A stretch of 64,000 bases of DNA from Neoconidiobolus thromboides FSU 785. Its lineage: Eukaryota > Fungi > Entomophthoromycota. The notes under the pieces are model-generated. The model had not been told where the DNA came from. It was given only the letters and a program-made list of their open reading frames with translations, and searched no databases. This document shows, one piece after another, positions 1 to 64,000 of this stretch. Position 1 is the first letter of the stretch. Each line of letters begins with the position of its first letter. The translations under genes and the position numbers were made by a program. The DNA is taken from positions 1 through 64,000 of the forward strand of contig MU626291.1 of assembly GCA_025603075.1 (NCBI GenBank), read 5' to 3'.

Positions 1-638
1 GGAATAGTAACAGTTCCAGAGCAGCTTTTACCACCAGTACAGTATCCTGGAGTGGACATAGATGGAGTTTCTACTTGAGTAGTGGACTGAGTTCTAGTGA
101 TAGTAGAATAGCTTCCAGTGGGGTATTTACCACCATTGTGACCAGGCTTTGTTGGATATTTGCCACCATTACGTCCTGGATTGGTTGGATATTTGCCACC
201 ATTACGTCCTGGATTGGTTGGATATTTGCCACCATTACGTCCTGGATTGGTTGGATATTTGCCACCATTATGGCCGGGATAAGTAGGATACTTGTTACCA
301 TTGTGATCAGGATTAGTGGGGTATTTGCCACCATTATGTCCTGGGTTTGTTGGGTACCTTCCACCATTATGCCCTGGATAAGTAGGATACTTATTACCAT
401 TATTTCCTGGATAAGTAGGGTACTTGTTTCCTGGGTTAGTAGGATATTTATTACCATTGCTACCTGGATAAGTAGGATACTTATTACCGTTATTGCTAGG
501 ATAGTTATTATAATTACCGCCAGGATAAGAAGGATTTCTACCATAAGTATATTCTGGACGATAATAAGTAGCAGTAGTACTTTGTGGTAAAGCACCAATT
601 GCAACAAGAGCTAAAACAGAGTTTAAATCGAATTTCAT
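1..638 (-). CDS. Secreted Tyr/Lys/Gly/Pro-rich tandem-repeat protein (3' end runs off the window)
   Basis: Manual translation from ATG at 638: MKFDLNSVLALVAIGALPQSTTA (signal-peptide-like), then ~11-aa repeats GHNGGKYPTNP/GNKYPTYP, then a Thr-rich stretch and CTGGKSC. No stop before position 1, so absent from the ORF track; ORFs 71..607 and 75..590 are shadows of it. Confidence 0.85.
   Translation of the reverse strand, partial: MKFDLNSVLALVAIGALPQSTTATYYRPEYTYGRNPSYPGGNYNNYPSNNGNKYPTYPGSNGNKYPTNPGNKYPTYPGNNGNKYPTYPGHNGGRYPTNPGHNGGKYPTNPDHNGNKYPTYPGHNGGKYPTNPGRNGGKYPTNPGRNGGKYPTNPGRNGGKYPTKPGHNGGKYPTGSYSTITRTQSTTQVETPSMSTPGYCTGGKSCSGTVTI
152..272. repeat. 33-bp coding tandem repeat (about 3.5 near-perfect copies)
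   Basis: TTGGTTGGATATTTGCCACCATTACGTCCTGGA at 181-213 and 214-246 with partial copies on each side; encodes PGRNGGKYPTN on the minus strand. Confidence 0.9.
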
Positions 639-1842
639 AGTTTATTTGGTTGGAAGCACAGCTTAAAAAGTAAATTAATCAAGCAGTTAATTGATTGTAG
701 TTTTTAGGATATTGTTTGTTTGGTGGAATTACTTCTTTTTTATATACTTTGAAAGTCAATCACGAATTAAAATTTGGGTAACTCTTATCATTGTTTATTA
801 AATTAACTGGTAACATCATTGTTTTTTGTTACCACGGTTAACATAATTTAAAGTTTAATAGGGATATGCTAATATATTTAAAAAATTATAAATAGATCTT
901 ACTCTGTTTTCAATGGGGTTATTCCTTGATTTAGTCGCAATACTTTTAACATTAATGCTGTTAACTATTCTTCATTATTCTTACTGCTATTATTAATATT
1001 TAATTTGTTATTTATTAATTATTAATTATTATTTAATTTTACTATTAATGATTACTTTTACTATGAACTTTAAAAGCTAGCTTTAGCTCATATTCTAATA
1101 AAGAAAATATCTTTTAGAATTACAACTTAAACAAATAATCTTTTATCTATAAATTATAACAAATACAAAATACAGTTTTATATCATAATATAATACATTT
1201 TGTATTATACCTAAATTTATTTCACATTCCTAAACCTAAGAATTAGGCATATACAATTAATCAAGGTGGGGATCTAATAATTATTCGATTAAAAGATGAG
1301 TTAATAATTTCTATCTTTAGTAATTAAAATGAAAACTTGGTATATTGATAAAATTTTGAATTTTTCTAAAAATAAAAATTTTCAAGGGATAGTTATTCAG
1401 TTATAAGGGTCAGTGCTTTTAGTTAGTAGATGAAATCAGTCTTAATAGTTTAACGCTGCTCTTAATTTTACTTTATTGATATAATAGAATCTATTTAATA
1501 TATGTTAGGCCATTTATAAAATAACCATATAGTTACAGACAAGTAAAATATCTTAAAAGTAAATAATTGCAACGCTGTAAAATTTTTACATCAAAATAAT
1601 TTTGTATTTAGAGATAAAAAATATCTACTATTGCAACTAATGATTTGCTTGATTTTTATGTGCATGAGTCTGTAAAGTTATTTCATGAGTAACCTAATTA
1701 TCCGATTATAATTGTAGATTTATAAATAGCTCTTTTTTATTTATATGTAATTTTAATGTGTATTGTAAATCTACTATGACTTTAAATACTAATATCATTT
1801 GCAGAATAAATAACTACTTTCTGCAACAGTAATAAAACAATG

Positions 1843-1946
1843 AAATGGAGGTGTATTTTTGTTTGAGAATTTACTAACAATCTTTCTGCTTAAACAGTGC
1901 TTAAAAAATGGCAAAAGTGATGAAATCAAAAAAAACATCTTCAAAT
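1843..1946 (+). mobile_element. MITE copy (AAAT TSD both sides)
   Basis: Matches the ~98-bp consensus GGGGATGTATTTTTGTG...GAAACCAAAAAAAACATCCCC; AAAT at 1843-1846 and 1943-1946. Confidence 0.85.
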
Positions 1947-2901
1947 ACTCTTTTTATTTCATTATTCTTTCTATATTTAAGCAACCTAAAATTTTAAAAG
2001 TTTTAATCAATTTTAAATAAAGATTCCCAATAATCTCAGTACTTATGCTTAATTACAATCTTAATATTGAACTAAAATCGGAGAAATGTTGAACCTTGGG
2101 TTTAAACTACTCATCTACAGGCATATCAAGTTAGCATTTAAATTATAACACCAGCGACTATGAAGAATCGAATGTGAAAGCATTTAAAATAATATATTAT
2201 TATACTAACCATAGCTACTTCAAACAAACAAAAACATCCCAAGTTACAAAAATTTATTATGATAAAACTTTAACATTTATAAGTAAAAATAAAATATGGT
2301 AAAATACACAACATATCAAAGTCTAGACTATGGGCTCTATGAGAAAATATATAATAAAAATTTATTTAAATTAGGTTGTAATTCTTTACTGACAATAGCT
2401 TCAATATGACTAGAAAAATAAATAACTTTAAAACAAGCATAAAGGAAGGGTAGATAAAAATATTGTAATAGTAAGGCTTTTTTAGCTCGAAATGAGAATT
2501 AAAAACAAGTTTATTTGTCTTATTGCCCATATTATGAAGTGTATTATAAAGCTGTTGTAAGCCTTAAAGTTAATTAAGCATTGTATCATTGTTACTGTAC
2601 TGATTAATATAGTAATATTATAAAATTTAATTGTAAAATGTTATTTGTTTTATAGTATATGATAGATATTAAATACTAAATATTGTATATTGTATATCTT
2701 ATACAATATACAATATAGATCACAAAGTGATGCTAATTAGTGACTGTTTAAAAATATAATTGTTATTGTAATAAACAATACACCAAGTTATCTTCTAAAT
2801 CTTGGAACAATACTTATTTTAGTCAAATTAATGGCTTAATTTGTTATAATAAACACTCTTTTTAGAACATATTTTTAAAAAACATGTATAATAACAGAGA
2901 A

Positions 2902-2915
2902 GAGGCTTTATTAAA
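2902..2915 (+). promoter_or_regulatory. Conserved upstream motif GAGGCTTTATTAAA of the secreted family (gene A)
   Basis: Same motif at a similar distance (about 260-275 bp) upstream of genes B (6422-6435) and C (21002-21015, minus); TATAAATA near 3086. Confidence 0.5.
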
Positions 2916-3161
2916 CTGATACAGAAAAAAGAGAAAGCTAATAAGTACTGAAAGATAAAAAAAAATTTAGCATTAATATTGGTAAGAAACAAATGAAGTT
3001 ATATAACTGAAAGTCATAAATATTGTTTATTAGAAAATGCTGCTATCTTGTATTTTGATATGTTGGTACTCAATTTAAAAAACAGTATAAATACACATGG
3101 ATATCGAAGCTATCAATTATAAAGTCGTCAATTATTTATTCATATTTATTTGTATTAAAAA

Positions 3162-4547
3162 ATGAAATATTACACTCCATTAGTAGTCTTATTAAATGTT
3201 ATTATTGCTCAATCATTGAATGATGGAGCAGTAGGTAACAAAATGGGAGCTATAAGCCAAGCTGATGCCTTACCAAACAGTAAAGCTACTCAAAAGTTAT
3301 CAACTGATCAAGTTGTCCAAGCTTCACCAACTGATCAAGTCACTCAAACTTTACCAAGTGATACTATGGCTCAAATTAACACTTTAACTCCTACTGCTAC
3401 TCCTACTCAAACTAGTACTCCAACACTTACTCCTACTCAAAATAGCAGCATAGTACCTACTCCCACTCAAAGTAATAGTACAGCACCTATCTCGCCAATG
3501 CCCAATGAATTTGTCTCAAGAATTCAAAATGATACTGCAGCTCCTTATGTTTGTTTGCCATTAAATTCAACCAACAGTTACTGGGCCATAGATTTATTAC
3601 CTAAACCAGCACAAGAGGCTATCTCCTCTTTAATCAGCGCTGGTATTTTACAACCCTCCTATTCCCATACTTCTACTACTGCAGGTTCAACTACTACTCC
3701 AAGAGTAACTAGTACTCCAGGAGCTTCAACCACTTCAAGCGTAAGCACTAATCCAGGTGAATCTACTAATCCAGGTGCTTCTACTACAGGTGGATCTACT
3801 ACTACAAGTGCTTCTAGCACAAGCGGATCTACTAATCCAGGCGTAAGCACTACCCCAGGTGTTTCAACTACTCCAGACGAATCTACCAATTCAGGAGCTT
3901 CTACCACTCCACGTGAATCTACTACCTCAGGTGAATCTACCACAGGTGAATCTACCACAGGTGAATCTACTACCCCAGGAGCTTCAACTACTCCAGGAGC
4001 TTCAAGTACAGGTGGATCTATTACTCCAGGCGAATCTACTACTTCAGGCGTAAGCACTACCCCAGGTGCTTCTACCACAGGAGCTTCAACTACCCCAGAT
4101 GTAATCACTACCCCAGGTGCTTCAACTACTCCAGGAGCTTCAAGTACAGGTGGATCTATTACTTCAGACGAATCTACTACTTCAGGCGTAAGCACTACTC
4201 CAGGTGCTTCTACCCCAGGTGCTTCAACTACTCCAGGTGCTTCAACTACTCCAGGTGCTTCAACTACCCCAGGTGCTTCAACTACTCCAGGTGCTTCAAC
4301 TACCCCAGGTGCTTCAACTACTCCAGGTGCTTCTACTCCAGGTGAGTCTACTAATTCAGGAGTAAGCACTACTTCAGGCGCTTCTACTCCAAGCGGATCT
4401 ACTACTTCAGGTATAACTACTATTACTGATGGTACAACCACTACAGGTGCCTTAACTACTTCAAGCACCTCTACCAAACCATCCTACTATGGTTATAGCC
4501 GCCGTCCAAGACCAAGTTGGGTTCCTTGGTGGATGGACTCTAACTAA
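3162..4547 (+). CDS. Secreted Ser/Thr-rich mucin-like protein, family member A
   Basis: Intronless 461-aa ORF; signal-like MKYYTPLVVLLNVIIAQ; core PYVCLPLNSTNSYWAIDLLPKPAQEAISSLISAGILQP; STTPGA repeats; tail YYGYSRRPRPSWVPWWMDSN. Confidence 0.9.
   Translation: MKYYTPLVVLLNVIIAQSLNDGAVGNKMGAISQADALPNSKATQKLSTDQVVQASPTDQVTQTLPSDTMAQINTLTPTATPTQTSTPTLTPTQNSSIVPTPTQSNSTAPISPMPNEFVSRIQNDTAAPYVCLPLNSTNSYWAIDLLPKPAQEAISSLISAGILQPSYSHTSTTAGSTTTPRVTSTPGASTTSSVSTNPGESTNPGASTTGGSTTTSASSTSGSTNPGVSTTPGVSTTPDESTNSGASTTPRESTTSGESTTGESTTGESTTPGASTTPGASSTGGSITPGESTTSGVSTTPGASTTGASTTPDVITTPGASTTPGASSTGGSITSDESTTSGVSTTPGASTPGASTTPGASTTPGASTTPGASTTPGASTTPGASTTPGASTPGESTNSGVSTTSGASTPSGSTTSGITTITDGTTTTGALTTSSTSTKPSYYGYSRRPRPSWVPWWMDSN
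4221..4328 (+). repeat. 18-bp coding tandem repeat x6 (ASTTPG)
   Basis: GCTTCAACTAC(T/C)CCAGGT six times in a row. Confidence 0.9.
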
Positions 4548-4795
4548 AACTTTTAGTTAAGGTAACAGTATGATAAATTTAATAAAGTATATTTTTATTT
4601 CTATTTTTATTTTTTTGTTAAGCTTTTTTAGATATATTTGTAGTAGTAAAATGTATAGTTTAAACAGGACATGATAGCTATTGAATTTAGTTATTATAAT
4701 AATACTAATAGCGTCTTTTAATAAAATTGTTTTAAACATTACAAAGATAAATGTTACGATTTTATGAATTAACTTTGTTTTCGTTTGTTAAAATA

Positions 4796-4894
4796 ATATG
4801 GGGATGTATTTGTTTAGGTACTTTATTGATAGTTTTTCCACTCAAATGACCCTTAAAAAATGAAGTGATGAAACTAAAAAAAACATCCTCATAT
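4796..4894 (+). mobile_element. MITE copy (ATAT TSD, small internal deletion)
   Basis: ATAT-GGGGATGT...ACATCCTC-ATAT. Confidence 0.85.
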
Positions 4895-4918
4895 TATCTT
4901 TTTAAAAATTGTGAAATT

Positions 4919-5025
4919 ATATGGGGATGTATTTTCGTGTTTAAGAATTTTACTAAAAAATTTTCTGCCTAAATAGCGCTTAAAAAATGGAAAAAATAAT
5001 GAAGTCAAAAAAAACACTCTCATAT
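4919..5025 (+). mobile_element. MITE copy (ATAT TSD)
   Basis: ATAT-GGGGATGT...ACACTCTC-ATAT, 24 bp downstream of the previous copy. Confidence 0.9.
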
Positions 5026-5221
5026 TTCTCTTCTACTTTTCAAAAATTATCACCACTTCACAAGTATCTATTCTTGTTAGCACATTGGGTATCAAACAAA
5101 CCATTTTATTTATTATAGTTATTATAGCTGTTATCTAAATATTATTACTTTTAGATAGGATAATAGACGATTGCTATCCAATATTAAAAATCAAAATTAT
5201 TAAATCTAATAAGTAAACTAT

Positions 5222-5321
5222 ATATTACTATTTTTTTAATTTCATCACTTTTTTCGTTCCTTAAGTGCTATTTAGATGGAAAAATTGTTGGCAAATTCCT
5301 TAAAAATATATATTCCCGTAT
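5222..5321 (-). mobile_element. MITE copy (degenerate)
   Basis: Reverse-complement match to the consensus interior; ends decayed. Confidence 0.7.
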
Positions 5322-5573
5322 AATGATATAATGATATTATTGTTATACATTAATCTTTGATTCTTTAGCATATTTGGGCTTTGATAAATAAACTTCAATT
5401 TTTTGATTAAAAATTAATAGTAAAAGTATAAGGTTGTGACATTTATAAATTTTCAGTAAAAAAACACCAGTTGTCTTTGGGAAAAAATTATCTACGGTTA
5501 CAATCAGTACCTCTTCTATTTTTATTAATCAAAAAACTAGAATTATTAGTGAAATACTAATATTTTAATAAGC

Positions 5574-5676
5574 ATATGTGGATGCACTCCTGTGTCTAAG
5601 AATTTTACTGATAATTTTTCTACTCAAATAACGCTTAAAAGATGGAAAAAGCGATGAAGCCAAAACATTCCCATAT
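5574..5676 (+). mobile_element. MITE copy (ATAT TSD)
   Basis: ATAT-GTGGATGC...ACATTCCC-ATAT. Confidence 0.85.
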
Positions 5677-6421
5677 AATGTAAGTTTGGTTCATGGTAAA
5701 ATTTTAGAACGCAATTATTTGTAAAGAAAATGTATGAATGCTTTATATTAATTTTTAATTAGTTAAAAAATAACAAGAAGTAATTAAATTTTATTGATTT
5801 ATTAAAGCTTGACTAAAAGTTTTGGTGTCTTAAAGCTAAATTGGATCAAACTCTTATTGTATTTATATATACATAATTATTCTAACCCCAAAATTTTAAT
5901 TATAATCTAAGTATAATAATGTGCTAGAAATATCAGCTATTTCAAACAATTTGTTACAAGAACTAGAAAAATATATCCAACTTATTATTATTTTGTATTT
6001 TTTCATTCGTATTACAGCTGTTAAAGTACAAATGGTAGTGGCTAGTGGTATTCTTTATAACTAATAGATTATATTATAATGATTTTTAGCTTAATACTTA
6101 TACTATTATTCCAAAATGAGCAGTTATTCATTGCACATTTATATTTTGATAACCCTATAATTAAGTTTTTAAAGTTATTAAAAGCCCTAAAATGTTAGGT
6201 TTCATATTTTTGTAATTATTACATTAAACTAATGATATTAACAGTATACCAAATATGGTATATTATTTATTGTATATCACATAACAAACAATGAAATAGG
6301 CCAATTAATTGCTACTTAAAAGCATAATCATTACTATAATAAATAATAAATTAAAATAAATTATTTGAACCTTGGAACAAGACACTTGTTTTTTATTTAA
6401 AAAAATGCCAAGCAAAAGACA

Positions 6422-6435
6422 GAGGCTTTAGTAAA
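6422..6435 (+). promoter_or_regulatory. Conserved upstream motif GAGGCTTTAGTAAA (gene B)
   Basis: One mismatch to the motif upstream of A and C; TATAAATA at 6613-6620. Confidence 0.45.
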
Positions 6436-6687
6436 TGAAGCAAAAATAATCGAAGGCTCGAAACTTGCTAATAATATTAGAAAAATGGCAGAAGTTGATA
6501 AGAAACAAAATAAATTGCATTAATTAGAACTAAAAATAACCTTTGCTGGTAAGTTGTAGTTATTTTTGTATTTTATCAATAATGTATATCGATATTAACT
6601 CAAAGCAAACAATATAAATACCCGTAGGTATTGAAGTCATTATAATTTATAGTTTATAATTTATTTTGTTTATCTGTATTAAAAAAA

Positions 6688-7725
6688 ATGAAATACCACG
6701 CTCCATTACTGGCCTTACTAAATGTTGTTATTGCTCAAGCACTAAGTAATAATGCTGAAAATAGTCAAATTGAAGCTATGAATCAAGGTGATGTCCCAAT
6801 AGATACTGGAATGGATCAAAATTTACAAAACAATGAAATATCCCAAAGCTTACCAAATAACCAAAATGCTCCAATCGCTCAAAGTGCACAAACCAATAAT
6901 CATCCATCTATCACATATAAGCCCAATCCATTTAACTTTAAACCAGGAAAAAAAGAATCAGATTCTTATATCTGTTTACCATTAAATGCACGTAGCAGCT
7001 ACTGGGCATTAAAATTATTGCCTAAACCTGCTCAACAGGCTATCTCTTCTTTGATCAATGCTGGTATTTTACAAGCTACTTATCCTACCGATACTAGTAC
7101 TGTTACTGGTTACTATCCAAATACCACTTCAGATATAATTATTACTACTACTGATACTGGAGTAACATCTACCCCAGATATTTCTACTACTACTGATACT
7201 GGAGTAACTTCTACTCCTGACGTATCCACCATTACCAACACTGGAGATTCTTCAACTCCAGGAATTTCTACTTCCACTGATAATGGAGTAACATCTACCC
7301 CAGATGTTTCCACTACTACTGATAATGGAGCAACTTCTACTCCTGATGTATCCACTATTACCAACACTGGAGATTCTTCAACTCCAGGAATTTCTACTTC
7401 CACTGATAATGGAGTAACATCTACCCCAGATGTTTCAACGACCACTAATACTGGTAATTCTTCTACACCTGGGATTTCTAGTATAACTAACACCGGTGAT
7501 TCTTCCATTCCAGGAATTTCCACCACTGACACTGGAGTAACATCCACACCTGGAATTTCCACTACCACTAACACTGGAGCTTCTTCCACCCCAGGAATAA
7601 CTACGATTACTGATATTACAACAACTTCGGGAGTCACCACTAGTGTCACATACACTGGATATCCAAGACCTTCTGGATATTATGGATTCCCACCAAATTA
7701 TAACTCAAATGTAAGAAACTTTTAG
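6688..7725 (+). CDS. Secreted Ser/Thr-rich mucin-like protein, family member B
   Basis: Intronless 345-aa ORF; MKYHAPLLALLNVVIAQ; core SYICLPLNARSSYWALKLLPKPAQQAISSLINAGILQA; 14-aa Thr-rich repeats; tail GYPRPSGYYGFPPNY. Confidence 0.9.
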   Translation: MKYHAPLLALLNVVIAQALSNNAENSQIEAMNQGDVPIDTGMDQNLQNNEISQSLPNNQNAPIAQSAQTNNHPSITYKPNPFNFKPGKKESDSYICLPLNARSSYWALKLLPKPAQQAISSLINAGILQATYPTDTSTVTGYYPNTTSDIIITTTDTGVTSTPDISTTTDTGVTSTPDVSTITNTGDSSTPGISTSTDNGVTSTPDVSTTTDNGATSTPDVSTITNTGDSSTPGISTSTDNGVTSTPDVSTTTNTGNSSTPGISSITNTGDSSIPGISTTDTGVTSTPGISTTTNTGASSTPGITTITDITTTSGVTTSVTYTGYPRPSGYYGFPPNYNSNVRNF

Positions 7726-8218
7726 GTAAATCAAGAAACTATTTTTATCAATCAATAAAATTATTATATTTTTATATTTTTATTTTATTTTATTGACAAT
7801 TTTAAGCTTTGAAAATGAGATTTAATTATCTTCATTATCTAATATTGTAAGTTTATAAATTTAATAAGTATTAAAATAAACCACAATGATAATAATATTA
7901 TCTTATTTAAAAAAGTATTATTTTTTTAACAATTGAAAGATAGTAGCTTCAATCGTTATATTAATTTAAATAAAATATACAAACATCTTAGTCAACCAAA
8001 CTAAAGGATTAAACCTTTTATTAAAAATCTTCTAGTAAGATAGGGGTAAAGTCTAATAAATCTTTAATTTTATAAGGGGTAAAATAAAGAAATGAGGTGA
8101 TGTATTTTACTTTTGTTTTCTAGTAGACTAAAAATACTATTTAAAAAAGAAATAAAATATGATTATAATTGTGCTTTATTTCTTATTATTAAAACTATGT
8201 CTTTTTTAAAATTTTATT

Positions 8219-8325
8219 ATATGAGGATATATTTTTGTGTCTAAGAATTTTACTAAAAAATTTTACACCTAAATAGCGCTTAAAGGGTGGAAAAAGTGAT
8301 GAAGTCAAAAAAAACACCTCCATAT
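8219..8325 (+). mobile_element. MITE copy (first of a head-to-tail dimer)
   Basis: ATAT-GAGGATAT...ACACCTCC-ATAT; the right ATAT is shared with the next copy. Confidence 0.9.
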
Positions 8326-8427
8326 GGGGATGTATTTTTGTATTTAAGAATTTTACTGACAATTTTTCCACATAAATAGTGCTTAAAAAATGGAAAAATA
8401 ATGAAACTAAAAAAAACAGCCCCATAT
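8322..8427 (+). mobile_element. MITE copy (second of a head-to-tail dimer)
   Basis: ATAT-GGGGATGT...ACAGCCCC-ATAT. Confidence 0.9.
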
Positions 8428-9360
8428 ATTACATTTCATCATCTCAGGAGTACACGTTAATGTCATTTAAAGTAAATATAGATCAAGATATTTTCATTAT
8501 GATAGGGATTAAAATTATTATTTAAGCATTGAAGCTACTTGATAAATAAATAATTATTTTTATCAAATAAATGAAAGTAACTATTATGATATTACTATTA
8601 TATTATCACTTAAAAATAGTTAGAAGGGATCATAATAGTAACTAATTAATTAAATGAAGAAAGGATAAAATAAATTATAAAAAATTAATTCATAATAAAA
8701 GTTCATTGTTATAATATTACTTATAAAATGGTTGTTTTAAAATAGTATACAAATAAGGTGAGTTATAGAAATTGTATATTTTCTTTATTATTAAAGTAAT
8801 AGCACAATTTTTTTAAAGTTCTACTATCTTATAATTTATCCCATAAATAAATATAAGGCCACAATAATATTGGGGATAGAAAGTTCTAATTTGAACTAAA
8901 TTCAATATATATAATCTGATAATTAATAATTGGGGCATTATAATTTTATAAAAACCCTTACAATTAAATATCTTCAATCTATCCTTTCCAAGTTTTTTTT
9001 ATCGCATATTATTAGTTTATTATTGTTGTTACTATTGTTTGATATTTATTTTTAGTGGACTAAAAGCATACATAAATTGAATTTTATATTTTTTTAATAG
9101 ACACAAGTGTTAACAGAATAAATATCATGGAGAATTACTAAAAATAGAGATTTCTCTATAATTTTTCTAAACTTCAGATGCGCCATAAAGTCATTTATTC
9201 TCATTAACGGTAAATTTTCTATGTTTTTAACTTAAAATTCTTAAATCATAAGTTCAATTTATCCAATTGATTAAGATTTATTAGCAAACGCAGTAAAAGG
9301 TCACTTTCAATAGAGAATTATAAATCCTTTCTTTTTTTAACCAAATTTTTTTAGTTAACC

Positions 9361-11992
9361 ATGGGTAGTAATAGTTTCAAAGCAGAGCATAAAAACAAAA
9401 ACAAAAGAAACTCAAAGTACAAAAAAAATAATAAACGTTCCAGTCCAAAATTGAGTCCAAAGTTAGCTAATAAAAGTAATGATAGTACTAATGTGAGTGA
9501 AAAAGGATCTGATAAGGTAGAAACTAACAGTCGGAAGGAAGAAGAGGATAAAAAAGATGATGAAGATAAAGCTAGTGAGAAAACAGTAACCAAAGCTCCA
9601 GAAGAAGGAAGCGGTAATGGTGAGGGTATAAATAAAAAGGAAAGTAAAGAAGATAATGAAGTTTTAACTAAAAATGAGGAAAAAAAGCAATTAAAAAAAA
9701 AACAAGAAACTAAAGATTTAAAACAACAGGTTAAATATCAAGAAATCTTAGATAATAATAATAATAGTAATGAAGAGACTACTAGCAGTAAACGACAAGA
9801 TGGAAAGGGAAAAAGTGAAACTGAAGTTAAAAAAGATGGTAATAATAAAAAAGAAGAATTAGCTAGTACTAATTCAATTATTGCTAAATCAACTTCATCT
9901 CAAAGCAATATCAATAATAATAAAGATCAAGTTGTTACAGATAGAACACCATTATTAAATAATACCAATAGTAATAGTAATACTGGTTATACTAACTCAA
10001 TTCAAGAAACTAGAATTGATATTCCAAATAATCATAATAACAATGGCAATACAACTAATGAAAATCTTCAAGGTAAATCAATATAATAAATAATATAATA
10101 AAGTGTTTAATATTTATTTATCTTTTAGTACCAAATAATAATTATACCAAATGGATTATAATTATAGGATTATTAATTTTAGGCAATATTATTGGTGTTT
10201 ATTTATTATTTTTACAACCTACTTTAAGTTTAGGAGAAAAGATGATGGAACAAATTAATTACGAAAGAATTTTAAAGGACCAAAAAACATTAAATGAACA
10301 AAATCAAAGTAAAGAATATATTTTAAAAGAAAGTAAAGAATTTAAAAATGTATTGTCAATTCAACAAAAATTTCAATTTCCATATTGGAAATCAAATCAA
10401 CCATCCGAAGTTTATTTAAAATTAAATGATAAAAATTTACCTTTTGTTGAAAATAAAGATTTTCAAGGTTAGCTTTTATTATAATTAAATATATATAATT
10501 CTCTTTTCTTACTATGTTAAATAAATAGTATAAATATAAATAAAAATATATATTATATCTATATGTTATCAATATTATAAATAAATAAGTATAAAAATAT
10601 ATAGATATAAATATATTATTATTCAATTTTTATTTTTAGTTATTCTTTTACTTATTATATTATATTATATTATATTATATTATATTTATTTTTATATTAT
10701 TATAGTTATTCCGTACAGTGGTAATTTTAAAGCGTATAATAAAAAGGTAGTAATGGGCAAAATAAGTACCACATGCTCTTTATATAATTTTGAATTTTAT
10801 GATCAAATTATAATGGTACCTTATGAACCTGAAATATGTCCTCATTTATTTATACCAAGTTATAGTGGACAAGAAGTAAGTATTTCTATTATAATATATA
10901 TATATTAATAATTTTAATTTAATATAAAACCTTTATTGTAGGCCGGTGCTTCAGCAATAATTTATTATTTAAATGAAACTCAATCTTTTCCTAATTTATA
11001 TCCATATCAACCTCATTTATTATCTTCTCATTGGAATTCAACTATTGATAATGAAGCTTTAAAAATACCAGTATTATTTGTTACATCAACTATGGCTAAA
11101 TTATTAAAATATTATTCTTTAACTAATAGTAATAAGAATAAGGATAAGAAAGATAAAGATAAAGATAAAGAAGATATTAGTTTATTATCTATTATTACAC
11201 ATTCAAAATATAAATTAAAACAATCTGAAAATTTATTATTTCAAGTTAATAACAAGGAAAATGAAAATAGTCAGTTAGAATTGATTATTGCCACAGATTG
11301 GGGTAAATTTTATTAATTTGTTTTATAAGAAATTAAGTTTTTATATTTTTAAATAGATAATTTCAATAGCAAGGATGATAATAGTAATCAACCAAGTAGT
11401 AATATAATTTTATTAGAGTTATTACGTATTATTGATAAATTAAAATTAAAATTAAAATATAAATTACAATTTCATTATTATTCCAAGAATTTTGAAATGG
11501 GTTTGGGTATTAAACAATTTCTAAAAAATAACCCACATAATGAACAACAATATTATTTATATTTAAAAAATATACAAAACTTTAATTTACAGTTATTAAA
11601 TACTGAAGAATTACCATCAAATATTCAACAACAATCTGAATATTTAAAGAATTTATTAAAATTAAGTTTATCAGTGATTAATAATTCAACTAATTTTAAT
11701 CATCCTGTAATAATTGATAATCAACAATTACAATTAAATAATTCCATTTTAGATCCATTATTAGATATTATTCAAAATAATATACCATTACAAATATTAT
11801 TTAGTAAAAATAAATCAACTAATAATAATAATAATAATGATAATAATAATAATAATATAGATCTAAATCAAAGAATTATCAATGTAAGTTAATTATTTAT
11901 TATTTATATACTATTTTAATTTTATTAATTTTATTAATTTTATTTAGATATTACAATTATTAATTACTTTATTATTATTATTAAATGAGTAA
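9361..11992 (+). CDS. Type II membrane protein with PA domain and degenerate M28-peptidase-like domain (multi-exon)
   Basis: Charged N-terminal tail, intron 10073-10128, TM segment WIIIIGLLILGNIIGVYLLFL, PA-like AGASAIIYY...KIPVLFVTSTMAKLL, M28-like LIIATDW|DNF...ILLELLRII...LQFHYYSKNFEMGLGIKQFL; stop at 11990-11992 after intron 11884-11947. Confidence 0.6.
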
Positions 11993-12058
11993 AAGATAAT
12001 AAAACAAGAGTAAAACATTAAATTAATTTTATTATTTAATTTTATTTATTTATAATAT

Positions 12059-13290
12059 TTATAATTCATTATTATTTAATGAATTAAGTTTATCTTCTAC
12101 TTTAATATAAATATATAATTTGACTTTCATTTTAAATAATCTTCTTAAATTCATTGTAGCTTCTTGGACTACTTGATTAATTAGTTGACCATTAGCACCT
12201 ACTAATATTTTCTAAAATAAAAATAAAAATATTTTATTAATATCAATATAATATAGAATAATATAGAATAATATAGAATAATATAGAATAATATAGAATA
12301 CCTACTTTATGTTTAATATTATTAACTATTAATAATTGATCAATTCTTAATATATTTTCAGTTTCATTAAAATCCCAATTTAAATTTTTTTGAACAAAAA
12401 CATAAGGTAAATAAGATTTTAATCGAACAAAATAACTTTCTTTAATAATATCCATCACTCTCTCATAATCTGATTGGTCTGTTTTTAAAAACTGTGGATA
12501 TTCCCATTTACCTGGTAATGTTTGAGATAATAAATAATCTTTTAATAGATTGATATTGATTTGTTCTTTAACACTAATAAAAAAATATTCGATATTTTCA
12601 ATTTCCTTAAGTTTATCTGAATATTTTATTGTTAATTTCTTCTCTATTTTTTCTTTCATTTCTAGTTCAACTTTTTCTTCCTTAGCAATCAAATCTATTT
12701 TATTAAATCCAATAATTACTTTCTTTTTCCCTAACATTTCCCCAACTCTATCTACAATATAATCTTCTGCATAATTTGTCATATTTAAATATTTAAACCC
12801 ATCTAATAATACCAATACTAAGTCACTTTCATTACTACATTGCCATGCTGAATTAATCAATTCTCTATTAAATTTTAAATTCTTTTTCAATTTACTGTTA
12901 TATCCAGTAGTTAATTTATAATTTGTTAAATTTGTAGTCACTCCTGGAGTATCTAAAAATTGTAATTGTTTATTTTCAAAGGTTAGTATACCAGCTATTC
13001 TTTTTCTTGTTGTTTGTGGTCGTTCTGAAACTGAGGTAATCTATTATATTTTATTAATGTTAAGTTTATAAATTCAAACTAAATATATTTGAATTGAAAT
13101 CGAATTTTTTTAATATTAAAAGTAGAGTATAAAATAACTTACTTTTTCCCCAATAATAAAATTAATTAAACTACTTTTACCAGCATTAGCTGGACCTATA
13201 ACACTTAGCTTTAAAGTTTCACTATTAGTTGGTATCTCAAACTCTTTATAAATTTTACTAAATTTATTTTCTAAACCTAAAAATAATAAT

Positions 13291-13337
<47 letters not shown>

Positions 13338-13556
13338 TTATTATTATTAATTTACTTTTAATATTTCTATTAACTTACTTATTGGTTTAAAATCTTTAGG
13401 TAATAATTGTAATCTATCAATTTCTTTTTTTTCTTCTACTTTTTCTTTATTAGTTTGAGTTTTTATTGTTTGATATAAGATTCTAGTAGATGATTGAAAT
13501 AATTGAGGAGTTAATTTATAATTTAATAGTCGAGGTATCATAGTGATCAATCTCAT
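12059..13556 (-). CDS. era: Mitochondrial Era-family GTPase (multi-exon)
   Basis: G1 GPANAGKSS, G2 PQTTR, G3 DTPG, G4 NKID, C-terminal KH-like KILVGANGQLI; N-terminus resembles a mitochondrial presequence. Confidence 0.85.
12251..12300. repeat. 10-bp tandem repeat x5 in an Era intron
   Basis: ATATAGAATA five times. Confidence 0.9.
13289..13337. repeat. (ATTT)n microsatellite in the first Era intron
   Basis: About 12 consecutive ATTT units. Confidence 0.9.
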
Positions 13557-13735
13557 ATTAAAATAGAAAGTTAAAAATTTAAAAAATTTAAAAATTTAAA
13601 ATTCAATAAACTATTAATCATTATTTAAAATTTTTAAAACAATTTAAGATAAATGATTGGTTCAATAAATAAGTAGAATAAAAAATAAGATTGAACTTAA
13701 TATTAACTTTGATTTTTATTAAAATCAATAACAAA

Positions 13736-15068
13736 ATGTTTCATTTACTTAAACGATCCATAAAACATAAAACATATCTATTATCTTCTTTAACATACAT
13801 TCGATTACAACCTTTATCTAGCTATCAACCATTCTTAGAGAAATCTAATTTAATTCGAGATATTGGAAAAGAGGTAATATTCAAAATACTTTTAATACTT
13901 TTAATATTCTTAATAATATTAATATTAATATTATTCTAATTATTATATTAGGCGAGTGAAGCACTAAGTGTTAGTAGTACACGAGTAAAAGAACAAAGTA
14001 AATTACAAAAAAAAAATAATTTAAGAAGAGTTAAAATCAATACTCAACAAGATGAAGAGAATTTCATTTTTAATAAAGTTGAACAAAATAATACTTTATT
14101 TTTAAATAATTATAAAGTAAGTTTATTAATGTTAATGGTTTATTATTTATTATTTATTTATTTTGTTTATTAATAAACTTTATTAATTTTTAATACGTAT
14201 ATAGAAATCCCATTGTCAAGCTTATTGTACCGCTGAAGAATATGATTTAACTAAATTATTACCTTTACTTTCATCCACTTTTAAAACCAACAAAATCACA
14301 GATGATGTTTATCATTTGACTTCACTTACTTCAGAATTTGAAGCAGAGATCTTTTTATTTCAAGGGGGAACATTTGTAATTTGGGGCTTAGATAAAGAGT
14401 ATGGGGATTTATTTTTAGAAAATTATATACGTAAAGAAGATTCAATTGAACTTGGAAGATATTTAGAATATGAAAAAGAAGATTTTAGTTATTATGAAGA
14501 TGGTGAACTAAATACTCAAATGTTCAATGAAAGTATATTAATTGATAGTAAAAAAGATCCTATCTTAACTAAGTTAGCATTTTCTCATGGATTAGCTAGA
14601 AGTGCTAAATTAAGTATACTAGAAGATATGTTAGATAATCTATTGCAAAGTATGAGTCATTATCCATTAATATTAGTAAAAAATGAAAATATTCGATTAA
14701 AAAGAAAAGATATTCTTAATAAAATAGGCCAAGTATTTCTAATTCGTGGTATATTAAATTTACAATCCGAATCCTTTTTAGATACTCCCGATTATTATTG
14801 GAGTAAACCGAAATTAGAAGTTTATTATGATCAAATTAGTAAAAACTTAGATGTAAGACCAAGGATTGCTATTTTGAATAAAAAATTAGATTATGCTAAT
14901 GAATTAACTGATTTATTAAGAGAACAATTATCTGAAAATCATTCCAATAAACTAGAATGGTGTATTATTCTTTTAATTGCAGTTGAAGTAGGTTTTGAAT
15001 TAATTCGTTATTATGAAAGATATAAGCAAAGAAACAATACTAATAACAATGTTAATTTATTAAAATAA
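13736..15068 (+). CDS. RMND1/Rmd1/Mrx10 (DUF155) family mitochondrial protein (multi-exon)
   Basis: CTAEEYDL, IFLFQGGTFVIWG, LAFSHGLARSAKLSILE, LDTPDYYW, RIAILNKKLDY, LEWCIILLIAVEV; probable ATG at 13736. Confidence 0.85.
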
Positions 15069-15105
15069 ATAAAAATTAAAAAATAGAATAATAATTCTAT
15101 TTTTA

Positions 15106-15469
15106 TTATTCTACTTGATGTATATTATTATTATCATTATTATTTAACATTTGCTCCATCTGTTGAATTTCATTTTTCATTATATTAAATTGAATTAAAC
15201 AATGCTTTGCTTCATTTAAACAATTAAACTTTTTTAATTTAATAATTAACGATTTTAATTTATTAAATTCTTGTTTTAAATTATTAAAATATTCTATTAT
15301 ATTCAATTGTCCTGTCATGACTTTTAATTCCATCATTTGTAATTTAATTTCAATTTCTTGTTTTCTTTCTAAATTGTTATTTGTTATTTTTAATTCATTT
15401 TCTAATACTGGTTTTGATATCAATCGTTGAAGTTGATTATATTCATTAAGTATCTTTTCTTTTTCTTCT

Positions 15470-15517
<48 letters not shown>

Positions 15518-17225
15518 CTATCATTATCATTATTATCATTCTTATTATTATTACTATCATTTTTAGTAATAATTTCATTATTATTAGTACTAGTCTCTTC
15601 TTTATCTTCAATAAATAAAATCCAGTGTTGAGTTTGATTAGCTTGATTTTGATTTTTAAATGGACTTCTCATTTTTAAACTACCAGTAACTGTGGACTCT
15701 ATTAGTTTCCTTGAATTATTAAGATATAACTAAATAATATTAATATTAATAAATAACATTTATAATAATAAATAATAGAAACTTACATTAATTTCAAAGT
15801 TAACTTCATTATCAGTCAATAGCTGTTTTAATGAAATTGAACATTGACCAATTAAATAAGGTTTGAAAAAGAAACCACGATAATGATAAAATGTCAATTG
15901 AATATTTTTTCTTTCTATTAATCTTTCATTCACTTTATTTTTTTCCAAATATATTTTTTTACTAAATAAAAATTCAGGGTCACTATTTTGATAAATAACT
16001 TTACTATCTAATTTCTCTATTTTATTTCCTAAATTTAATTCCAATGTAAAATAACTATCAACTAATTGATCTTCAATTTTATTACAATATAAATGATTCG
16101 CTTTTTTTATATTAATTTCCAATTGATTAGGCGGAATATCCATATTAATTAATTGTTTGGTGTATTTAATAACTTCTACTTGATATCTTGGTAATTTTTT
16201 ACTTTTTAATAATAATTCTTTTTGTTGTTCAAATCTTTTTTTATATCTTTGAAATCGAATTGCATTCACTTTATCATTGAATTTATAATAATCTCGAGCT
16301 AATTTTTTAGCTTCATCTATTTGTACTTCAATTTTAGCTAATAATTCTTCTTTTTGATCAATTAAACTAGGTTCGATTATCTAATTAACATATGTAATCT
16401 ATCTATTAAATTATAATGAATCAAATAAACTTACTTTTGGACTCTCCTCTTTAATTTGATTACTAATCGTTTTATTCTTGTTCTTATTTTCATTATCTTT
16501 ACTATTAAAAATTATTTGATTACTCCTACTCTCTTTTTTATTCAATAATTCTTGTAATTTATTTAAATCCTTATTATCATCTTTAAGCAGCAATGAGTCC
16601 AATTGCTTAGCTTTTAACATTAGCTCTTTAACTTTATTAATATCTCCCAATTTTTTAAATTCTAAAGCTTTCATTTTTAATTGTCTTTGTTCTTCTTTTA
16701 CTGCTTTTTCATCTCTTAACATATTATTTTTACCACTCAATTGATCTAATTCTTTCTATAAGGGACATTAATATCTATTTTTGTTCTTTTAATTGATATT
16801 ATAATTGATATTACCAATAAACTTGAGTCGATTTCAATTTCTTCTTTTGCTTTTTCAGCTACTTTTTTTATTCTTGGTTCATCATTCAATTCTTGTGTTA
16901 GCCTTAAAATAGTGTCTTCTTCTTCATTGACTCGAATTTTATTCTCCTTTTCCTTTTCTTTTTCCTTTTCCTTTTCTTTTTCATCTTTAATAGGATTGTT
17001 ATTTAAAGATAAAGCATTAAACTCTTTCTATAAAAAATGTTAAAAGTTATGTTTTTTTTCTAACAATAATAACAATAAAATAGTAAAATTTACCATCAAT
17101 TCTTCATCTCCTTCAAGTTCGTCATAATTGAAATTATTCTCATTTCCTTCTTCATAATTTTCTTCTTTTAATAAAGAATCGATATCTAAATTATTTAGTA
17201 ATAAGTCAATATTTTGTTGATCCAT
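15106..17225 (-). CDS. CC2D1A/B (Lgd/Freud)-like protein with DM14-like repeat and C2 domain (multi-exon)
   Basis: DM14-like QLKMKALEFKKLGDINKVKELMLKAKQL; LPRYQVE...NMDIPPNQLEINIKKANHL entering a C2 domain ending FFFKPYLIGQCSISLKQLL; C-terminal coiled coil; poly-Asn insert. Confidence 0.65.
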
Positions 17226-17583
17226 GCTTCACTTAGTTGAAAAAAAGTTATAAAACGAGATTAAACTTTGAGTTTAGAATTTAAAATTGGAATTTAAAAT
17301 AATGACGTCAATTTCATTAAAAATTTTATCACTAAATATCTTGAGATTGAATTTAAAATCAATAAATCTATTAGAAAAAAAGGTATTAATTTTAAAACAG
17401 ATTCTAAATTAAATAATTTTTCAATCATTTATATTGAAATAATTCAAGTTTAATATTATAAACAAACTACATAATTTATTTCTTATTATGAGACAAAAGT
17501 ATTAATTAACATCAATTTAATAACTAATTAAATTTCTCATGAATTTATAGTAAAATTAGCTTAAATTATTCAACATTTATATA

Positions 17584-17689
17584 ATATAAGGACGTTTTTT
17601 TGGCTTCATCACTTTTTGCATCTTTTAAGTGTTGTTTAGATGGAGAAATTATCAGTAAGATTCTTAAATACAAAAACACATCTCGATAT
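17584..17689 (-). mobile_element. MITE copy (ATAT TSD)
   Basis: Reverse-orientation consensus match with ATAT on both sides. Confidence 0.85.
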
Positions 17690-17744
17690 AATAACAGCGA
17701 TATATTACATAATCAATTTTTGTTGAATAAAAACTGCTATTTTA

Positions 17745-18377
17745 GTTATTTATAAGCTCCCAACATTTGATTTCTAGATAAAAAACTATAATGGTCAGAA
17801 TCTCTTGGTCAATGTCCATTGTATAAAATACTATTGGATTATATTAAAGTCTTAATAGCCTCAATAACTGTGATTGATTTTGGAATACTGATTACGTTGG
17901 GATCATTAATTGTTTCTGCAGTATTAGTTTTACTTGGGGTACCAGTTGATCCTACTCTAGAAGCAACATCAGAAGCTGGAATAGTAGCAAAATGAAAAAT
18001 AATTGAATTTGGAGGAGGAAAAGGAGAAGTATAACTAGATCTTAAAGCACCAACACTGATTAAAGAAGAGACAGCTTCTTGAACTAGTTTTGACAGTAAT
18101 TTCAAGGCTCAATAACTATCAATTGGATTTAATAATAAACAAATAAAAGAATTAGCTTCTTTTTTTCTGTTTTCATAGCTAAATACATTATGCTTTTGGG
18201 ATATAGATGTTATACTGTTGAATTGAGTACTTGAAATCATCTCATTATTTGGTAAACTTGAGACCACTTTATCTTGTCATCTAACATTCCATCAATTTAG
18301 TTATTTTTGTTATTGCTAATTAATACTTGAACAATTACAGCATTTAATAAGACTAATAATGAAGTGTAGTATTTCAT
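17745..18377 (-). pseudogene. Pseudogene of the secreted Ser/Thr-rich family, member D
   Basis: ATG at 18377 gives MKYYTSLLVLLNAVIVQ then TAA at codon 27; core SFICLLLNPIDSY*ALKLLSKLVQEAVSSLISVGAL with TGA in place of Trp (18109-18111); TATA at 18441-18448. Confidence 0.8.
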
Positions 18378-18907
18378 ATTTTAGTATAAGCAAGAATTAA
18401 ATGTTGATTATTAGTAATTATTAAATTCAATATACATAGGTATTTATATTCCTCATTTTGGGCTAATATTAACCTATTTTAATAATAAAATCAAAAAAAT
18501 AGCAAGTTTTAAAAGTTATTTTTAGCGTTCAATTATGCAGTTCAGTTGAGAATATCAATTTTAATTTTAAAGCAGTTATCTTTTTCTAAAGATTTGGTAG
18601 GTTTTAAGTCCCTTTTACCAAAGCCCCTCTATTATTCATCAACTTTTTTTTACTATAAAAATAAAAGTGACATTAGGATTTATTTTGAATTTTAAAAAGT
18701 ATAAAAATGCTTTATTTTGATGTTGACGTGAATTGTTTAGTTGATTGTTTTTATAGAAATGATTATATTTTTAAATATCTATCAACTAACATTATTATGT
18801 AGTTTAAGGCTTTTAATAGCATTCAAATTCAAGTTAATATAGCTGAAAAAACAAAATAATCTTAGGTCAAATGCTTAAGAACATCTAATTTAGAAGGCTA
18901 TATTATA

Positions 18908-19008
18908 ATCTATGGATGTATCGTGTTTAAGGATTTTACTAACAATCTTTCTGCTCAAACAGTGCTTAAAAAATGGCAAAAGTAATGAAGCCAAAAAAAC
19001 ACAACCCC
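18908..19008 (+). mobile_element. MITE copy (ends decayed, followed by poly-C)
   Basis: Interior matches the consensus. Confidence 0.75.
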
Positions 19009-19232
19009 CCCCCACCTTGTGAAATTTTATAAATCACACAATTTAAAAATTATCTAGAGCAAAGTATTAGTGAGGTCGTATTTTACTAGAATTTATTTTA
19101 ATGTTTATAACACTTCAATTGAATTTTAAATTAATTACAATTTTTTTAACTTAAAACTAACAATATCATAATAATACTATAAAATATACCACTTTATTGA
19201 ATAAAAGCAACTAAATACTTGATCTAAAAGTT

Positions 19233-20741
19233 TCAGCTAAAGTTTGGAACCCAAGGAAAATTAGTAACCCTTGGCCAGTATCCACCGTATTGAGTACTTC
19301 CAGAAGCTGCCGGTGCAGTAGAAGCTTTTGGCTCAGTGGAGATTTCTGATTCAGTAAAATCCTTTAAGTCAACAGTAGCTGCTGGTCCGGAGGAAATACT
19401 TGAAGTAGAACTTATATTTGGGGCAGTTGATAATCCTGGGATGGAAGAAACTCCTGAAGTGGAAGTTACACTTGAAGTTGTACTTACACCTGGGGTCATA
19501 GAAGTTTTTGGAATAGCAGAGCCCCATGAAGTAGTAAGGATATCTGAAGTAGTAGATGAGTTTGAGGCATTAGTTGCTTCTGAAGCAGCGGCCGTAGATG
19601 AAGTAATTGTAGCATCATTAATTGAAGTTAGCGCTTGAGTGGCAGAAACTTCTGGTGCACTAGATTCTCCTGGAATGGTAGAAGCTCCTGAGGTATCAGT
19701 TGCTACCGAAGTGGAAATTTGCTCAGAAGTAGAAGCTACGCTTTGGGTGGAAGACAATTCTGAGACAGGGGCCACTCCTGAAGTACTAGTTGCACTTAGG
19801 GAAGTAGAGGTAAGAGATGAAGTAGGTTTTAAAATACCAGCACTGATCAAAGAAGAAATAGCTTCTTGAGCAGGTTTAGGTAATAGCTGTGCAGCCCAGT
19901 AGCTATTATCTGGATTTAATGGTAAACAAACGTAAGGACTTGGTTTATTCTCTTCACTTATTACATTAGATACACTGGTCATTGTGGACGTGGGAACTAC
20001 ACTGGTACTTTGAGTGAAAGTAGACGTTACACTATTACTTTGAGTTGAGTTAGGTGTATTACTACTGCTTTGTCCAGAATTAGATGAAGTGTCACTACTT
20101 TGAGTAGAAGTGGGAACTACACTGTTACTTTGATTTGAGTTAGTTTCAGTACTACTACTCTGAGTGAAGGTAGATGTTACACTATTACTTTGAGTAGAAG
20201 TAGGTACTACGTTATTACTTTGAGTTGAGTTAGTTTCAGTACTATTACTTTGAGTTGAGTTAGGTTTGTTGCTGTTATTTTGTCCAGAATTAGGTAAACT
20301 GCTGCTTTGAGTAATGGTAGATTCTATGCTGTTATTTTGAGTAGAGGTAGATATTACGTTGCTATTTTGAGTGGAGGTAGGGATCACCTTGCTACTTTGA
20401 GTGAAAGTAGATGTTACACTATTGCTTTGAGTTGAGTTAGGTGTATTACTACTGTTTTGTCCAGAATTAGATGAAGTGTCACTATTTTGAGTAGAAGTAG
20501 GTGCTACACTGTTACTTTGAGTAGAAGTAGATGTTATAATATTAGTTTGGGCGTTTTGTGTGATGGTGTTACTTGGTAAACTTTGGACAACTTGATCAGT
20601 TGGTAAGTTTTGAATAGCTTCATTGTTTGGTAATGCACCAGCTTGATTCATAGCTCCAACCTGGTTAGTTATAGCTTGATCATTCAACGATTGAGCAATA
20701 ATAACATTTAATAAGACTACTAATGGAGCGTAATATTTCAT
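19233..20741 (-). CDS. Secreted Ser/Thr-rich mucin-like protein, family member C
   Basis: Intronless 502-aa ORF; MKYYAPLVVLLNVIIAQ; 10-aa STQSNSV repeats before the core PYVCLPLNPDNSYWAAQLLPKPAQEAISSLISAGILKP; tail QYGGYWPRVTNFPWVPNFS. Confidence 0.9.
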   Translation of the reverse strand: MKYYAPLVVLLNVIIAQSLNDQAITNQVGAMNQAGALPNNEAIQNLPTDQVVQSLPSNTITQNAQTNIITSTSTQSNSVAPTSTQNSDTSSNSGQNSSNTPNSTQSNSVTSTFTQSSKVIPTSTQNSNVISTSTQNNSIESTITQSSSLPNSGQNNSNKPNSTQSNSTETNSTQSNNVVPTSTQSNSVTSTFTQSSSTETNSNQSNSVVPTSTQSSDTSSNSGQSSSNTPNSTQSNSVTSTFTQSTSVVPTSTMTSVSNVISEENKPSPYVCLPLNPDNSYWAAQLLPKPAQEAISSLISAGILKPTSSLTSTSLSATSTSGVAPVSELSSTQSVASTSEQISTSVATDTSGASTIPGESSAPEVSATQALTSINDATITSSTAAASEATNASNSSTTSDILTTSWGSAIPKTSMTPGVSTTSSVTSTSGVSSIPGLSTAPNISSTSSISSGPAATVDLKDFTESEISTEPKASTAPAASGSTQYGGYWPRVTNFPWVPNFS

Positions 20742-21001
20742 TTTTTAAGATAAGTAAGAATAAATACAAATGAATAATTGATAAGTTTATAATTGATAGC
20801 TTCTATATACATGGGTATTTATATTATTTTTCAAGCTATGTATCAATATATTTTATCGATAAAATATAACAATGTTTTCTAATGGATATTGTTTTTGACT
20901 TTTAATGATGCAGTTCTATTTGGCTTTTTATCATTGTTAATGCTAAATTTCTTATTTTTTTCTTAATATCGTAAATTCTGTGCCTTTTCTTTATGTATCA
21001 C

Positions 21002-21015
21002 TTTAATAAAGCCTC
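21002..21015 (-). promoter_or_regulatory. Conserved upstream motif GAGGCTTTATTAAA (gene C)
   Basis: Exact match to the motif upstream of gene A; TATA at 20816-20823. Confidence 0.5.
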
Positions 21016-22123
21016 TTTAGTTTAATTCAGTATATTTTTTTAAATTGTCTACGGCATAATTTTTTTTCTTAGATCGGAACAACAATTATATTTTTACTGT
21101 AAAAAATTATTTATTATATAATAGCCACATTTTATTACCCACTAAATAGTGATATTTATGTTTTGTTTTTTATTTTTTAAATTGAATATCTTTAATTTTT
21201 GTATTATATATTATATATTATATATTGTATATTATGTTTTATATTTTATTGTATTATATTTTGTTTGTTGTATATTATACGCTATATGTTATATATTGTA
21301 TTTTGTACATTGTATAATATATAATATGCATTAAGTATGACAAATATTGTATTCTATATATATTTTATAATATTACTATATTGGTTTTAAAGGTATGAAA
21401 AATACAAAGCCTAGCTTATTTGAGGGCTTACAATAATTTAAATTTTGTAAAATGAAGCTTGATAGGTGTCATTTTAGCTTCGTAGCACCAGCTGTAGTTG
21501 GAAATTTTATTCAATGAACTCAGTCATCCAAATATAATCTATAACTCTTGCTTAATATATGCCAAGTTTCAATTTAATTGAATAGTTGCTTTTCAAGACA
21601 TAAAAGACAATAAAATATCCTCTTAATTGTTGTAAAAATAGACTTAAGTGAGATACGGTAAAGCAACTGGTACTACAATATAGAATTTTTTTTACATGAA
21701 TATTATCTTTAGACTATAATTGATATATTTACAAAGTTTAATATTAGTTGGATTATTTGTAATTAATATAATTGGAACTTCAAATATGTTACATTAGGAC
21801 AGCATTTTTACAGGCTAAAAAAATTGATATTTTTAGAATTTTTATCAATAATAATTGTAGCTTGGAAATGGATTATTCAATTAATAGAAAACTTTATAGA
21901 CAATCTAGTATTTCTTTATATATTAATTAGACTTGTATAAAAAATCTTATTCATTTGTTAAAAAAAGTCATGTCCTCCTTGTACTCCTTGTACTCCTTGT
22001 ACTCCTTGACCTACTTCCCTAAAAGATTTTTTTATTAAAAATTGAAAATGAAAGAAATTATTGAAGTTTAATTAATGAGGAGATTAGTTTTCTCCATAAT
22101 ATTTTCGTTTTTTTAAGAATAAC

Positions 22124-22227
22124 ATACAGGGATGTTTTTTTTAGTTTCATCACTTTTTCTATCTTCTAAGCGCCATTTGAGTGGAAAAATTATTGCAAAA
22201 TTCTTAAACAAAAATACATCCCCAAAT
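22124..22227 (-). mobile_element. MITE copy
   Basis: Reverse-orientation consensus match; flanks ATAC/AAAT are imperfect. Confidence 0.85.
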
Positions 22228-23159
22228 ATTAAGTTAGAATCAAGCTTTTGTCACTTTTTTAATTTAACCAAAATTGGATAATATTGCTCCTACCATCAAA
22301 GTGAAGATTTTTAGAGACAGAGCGGATATAGACCCACATTCCCCCCTGTAATAGCATAAAAGATCATTCAACTATAGGTTTTTTCACCTACTCGCTATTT
22401 AAGCCTCCTTGGCATTCCAGCGTGTATTATGTTTTCCTGTGTACTTAAATCTATATAAAGTATCGAGAATATATATTTTTATCTCAAGTTTCCCTATACC
22501 AACATTGTAAATAGTTTTTAACTATCTATACCCTAGATCATGCATGCGGTCTACAAATACATTTAGTCTTTTAAGATGGTCTACGCGTGCCTTTTCTTTT
22601 ATGTATATATAGAATAGTAAATAGCTAGAATGAACGGATTTGATTTTACTGAAGCTCCCTTAACTACCAATAAAAGTAGATGAAATCTCTTGCACCATAC
22701 CCTCTATTGCTTACAATTTTTTTTCTTTATTTATCAATAAATCATTTATGAGTACTGCTCTTTCAATTTTTTAGAATAGTAGTAATTTAAATAAGTTTAT
22801 TTTTTATTCATTATCAAAATTAGAAACTAAAAGGTAGTTTAACCCTTTGAGTATCGAAGATCCTAGAAATATTATGTTTGATTAGATAAGAATTTTTGAT
22901 TCATCTTCTGACTATTGAAGAGTTGTTTTTACTTAACCAAGACTAATTTGATGAGCATTACTCGTCATAATTTTATTTTGATTTAAGATCATATGCAAAC
23001 AATACCTGTTGTAATTTTGCTCTATAAAAATCTTATGAGCATGGCTCATCCATGTTATCCAAGTGATTAAAGAAAGTAATTAAAAAAACTCAAATATTAA
23101 AGAAAATAACAAATAATACACTTTTATTAATTTAACAACAAAATAGAATATTATTTTAT

Positions 23160-24452
23160 TTAATAACCTTTCTTATTGCATTTGGATTTCAATTTTGGGA
23201 ATTTATTTTGGTTAACAAGGGCCGCTTCAGATATAAAATTCTTATCTGAGTTTAAAACAGAAATAAATTGAGCAAACTGTCTTTCCAACTGACGTACCAT
23301 AGATACATCATAGCCTAAAGTTAACAAAAATTCTTCTCTTTGTGGAATTGGTACTCTTAACTTATACTTATCACTACGATCATAAGCGGAGGGTGCATTA
23401 ATACCATTCATGACATAATTAAGATTATATTCTCTCAAATCTTGAGTTTCGTCGCATTCAACTTCAGTATAAGCATCGATTGGTTTAATTAAAGTCATTT
23501 GGTTTGCTTTATTAAACAATTCATTAACATCATACCCGTTTCTACGTGTCAATTTGGCACTTTGGGTCCAAGAGTAATGATCTTCTGGGTAATAATAACA
23601 TAGGTTATTTTCAGTATCCATTACATCTCTTGTCGTAATATTAAATGAATTTAATTTAGCATCTAAATTAGGAACTGTGTCATCAAAGGCATATTCTGTA
23701 TCACGTTCTCCATTGCCTCTTTTTACCCAAGTATACCATAATTTGTCAACAAATGCATGATGAGAATAAAATAAAGGATCAGAAGGGGAACCATGACCAG
23801 AGAAATCAGCACCGATACCATTGTGTATTAAACCGTGAGGACCAGCTTCGACACGATTCCAGAAGGTTTTGAAGTCTTTTGAATTTAAGATCATGCCATT
23901 GATAACATCAGGACTCAACCAAGGAGTCATTTTTTTATCGATCTGATTAAAACTACGTTTTAATAAATGTACATTGTTACCACCGTATACTTTAAAATTA
24001 GCAAAACTTCCATCATCGATTTGATTGTTGTTACTTGGTACCCCATTACCACCAAATCTTCTACTTGCAAATACAGGATCGTTTTCTGGGTTTTGGGAGT
24101 AATTAGTCCAATCCCAATATGGAATTACTACACTGGGGTCAATATTTTGCAACTCTCTTTCAAGTACAAATAGGAAAGCACGATGCCAAGAAAAAAAGGA
24201 AGCTTTTGAATGAATAGACGAATAAATGGATTGATGCAATTGACTTAATTTATCCCACTTAGTTGGCCTGGTACCATTATTCAATTTGTAAATAGCATTG
24301 ACATAGTTATCCCATTGTTTTTGAGATAAAGTATAGATACTTGGTCTTTGATGAACTCCATTTTCACAATTTCCTACCCTCGTAGTGGCATAAAATTCAG
24401 ATTGAGAATAAGTTATATTTACAAGTAATAGCAACAACAAATATTTCAACAT
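23160..24452 (-). CDS. Secreted tyrosinase (type 3 copper protein)
   Basis: Signal-like N-terminus; CuA LHQ...IH...FFSWHRAFL; IPYWDW; CuB PHGLIHNGIG...SPSDPLFYSHHAFVDKLW; intronless. Confidence 0.93.
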   Translation of the reverse strand: MLKYLLLLLLVNITYSQSEFYATTRVGNCENGVHQRPSIYTLSQKQWDNYVNAIYKLNNGTRPTKWDKLSQLHQSIYSSIHSKASFFSWHRAFLFVLERELQNIDPSVVIPYWDWTNYSQNPENDPVFASRRFGGNGVPSNNNQIDDGSFANFKVYGGNNVHLLKRSFNQIDKKMTPWLSPDVINGMILNSKDFKTFWNRVEAGPHGLIHNGIGADFSGHGSPSDPLFYSHHAFVDKLWYTWVKRGNGERDTEYAFDDTVPNLDAKLNSFNITTRDVMDTENNLCYYYPEDHYSWTQSAKLTRRNGYDVNELFNKANQMTLIKPIDAYTEVECDETQDLREYNLNYVMNGINAPSAYDRSDKYKLRVPIPQREEFLLTLGYDVSMVRQLERQFAQFISVLNSDKNFISEAALVNQNKFPKLKSKCNKKGY

Positions 24453-26143
24453 GGCTCAATTAATTATTAGATAGATAGATAGATAGTATTAAATAACTTA
24501 ATAACTACGATTAATTTTTAATAAGCAAAAAAATTAACTTTTTTATACACTTTATTTATTGTTTATATATTTTACTGTTACCCCGTTCCTTTTAAAAATC
24601 CTCCAATAAAATCATGTATGTATTAATGAATTATTTTATATCTTAATATTCGTTTCTATATTTATTTATTTGGTTCTTAAAGTATTAAATTCAAGCTAAT
24701 CTATCACATTCTTTTTTTTATTGCCCCTTAATGGTTGTAAGTTACTGACAATACTGGATTTCAATAAAAAATAGCTCACCTCTAATTAAAATAGACAGAG
24801 ATGACTTCATGACTTTAATTACCCCAGAATCTATAACTTTTATTCGCTATAAAATTTAAAAAGTGTATAAGCATTATAATCCGCTAAATTTTTGAGTGGT
24901 GTTATTTACCTTTAATTACTCAAATCTATTTAAAGAGTGATATTTCAATTTATCAAATGATTAGTTCCTACTAAATAATAGTAATTAGTCTTATTGTATT
25001 TGTTATATTTATTATATTTATTATATTTATTATACTTCATACTTTACAATTTTTAATAAGCATTATTAAAATTAAGTTTACCATCCGTTTGGTCATTAAA
25101 TAAATAATATTTTTAAATATTCCAAATTTAGTAAATAGTGGATAAGCTTTAGTTGAAATCATTTTATTTTTTATTTATTTTGATTCGTTTTCATAAAGCG
25201 TTTTCTTCTTTAAACTTTATCACCACCTTATTTCATATAGCAGATTTCTTGGAATTTTTATTTTTATTTTTAATATCTAATCCAAGATTTTTAATATTAA
25301 ATATTCCTCCCATTTTTTAATAAAAATTCATCTATTTTTAACTTTATTATAATTTTTACTTATTTGTTAATTCTGGCTATTAACTTAATAGCACTCTGTT
25401 TATTCTAATACCTCTGTAAATTATTAATTTATTAGTTATTTATTTTTTATATTAGTTGATAACACTATTTTTATATAATCTTAGCTGACTTCTTCTAAAT
25501 ATAATATCACTTAAAGGAAGTTATTTTATATTCTTATTTTACGTCAAGATCGTAAAAATAGGATTTCTTTTAACAATACAATGCTATATTGAAAACGGAA
25601 ATAGAAATTGTGGTAACTTAGTATGCATGCTCATTAACTTCAAACAAAGTTAACAAATGTGATTAAAATTATATCACTCTGTCAAAAGTAGTTTTATTAT
25701 TAAATTTATATAATTAAATACATGCTAAACAACTTTCATTTCGGTTAATACCAGATACTTTTATAAATAACTTTTTCCCTTTATTTGACAGCATCATCTA
25801 TTTTTATTTATTAACTCTGATTAATGTATTGTTATACTAGACTGTTTATTAATTCCTATTGTTTACTTTTGTACTACACTTCTTGGTATCTAAAATCCGG
25901 AGTAATGCCTGGGCTAATTAAAACTAAGGTTTAATTTTATTGTGATTTATAAAGTGATAACTTGGTATTATATATATCTAGTATTAGTTAAAAATAGTGA
26001 TTTTAATTAACTTTAAAAAAAACTAAAAAATATAGTCTTTTATCAACTAATTTTTTCGAACCTACTATTTTAATCTAGTAAAAGACTTGTCCTTAAGAGT
26101 TTAGAATTTTCAAAAAAATGATACAATTTACTAAAATTTTAAC

Positions 26144-26248
26144 ATATGGGGATGTATTTTTGTGTTTAAGAATTTTATTAATAATTTTTCCGCTTAATAG
26201 CGCTTAAAAATGGAAAAAATAATGAAGTCAAAAAAAACACTCCCATAT
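26144..26248 (+). mobile_element. MITE copy (ATAT TSD)
   Basis: ATAT-GGGGATGT...ACACTCCC-ATAT. Confidence 0.9.
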
Positions 26249-26771
26249 TGAATAAACTTCAGATAATTATCAAATCGTTTTGCATAATTTTTTTTATCCC
26301 TTGATGGATTCCTTTGGTCGAATTGGATGGGAAGTATACAAAGCTCGTGACCAGATCTTATAGTAACCATTGCTAGTCAGTTTTAGAATGATTATACTTT
26401 CCACATTTATAAAATTTTGTCAAATTTCCTTGAGTTAAAGTTCCTAGTTAATATTTCGAAATGAGTATAACAAAATACAAAAAAATAGATACAGTTAGTT
26501 TATTTAATTGATACAGTCATATTTTGTAAAAATAACAGTGACTTATTGAATTTGAAGAAAAGTAGACCTTTGTATTTAGTTAGTTGCTACTACTTTTACA
26601 AAATATGAGCTGTATCGATTAAATAGATTAACTGTATTTATTTTTTCGTATTTTGTTATGGGTTTTTAAAAAAATATGAGTTATGCACAAAGGTAATCAA
26701 TCATAATCATGTTTTTTATAACTTTTGATAATTATTAAATTTTAAGCGCCATAACAAATGGACAAAATATC

Positions 26772-26874
26772 AAATAGGGCGTATTTTTTTGTTTAAGGAT
26801 TTTACTAACAATCTTTGAGCTCAAATAGCGCTTAAAAAATGGAAAAAGTAACGAAACCAAGAAACATCCCAAAT
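26772..26874 (+). mobile_element. MITE copy (AAAT TSD)
   Basis: AAAT at 26772-26775 and 26871-26874. Confidence 0.85.
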
Positions 26875-27121
26875 TAATTTTTTTTAAACTTCATGATTAA
26901 ATTTTTGATATATCTAGTTATGAATATCTGATAATTTAATCATCGTAATGTTAATTATAAGGCTTAATATCGCTTCTTTAACTAGCCATACACTCAATCT
27001 TTCTGCGAGCCATACACAGCTGCCTCTCTTAAAGACCTCCTCTCATCTCACACACAGCCATGGACTGTTAATTTTAATTTTAATTTTACATAGGAACTCT
27101 TACTTAATTTTGGCTTTCTAC

Positions 27122-27224
27122 ATATGGGGATATGTTTTTTTATTTAAGAATTTTACTACAATTTTTCCACTCAAATAGTGCTTAAAAATGAAAAGATAAC
27201 GAAACTAAAAAAACAGCCCCATAT
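27122..27224 (+). mobile_element. MITE copy (ATAT TSD)
   Basis: ATAT-GGGGATAT...ACAGCCCC-ATAT. Confidence 0.9.
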
Positions 27225-27249
27225 GATTTAATATGGAATAAATAGCAAT

Positions 27250-27357
27250 AATTGGGGCTGTTTTTTTTTGGTTTCATAACTTTTTCCATTTTTTTAAGCA
27301 CTATTTGAGTGGAAAAATTGTTAGTAAAATTATTAAGCAAAACATGCATCCCCAATT
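27250..27357 (-). mobile_element. MITE copy (AATT TSD)
   Basis: AATT-GGGGCTGT...GCATCCCC-AATT. Confidence 0.9.
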
Positions 27358-27985
27358 GTAAATTCATATTAAATATTAGGACTAATCTACTTAGAATAGT
27401 TTTACAAAATTTATAGTATGATATAAACTAAATAAACTCAAATAGTTTTATATAAAAGCAATTATAATTCAATGCTTCAAAAAAAACAATTGCATTAGTT
27501 AACTATCTTAATTGTTCTAAAAGCAAAATGCTTTGATTTTTCTAAAATAAAATAAAATAAAATAAAATATTTGAAATACTTTTTTATAAATACCTTTTAA
27601 ATGATACTATAATTTTAATTATAAATCAATACCTATAATTACAACTACATAGCTTTTAATAGAACGTTATAATAATCTGAAAATATTTATAAGTTAATTT
27701 AAAATTAAAAAACAAAAATAAAAATGAAGTCGAAAATAAAATTTATCACTTATTTTATAAAACTATAAGTAACAAAAATAGATTTATATAGTAACAAAAT
27801 TTATTAGCTACTATAAGAGCTTTATAAATAATTTCGGTATATTATTATATTTGAAACTCATATAGTTCAACTATAGTATACATAAATTTCACTTTAAATA
27901 AGATTATTTTATATAGACTTCACAATAAAGCATGACAGTTGCACATTAAAACATAATCAAAATAAGAATAAAATTTACTCAATTT

Positions 27986-29240
27986 TTATTCCAAAGACTC
28001 CAAAACTGGCTTCATAAATTGGGGTATTATAAACTTTAATTTAACTTTGATATCCTTTTCATTTCCGCGAATTATAGCCTCCAATTCATTTTCATTTTGT
28101 TTAGGTATATGATTTAGTCGAAATAATACTATTAATTGATTTTGATTTTGATACATAATTTTACCCACTGATTTTTTACTTGTTTCTGATAAAAAGATAT
28201 CATAATTTATCAAATCTAAGTGGCTGTATAAAAAAATATCGATGTAAATAAAAAATTATAAAAAATCATTAAAATACTTACTTTATTTCTTGTTCCAGTA
28301 CTTTAATTGAAAATAATCGTTTTCTAATGACCCCTTTATGATGCGTTCGAATAGTTAATTCTTGACCAATATAGCATCCTTTTCTAAAATGAATTCCATT
28401 TAATAACTCTAAATTGCTTTCCATGGGTAAGGAAGTCATGGGCAATATGCCAAGATTAGTCTCTGCTATACCATTAGTTAATAATTTTAACTTATATGAT
28501 CCGTAATCTTGTAATTCGATCGAATGTTTTTTTATATATGCTTCAAAGCCTAATATATTATAGTTAATTATTTTTATTTTATTTTAATATTATACTTTTA
28601 AGAAATTACCTTTTTCTCCTTTAGGTATTATACACCTTTTGCCCATTAATTTCAGCCTTGGATCTTCATTAATAATACATTCATCATTTATTTCACTCTC
28701 TATTTTATTCTCTTCAGATAGTTGAAATAAATCAAACTCATTTGAAACTTCTTTAATATGCACTTTAGCGATTAATTTATACTTTTTTAAGTGCGATAAT
28801 ATAGTCTCTTTTTGTTCCATTGGATAATCCATAAAAAAAGACGGATTTGAATCTTTATTATTTTTGTTTTGGTAAATAAAACTATCAAACATTACTCGAC
28901 CCTAGAAAAAATAAAGAATCAAAATTAAATATTCATGTATTAAAACTGATTGAATAAAAATCAATCTTACCTGTGGTGTTAAAAACGCATTATATTGACA
29001 ATTAGGTGTATCTTTTTCATTTAATGTTACTAAATTTGTACTCATTCCATTTAAAAATTTAATACTATCGGGGCCTTGAATGCTCAATAGGCCTCGACCT
29101 AAATTGAGAGAAATTAGCTCAGTATTTCCATGCTTGGAAATATACTGTCTGGTTATCGATGTATTTACAGAATTAAAAATGTGTTTAGTTAAGCGGATTC
29201 TGGTTAGATTAGTGTTGAAATTAAGATATTGTTTTAACAT
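27986..29240 (-). CDS. IBA57: Mitochondrial Fe-S maturation factor IBA57/CAF17 (YgfZ family, multi-exon)
   Basis: RGLLSIQGPDSIKFLNG, AFLTPQ|GRVMFD, DPRL, LPMESNL...KGCYIGQELTIRTHHKG signature in the exon near 28340-28450. Confidence 0.88.
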
Positions 29241-29564
29241 TTCGATTTAGTAGATATCGACCTTATTGAATTTAAATTATGTTTACTATACTTGTGATGT
29301 TAATTCGATAATGGAATTATGTAATTGGATTTATCTTCTATTATTATAGTCTAACTAAATATAAATATGGTATATATTTTTTGTTGGTTGTAAAAATGGA
29401 TTAATTTGATCTTATTTTAAAGTATTAATTATTTTAATGCACTTGTCATCAAATTTTAAAAAAAATCCCATGAAATTTTAATTTATTGCCAAAATTCATC
29501 ATACAAAAAATTAACTCAATATTTACTAGCTAATAATATTTTTTTTTTTAAGAAGCAGATAAAA

Positions 29565-32500
29565 ATGGGAGATTCGACTATAGTGACAATCCAAAGTGAA
29601 TTTCAATCTTTATTGCAATTACAAAAAAGTTTACCTTTAGAAACTATATTAAATAATAATTTACATTGTCATGTTAGTACACTTCCTCATTATGATTTAC
29701 ATTATTATAATAAACTCCCAGATGTAATTCAATCTCATTTGAAAGATGACAATTATCGTTCAGGATTTTTAAAACCATGGAATCAAATTTACTATATTAT
29801 CAATAATTTATTATTTCTATGGGATTTTACTAATAACAATATTCAACAAATAGATATGCAATATAATATAATTGCTTGTGAAGTTATTTCTCCAAAGCCA
29901 AACTGTTTCGATAAAGAGATTAAAGAGGTACTTTTAATAGCTAATGAGAATGAAATTGGATTATTTAATAGGGTGAAAGATGAAAATAATCAATATCAAT
30001 TATTCAAAAGTAAATATTTTATTAATGGTCAATTTAATCAACAATTCCATGTTACTAGTAGTAAATCTGGTAGAGTATTTTTGAGTTGTGGAGATAATAT
30101 AATGGAATTAGATTATCAATTACAAGATAGCCTTTTTTATAATAGTTGTCGATTAATTAAATTAAAATGGGATTTATTTGGCTTAACGCAATTATTTTAT
30201 AATACTAAAAAAGAGAGTTGTATTATTAAGTTGATAGTGGATGATGAAAGAAACATATGTTATTCACTTAACCAAGAAGGTGTTATTACTATTATTAATA
30301 TTTCTAAGGGACAATTTAATGTAGTTGGTAAGGTTAATGTTAAAGAAAAAGCAAAAGAATTTATCTTTCATAACGGAGTTTATAACATCATAGATATTCA
30401 ACTCATTTCAGTAAAAGAATCAAATATCATTAAATTGTTAGTTATAGATAATTTGGCTAATCATCTTTATTTTGCGTCCTCAATAGAAAATGATAATTCG
30501 TTAACAAATTTATCAGTATATTATGCGTTCCATAATAATAGTTTCAACAATAACGATATTATCAATAATGTTAATTATTACAATCGTGGTCTTTATTTAC
30601 ATAGTTTTTATAATAACAATAATGAAACTGAAGTTTATTTACAATATATGGATAGAACAGAAGGATTAATCAATCATACGACTAGTTTAATTCAAAATAA
30701 GTTAAAATTGAAGGGAAGAGTATTAGATATTATAGAATGGGATATTAATTTTAATCAAAAATTAAATATTTACAATCAACAAAGTATATCTCTAGAATTA
30801 GAAGAAAGTTTAAATCAATGCTATTCAGTTAATAGAAATTTTGTAATATTAACAAAAGAAAACATTTATATAATTAATAAATTAAGGCCAATCGATCAAT
30901 TACAATATATTTATAAATCTATTTATGATGAGTCAAAAGATTACTTAAAATTGAAAAATACAATGGAAAAATTTAATAATAATATTCAATTATTTATTCA
31001 ATTATATGGAAAACAGTTCACGATTTATTGTTTATTATTATTATCTTCAAAAAATAATTTTATTATTCAAAGGAATACTTTTAATCACAACGTATTTAAT
31101 TATTTAGGCTCAACCCCTTCTTCTTATAAATTAACTAAACAATATAATCAAACAATTAATGAATTAACGAAAGAAGATGATAAACTATTAGTTAAAGGTT
31201 ATTTATTATTATTAGTTAATATAATTCAACCAATTTATAATAATAATGGTATTAAAGTAAAACACATTGAAGGAGGAAATAGTATCAATATATTTTTTAA
31301 CATTGATTTAAAATGTTTAGAGTTTATTAAATTAATATTAGAATCTATATTAGAATCATCTAATAATCTAAATCAACAAGAAGAACAGTCTCAACAACTA
31401 ATAGATGTTTTTAAATTATTTAAAAAAACATTAAGTATCATTCATTTCTTTATTTCATTTCAACAGTTTAATGTATTAAATCTAATATCAAAACAATCAG
31501 AAATAATAATTGACAATTTTAATCAATTGTCATTTAAAAATTTATTCAATTATAATGAAAAATCAATTAATTTAATTCAAGATATTTATCTATTATTTTT
31601 AATCAACAATAACGAATTAAATATACAAGTAAGTTATAGTTTATTATATTATACAATCTAATTTAAGTTGATTTATTTATACATTTTTAATAGAAAGAGA
31701 AACTTGTTGATTATTATACAAAAAACTGTTTATATTTAGTAGATATTAATCAAGTAATTGTTACTCAGGTAAATTAAGTTACATATATAAAATGATATTT
31801 ATTTACTTATTTATTTTGTTAGGCACATAATAAATTATCAAATATTGATAGTAATATGATAAGTAATGAAATAAGATACTCAATGAAAGATGTAATTGGG
31901 CTGATTAATTATTTAATTGAACCGGTTAATTATCAACAATTGTTACAATTAAGTGAAAAATTAAGTCAATTGGGTTATCTTTGGGAGGCTTTATTATTAT
32001 GCTGTAAGAACGTTAATCGAACAAATAATGAAATAATAGAACAAATTCAATTAATGGAAATTTTATTAAATTATTTAAAACCAGAATTTAATAATTATAA
32101 ATTACAATTAAGTAGTAAAAGTAATAAAAATAAAATAACAGATAACATAATCAACTATTTAGATAAATTATTATTATGTGGTAATAAACCAATATTTTAT
32201 TCAAGTATTATTAATTGGTTTAATAACAATAATTTATTAAATGTGTTATTAAGTTGTCAATCTAAATCATTTTTAATTTATTTAAAATATTCGAATGAAA
32301 TTCAATGTCAATTAATTTATTGTGAATATTTAATGATTCATTATCAATTTAATGAAGCTAGTTTTAAACTATTTAATACTGCTAAAATAGAAAGGTAAAT
32401 AATACATAATAATAATAATAGTAGTAATGCCTTATAATTTCATAGTGAAAATTTAAATTTAGATGATCGACTAAGTTTATTATTAAAAGCCAAGCTAGTT

Positions 32501-33217
32501 ACAATCTACAATACTAATTTTAAATCGGAATCAATAAGGAAAAATCATTTAAAGTTAATTGATGATAATATCATGTCAACTAAATTACAATTCTTTATGA
32601 TTGAAGAATCTAAACTATATTTGAAATATAATATTATTTCAAATCAATTAAAATTTAACACAATTGAAAATATTAATAAGGTAAAAAATAATATTATAAA
32701 TCAAGATGCTAATATTGAAATATTATTAATAATACTCTTATATTTAGAACATCACTATAATTGAAGAAGAATCATTATATCTATCAAAGATATATCATTT
32801 ATATCTAAAAAAAGAACTAATGAATTTAAAGTCACTCGAAGAAAAATTACATTCCTTTATAATTAACGGTAAGTTTTAATTTAGCTCAAATTTATTTTAT
32901 CAGAGTTAATTATTAATAATAATTTTAGTATCTCAAAAATTACCTCGTGAAAAAGTAATTGAATTATTATCTTCTGCTTTTCTATTATTAAGGAAGTATG
33001 CTTTTCAATCCAATCATTCACCTTCTTTAAGTAAATTATTATTTAATATTGATTCATTTGATTTTACTAACTTTTATTTTTTATTATTTTAGAATCTTAT
33101 TGGAGTATATTAACTACATTACCAAATAGGGAACAAATTAATTTTACAGATTTAGTAATTAAGCAATTTCTTCAACTTCTTGGCTTCGATATAACAGAAA
33201 TTCAAGCGTTGAATTAG
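29565..33217 (+). CDS. Nup170/Nup155-family nucleoporin paralog N1 (7 exons, shortest C-terminus)
   Basis: SGRVFLSCGDNIMELDYQ, IVDDERNICYSL, RNFVILTKENIYIINKLRPIDQL, LNLDDRLSLLLKA. Exons 29565-31628, 31694-31768, 31823-32394, 32446-32680, 32748-32868, 32929-33030, 33093-33217 are phase-consistent. Confidence 0.8.
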
Positions 33218-33746
33218 ATTCAAAGTTTTATATCCCTTTTCATCTTAGCTTTATGACTTAATTGATAGTCAATGAATAAAAATTTTAACCTACGTTTTTA
33301 AGATAAATTGATAAATGTTACCTTTTTTATCATAATTTGAGATTTGTAGTTTGAATTTATGAATTTATTTTGTTTTTTAAGGGATAAAACGTTATTGAAG
33401 AATAGTTAAATTGATTTATTATTTACATATAACTTTTTGAAGGTTATAGTAATCATAAGCGGTTCGTTTATGAACAAAATCTGAGTGTACTATAAGAGAT
33501 ATACTAAACAAAAGAGTTGTTAATCATTTTTTATTAACTTTCAATATTAAATAGTTAATTAGCTAAGGATAGCAATAGTTATTTTTAAGTATTAATTTTT
33601 TACAGCTATTTCTTCTAAAATAAAGTTACTTCATTGAACCAATCAAACTCATCAAATAAACACCTGTTTTATGCAATCAAAAGATAATAATAACCTTCCA
33701 AAAATTATGGGAATTCATAATTCATTTCTCTCCAATATTTTCAAGA

Positions 33747-36700
33747 ATGCAGGAGTATAATTTTAATAAACTAACCAATAAAGCTTATTTCAAGCAACGA
33801 GGTTATAATGAGCCTGAACCATTTATACGTCCTGAGCCCGTAACAAAAATTCAAGAAGAACGTTATAAATCTACTGCAAGATCCCAGTTGGTTCATAATC
33901 TCAATTTATTATCTCCAGAAAATAATGATTTGGGGAATTTATTACTTACTCTACCAGAAAAATTTAGTTATGCAATAAAGAATTCAACTTTTGTGGATGG
34001 ACCTACCAATTTTCCAATAGCATTAAAAGAAAAGATAGAAGAATCTAAAGAAGATATCAAAGCTGGATTTTTAGGATATTTAAATTTTGCTTATTTTATA
34101 ATTGATGGAAATTTATATCTTTGGAATTATCAACAAGATGTTATTAAAGTAGAACTACAAAAAAGTGATTGTTTAAGTGTACATTTAGCTAAAGCAAAAA
34201 AAGAGTGTTTTGATGACAATGTAGAATGGACATTGATGATTTGTTGTAAAAGTACATTATCGGTAGTAGGAATATATTTTGATATTGAGAAAAATTTACA
34301 ATTTGCTTATTCCCCATATACTTTAGAATATGCCTTTTCTAAAGATGTTACAATGGTTTCAACTATTGATGGCAGAGTGTTTTTTACTAATAATGATGAA
34401 ATTTATGAAGTATTTTATCAGCTTAGAGAAACCTTATTTTCTCGTCGACTTGAAGTCAAAAAGTTAACTTCACCCAACTTAATGTCTTCTCTTTTTGGTT
34501 CAACCAGTGGGTATAGTAAAATCGTATTAGATGAAGATAGAAAGTTATTATATGCATTTAAATCCATTGAGGAAATTGTTATGATTAGTTTAGGTGAAAA
34601 AGGAAATCAGTTTATAGTTCAAAAAAGTTTCAAATTTGATACAACTAATATTGATCCTTTATATAGTCCTAAAATTATGGAAGCTCTTGCTTCGGGTATT
34701 ATTGAATTACATCCTATTCCTTTAGCTCAATCAAATATTGTTAGATTTGTTATTTTAACGCATAACGGTGCAAGCATATTTTATAGAGAAAATAAAAATT
34801 CAATAAATAATAGGGCACTTCCATTAGAATATCATGCTTTTCTTAGCCCTGCAGCTACAATCAATATCGATTTATCTCCCGTTACATTTTATAATAATGG
34901 ATTGACATTATCATCTTATAAAAAGGAAGAAAAAACATTGATTAGTTCACGTTATTTAGAAAGTACACCCGGATTAAATGATAATAAGATTAATGATTTA
35001 GTTTATAATTATTATGTTAAAGGAGATGTACTGGATATGATTGAGTTACCACCTGTTCCAACGGACCTTATATCAACAAAAAACAATGGAATTTCATTAG
35101 TAACACCGGATGATACAGTAGGGCAATATTATCGACCATTTCGTACTTTTATGATATTAACAACTGAAGGTTTGTATTGTATACAAAAATTTCGACCAAT
35201 TGATTGCTTGGAAGAAGCCATTACAAAGAGTCCCAATGATCGAGTAGAAAATTTTAAATTTAATTCAATATTAGAGTATTATGGAAAAGCAGAAGTTATT
35301 TGTATGTTGTTATTTTTATTATCTCATCATCCAGTGAGTAGAATGGGTAAATCAGGGTATACTGGAATGTATGGTATAGTAAATAGACCAACAAGACAAA
35401 TTAAATTAATGAAGCAATGCTATAAATATATTGAAAAAATCAAAGATAAAGCTACTTTACAAAGTATTGAAGTTAATTCACTTAAAAAATATTGGGCTCC
35501 TGGAAGTACAATTTGGATTAAAAATAGCGCTAGTTATATTGGATTTTTAAAATTAGTTACAAGATTATTACAACCTATTTGGAAAACTCATTTTATTAAA
35601 TCATTAATTATTGATAATAATAACACATTTGAATTTGGTGCATCAAAAGATATTTTAGATGTTATTAATCCTAATTTAACAGCTGTTATTAATTTAATTC
35701 ATAATATATCTCATTATAATGAATATAAACGATTAGGTACTGAAGAAAATGATACACTAACAGGGCCAACTTCTGTAGTAAATAATAATTTAGAATCGGA
35801 ATGGGAAGAAATCGAGTTATTTAGACAGTTAAGACAACAAGTAGATCGTGCTAGAGAATTAATTAACTTTCAACAAATCTTACTTGAGCTTAATGATGCT
35901 GGAATATTCAATTCACTTGAACAGGATACAATTAATAAAATAAGTTCACTTACTTTTGAAGACTTAACAGATATAAATAAATGGCACATATTGTTCAATC
36001 AAATAATAGCCGTGGTAGTTAAAGAAAAGGGAACTTCATCAACAGAAAATGTATCTGTGTTAAGTCCATTCAAACATTTCTGTCCTAACATATTATCAGA
36101 AGATAGTTATCATTATTTCAAAGGACTTGAAAACATATTAATTGCTAGTGTCCAACCCTCCTTTCACTTATCTACTTTATTTATTCGATTAGCACAAGAT
36201 TCCTTTGATGAAATGAAAACTATTTTATCAACAGATAAACTTTTAGGTATTATTCAAGACTATTGTGAGTTAGGTTTTTGTAATGGAGCTTTAATGGCCA
36301 TTGCAAATACAATCACAAAGATTAATAACCAAAAATTGGAATTAAACTTTGAAGCTAAAAAAATAGAAATTCAAGATTATTACCAATTAGCTATTATACC
36401 ATTGACTCATATTTATCCAATAATGAAAGCCAATTTTAATGCGTTTGAATTTACTAAAGATTATAGAAACATAAAAGCAAGTTTGATGAAGATCTTTAAT
36501 TCATGTTTAGATAAAAACTTCCATTATGTTATTTATGAATGGTTTATGGAATCTGGTCATATTAAAATGTTAATTGAATTCCAAACACCTTATTTAGAAC
36601 AATTTTTAAAAGAAAAACATAGTTCTATTGATAATGAATTTTTACAAAGATATTTATCCCATCATAAGCGTTACTTAGAAGCTACTGAAATTTACTTTAA

Positions 36701-37932
36701 ACGAGCTATTATTGAGAGGTAAAATAATATATCATAATGTATATAATAATTTTTTTATTAAATTAATTTTAATCAATTAGTTCTGAAATGTCATTACAAA
36801 AAAGAATCGAATTTTTACAAAAAGCAGATTATCAATCGGATGACTTTAGGATCAAAGATAAAAGTTATAATAGAGACAATATTCGTAAAAATATCAAGTA
36901 TATGCTCCGAATTGCTAGGTTGCAAGATTTGATGGTAAAGGAATTGATTTCAGCTTCCCATCTTGCTAAAGATTTGACTGAAGAAGCTATTAAAGGGTTA
37001 AATTTTAAATTATATGAACCTGCTGAGGTTATTTTTTAATTTTTTAATTATTTAAATATTTATTAAATCAATTTTTTAGCTTTATGATGAATTTATTGAG
37101 TCTCTTGAATTACCTATATCTGAAATTGCAATTACAATTTTATTTTTTAATCAATCAAAGAGTAGAAAGGAACTTATTGTACTTATTGAAGAATGGTACA
37201 AATTATGTAAGATATAGTTCAATTTTTAAACTGTTGTCATTAATGTTTTAATAGTAAAGAAAAATACGGTCAAAGTAGATTTCCCAAAGACATTGAGAGA
37301 AAACTTAAATTCGATTGTAAAAGCAGTTACCAAATGTCATGAAACATCGTATATAAGTAAGTTAAATTTGGTATCAAATAAGATTTAATTAACAACTTTT
37401 TAGAATATTGGCATGTACCTTTATTCCGGGTGTTTGCAGAAAATATCAATACAATTACACTTGAGTGGGTTATAGATTCATTATCCGAATTAGGTTATAC
37501 TTCATTTGAAATTTTAGGATTTTTGATGACTGCTTTGAATAATGATGTAATATATTCAATTTATAATAAACATAATTTAATATTTTTTGAAATAGGAATA
37601 TCCATTCAGTTCACCCAAATTTTGTCATGAAGTATTGAATTTAATATTTGCTTTGATTGAAGATCAAAGTGATACTATGCTTAAAAATAAGTAAGTAAAG
37701 TCAGTTTTTCATTTTATTTTATTTTATCCACTTTTCTAGACACCAAGATATTACCCATGCATTATCAACGATCCCTCACACTGTCCCAACGCTTACAGAT
37801 AGAATTAAAGCATATGAAGTACCTAAACAACGCTTTGATTTTGATTATAAATTTAGAAAACATAGGTATGATGTATTGAATTCATATACTGATGAAAGAA
37901 GTACCAAAAGTAGGAAAATTGGAAATAATTAA
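33747..37932 (+). CDS. Nup170/Nup155-family nucleoporin paralog N2 (multi-exon)
   Basis: LYLWNY, STIDGRVFF...IYEVFYQ, RTFMILTTEGLYCIQKFRPIDCL, YEWFMESGHIKMLIEFQTPYLEQFL, SLQKRIEFLQKA; first intron 36719-36780, stop 37930-37932. Confidence 0.85.
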
Positions 37933-38239
37933 GAAAAGGATTAAAAAAGTTAAGATTCAATTGTATTCGTAGTGGTTTCAAACTTAATTCTAGTTGATAT
38001 ACTGAATTAAAAATTGTTCACGTTAAGTATATATTTTTTGAGTTTTTTAAAATGTGATTCGAGTAGTATTTTTAGTGATGTAGTTTTAAGTGCATTTAAG
38101 ATGTATTGTTTTTTTTGAAGTATTTTTATTAAATAGTTATGTTTTATAAGCTTTATTTATTTCACAGAAAGAATAACCTTTGAGTTAAAATGTTATGTTA
38201 AAATTAATATTAATTGTCAATTTAGAATTTTGGATCTTT

Positions 38240-39096
38240 TGTGAAATATCGCTTTGTCAGTCTCATGGTTAATTATAGCATAACAATCGCCTAAGCTGTT
38301 GTGTTCTTGAGTTCAGAGAAAATCAATCCCACGTTCTTAGTTTGATTTGCTATGAGAATTTCTAGCTCCATCCCAAAGAATATTATCTTCTCATTTTGAT
38401 ATTTATACTTTTCAGAGTATAAAAGAGCTTACAGAGTATTGTGAAATCTGGTACTCAGGGTTTGGAGTCAAGAACAGCTATTGCTGGGTTGACTACTCTA
38501 TAAGTCGAAAGGTCTTAGTTTATGTGACTAAGATAGACTTGGATTATGAGGAATAGCACGTAATAGGTTACAAGCTATATAAGACAAATAGAATAGACAA
38601 TACTAATGTAAAATACTATTAAGAAAACTTAGTGGCTTTATTAAATGTTCGAGATATCAGGGATTAATTCAGTTAAAAAGCCTCGAACTATTATACTCTG
38701 TAAACTCTTTTATACTCTGAAAAGTATAAGTATCAAAATGAGAAGATAATATTCTTTTGGGTGGAACTAGAAATTCTCATAACAAATCAAAATAATTAAC
38801 CATGGGACTGACGAAGCGATATTTCACAGTATAGTAGTTCGAAGCTTTTTAACTGAATTATTCCCTGATATCTCGAACATTTAATAAAACCACTAAGTTT
38901 TCTTAATAGTACTTTACATAGATTTTACATTAGTATTGTCTATTCTATTTGTCTTATATAGCTTGTAACCTATTACGTGCTATTCCTCATAATCCAAGTC
39001 TATCTTAGTCACATAAACTAAGACCTTTCGACTTATAGAGTAGTCAACCCAGCAATAGCTGTTCTTGACTCCAAACCCTGAGTACCAGATTTCACA
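38240..39096. mobile_element. Solo-LTR-like element (outer copy, about 464 bp, CTTT TSD) interrupted by an inverted copy of itself
   Basis: Starts TGTGAAAT, ends ATTTCACA; CTTT at 38236-38239 and 39097-39100; removing the inner copy restores the reverse complement of the inner copy. Confidence 0.8.
38440..38828. mobile_element. Solo-LTR-like element (inner copy, 389 bp, GTAT TSD, opposite orientation)
   Basis: TGTGAAAT...ATTTCACA flanked by GTAT at 38436-38439 and 38829-38832. Confidence 0.8.
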
Positions 39097-39437
39097 CTTT
39101 TTATATTGAGCTCTAAATGTTTTGCTAGCTGTTATCTGAGTGAAATTTAGGAATTTTTAAATTGTTGTATGCATATAAAAAAGGTTGACAGTTCTCTGAA
39201 TAGCTTAGTTGATTTGTTAAAACTAAGTTTTATAATTAGAGATGTTTTTATTTGAAATTGTAAAATGGAAAAATTTAAATGGGGATGTCTGAGTTAATTT
39301 CATTTTCCTATCCAATTTTTAAATATAATTCTTTTTTTAAAATTTATTAGTAATTATAAAAGTTTAAAAAAAGTACTAATTAAAATTTAAATAATCATCT
39401 GAAATTTAGCTAAATTTTGAACAGATTAAAATCAAAT

Positions 39438-39541
39438 ATTTGGGGATGTTTTTTTGGTTTCATTATTTTTCCATTTTTAAACGCTATTTGAGTGGAAAGA
39501 TTGTTGGCAAAATTCTTAAACAAAATAGTACATCCCCATTT
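39438..39541 (-). mobile_element. MITE copy (ATTT TSD)
   Basis: ATTT-GGGGATGT...ACATCCCC-ATTT; a non-palindromic direct repeat. Confidence 0.9.
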
Positions 39542-39944
39542 GTTCAATATAAGCAGCTATCATGGTAAAAATAAAAATATTAAAATGAGCTGTTTTTAAT
39601 AGAAGCATAAGCTAATGATTTGTTAAGCTTTTTTAATAATAAAAATGATATTATTAAATAATATAGTAATTTCAAAGATTGAAATATGTAAAAATTAAAG
39701 AAATTATTTGAGCTTATCAAATACAAAAGCTTTAAGTAAAGTATATAAATGATCTTAAGTTTTGTTTCAAACAGTTTTATTAATTGTTTTATAGTTTTTG
39801 TTTTTAAACAAAAATAGTAATATAAAATTTAAGTTATTAAAATGATTTATTTGTTAGCATGTTAATACAAATTTAATACTTTTTTATAACAGATTTCTTA
39901 AAATAAAATTATTACATTATGTCTGGAAATTTTAAAAGTAAATA

Positions 39945-40049
39945 ATATGATGATATTTTTTTTGGCTTCATTACTTTTTCTATCTTTTAAACACTATTTG
40001 AGTAGAAAAATTATTAGTGAAATTCTTATACAAAAATACATCTCTACAT
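39945..40049 (-). mobile_element. MITE copy
   Basis: Consensus match about 155 bp downstream of the S9 peptidase stop; flanks ATAT/ACAT. Confidence 0.85.
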
Positions 40050-40203
40050 GCTTTGAATCTTTTTTAAAGCTATACTAAATAACAAATTCATTATGATTTG
40101 TTAAAATTAAACTAATTAAAATTTACTATAAATAACATGAAACAAAGTTAATTTACTAAAAATGAACAATCTAATATTCAAAAAACAGCTTTATTTTTAA
40201 ATT

Positions 40204-42267
40204 TTAATTATCAATTGGAACTGGATAAGGGGTTGTATAATTAATCCATTTAGCGGACCAATTCAAACATTCATTCATCCATTTAAGTGAATTAGCATTT
40301 CTAAGTACATGATGTGATTCATTAGGAAAATATAGGAATTTAGCTGGTATTTTTCTTCTTAACAAAGCATTATAAGTCGCTATCCCTTCACTTTCTGGTA
40401 CTTGATAATCTTTACCACCATGAATAACTAACATTGGTGTTTTCCATTTTTGAATATAACTTGAAGGAGAATCCCTTAGTGCAATAGATTTTACTTTAGT
40501 ATCCCATATATCTCCCCCCAATTCTGCAGTCATAAAATGTTGTACATCAATAGTATGATATAAATGAGTTAAATCAAATATACCAGCATGGGAAACAATG
40601 GCTTTGAATAGGTTTGTCCGACCATTTAACATATTCATCATATAGCCGCCATAGCTACCACCCCATGCAATGACTTTGGTTGCATCTAAATATTTATGTT
40701 CTTTTAATACATAGTCTAATCCCTTCAATGTATCTTCCACAGGTAATGTACCCCAATTACTAATAACTGAATTTATAAATTTATGACCCCAACCATAAGA
40801 ACCATGGAAATTAATACTAACTAAAACATAACCGGCATTAACAGGTATTTGATAATTCCATCGATTGGACCAATTATCATTAAATGGGTTTTCAGGACCA
40901 CCGTGAGACCAATATATTACTGGGTATTTTTTAGTAGAATCAAAATTAGGTGGTTTAATTATAAAACCTTGCACTGTTTGATTTAAAGCACCAGTGAAAT
41001 AAAAAGGTTCATACGAATTTAATTGAAATTGTTGTAAATATTCAATATTAATATTTGATAATAGTTTTAAATCATTACCATCTTTTTTAACTGAATATAA
41101 TTCTTGTGGATGTTTTGAAGAATGTCTTACTACTATTAATTCATCTTTTAATTCTTTTAATAAAGAGGTACCTCCTGTTTTGACTATTGCTTTATATTCT
41201 TCTGTTTTTATATTTAACTCAAATAATTTATCGTAGCCATTATCAGGTATTGTCAAATATAAACAATCTCCATCATTTGAAAATGTAATAACTTCAAAAT
41301 GAGCATCCCAATTTTTAGCTATTATTTGAGTCTTCTTTGTTTCTAAATTATAATACACTATCTTTGTTTTATCTGCTGTATTAATATCACTATCCATTTG
41401 AACCCAAGCTAAATAGTTTCCATTAGGTGAAAATTTGGGACTTGTAATTAAACCTTTATCTTTTTCAGATATTAATATAGGTTCTGATTTTCCGTCAGTA
41501 GCTACTAAATATAATTCAACAGTGGATTTAATAGCTTGATATTTAGTATTTGGACGAGTTAAGAAAGCAACCCATTTCCCATTTGGGGATAAAGCATAAG
41601 CATGATCTTCATAGTAAGGTCTTAATGGGGATTCCAAATTGGGAATATTTTTTAATAAATCAATACTCTCACTGACTATTTTATCCTTAAAGAAATCACT
41701 AACAAATACATGTTGATTAATATAATCATACCATTGATCCCAATTTCGAACATAACTTTGTTCAAAAGTAACTCCGCTACTAAAACTTTTTTGCATCTTT
41801 TTAACAGTTACTCCAGAGGTAAAGATTAATTTGTTGTGCTCTAAATTGATTTTAACTCCATTAATATCTCCCACTGTAAAATTACTATGTTGAAATAAAG
41901 AACTTTTGCCCAATTTTAAATCTAAGGACCAAATATTGGGACTACCGGATCTTTCGGATACAAATGCAATTCGATTTTCATCAATAAATGAAATAGGGAC
42001 AAAATCATTAGTTGTTAATTCGGTGATATCTTTAGTTACATTAAGGGTAGTATCCAATAATTTATATAATGTAGTTTTACGATCTGTTTCCTTATTATAG
42101 GTAGTGGAGGAGTAAATAAATTGAGTTCCATTATCGGAGGAGGTAAAATAGTATGGACGAGCCATGGTCACTAAATCCGAAGGTGTAAAAGCTACACTTT
42201 GGCTTAAGACAGCCAATGGTGTAATGCATAAAGTTATTAATGATATAACAAATGGCTTATGAACCAT
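40204..42267 (-). CDS. Secreted S9 prolyl-oligopeptidase-family peptidase (dipeptidyl-peptidase V-like)
   Basis: Signal peptide; propeller repeats (ALSPNGKWVAF, PKFSPNGNYLAW); HGGP; nucleophile GGSYGG; HGGKDYQV (Asp); FPNESHHV (His); intronless. Confidence 0.92.
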   Translation of the reverse strand: MVHKPFVISLITLCITPLAVLSQSVAFTPSDLVTMARPYYFTSSDNGTQFIYSSTTYNKETDRKTTLYKLLDTTLNVTKDITELTTNDFVPISFIDENRIAFVSERSGSPNIWSLDLKLGKSSLFQHSNFTVGDINGVKINLEHNKLIFTSGVTVKKMQKSFSSGVTFEQSYVRNWDQWYDYINQHVFVSDFFKDKIVSESIDLLKNIPNLESPLRPYYEDHAYALSPNGKWVAFLTRPNTKYQAIKSTVELYLVATDGKSEPILISEKDKGLITSPKFSPNGNYLAWVQMDSDINTADKTKIVYYNLETKKTQIIAKNWDAHFEVITFSNDGDCLYLTIPDNGYDKLFELNIKTEEYKAIVKTGGTSLLKELKDELIVVRHSSKHPQELYSVKKDGNDLKLLSNINIEYLQQFQLNSYEPFYFTGALNQTVQGFIIKPPNFDSTKKYPVIYWSHGGPENPFNDNWSNRWNYQIPVNAGYVLVSINFHGSYGWGHKFINSVISNWGTLPVEDTLKGLDYVLKEHKYLDATKVIAWGGSYGGYMMNMLNGRTNLFKAIVSHAGIFDLTHLYHTIDVQHFMTAELGGDIWDTKVKSIALRDSPSSYIQKWKTPMLVIHGGKDYQVPESEGIATYNALLRRKIPAKFLYFPNESHHVLRNANSLKWMNECLNWSAKWINYTTPYPVPIDN

Positions 42268-43660
42268 TTTTATAAAGCGACAACTAATTTTATTATTATT
42301 GAATTTAATAAAATATGGAGTGTTTTATTGAGTATTTATACTTTTGTTATAAACACTCGATAATACTTATGTTAATAAAGATTAGTAATTCAAAACAATC
42401 ATTATTTATGTGCTAATTGTATATATCAACCTTATTTTTTTATTGAGTTAAATTTAATTATAATTGAAAATTGGGATATTCTAAATGGTTGAAATTATTA
42501 TTTTTCTATCTAATTAAATTCATGATCATGTTATAATTGATTAATATTTTAAAAAAATATCGCTTTAACAAGTATTTATGGTAAAAGTTATTAAAAAATA
42601 TTAATCCTTAAAATATATTATTTTTCATAAGTGTAATGCTATATTTTATTTTAAATTAGTACAATATTTATATATGCTATCAAATATAAGCATTTAATAT
42701 ACTACAACTATCCTTTCTATTTTTAATAACTACATCCAATAACTTCCTGATTAATTGTTTTAAAGAATAAGGATAAGGGTTTTATTAAATGTCATAATAT
42801 TTTCTTGAATTCAATTATTCAAAGTATAATAATAATATATTAATTCAACATCACATCACTCATTTTGATTTTCTTGCAGAGATTTAGCTAAATATGGAAA
42901 TTACTAAAAATAATTGAATTATTCAAATTCAAATCCAAAGATAAATGAAATAATAGAATAGTTAATATGTTATAGAAACAAAGTAATTGAAATTTACTTT
43001 TATTAGTAGATACTATAATAGTTAAAGTTTATTCTATTTACTATTATTACTTAACCTTATTTCAAATTCCTTTTTAAAAACCTTAGATATCATTCTAAAT
43101 AGTTCAAAATAAAGTTGAAATTTCAATAGTTTTATTGTATATTAGTTTAAAAAAATAATTAACCTCGAAATGATAGACAGAAAACTCGCTTATTATAATC
43201 GGAATAAAAGAATCTCTACTTTTTTCTTATTTCAATTTACTCAATGCTCTGGTAAATAATTCGATTTTTTAACCATTAGAATTCTCCAAAATGGAAGGAG
43301 CAAAAGCCGATTTATCCAAGATTCAAATTTTGAATCAAAACTTTAAACCTTAATTTTTACCATTTATAGCAATTTCTTTTGAAAAGTGCGTAAATGGAAA
43401 TGAAAATTAAATTATTAAATTATATCTAATATTATAACAATTGATATTAATATAATAAAGTTAATAAAAAAATAAAATAGTTTGTTTTTTTAGGAACATT
43501 GTCAAACTATTATGATTAATATCAAATTAAATTATAAGACCCATTAGGCAGATTAAAAAGAATTAGCTATAAGATAAAAAACAATCAAAAAACTTGATTA
43601 TTCAATTTAAAAAAGTATTTTATATTTAAATAATAAAAAAAGAATTCCCTGCATTTCCGA

Positions 43661-46600
43661 TTATTCTAAGGTAGATGATTCCTTATTAAAAGTAAAATTA
43701 TTCGGTGGTAATCCAACTTGATAACTATTTTTATCACTACGATTCCTTTTCCATTCGTTAATGAACTCCTCTTTATTTTCCAAATTCAATATTCTTTTAC
43801 GTTGTTTACAATTTTCTAAGTTTTCTCTTTTCATTTCCTCTCTTACTATTTCTCCATATTTTTCTTCTAATAAATTGATTGGTGTTAAATGCTCATTATA
43901 TCTTTTGCCATAATTTATTAATTGATGTCGATAAGTGGAAAGTTCCTGTTGTTTTTTATTATCTTCTAAGGCGGTTGAAAATGATTTTGCTTTTCTTGCA
44001 GATAATGGTAAATGTTGAATTAATTCTTGTAAATAATCCTTTTCGATTGAATTCTGTGGTTGAATATTATATAAATAAGGTGTAACAAACCCAATTCTAT
44101 ATAAAATTAAAAGATTAATACAATATTATTATTATTATTATTAGAACTCACTCTTTTTCCAATTCATAGTTGTTCTTCATATACATAATAATTGAATGAA
44201 TTGCTTTTAATATATTAATATTAAGAATGTTATTCTTTGAATTTAGATTCAATTGAAACTAAAAATAAAAACAAAATAATAGAGATTAATTATAAATCAT
44301 AATAAAATGATTAATAAACTACCTGGTTTTTTAACATTGATTTTAATCCTAATAATAAATCGTTATTTTTAAAACCGAATTCGATTAAATGTTGAATTAT
44401 CCATTCAAGATTAACGGAAGTTATATTGGAAAATTCACATAAAAATAGTTGAATAATGGGTTCTATAAATGAATTAAAATAATTAATATTAATTATAATA
44501 ACAATATAGTATATATAATAAAACTTACTTAAATGAATATGATTCAATGGTTTACTTACATATTCAAAGATTGATTTTAATTCTTTCATTATCGTTTCTG
44601 CTTCTTCAAAAGTCTCGTTTTTATTTACTGATAAATAATAAATAATGATTTTATTAATTTATTAACATTATCTATAATTTATTAACTTACTTTGATTAAA
44701 TAAATTTCTCCATAATTTTTCTGCTTCTATTTCATTAAAAATATTACCAAATGCTAATTTATAAATAATTTGTAATTTTATATAATTATTGAAATTATCT
44801 AATTCATGAGTCATCTAAATTAAAAAACAAAAAGAATTAAACTCAAATGATAATAACATACAATTAATACTTACTTCGTCAATGGAATAATACCTTTGAT
44901 TTAATCTGTCAATTATATTTTGATATTTATCAATTTGTTCGTTTTCTTTTGTTCTAATTTCTCCTTGTAATATACGTTGAAAATTAATCATTTTAACTCC
45001 ATGATTAATCTTATGTAACCATTCATATTTGAAACTTTCTTCTTCATTTTTATGAATTTTATGAGCAGAATTATCTGCTTTTATTAATAGTTTCATTCTT
45101 TCGTATGAATCTAAACTTTCTCTAGAATAAGAACGTAAGAGAATATTCAAGAATTTAACTTAAAAAAAGCTTACAAATTACTCATCGCTTTTTCCGTATA
45201 TAATTTAGTTAACTTTAAATAATCTTGATTATACTCATAATAAACTTCCAAAATAGGTTGACCATTAGCAGTAACTTTACTTGATGCTAAATATTTTTCC
45301 AAGTATTCGTTCTTAAAATCAAACAATAAATATGCCAGTCCATTTTGAATATAATATTCATAAATATAATCATACAATTGATCATCTTTCAATTCCATAA
45401 GTACAGTTTCAATAAATCTTAAAACAGTTTGATATTCTGTTAATGTTGAACTTACTTGAGTATACCCCGTTTGTGGTGTATATTGAAATTTGATATTATT
45501 ATTAATGGATTTTTCTTTTTCTTCTCTTTTTAACATATCTTCTTTTTTTAATAATGGTAATAAATGATTTAATGGTAATTCTAATAATTTATAATATTCA
45601 CTATTTATTATATTATTATTATCATGTCCTTCTTTTGTCATTATAGTTGATATTAATTTTAAATTATTAATAATAGTTTGAATGGCATTAATAGGTTGAT
45701 TTGATTCCAAATAAAGATTTACTATTAATTGAAGCTTCCTTTTACTTAATGGCTGTTTGTTAAGCTTCAAAGTTGATTCTGCTTTACTTTGGTAATCTAA
45801 CTTATAAAACTTATTACTTTGTGTTAAACTTAAATTTAGATATTCCATAGCCTATTAAATAAGGTTAATCTTTATAATTATACTGGAATAGCTATTATTT
45901 TACCTTATAAACATAATATTCATTTTCAGATATTAAAGTAGGACAATATTGACGAATAATTTCCAACACAGATGAATCCTAAAACAATAAATTAATAAAA
46001 CAACACTAAACAAACAATAAATAAAACATACTGTATCTTTGGCTTCTTTTAATTCTTTAATTGTATTAATTAAACCCAAAATAATAAATTCAATAAATTC
46101 TGTGTTATTATTATTATTATTTAAATTTAAAATATCATTAAATGTTAGTTGAGATAAATTAATAATAGATTGTTGATCTAATTTTTTAATTAAATATAAT
46201 GTGTTTAATTCAAATAATAATAACAAAAATTCTATTAATTCTAGTATTCGATTAATGACTTTGATTAATTCATCTATTAATGGATTTGATTGATTTATTG
46301 GTAATAATTTTCTATCGTTATTGTAAAATTGAACCAAATCATTATCATTGTTACTATTAAATAAACTAAATTGACTTAATACAACAATGAATTGATAAAT
46401 GGATTTTTGTATAAATTTTAATTTAGTGATATTATTATTAAATTGAATATTAACAATTTGTTGATTTTGATTTGTATTAACTTTTAATAATGGTGTATTA
46501 AAGATTGGTGACAAAATACCAGCTAATCCACGAATACAAGCTAAATATTGAATCTTTTTCTCAATTTTTTCTTGTTGACCATTGACTTGTACTATTATAT

Positions 46601-48341
46601 AACTTTTATTAAATAATGATTCATATTGTTGATAGTTTTTTAGAATAATGTTTAATATGGGTTTATATTCATTTAGTTTGTTGTGTTGATCTTCTAACTG
46701 TAAATCCTTATTGAATTGATTATTAATAAAATATGGATATTTTGATAATAATAAATAACATAAACTTAATGTTTCAATAATACCATATTTGATAATAAAA
46801 CTCTTTAACTCCTTGTTATTTATAATATTTTCTTCATTTAATAAATCAATTGTATTTCTATTCTTTAATTGAATTAAATTATCTAATATATATTTCAATT
46901 GATCAATTGGTCGAAATTTAATTAACTTATATATCTTTTTATTACTTAAGATATAAATTTGACGTTGATAAAAATAGTACTGGCTATTTGTATTATCTGA
47001 ATAATAATCTTTAATATTGATATTCATTATGTTATCTATTTTTTTATCTTCCATAAAATCCATAACTCTTTCTTGCTGATCAAAGTTACTTTGAATATCA
47101 TAAGTAACTAATGTATCTATCCCAAATAATGATTTTTTATCTTCGTTATTAACTTGATCAACCAACACATTTTTGTTGTTTAAATATTCACTCGCACATT
47201 CAGAATATTTGATTTGAATTATATTATCCTCTTTATTATTATCTTCATAAATAAAACAACTCATTAACATACCATTATAATATTCTCCATTATAATACGT
47301 GTTTTTAAATGTAGTATCTTGATTACCAATAATAAAATGACTTACTTCTAGGTTACCAACTTCATTTATTAACTTGTCATCCGTCGATTTTAAATAAATC
47401 CAAGTACCATCATAAGTTAATAATACTAATCGAATTAAATCTTCCTTTTGTTTTGGTATAATATTCAATTTCACAATCCCTTTTGAAATAGCCCTTTTTA
47501 ATTGATTATTTTTCAAAAAAGTAGGTGAAAGATGAGTTATTGTTGCTTTCCATTGAAATAAATCGCCTTTTATATCATAAATATCAATATTGGTATCCTT
47601 ATTTAAAGTATATAATGTATTCCTTTCCAAATCAATTTGTAAACCTCTTAAATTTTTATAACGAAAATCAAAAAATTTAGTTATTATAGAGAGGTAGTTT
47701 GTGTGATTTACTACTGATGTTTGTTTTGAAAATAAGCTTGATTTCAATTGATACTTTAATTCTAATACATCACCATTATTAGCCAAAAATATTCTTCCTT
47801 CATTTGTTGAAGCAATCAAATCATTTTCATAACAATAACAATCAAACTTATAAGGAGTATGTAATACTTGAATCTTATCCTCATCTATTTTAATCCCATA
47901 TAAATAAACCTTACTTTGAAATCCAATCAATAATCCTTTGATTACGCTTTCTTCAAAGCATTCTTTTTTGATATCAACAACACTTATAAATTTAAACTGA
48001 TCTTCCAGTAATTCAATCTGAATCAAATCTTTTTTGAAATCCCATAAATTCAATTGTCCATCAGTGACATAATAAAGATAATTGATCTCTTTTAGTAGCC
48101 CTTTTTTGATATTGGCATCTTGTAATTTCAATGCTATTGATGGTGGCGACTCGTAATGAGTTAATGAAAACTCAGATAAACAAGAACCTTGTTTTTCTAT
48201 GGTGGAGGTAAGATACAACTCAGAATGGTAACCCTTTATTTGAGAAGTTAAATCGGATACGATTTCATTTTGATAATGGGCATTAAGTGAATATAGTGAT
48301 TCACTATCACTTAGAGTCTTGTTTTCGGTGGTTGAATTCAT
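43661..48341 (-). CDS. Nup170/Nup155-family nucleoporin paralog N3 (multi-exon)
   Basis: LNLWDF, STNEGRIFLANNGDVLELKYQ, IDLERNTLYTL, KFRPIDQL, YERMKLLIKA; exon 1 48341-46032, 75-nt exon 45978-45904, intron 45174-45122; stop 43661-43663. Confidence 0.8.
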
Positions 48342-48536
48342 TCTCCTTGATTGAAATAAAAAACTAAAAAAGTTTTTCAAAGGTTTTGTCAAAAAAAATT
48401 TTAAAAATTTTAAAAATTTTAAAAATTTCAATTAGTCATTTTCGTCATTAACCAATAAAATTAAAGCAAAATATCAAAAAAAATCCAAAAAAAAATGTAG
48501 TAAAATTCCAGCCAGCATATCCTTTATATTTATATA

Positions 48537-48638
48537 GTATGAAAGTGTTTTAGTTTCATCACCTTTTTCATTCTCTAAGTGCTATTTGGGTGGAAAAATT
48601 GTCAGTAAAGTTCTTAAACAAAAAACATAACCCCATAT
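48537..48638 (-). mobile_element. MITE copy about 200 bp upstream of N3
   Basis: Reverse-orientation consensus match. Confidence 0.8.
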
Positions 48639-49061
48639 TTTATAAAGATTTCATTTATTTTTGATAAAGAGTAAAATGCTTTGAATGAGTCTTGTATTTT
48701 ATTTTTTATTTTTTATTTAATTATTTATATAAATCTAAAGATTTTAATAATATAAAATTTTAGTTTCATATAATCAAGTGCTAAATAACAGGCATATTTG
48801 ACTTTTTTTAATACAATTCATAATTTGTAAAAATAGTGCAGCCAATTAAATATATAAATTTACACATCATAAACTTAATTAGCATCTATTTTAAAAAAAT
48901 TATAAAATCAAATATATTCATTATTTTGCACTTATTTATAGAAAATACATTGACATTAATTAAAAAATAAGTGACATTTAAATGGAACCGTTTTTGATAA
49001 CATCTTTATTTTTTAATTAAATAAAATTAATTTTACAGCTATATGAATTTAAATATACATT

Positions 49062-49167
49062 ATATGGGAATGTTTTTTTCAACTTCATTGTTTTTTCCAT
49101 TTTTTAAGTGCTATTTAAGCGAAAGTTTGTTAGTAAAATTCTTAAATACAAAAATACATCCCCATAT
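49062..49167 (-). mobile_element. MITE copy (ATAT TSD; element 49066-49163, 98 bp)
   Basis: ATAT-GGGAATGT...ACATCCCC-ATAT. Confidence 0.9.
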
Positions 49168-49927
49168 AATACTAATTTCATAATAGGAGCTTTTAAATAG
49201 TATGTGGTATACTTTAGTGAATAAGTAAATTTTTATTATATTAAGCACTTTTGTCAATAAGACACTATTTGAGGCTTTTTTTACAAAAGAATAACAGAGT
49301 CAACTATAATACTATTGTAGTATTTGTTTTAAATAGTATTACATAAAGAGTAACTTATTATAAATAAAGATTATATGATGATGTTTTTTTTGATTTTAAT
49401 TTTTAAATTTAAATTTTCCAATTTAACAATAAATTTTTGACAAAAAATCCAAAATAAACAAATATAATTATTTATTTGAATATATATTATAAAATAGCAA
49501 TATAGTAAAATTCAATATAAAATTTAATTCCATGTATTAATATTTCATAACGTTTTGATAGATAAAATAATAATAGTTTTTTGAAGTAAATTTGAATAAA
49601 AAAAGGATAACATAAGGGAAAGGGCAATATAACGAAAAAAGTGAGATTTCGAGTCAAATTCAGTTACGTAGAGTTATATAAGGGAGGGTTTATAATATGT
49701 AACATATGGTGACAGTTACTCAACATACATTCTAATTAAAATGAGTATATAAAAAAATAAGCTTTACTTAAGGTATTTTTAACTTAGTATTATTAACTAA
49801 TTAAATAAGCCCTATATAAAAAAAGTATTATAATAACTTTAATGGTTTTTTGATCTAGTGGTAATATGAACGTTTGAGCCAAATAGTCAATGACCCATAA
49901 AAAACGGTGATATAAATGACCAATACA

Positions 49928-50034
49928 ATATGAGGATGTATTTTTATGTTTAAGAATTTTGCTAACAATTTTTCCGCTCAAATAGGGCTTAAAAAATGGA
50001 AAAAGCAATGAAACTAAAAAAATCATCCCCATAT
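49928..50034 (+). mobile_element. MITE copy (ATAT TSD)
   Basis: ATAT-GAGGATGT...TCATCCCC-ATAT. Confidence 0.9.
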
Positions 50035-51705
50035 AATAGCTTATTTAAAGATAAAATTGGTCAATTCATTATCAATAGTAAAATTATTATAACAAAAGGA
50101 ATAATTTGTTTTTCTATTAAGCCAAAAGCTTTGTTTAGTTATTGTTTAATGAATACTTTATTAATTTAAAGAGTTAAGGAAGGAAGATAAATGACAATTC
50201 AATTTTTAGCTGAAAAGAGGTTGAAAAGAAGTGAAAAAAAACTCTCTTTTGAATAGATTTTATTAATTGTAGGAGATAACTATCAATCAAAGTGATATTT
50301 ATTGTAAAGAAATAAAACAAAGTTCAATAGCATTTAGGTCATCTGAAAATTGATAACATTTATTAGCTTTTGAATTCAAGTCAAAAGTAAATCCCGTTTT
50401 AATTAAGAGGATTTTAAGACTTTTCCTAAAAATAAAAAGCTAGTAAAATAATGAATTATAAAAAATGATACTAACAAGTTAAAATTCAATAAAACCTAAT
50501 CATCTTCCTTAAAGCTCTTTTAATTAAAATGCGTGCTTGTCAAGTGCTCAATTAACAAAAATTCAAACATTAAGCTATAAATCAGTAAAACTATAAATCA
50601 CAGTTAATGCAACTATTTTTAACTAATTAGCTGTAATTTTATAGTTAAATAATTTATTACCTAATTTTTTTGCCTAATCCTTACTTATAAATGGATTTTA
50701 GTATAAGTTACATTCTTAAATGAATAATTAATAAGTTTGAAAAAGAATAGTAGTTGTTGTATTGCTTCCAAAAATTAGCTCTGCTACATTGTTGTTCATC
50801 TGACCTAAATTAAGCTATATATCTAAGTTGAAAACAGAATGCACAAAATAAGCGGTACTACTGGTTCACTTTTAACATACCATGAGCATTTATGATTTTA
50901 TATTTACTGGATTTAATCGTGACAATTTTATTTATTTGTTGTACTAAATCAACATAAAATATGAAATACCCATATTATTTTTAAATCGAAATAATAACAG
51001 CTAGCAATTTAATCAAGAAAACCAATGCGAAATGCTAATAAAGTTTAAAATGGACCTCGTTTAAAGGAATTTGAATAGGCTAAGTTACGCTTAGATGGGA
51101 GCAAAAGTGGGCGTGAAGCATTGACTAAACTATTCTTATCTCTCCTTTATCGAACTTGAGTTGATTTATTTCATTAACTAAACATTTGAGAGCCTTATGA
51201 CTTTTTCAAAAATACAAATTTGAAAATAATCAAATACTTTAGCCTATTTGTATTATTATATTTAGAAGAAAATAAAGCTAAATAGGAATTTCGGAGACTT
51301 CTATATATATGTGGGATTTCATGTAAAGAATAATCAATCACTAATAATTAACAGATTTAATAAGACATGGCTATTGCAGACTGTTGGACTGATTAAGTTA
51401 ATTTTAATACTATATGAAGATAAAATAATATTTTTTATAAGTGTCATTTTAATACTATTTCAATACAAAATAATAGCTATAAACTGTGCTTTAAAATTTT
51501 CTTTTTAAAGAGCCATTTCATTACCTTTAAGCCTATTATTTTTGTAGTTTGACTCTTCAATTTAGTTGATTTTAAATGTATTAGTGGCATTTAAGAAAGT
51601 TTATTCAAAATAAACAAAAAATTACAAAAGTATAAAATGATACAGATTTTACTTGAAACAAATAAAATTATTATAATTACTTTTATTATTATCTCTTTAA
51701 TCAAC

Positions 51706-54021
51706 ATGCTTTACTTTATTCTTTCTATTGTATTAGCAACCACTGTGCTAGGTTCCAGATATCCCAACAGTATAGATTGGGACCATCCTTGTGGATGCAG
51801 TCATTTTAATGAAAGTTATGATTCTCAAGTTGAGAGTTTAATTTACAAGATGAATCTACGTGAAAAAGTGGGGCAATTATCTCAGCTTAATATTGCTATC
51901 TTAGTTAACAAAAATACTTTAGAATTGGATCCTAAACTTGTTGATTATTATGTCAATGAAATGCAAGTAGGTTCCTTTTTTAATAATCTTTCTGATGGTA
52001 CTGAAAAATTACCTGCAGGACCAGATAAATGGGTACGTTTAATGAATCAATTACAAGACGCTAGTCAAAAAAACCGATTAAAGATACCTATGATCTATGG
52101 TTTAGATTCGGTTCATGGTGCTAATTTTATTTATGGTGCTACTATTTTTCCTCAACAATTAGGGCAAGCTGCTACCTTCAATCGTACATTAATTAGAAAA
52201 ATTAGTGAGATTACAGCTAAAGATACAAGAGCTGTTGGTGTTCATTGGAATTTTTCGCCTATTTTAGATATTGCTGTTAACAAACAGTGGCCAAGAGTTT
52301 ATGAAACTTTTGGTGAAGATCCATATGTTGCTGCTGAACTAGGTAGGGAAACTATTATTGGTTATCAAGGATGTGGTAAAGACTTAGCTCGTGAAGATAA
52401 AGTAGCTGCTACGATGAAGCATTTTATTGGTTACTCTTCTTCTCGCTCTGGTAAAGATATTGATGGTGCTTGGATGTCTGAAAGGACTATCAATGATTAC
52501 TTTAGACCAAGTTTCCAAGCTGCTGTTGAAGCTAGTATTGCTACTACTATGGAATCTTATTCTGATATCGACGGTGATCATTTAGTTAACTCTAAACAAT
52601 ATTTAGTAGATCTACTTCGTAGAAAAATGAACTTCAAAGGTGCTTTAATTACAGATTATCAACAAATTCAAAAGCTACATGATCCAATTCATATTGCTTC
52701 TTCACAAGAAGATGCTGTATATAAGGTAATGAAGTCGGGTACTTTAGATATATCAATGATTCCAAATGATGTTACTTTTATTACTATTTTGGAAAGCTTA
52801 ATTAAAAAAGGTAGGATCTCAATGAATATGATTGATAATAATGTACGTCGTATGCTTATTTTAAAGAAAAAGCTAGGATTACTTGGCTCAACTGGTAAGA
52901 TAGATGTCAATTCAAAATTAGTTAGAAGTATTGGATCTAAAGAAGATCGTGGATTATCTTTAGATGCAGCAAGAGAATCCATTATCTTATTACATAACAA
53001 AAACAATACTCTTCCACTTAAGAAAGGAATTAAAGTATTAGTAACTGGCCCTACTGCTAATTCTATTAGTTACCAAACTGGCGGTTGGACTTTCAGTTGG
53101 CAAGGAACTAATAAAGATGAATGGTATCAAGGAAACGGAACTACCATTATCCAAGGTTTAAAGGAATTTGCTAGTGTAACTCACTTACCTTCCATCGACA
53201 TTAATGGAACTTGGATTGGCTCTGGTATTGAGGGAGTTGTAAATGCTTCAAAAGATCATGATGCCATTGTGGTATGTATTGGTGAAGCTACTTATGCTGA
53301 ATTTTTTGGTAATATAAGTGATATGGCCCTCCATCATATGCAACTAAACATCCTTCATGCTTTAATTGGTAATACTGACAAGCCTGTAATTGTTGTAATA
53401 AATCAAGGTAGGCCGAGAGTCATTAATTCGAGTATTGACCAAGCTAATGGGGTTATCAATAATTTCTTAGCTGGACCATATGCAGGTCAAGCCATTGCTG
53501 AAATTATATTTGGCGAAGTTAATCCATCTGGTAAATTGCCGCTTACTTACGCCAACAAAGTTAATGATAATACTCAAAGTTACTATCGCCGTTTTAATGA
53601 AGATAACCCAAAAAACTTATGGAATTTTGGTCACGGCTTGTCTTATACCAGTTTTTCTTATTCCAATATCACCCTTTCTAAAAATGTTATGACCCCCTAT
53701 AATCACATTGATGTTTCAGTTGAAGTAACTAACTCTGGTGCTACAGCTGGTAAAGAAACTGTATTGATGTATGTTACTGACGAATACCGTACCATCTCGC
53801 CCGAAATTAAAAAATTAAGGGGATTTGAAAAAATATATTTAAATGCTGGAGAAACTAAAGAAGTCAAATTTGTTATTAATATCAAGGACCTTGCTTTTGC
53901 TGGTTTGGATAACAAATATATTGCTGAAGAAGGTTCTTTCTATGTTACCATTGAAGACTCAAAAGCTCAATTCGAATTAAAAGTTGGCTATGGTCGTGAT
54001 ACCTTTTACCTTGGAGAATAA
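51706..54021 (+). CDS. Secreted glycoside hydrolase family 3 beta-glucosidase (BglX-like)
   Basis: EKVGQL, DSVHG, FSPILD, WPRVYETFGEDP, KHFIGY, nucleophile ITDY, SGKLP, FGHGLSYT, C-terminal fn3-like GKETV...LRGFEKI; probable start MLYFILSIVLA at 51706 (ORF track starts at 51637). Confidence 0.92.
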   Translation: MLYFILSIVLATTVLGSRYPNSIDWDHPCGCSHFNESYDSQVESLIYKMNLREKVGQLSQLNIAILVNKNTLELDPKLVDYYVNEMQVGSFFNNLSDGTEKLPAGPDKWVRLMNQLQDASQKNRLKIPMIYGLDSVHGANFIYGATIFPQQLGQAATFNRTLIRKISEITAKDTRAVGVHWNFSPILDIAVNKQWPRVYETFGEDPYVAAELGRETIIGYQGCGKDLAREDKVAATMKHFIGYSSSRSGKDIDGAWMSERTINDYFRPSFQAAVEASIATTMESYSDIDGDHLVNSKQYLVDLLRRKMNFKGALITDYQQIQKLHDPIHIASSQEDAVYKVMKSGTLDISMIPNDVTFITILESLIKKGRISMNMIDNNVRRMLILKKKLGLLGSTGKIDVNSKLVRSIGSKEDRGLSLDAARESIILLHNKNNTLPLKKGIKVLVTGPTANSISYQTGGWTFSWQGTNKDEWYQGNGTTIIQGLKEFASVTHLPSIDINGTWIGSGIEGVVNASKDHDAIVVCIGEATYAEFFGNISDMALHHMQLNILHALIGNTDKPVIVVINQGRPRVINSSIDQANGVINNFLAGPYAGQAIAEIIFGEVNPSGKLPLTYANKVNDNTQSYYRRFNEDNPKNLWNFGHGLSYTSFSYSNITLSKNVMTPYNHIDVSVEVTNSGATAGKETVLMYVTDEYRTISPEIKKLRGFEKIYLNAGETKEVKFVINIKDLAFAGLDNKYIAEEGSFYVTIEDSKAQFELKVGYGRDTFYLGE

Positions 54022-56265
54022 CCCCTTACTAAGCTTTTTTTATTTCTGGCCTTTGCATATAGTCAAATAAAAATTAGTTTATAAATTTACAAAATTTGGA
54101 TCTTTAAAACTTAAAATTATCTTTTTGCCCTTGAAAAGCCAAAATTCCAAATCTTTCATTAACTAAAAATTGAAATATTTAAGTTAGATAACTTAAGAGA
54201 CAAAACGATTAGAGGGAATCGTTTGGGAAAAAAACATAAATTTATAAAGCTGATAAATATGAAATACAGTAGCATCAATGACTCTCCCTAAAATCCAAAT
54301 GCAATAAGACCAACAATGAGCAAAATTCTCTACCGAATTTCTTTTTAAGAAAACTGTAATTATTTCATAATAAGACCTTGTCAGAGAAATATATGGTACA
54401 CAAGAAGTGGGCAAAGTTGAGTTTAAAGTAACCTTTTATCACAAATAGTATTGCTATTTATTTAAAAAGTTTAATCTTTTTTAGGAAATCTTGTAGCAGC
54501 CAGAGGATCCCAATTGTTTTATTGTTTGAGGGAAACAACGATAGGTCAAATGATCAAAACTTAATATTTTTATTAAGAACAGAGCGCTTAGGTAATGATA
54601 GTTTCAATCGTTCATATATAAATAGAAATTGCCTTACATATTAATTTTTATAAATTTTTTTACCATTATTTTATAAACATAAATATAAATATATATAGAA
54701 GGAGAAACCTAGAGCCTGGGTTTTGAAAGTAGGTACATAGAGAATTTTATAATAAAATTGTTATCTTTCGGGAGATGGCTAAACTTAGAAATTTGAGAAA
54801 TAAAAGTAGTTTCAAATGTTTATTTTTTGGTCAATATTAACTCAGCAATAAAACAACATGAGCGGAAACAGCCATAAAAGTCGAAAGTAATGTAACTTTA
54901 GCAAATCGACTTTTAGAGCTTGAATATATTAGCCTGATGATAAAGTAAAAGTCCAGACCAAATACAAAATATGGAATTTTACTAACTAAATATATTATTT
55001 AAGGTATTCAATATTCTTACAATAAGGAAGTAAGATAGAAAAAGGGTTTGAATGATTAAACTAAAACCAAATATGGCTAAAATAGCTAATAATAGATACT
55101 AAAATCTAATATCATCGTTATAAAACTAATACTTAAGTAAAATTAACATAGTATATCAATTTTTTATCATTGAATTAAAAAAATAAGATTGGGACTAATG
55201 TAAAGCAAGTTTGAAGTCTTTTATCCCTGATTTTTTTGTTTTCTCATTAAAAAAATCCTTTTTTTAGCTTAATTTTATAATTTGAATCTAAATCCAATAA
55301 AGTTTACTAAATTTTTACAGTTCTTAAACCTCATCCATCTAAAAAATGCTTATAAAATTAGTATGGCTATTACAGCTCTTTTGTAATTTATTTAACAGCT
55401 CATTAAAGAAAAAAATTAATGCTATATTCAGTTAAAGTATATAAAAAGACCTTAGAAAAATTGGTTATGCAAACGGTTTAACTATTAAAACCAGCGCTAA
55501 TAAAGTCTTGAATGGACTGCAATAATTGTAAATAGAACAAGAAGCAGGGAAAGGCGTACAAAGAAATAGTGTAGATTATAATAATAGTTCTTATATATTC
55601 AGTTTTCTCGGTTTACTATATTAGGGAAGAAAGAGCATGCTCAATTTTATAGGTCCGGAGTTTCCTATATTAATACATTATCTTGTACATACTACAGTTT
55701 GGAAGCACCGCTTTATATAGATTAAAATCTTACCTGTGTAAAACTCTCAAGTTTTTATTTGTGAAGGTAACTTGTTAAAGTTTTAAAACGGAACATTAAA
55801 GTATCTGGAATTAAAGGAAAGTAGTAAGTTATACTTTTTAATAGGATATTAACGCATATAATTTTTTGAAATTTTAAATATATAAAGTTAAATAAAAAGC
55901 AGAATATTGAATTAGTACTAGTCTTTTTGAAAAAAATAAATATATTAATAATTCTATGGTTCGATATAATGGTTGTTTAAATCACCATCCTTCATTCCAT
56001 ATTGGGTTTTGTTTGTAATATCAAAGTATATGGAACAGCTTTAAAAATAGCTATATAATGATTTAATTTTAAAAGATTAAGTCTATAGCCTATAGAAGTT
56101 ATCTAATACTATTGCCTTTTAAGCTGGCATACTATTATAGAACAGAAACAATACTCATAATGTATGATTTGTTTTGAGCTTACAAGATTACATATAATTA
56201 TAGAATAACGTGTTATCTAAGTTAGGGAATTCCTTTAACATAGATCTATATTTATGACATTCACT

Positions 56266-56370
56266 ATATAGAGTATTTTTTTGACTTCATTACTTTTTCT
56301 ATCTTTTAAGCGTTATTTGAGTGGAAAAATTGTTAGTAAAATTCTTAAATATAGAAATACATCCTCATAT
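56266..56370 (-). mobile_element. MITE copy (ATAT TSD)
   Basis: Consensus match with ATAT on both sides. Confidence 0.85.
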
Positions 56371-56886
56371 TGATTTGATTTAAAAAATAAGCCTTATTTT
56401 TTATCTTTTTTGAATATATTAAATTTATAAAATAATTTAACTGTAAAGTGATATGATTTTATTTCTACATATATAATATTTTAACTAAAATCTTTTTTAT
56501 ATAAGATAGTAACTAATTTTCATACAAATAAGTTGTGTTATTAAAATAAAAAATACAGAGATTTTAAGTAATAGTGTAGAAGAAATTTTCATTAAAAAAT
56601 CAAAAAATATTATAAGGATATCCGACTTGACCGATTAACTTTTTTTAATGTGAAAAAAAAATCTCAAGGTAAGTTCAGGGTTTACTCTAGTATCGTCAAT
56701 TTCGGTTTTGATACATAATTTGGCTTTTATAACCATATTGCAGTGTCTCTTAATTTAAAGGAGTGATTGTATTATTAGATGATACTTCTTAAAAAAAATT
56801 CTATTTTAGTTTAACCTTTGAATAGTTCCTTGTCAACCAAACCGCTGTAAAAAAAATTCTGAAAATGTTGCATAAATACTTTATTT

Positions 56887-56993
56887 ACATGGGAATGTAT
56901 TTTTTTATTTTATAATTTTACTAACAATCTTTCCACTCAAATAATGCTTAAAAGATGGAAAAAGTAATGAAGCCAAAAAAAACATCCCTATAT
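56887..56993 (+). mobile_element. MITE copy
   Basis: ACAT-GGGAATGT...ACATCCCT-ATAT. Confidence 0.85.
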
Positions 56994-57408
56994 CTTCATT
57001 ATAATTCTGAGACATCTTTAAAAGATAGTAGCACGTTTTATCCAAAGTTTTGTTAAAAGATAAAAATGGAACTAGATGGCACTCTATATTTAAAAAATTG
57101 TTAATTAAATTATTTATAGCATCATACGAGGATATATTATAAATAATAATATAAAAATGAAATTATGTGTGTAAGTTTTATTAAATAAGAAAGGAGAAAT
57201 ACTAAAATAGATTATAGCGAGAAATAATAAGTTAAGCAAACAGACACTAAAAAAAGTAATTTGATTTTAAAGAACATAAAACATTAGTATCAAATGTTAA
57301 ATAAACGGTGTTTCTTATTTATTCCCATGAATAAAATAAAAAGTATAAAGAGCTTGTAAGATACAAATGCAATTTTGATAAAACAGAGTTTAACTTCTAA
57401 GTATCAAT

Positions 57409-58101
57409 ATGAGTAAAAACAATATTATGATCCTTAAAGATACCCTTACTTTACATAAAATCAGAAAAGTGCACAAAGTATTGGCTAAAACAGAAAAGGA
57501 AAAAGTAATAAAGTTAATCGAAGAAGGAATAACCCATCAAATGATTGCAAATATGTTTAAAGTTGAAAGGAGTACTATTACTAAAGTAGCACAAAGGGCC
57601 AAAGATAACACCAAAAAGCAAGCTCACAAATCAAAAGTTAAGCGTTTTTATGAACAGTTGCTTAAATACTGTTTATATGAGAAAGAAGTAACTATCAAAA
57701 AAGTAATTCAATATGCTAAGGGTTTGATAAGCAATATAGATATTAAAATTGATGTTGATGAATGCTTTATTATCAACTTTTTCAAAAGTAATAGCCTATA
57801 TGGTTTTAATAAGTTAAAGGGTGCTGAAACTTGCATTGTAAAAAGCAATGTCCCTTGTAACTTTAAGCTAGATACGACTATTTCAATTAATCAAAGCAAT
57901 ATTCATAAGTTAGAAAGTAGTCCTTTTTTAAATTTAGATATCGACCAATGTAACCGACCATTTACAAACTTTAATGATTTTGCTCAAGGTTACATAAAGT
58001 ATCCCAATATGTATCAATATACTTCCGGAACAGCGACTGATTCTCTTTCTTTTGTAAATTACTTTGATCTTAATTTAAACTATCCTTTTATTTTGTATTA
58101 A
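57409..58101 (+). CDS. CENP-B/pogo-like N-terminal DNA-binding protein without DDE domain
   Basis: KVLAKTEKEKVIKLIEEGITHQMIANMFKVERSTITKV resembles a psq/CENP-B-N HTH; EQLLKY...KVIQYAKGL...FFKSNSL...KLKGAE resembles the second (Tc5-type) HTH; no DDE core follows. Confidence 0.55.
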   Translation: MSKNNIMILKDTLTLHKIRKVHKVLAKTEKEKVIKLIEEGITHQMIANMFKVERSTITKVAQRAKDNTKKQAHKSKVKRFYEQLLKYCLYEKEVTIKKVIQYAKGLISNIDIKIDVDECFIINFFKSNSLYGFNKLKGAETCIVKSNVPCNFKLDTTISINQSNIHKLESSPFLNLDIDQCNRPFTNFNDFAQGYIKYPNMYQYTSGTATDSLSFVNYFDLNLNYPFILY

Positions 58102-58338
58102 TAAAACTGTATATACTAGTTGAACTTATAAATATTGCACTAAAGTTTAGCTTTATTTATACCTAAATTTACAATAACACTTTTATACTTAATTATGTAA
58201 TAAAAAGCATCTCTGCTTTAAATTAATAAAACGTCAAGAACTATACAACAATATTCAAGCTATTGTTTTTATAGATAACTATTTCGTAATATGAAAAATA
58301 AGTTTCTGTTTAAGTGTTTTAGTGCAGTACTTTAGTGT

Positions 58339-58440
58339 GAATAGAGGGATTTTTGATTTCATCACTTTTTCCATTTTGAGTGCTGTTTGAGTGGAAAGAT
58401 TGTTAGTAGAATCCTTAAACATAAAAATATATCTCCATAT
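58339..58440 (-). mobile_element. MITE copy
   Basis: Reverse-orientation consensus match; one end decayed. Confidence 0.8.
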
Positions 58441-58479
58441 TCTCATATAGTTTTCATAGCCCAAACTTTGAAAATTTAA

Positions 58480-59480
58480 AGCTGTAGGGCAAATGCGTTT
58501 TATTTATTTGAAAATAGTAGATGTAGGGTGGAAAGATTAGGGTGGGACAAAGTTGAAGAGGAGTTGAGGCTCACAGAAATGGATGAAAGAAGTCGCGATG
58601 AATGTTTAAAGCTGGACGTGAGAGAGCTGGTTAAGGACCTGATAGTGTCGTTTTTGTTACACACAGGCCCAGTGATATGGAAGCGGAGTCAATAAAGAAA
58701 GGATGCAAGCAGTTGATCGAAAGATCAACAGGAGTTATCGATCTAGGATTAAACAAAAATTTAGTGTTGAAAAAGGTGATATCCAAAGATATAGCATAGA
58801 CAATAGCATTATAAAGAGTGTTTTTGTAAAAGAGCTTGTACTTTAAGGGCTATTTAAGGCTCTCAAGATGTCTTAGTTGGGAAGGGAATAGTTAGAACAA
58901 GAAATTCCATGCTGAGATCTACAGACGAGACACAAATGGGTAAGTAGTAAATATGTGACCTAACGTTTATTTTACTTCTAGGCATAGTATACACTCACTA
59001 TAATTTTGAAGAAAGGAATCTGTACGTCATGAGCCAGACACCTACACACCGTTTTAAGTGACCAAAAACGGGATTTCAACCTGGGGGATATCTATTGATT
59101 AACCACAATGGATGGTATAATAGAGTCTGCTTTAACTTGAGGGGGACTCGACACCCGATATGTTTTTTCCTTAGTGAGGTCTACTAATTTGTTCCTATAT
59201 ATCTGGAGATGAAAGAAGGACAAGAAACTATTCTAGAAACTTTTGAGAGCGAACAGAAAAGTAGCAGGTAGAAAAACACTAGTGTTTTCTAACCCGAAGG
59301 GCCTATATCAAAAATGAATGGGTTGATAGGCAAACCAGTATAGGCAATCGCTTGTTTAGCATGGATTTAGCAAATAGTGGTTGGGCGGGAGTCCAAAGCT
59401 TTAAGCTATCTAGACAAAAGACAAAGATTTATTGGTAAAACGTTGAGTAGAACAATAGCCCCTTTGCCCTTAGGAGTGCA
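58480..59480 (+). other. GC- and purine-richer decayed coding-like segment of unknown origin
   Basis: Composition shift relative to flanks; broken reading frames; canonical intron GTAAGT...CTAAC...CTAG at 58940-58981. Confidence 0.4.
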
Positions 59481-59785
59481 TAGGTTCATAGCTCAAGTTT
59501 TTAATTATTATTTTTTGTGTTTTCCTATATGTTCTTTCTTAGGAAAAGCTAAATAAAACATAAAAGCTTAAAAAATATACCACTATTTGTTCAATTAATA
59601 AAGAAATTAGCAATCGTGACTATAATCAACCTCAAATAAACAATAAAAGAAATTAGTAGAGGTTTTTAATTCAATTTTGTCGATTTGAATTCTGACATTG
59701 AAATACTAAATCGGAGTCAAATTGGGGGTTTGTTTACTATACCATGGACCATAGATAAGCGCTATCAATGAAAACGTTAGTATAA

Positions 59786-61805
59786 TTAAAGTTCTGTTTC
59801 ATATGTATTAGTGCAATTGACCCATCTGGAAGATCGAAAAAGGTTTCCATGCATCCATTTAAGTGAGTTAGCACTTTCATTTATTAGATGATTTTCATCT
59901 TCGAAATAAAGAAACCTAGATGGGATACCTTTAAGTTGAAGAGCAGTAAAAACGCCTATTCTTTTAGGTTCATTAACACGATAATTGTTTCCACTATAAA
60001 TAATCAAAGTAGGAACCTTCCGCCCTTGAATGAAATTTGAAAGAGGCAGTCTTTCAGCAATTTCTTTAACCTTTTTGGACCATACTACAGATACGAACTC
60101 ATTCTCTATGAATTAAAGCTCTTCAGTACTGTAAAGTTTACTAGGAATATTGAAAGTACCATCATGGACAACCAGAGCTTAAAAACAATCAGTATGTCCA
60201 TTGATCTAACTCATCATAAAGCCACCATGTGAAGCTCCTCAAGCAACAATTTCATTGACATCTAAACATTTATAGTTAGTAAGGTCGTAATCAAAGCTCT
60301 TCATTAAATCTTCAAATGAATACGTACCCTAATTTTGAAGGATACATCGAATAAATTTATTGCGCTAAACTCATGAGCCATGAAAATTAATAGAGATAAC
60401 CACATAATCGGCATTAGGAGGGATTTGATAGTTCTAACGAGTTAATCAATTATTATCAAAGGAAGATTCTGGGCCACCATGTACCCAAAACATAACTGAG
60501 GGGGTTTTTAAAATTAAAACCTGATGAGTTAATCAAAAAGCCTTTAGCTCTTTCTTTTAAGGCACTAATAAAATAGAAAGGTTCATGACTACCGAATTTG
60601 ATTAAAATTTTGACACTAATACTGAAAACAAGTTTAAGCTTATTATCATTGTTACTTAGAATGAATAGCGTGTAGGCCTTTAGTCGATCCCTTGGAAGCC
60701 AAAAGTTTATCTTCATATTTAGTCGATAATCTAGTAGTTCCAATTTTTACAATAACTTTATATTCAGAGTTTTAATGTTGAATTTATAAAGTTTGTTATG
60801 GCCATCGTCGGCTAAGATAAGATAAAGGTCTTGCTATTTTTTGAGAGAAAATATTTTTCTGGCTAGGCATTCCATTCATTATTATTCAATACTTTTATAT
60901 TCTTTGTTTTTAGATTGTATAAAATAATTAATCCTTTACTATACTCATTGCTATTTTTAGTCATCTGTACCCAAGGAAGATATTTATCATCTGATGAGAA
61001 TTTGCCACTTAAAACAGCACCTAATCCTTTTCCCAAAATCAATTCAAGTTTAGGTTTCCCAGTAGTGGAGACGAGATGAAAATGAAGGTTAGTTTTCCAA
61101 GCTTGAAACTTTGGATCAGGATGAGTAGCAAAAGCAACCAACTTGGCATTTGGGGAAAGAGCATAATTACTTAGATCGTAGTATGGGCGAATCGGTGACT
61201 TGAATTTGACATTATTTCCCACAAGGTTTTTAACTTGAGTAGTCATTTTATCTGCACTTAAATCAGCGACACGAATGTGCTGATGAGTTCAATCATGCCA
61301 CATATCTCAATAAAGAATGTAGAGTTGGTCGTGAACTTTAGCACTTGGAAAAGCTTTTATGAATTTTTTAACTAATATCCTGATTGTGAATATAAATTTA
61401 CCAGCATTAAAATTATATTATGCCCCGCCAACTCTTCCCAAGTAAAGTTAATAGGTTACCTAAGAGATTCAGAACCAATATTTAGGTTTAATTTCCATAC
61501 ATTTGAGTTTCAGAACAAGGATAAGTAAAAGCTACATGATCCTTTCAATGAAACACTGTAAAAATCGTTGTTAATCAATGAAGTAATGTCACTAGTTTTT
61601 CCAGCAACTACTTCCAAAAAATCGTTTTAGTGTCTTAAATCGTAGTTGAATAAATTACTTTATTTCCTTTTAATGATGCAACAAATAGGCCTAGGGGAGG
61701 CATAGTTGCTAAATCAGTTGAAGTAAAAGGTTTTATATCAGCTGACGCTCTAGGATAGCTGGCTAAAACAATAATAAATAAAACAAGATAATATTTGGAA
61801 TTCAT
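59786..61805 (-). pseudogene. Pseudogene paralog of the S9/DPP5-like peptidase
   Basis: MNSKYYLVLFIIVLAS...KPFTSTDLATM; ALSPNAKLVAF; VA*GASHGGFMMS*INGHTDCF*ALVVHDG; FEDENHLI; several stops and frameshifts. Confidence 0.88.
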
Positions 61806-62432
61806 TATGCAAATTAGCTAAATTAAATTATCTATCTTAGAAACTATATTGAGAAAAACAAAAAAATAGTTTACTATACAAAAGCTCGACTTGGTGTGTC
61901 TGCTCTTTTTTATAGCATTTAGCTTCTAGAATTTTATTAAATAAACAAAATGATCATGAGTACACTATGAGTTGAATTTCTTGGTTTATTCTTCTTCCCA
62001 CGGATTTCTTTACTAACAATAAAAATCTCAATAGAGTTTAAATTTTCAATGATAACAATATCGTAGTATCTTAATTTCTAGAGAATTTACTAGTCCTTTG
62101 ATTAAATATAAGTAATAATCCAACAATAAGGCCAAAAAGACAAGGAACTAAAAAATAACATGAGTCAAATTGTAGTTACTTTGATAAGATGCTATAATTT
62201 TTTATAACTCCAATGATTTTTTTCAAAAGAAACAGCAGATTTGTGAAGATATGCATTTTCTAAAATGATGTGAGAGGCTTCAATAGCCTTGGTATAAAAG
62301 CTATATTTATATTACATTAATGCTATATAATATAGTTTAGCTTACTTTCAGATTTCAAAATAAGACTGTGATTTCTGTAGTGCCTCAAAATATCAATTGG
62401 TTAGATTTCTAATGAGTCATTTATTAATTAGG

Positions 62433-62537
62433 ATATAGGCTGTATTTTTCTGTTTAAGAATTTTACTAATAACTTTTTCACCCAAATAGTGCTTAAAGGA
62501 TGGAAAAACCGATGAAACCAAAAAAACATTACCATAT
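62433..62537 (+). mobile_element. MITE copy (ATAT TSD)
   Basis: Consensus match with ATAT on both sides. Confidence 0.85.
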
Positions 62538-62610
62538 AATTTAGTTTGATTTTTTATATTTCACAAGTTTTTTATTCCACTTTTTTCAGGACAAATTCGC
62601 TTGAGCATAT

Positions 62611-64000
62611 GGGGTTGTCCAAATTGGTTTCAGAATTTATTTGGAAGTTAATTCAAATTTTAAATTTGTGTCTAATGTGATGGTTAAATCTAAAAAGCCC
62701 AAATTAAATCTCTCTATTTAAAACTTACTTTAATTGTTTCCTTTTCTTAAATAGCTAATTTTCCTAATTATATGTTTTATGTTATTTCTATTAGATATTT
62801 AATAGATATATAATATATAACTATATGTTTATACAGTTATATAAGTACAGTTATTTGGTTTTATTTTTTGTTGAAATAAAAATAAAATGCGAATTTTCAT
62901 AACTTCGAAATGGAATTTTTGAAAATCTCAATACAATAGGGAGGAATACACAATATAAACATTGTAATTCATTTACACCAATTTTAAGAGCTACTTGTAA
63001 CAATCCAAGGTTTATGAAGTTTTATAATAAAATAAAACAAAGAAAAGATATATTATCAAAGTTTACTATTGATAATAATAAACTTAACCAAGTAATGTAT
63101 AAAATTAGTGCTTTGAGGGAAACAGGAAATAAAAATCAATAAGTAGTGTTATTATTAACTATAACTTCAGTATATTCTTTTGATGAATGTAAAAGTTTTG
63201 GGCTTAATATAAATAGAAATCAATATGATTATTCAAAAATAAGTAATAATAGTAATAAAATATTAACGGTAAAACCTATCTATTATTAAAAATACAAAAA
63301 AAATTAAAGATGACCAAATTGAGACTATTATACAATATTTACTAAATGATCCAACTATTTTATCAAGATTTAATAAAAAAAATAATGACAGTAAATATTC
63401 ATCAGATAATATATATTAAATAAAAGTAGAAGAATAATATATAGTAAATATTTTAATGATTTAAAAGATAAAGCAGTAGCTAGGTCAACGTTTTTTAAAT
63501 ATGTACCAAGTAATTTCAAAAATCCAGCAAGAAAAATAGGTCCATGTAATATGTGCCCAGTATACAGTTAGAAAAAAGTTATTTGAAAATATGGGAATGA
63601 TTTTTTTGATCTCATTACTTTTTCCATTTTTAGGCGCTATTTAAGTGGAAAAATTGTTAGTAAAACTCTTAAATATAAAAATACATCACCATATAATAAA
63701 TACAACAATAAAAAACAAAGCAGAGATAGAAGAAATTTTTAATGAAGAAGAAAGATTATACAAATTACACAAATCCTGTGTTGATGCTCAAAAAAACACA
63801 TTTAATGAAACTATTAAAAAATTAAATAATAAAGGTTGTATAATAATGTTAGATTTTAAACAAAATATGGAAATAGGAACAAGACCAGATTCAATAAATC
63901 TAGATCATTATAATAAACAAGCTATATCAGTATTAGGTTTTGGTGTTTTATATTTAGAAGATGATAAAACAATAGGCAAAGTTTACTTTGATTATTTGTC
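62611..64000 (+). mobile_element. Decayed Sola-like DNA transposon (left terminus plus disrupted transposase, continues past the window)
   Basis: ATAT-GGGGTTGTCCAAATTGGTTTCA terminus; frames give RSTFFKYVPSNFKNPARKIGPCNMC (Cys 63545-63556) and LHKSCVDAQKNTF...CIIMLDFKQNMEIG...QAISVLGF...YFDYL (DFKQN 63852-63866); stops, frameshifts and a MITE insertion. Confidence 0.65.
63589..63694 (-). mobile_element. MITE copy inserted in the transposase remnant (ATAT TSD)
   Basis: Removing the element plus one ATAT (102 bp) joins RKKLFEN to IINTTIKNKAEIEEIF in one frame. Confidence 0.9.

What the first reader, a model, noticed from the sequence alone, without database searches (positions are those of the whole stretch)
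29565..48341. Three highly diverged Nup170/Nup155 nucleoporin paralogs clustered in 19 kb
Seen: three large genes (two tandem on plus, one inverted) share the blocks LW(D/N)(F/Y), GR(V/I)F...E.xYQ, D.(E/D)R..xY, RPID.L and R...L.KA, yet differ almost everywhere else; all three frames look intact. Known: this inner-ring scaffold is usually single-copy (Nup155; Nup157/Nup170 pair in yeast); nucleoporin paralogs define distinct nuclei in ciliates, and nuclear transport genes evolve fast in Drosophila drive and hybrid-incompatibility systems. Inference: specialised pore types (stage-, nucleus- or position-specific) or a genetic conflict.
Basis: partly seen in the sequence, partly recalled or inferred. 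Interest (0 to 1): 0.8.

Follow-up and report, generated by a model that had tools for sequence, protein, structure and literature searches.

The report
Three diverged Nup170 pore-scaffold genes clustered
The insect-pathogenic fungus Neoconidiobolus thromboides has three intact, very different copies of the gene for Nup170/Nup155, a main scaffold protein of the nuclear pore, side by side; most organisms have one, so the pore's inner ring here may use specialised versions.

Summary
The window is Neoconidiobolus thromboides FSU 785 contig MU626291.1.

**The three genes**
- A: 29565-33217 (+), 7 exons, 1097 aa.
- B: 33747-37932 (+), 7 exons, 1292 aa.
- C: 48341-43661 (-), 9 exons, 1404 aa.

**Family.** They share only 22-27% identity. 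Each matches solved Nup170/Nup155/Nup157 structures by sequence, and none matches Nup133. Predicted folds of A and C are a beta-propeller plus alpha-solenoid.

**Origin.** Shared intron positions and phases show duplication at the DNA level.

**Expression and constraint**
- One spliced 4.7-kb RNA contig covers C and shows that the public model (1021 aa) is truncated.
- Strain differences in C are mostly synonymous (23:15, pN/pS about 0.15).
- A is held by the same RNA runs, but its splicing was not read. B's expression was not tested.

**Phylogeny.** The triplet forms one clade, sister to the Entomophthoraceae copies. Massospora cicadina separately has two diverged copies. The whole order sits on a long branch and has altered membrane-binding motifs.

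**Function.** B is the least derived copy; A and C are fast-evolving. Position-specific use within one pore, as with yeast Nup157/Nup170, is the most likely role, but this is inference.

Other first-stage notes cover this same stretch; none was met on other DNA.

The parts
29565..33217 (+). Paralogue A, 7 exons (29565-31628, 31694-31768, 31823-32394, 32446-32680, 32748-32868, 32929-33030, 33093-33217), 1097 aa. It is the most derived copy and has a shorter C-terminus.
   Evidence: The exon model translates exactly to public protein P0003, and all introns are GT..AG of 51-67 nt. No Pfam hit. phmmer matches ctNup170 NTD at E 4.5e-12 and hNup155 at 1e-10. AF2 model: pLDDT 80.3, propeller plus solenoid. 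Foldseek top hits are Nup157/170/155 chains at E 1e-38. RNA run X1 holds 0.83 of the sampled words.
33747..37932 (+). Paralogue B, 7 exons (33747-36718, 36781-37027, 37080-37206, 37255-37356, 37404-37546, 37596-37690, 37740-37932), 1292 aa. It is the least derived copy.
   Evidence: The exon model equals P0001, K502DRAFT_363843. Pfam Nucleoporin_N 47.7 bits and Nucleoporin_C 121 bits. PDB Nup157/170 at E 2.8e-19. It has the shortest branch of the three and an amino-acid make-up like the neighbouring peptidase gene. Expression was not tested.
43661..48341 (-). Paralogue C, 9 exons (48341-46032, 45978-45904, 45851-45175, 45121-44875, 44814-44691, 44627-44529, 44462-44323, 44258-44152, 44096-43661), 1404 aa. 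The public model stops at 45171 (1021 aa).
   Evidence: A single 4706-nt spliced RNA contig of run X1 spans 48335-43164 with all 8 introns removed. Runs X2, X3 and X5 from another strain show the same joints. The CDS was rebuilt. Pfam Nucleoporin_C 53.8 bits. PDB ctNup170 NTD at E 5.7e-12. AF2 pLDDT 79.3, pTM 0.79. Foldseek top hits are Nup157/170/155 at E 2e-30. 23 synonymous against 15 non-synonymous strain differences.
31694..31768 (+). 75-nt exon 2 of A, flanked by two phase-0 introns that B lacks.
   Evidence: Exon model and phases. It aligns with the 75-nt exon of C.
45904..45978 (-). 75-nt exon 2 of C, flanked by two phase-0 introns that B lacks.
   Evidence: Joints in the RNA contig of X1. 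Phases.
43164..43660 (-). 3' untranslated region of C, as far as the RNA contig reaches.
   Evidence: The X1 contig piece 43164-44096 is continuous past the stop codon at 43661-43663.

Best explanation
The cluster holds three functional paralogues of the inner-ring scaffold nucleoporin Nup170/Nup155. They arose by local DNA-level duplication, with one copy now inverted, in the lineage leading to Neoconidiobolus after it split from the Entomophthoraceae. B is the least derived copy and probably carries the ancestral scaffold role. A and C have diverged much further and drifted toward AT-codon amino acids, but they remain intact. C is transcribed and correctly spliced, and the same RNA runs hold A. 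C is under purifying selection. The most likely mode of action is inferred, not shown. All three would be built into the membrane-proximal layer of the same nuclear pores, each specialised for a different structural position or set of linker contacts. Budding yeast divides peripheral and equatorial positions between Nup157 and Nup170 in this way, and vertebrate Nup155 fills inner-ring and bridging positions with a single protein.
For: Identity:
- Pairwise E-values of 1e-30 to 1e-38.
- Direct phmmer hits of each copy to Nup170/Nup155/Nup157 structures, and none to Nup133.
- Predicted propeller-plus-solenoid folds of A and C match Nup157/170/155 chains at E 1e-38 and 2e-30, TM about 0.65. Nup133-type chains reach only E 1e-9 to 1e-13, TM about 0.24.

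DNA-level duplication:
- Four intron positions with identical phases are shared by all three copies.
- Two more are shared by B and C.
- Two more, flanking a 75-nt exon, are shared by A and C.

Lineage specificity:
- The triplet is one clade at 98/98 in the LG+C20 tree and 99.6/100 after Dayhoff-6 recoding.
- It is sister to the Entomophthoraceae copies, inside a 100/100 Entomophthorales clade.
- The alternative that places B with the Entomophthoraceae is rejected at p-AU 0.0017.

Function retained:
- C is fully spliced in a 4.7-kb RNA contig and in a second strain.
- A is held at 0.83 of words in the same RNA run.
- C shows 23 synonymous against 15 non-synonymous differences, pN/pS about 0.15, binomial p 8e-9.
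- The open frames have a chance probability of about 1e-50.

B as the hub:
- B is the best hit of both A and C.
- It has the shortest branch, passes both Pfam domains and has a normal amino-acid make-up.

Precedent for division by position:
- Nup157 is peripheral and Nup170 equatorial in the yeast inner ring (bioRxiv 10.1101/2021.10.26.465796).
- The human pore has 32 inner-ring plus 16 bridging Nup155 copies (PMC8700311).
- A and C are present in the same RNA samples.
Against: - No localisation, interaction or stoichiometry data exist, so the position-specific model is analogy only.
- A's splicing was not read directly, and no selection test was possible for A or B.
- A has no Pfam hit, lacks the last roughly 200 residues that B and C have, and is 45% FYMINK. 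This could mean relaxed constraint.
- Long branches and a shared AT-driven composition could inflate support for triplet monophyly. A rougher 48-row tree did not reject the alternative (p-AU 0.10).
- The branching order inside the triplet is unresolved. LG+C20 gives (A,(B,C)), while recoding gives ((A,C),B), which the shared introns fit better.
- A fourth copy elsewhere in the genome was not excluded at the DNA level.
Confidence: 0.5

Rival explanations
1. Stage- or cell-type-specific pores. Each paralogue would build the inner ring of pores in a different life stage (hyphae, primary or secondary conidia, resting spores, growth inside the insect), giving compositionally distinct pores at different times.
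For: Extreme divergence with retained fold. Nucleoporin paralogues mark different nuclei in ciliates (bioRxiv 10.1101/116277, listed). The word shares of A and C differ somewhat between runs.
Against: A and C are both well represented in the same RNA runs X1, X2, X3 and X5, so they are not mutually exclusive in those cultures. No stage-resolved data were examined.
Confidence: 0.2
2. Relaxed constraint or neofunctionalisation. B alone is the working Nup170. A, and perhaps C, would be decaying duplicates or would have taken a role outside the pore scaffold, for example another membrane-coat-like or chromatin-linked role.
For: A has no Pfam hit and a truncated C-terminus. A and C have very long branches, 3.0 and 2.3 against 1.55 for B. 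Their make-up is mutation-bias-driven: FYMINK 0.45 and 0.43, GARP 0.065 and 0.087, against 0.37 and 0.145 in B.
Against: No frame disruption in 1097 or 1404 codons at about 0.1 stop probability per codon. All splice sites are canonical. C is under purifying selection. Confident full-length Nup170-like fold predictions. Both are held in RNA assemblies.
Confidence: 0.15
3. Genetic conflict. Recurrent duplication and fast evolution of Nup170 in Entomophthorales would be driven by an arms race, for example with viruses, transposons or meiotic drivers that exploit nuclear transport. The paralogues would act as decoys or escape variants.
For: The whole Entomophthorales clade sits on a long stem (0.94). 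It shows independent duplications in Neoconidiobolus (three copies) and Massospora (two copies at about 27% identity). The WF and ALPS-proline motifs, conserved elsewhere, are altered across the order.
Against: The only selection test shows purifying selection in C. No sign of positive selection was tested or seen. Scaffold nucleoporins diverge fast in sequence generally, at about 20% identity between fungi and animals (PMC6371224).
Confidence: 0.1

Closest known systems
Saccharomyces cerevisiae Nup157 / Nup170 paralogue pair
   Same: Both are duplicated Nup155-family inner-ring scaffold proteins with a beta-propeller plus alpha-solenoid. The predicted folds of A and C match these chains best (7woo_C, 7tbi_A2). 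In yeast the two copies take different positions, peripheral and equatorial.
   Different: Here there are three copies, not two. They sit in one 19-kb cluster rather than dispersed, and share only 22-27% identity. The duplication is independent, since the triplet is monophyletic inside Entomophthorales. The WF and ALPS-proline membrane motifs are altered. No functional data exist.
Trypanosoma brucei TbNup144 / TbNup119
   Same: A lineage-specific pair of diverged Nup155/170-like scaffold proteins with different interaction partners (PMC8421043).
   Different: It lies in a different eukaryotic supergroup, is a pair rather than a triplet, and has proteomic interaction data. None exist here.
Massospora cicadina Nup170-like pair (KAI0221251.1 and KAI0228581.1)
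   Same: It belongs to the same fungal order, has two copies at about 27% identity, and falls in the same fast-evolving Entomophthorales clade.
   Different: On the tree the Massospora copies arose by a separate duplication within Entomophthoraceae. Whether they are linked in the genome, and whether they are expressed, was not examined.
Nup133 (outer-ring Y-complex)
   Same: It shares the Pfam Nucleoporin_N/C domains and the propeller-plus-solenoid plan.
   Different: No copy hits Nup133 by sequence. Outer-ring chains score about 17-26 orders of magnitude worse by fold, with TM about 0.24.

Membership tests
Nup155/Nup170/Nup157 inner-ring scaffold nucleoporins | N-terminal seven-bladed beta-propeller followed by an elongated alpha-solenoid in one chain | tested here: met
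   AF2 models. A has strands over residues 34-439 and helices over 442-1097, pLDDT 80.3. C residues 1-1021 give pLDDT 79.3 and pTM 0.79. B is covered by Pfam Nucleoporin_N plus Nucleoporin_C. The models were built from an alignment of Nup155 homologues, so this is not fully independent.
Nup155/Nup170/Nup157 inner-ring scaffold nucleoporins | Significant sequence similarity to characterised Nup155/170/157 proteins | tested here: met
   phmmer against PDB: B 2.8e-19, A 4.5e-12, C 5.7e-12. All top hits are Nup170/Nup155/Nup157.
Nup155/Nup170/Nup157 inner-ring scaffold nucleoporins | Pfam Nucleoporin_N (PF08801) and Nucleoporin_C (PF03177) above the gathering score | tested here: inconclusive
   B passes both (47.7 and 121 bits). 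C passes Nucleoporin_C only (53.8 bits). A passes neither.
Nup155/Nup170/Nup157 inner-ring scaffold nucleoporins | Placement within the Nup155/170 tree among fungal orthologues | tested here: met
   The triplet is sister to the Entomophthoraceae Nup170 copies in a 100/100 clade, nested among fungal and animal Nup155/170.
Nup155/Nup170/Nup157 inner-ring scaffold nucleoporins | Membrane-binding WF motif (3CD loop) and ALPS loop with a conserved proline (3D4A loop) | tested here: not met
   Other fungi and animals in the alignment keep G-W-F and the loop proline. A, B and C have L-F in place of W-F, and the proline column is not kept. The Entomophthoraceae copies are altered too. Motif definitions come from bioRxiv 10.1101/2021.10.05.463194. 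Hydrophobic and aromatic residues remain in the loop, so membrane binding may persist.
Nup155/Nup170/Nup157 inner-ring scaffold nucleoporins | Location in the pore inner ring and binding of Nup53/Nup35, Nic96/Nup93 and Nup145N/Nup98 linkers | not testable with these tools
   This needs tagging, pull-downs or cryo-ET.
Nup133 (Y-complex) | Best sequence and fold match to Nup133 rather than Nup155/170 | tested here: not met
   There are no Nup133 hits at E up to 1. Outer-ring chains reach only E 1e-9 to 1e-13, TM about 0.24.

The most novel reading that the evidence does not exclude
Entomophthorales fungi have rebuilt the membrane-facing layer of the nuclear-pore inner ring. Nup170 has duplicated independently at least twice in the order, giving three copies in Neoconidiobolus and two in Massospora. 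It has lost the otherwise conserved WF and ALPS-proline membrane motifs and evolves unusually fast. In N. thromboides the coat would be an obligate three-paralogue heteromer, or there would be distinct pore types. Either would be an inner-ring architecture not seen in any studied eukaryote.
Probability: 0.25. Interest if true: 0.7.

Novelty: new member of a known kind. Interest (0 to 1): 0.5.

Why it matters
Nup155/Nup170 forms the membrane-proximal coat of the pore's inner ring and is single-copy in most eukaryotes. The yeast pair Nup157/Nup170 is the main example of one structural role being divided between paralogues by position. An independent, more extreme case now exists: three copies at about 24% identity, still linked, A and C both held in the same RNA samples. 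It offers a natural experiment on how many distinct Nup155 roles a pore has and which surfaces define each position. The finding also shows that Nup170 evolves unusually fast and duplicates repeatedly in Entomophthorales, a group already known for odd nuclei and very large genomes. Practically, it corrects the public model of gene C from 1021 to 1404 aa, and it flags the public model of the neighbouring peptidase gene as doubtful.

Tried and rejected
- **Word-index protein searches.** All three gave nothing useful. The query with B's first exon and the 8-sequence alignment returned only B itself. The Entomophthoraceae alignment returned P0004 plus distant Nup155s. Low-complexity AT-driven words seem to swamp the 8000-candidate limit. 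Copy number in Conidiobolus coronatus and other relatives therefore could not be read.
- **Pfam on A.** No family, whether given as pieces or as the whole protein.
- **Pfam on C's tail.** Nothing significant on C's last exon or exon 4.
- **First exon-model script.** A naive recursive search timed out and was replaced by a memoised search. My homology-guided guess for C's last two introns was wrong at two boundaries, and the RNA contig corrected it.
- **Further exons of A.** None were found beyond 33217.
- **Fourth copy or relic.** None in the window by tblastn.
- **Exact-sequence look-ups of A and B.** Only the NCBI assembly was found, with no transcript contigs.
- **MAFFT --auto on 66 long rows.** It timed out, so a faster alignment was used.
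- **P0004 and P0005.** The organisms behind these Logan transcripts (SRR29032805, SRR26825228) could not be named.
- **Nup133 membership.** Considered and rejected.
Full report
**Source and layout**

A protein search with the largest open frame returned a 100% match to K502DRAFT_363843 of Neoconidiobolus thromboides FSU 785. The exact-sequence look-up placed it on contig MU626291.1 of GCA_025603075.1, and window coordinates equal contig coordinates. The DNA is very AT-rich, with GC of 0.20-0.30. Between 29.5 and 48.4 kb there are three sets of large open frames, two on the + strand and one on the - strand. An S9 prolyl-oligopeptidase-family open frame lies between them at 40204-42267 (-).

**Check of the observation**

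The first exons of the three genes match each other by BLASTP:
- B-A: 27% identity, E 1e-34.
- B-C: 25% identity, E 2e-38.
- A-C: 27% identity, E 7e-30.

**Gene models**

| Gene | Span and strand | Exons | Length | Support |
|---|---|---|---|---|
| A | 29565-33217 (+) | 7 | 1097 aa | translates exactly to public protein P0003 |
| B | 33747-37932 (+) | 7 | 1292 aa | translates exactly to public protein P0001 |
| C | 48341-43661 (-) | 9 | 1404 aa | RNA-supported introns |

- B was mapped by matching the public protein back to the DNA. Its introns are 47-62 nt and GT..AG.
- For A, a memoised search over GT..YAG introns gave one model of the annotated length.
- The public model of C has 1021 aa and stops at 45171. 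Homology to B's tail suggested that the gene continues.
- Laying four RNA runs on 43000-48600 settled it. Run X1 holds one 4706-nt contig from 48335 to 43164 with eight introns removed, all GT..AG on the minus strand.
- Runs X2, X3 and X5, from a strain about 1% different, show the same joints.
- With these introns the C frame stays open to 43661. The public model is truncated.
- The public model of the neighbouring peptidase gene is called across 40204-44167. It therefore overlaps C's last exon and 3' UTR.
- No further exons of A were found beyond 33217.
- tblastn of A, B and C found no fourth copy or relic in the window.

**Family membership**

- Pfam: B passes Nucleoporin_N and Nucleoporin_C. 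C passes Nucleoporin_C only. A passes neither.
- phmmer against PDB sequences: every copy hits Nup170/Nup155/Nup157 directly (B 2.8e-19, A 4.5e-12, C 5.7e-12). None hits Nup133.
- AlphaFold2 models were built from a 60-sequence alignment of homologues. [quoted passage not shown]
- Foldseek against the PDB ranks Nup157/Nup170/Nup155 chains from yeast, human, Xenopus, Dictyostelium and Arabidopsis first. E is down to 1.8e-38 for A and 2.0e-30 for C, with TM of about 0.65. Outer-ring chains follow at E 1e-9 to 1e-13 with TM of about 0.24.
- The Nup133 alternative is therefore rejected.
- One defining detail is not kept. The WF motif and the ALPS-loop proline of the propeller were taken from the human Nup155 cryo-EM preprint. 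They are conserved in the other fungi and animals in the alignment. A, B and C have L-F in place of W-F and do not keep the proline column. The Entomophthoraceae copies are altered as well.

**Origin**

Intron positions and phases were mapped on the three-way alignment.
- Four introns with identical phases (2, 0, 1, 1) are shared by all three genes.
- Two more (phases 0, 2) are shared by B and C, in the part of the tail that A lacks.
- Two phase-0 introns flanking a 75-nt exon are shared by A and C and are absent from B.
- Exon sizes in the tail nearly coincide: 247/127/102 nt in B, 247/124/99 nt in C, 235/121/102 nt in A.

This shows duplication of genomic DNA, not retroposition.

**Relatives and tree**

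- A profile of the three first exons was searched against 1.84 billion representative proteins. It found 744 relatives at E up to 1e-3.
- The top three hits were C, B and A. A Logan transcript, P0004, followed at 240 bits, and everything else scored 167 bits or less.
- No close orthologue of A or C is in that library.
- Named neighbours are Massospora cicadina, Entomophthora muscae, Basidiobolus and other zygomycetes and chytrids.
- B is the best non-self hit of both A and C.
- A careful LG+C20 tree of 21 rows gives an Entomophthorales clade at 100/100. Inside it the triplet has 98/98 support and is sister to the Entomophthoraceae copies at 95/92.
- Placing B with the Entomophthoraceae, apart from A and C, is rejected on that tree (p-AU 0.0017). 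It was not rejected on a rougher 48-row quick tree (p 0.10).
- After Dayhoff-6 recoding, which damps the AT-driven composition, the triplet is still one clade (99.6/100). The inner order changes from (A,(B,C)) to ((A,C),B) at 69/85. The A+C-specific introns fit the second order better.
- I therefore treat the triplet as lineage-specific and its internal order as unresolved.
- Massospora cicadina has two copies. KAI0228581.1 is 48% identical to the E. muscae protein. KAI0221251.1 is about 27% identical to both. They come from a separate duplication on this tree.
- The whole order sits on a long stem (0.94). The end branches are 3.0 for A, 2.3 for C and 1.55 for B, against a median of 1.41.

**Are the copies alive?**

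- The RNA-run index holds 0.83 of A's sampled words and 0.81 of C's in run X1. It holds about half of each in runs of a second strain.
- The intron-free 4.7-kb contig proves that X1 is cDNA and that C is fully spliced.
- The second-strain runs show 38 coding differences in C, of which 23 are synonymous and 15 are not. Only 18% of sites are synonymous, so pN/pS is about 0.15 and the binomial p is 8e-9. C is under purifying selection.
- For A the evidence is indirect:
  - The frame is open over 1097 codons at about 0.10 stop probability per codon, roughly 1e-50 by chance.
  - All splice sites are canonical.
  - The fold prediction is confident.
  - A is held in RNA assemblies.
- A and C have drifted toward AT-codon amino acids (FYMINK 0.45 and 0.43, GARP 0.065 and 0.087). 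B (0.37, 0.145) resembles the neighbouring peptidase gene (0.34, 0.16). This fits B being the most constrained copy.

**Mechanism**

What is shown:
- There are three intact, diverged, DNA-duplicated Nup170-family genes.
- C is expressed and constrained.
- A is held in the same RNA assemblies.

What is inferred is how they are used.
- In budding yeast the independent pair Nup157/Nup170 occupies peripheral and equatorial positions of the inner ring and binds different linkers.
- The human pore places one Nup155 in 32 inner-ring and 16 bridging positions.
- Trypanosomes have a pair with different partners.

By analogy, and because A and C occur in the same RNA samples, I favour co-assembly with division of positions. 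My confidence in that mechanism is about 0.4-0.5, while my confidence in the identity is above 0.9. The rivals are stage-specific pores, relaxed constraint or a new role for A and C, and conflict-driven turnover. None is excluded.

**Literature**

Searches for Conidiobolus or Entomophthora with nucleoporin found only peptidase-family counts. A search for 'Nup155 paralogs' found nothing. Reviews list the yeast and trypanosome pairs. I found no description of this triplet or of the Massospora pair.

**Verdict**

The functional ideas remain open. The finding is a solid, moderately surprising gene-family expansion in a core pore scaffold, with a corrected gene model and a wider pattern across Entomophthorales. 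I score interest at 0.5 and class it as a new member of a known kind.

Noticed in passing
window 40204-44167 (-): The public gene model for the S9 peptidase spans 40204-44167 and gives 565 aa. The DNA has a single uninterrupted 687-aa S9 peptidase open frame at 40204-42267. RNA shows that 43164-44096 belongs to the transcript of nucleoporin gene C. The public peptidase model therefore looks wrong and overlaps C's last exon and 3' UTR.
   Followed up: partly
window 38337-39096: Nested inverted repeats lie in the 2.3-kb gap between gene B and the peptidase gene. They include arms of 175 nt that are 100% complementary (38440-38614 and 38922-39096). A first-stage note calls this a solo-LTR-like quasi-palindrome.
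   Followed up: partly
window 44709-45026: Run X5 holds a 258-nt contig over C's exons 4 and 5. It carries 12 differences and a shifted, non-canonical joint (44816/44879, AA..CG, two extra letters). The other runs agree with the reference there. It may be a second allele, another strain in the sample, or an assembly error.
   Followed up: no
P0006 and P0067 (Massospora cicadina KAI0221251.1, KAI0228581.1): Massospora cicadina also has two strongly diverged Nup170-family proteins, about 27% identical to each other's group. One is 48% identical to the Entomophthora muscae protein.
   Followed up: partly
alignment A4, around residues 181-225 of A: The WF motif and the ALPS-loop proline of the Nup155/170 propeller are conserved in Basidiobolus, Mucoromycota, chytrids, Pneumocystis, Malassezia, insects and a tunicate. 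They are changed or deleted in most Entomophthorales sequences examined.
   Followed up: partly
window 48342-48431 (-): Upstream of C's ATG the frame stays open through a short KFL-type repeat, which ORF listing reports as a TTG-started extension. The RNA contigs end within it (about 48364-48422), so it is probably 5' UTR and not coding.
   Followed up: no
other contigs of the same genome (first-stage notes): Unverified first-stage notes report extra Nup98/Nup145N-like FG-nucleoporin paralogues and a highly diverged Nup192/Nup205-like gene in this genome. Partners of Nup170 may therefore also be multiplied or fast-evolving.
   Followed up: no
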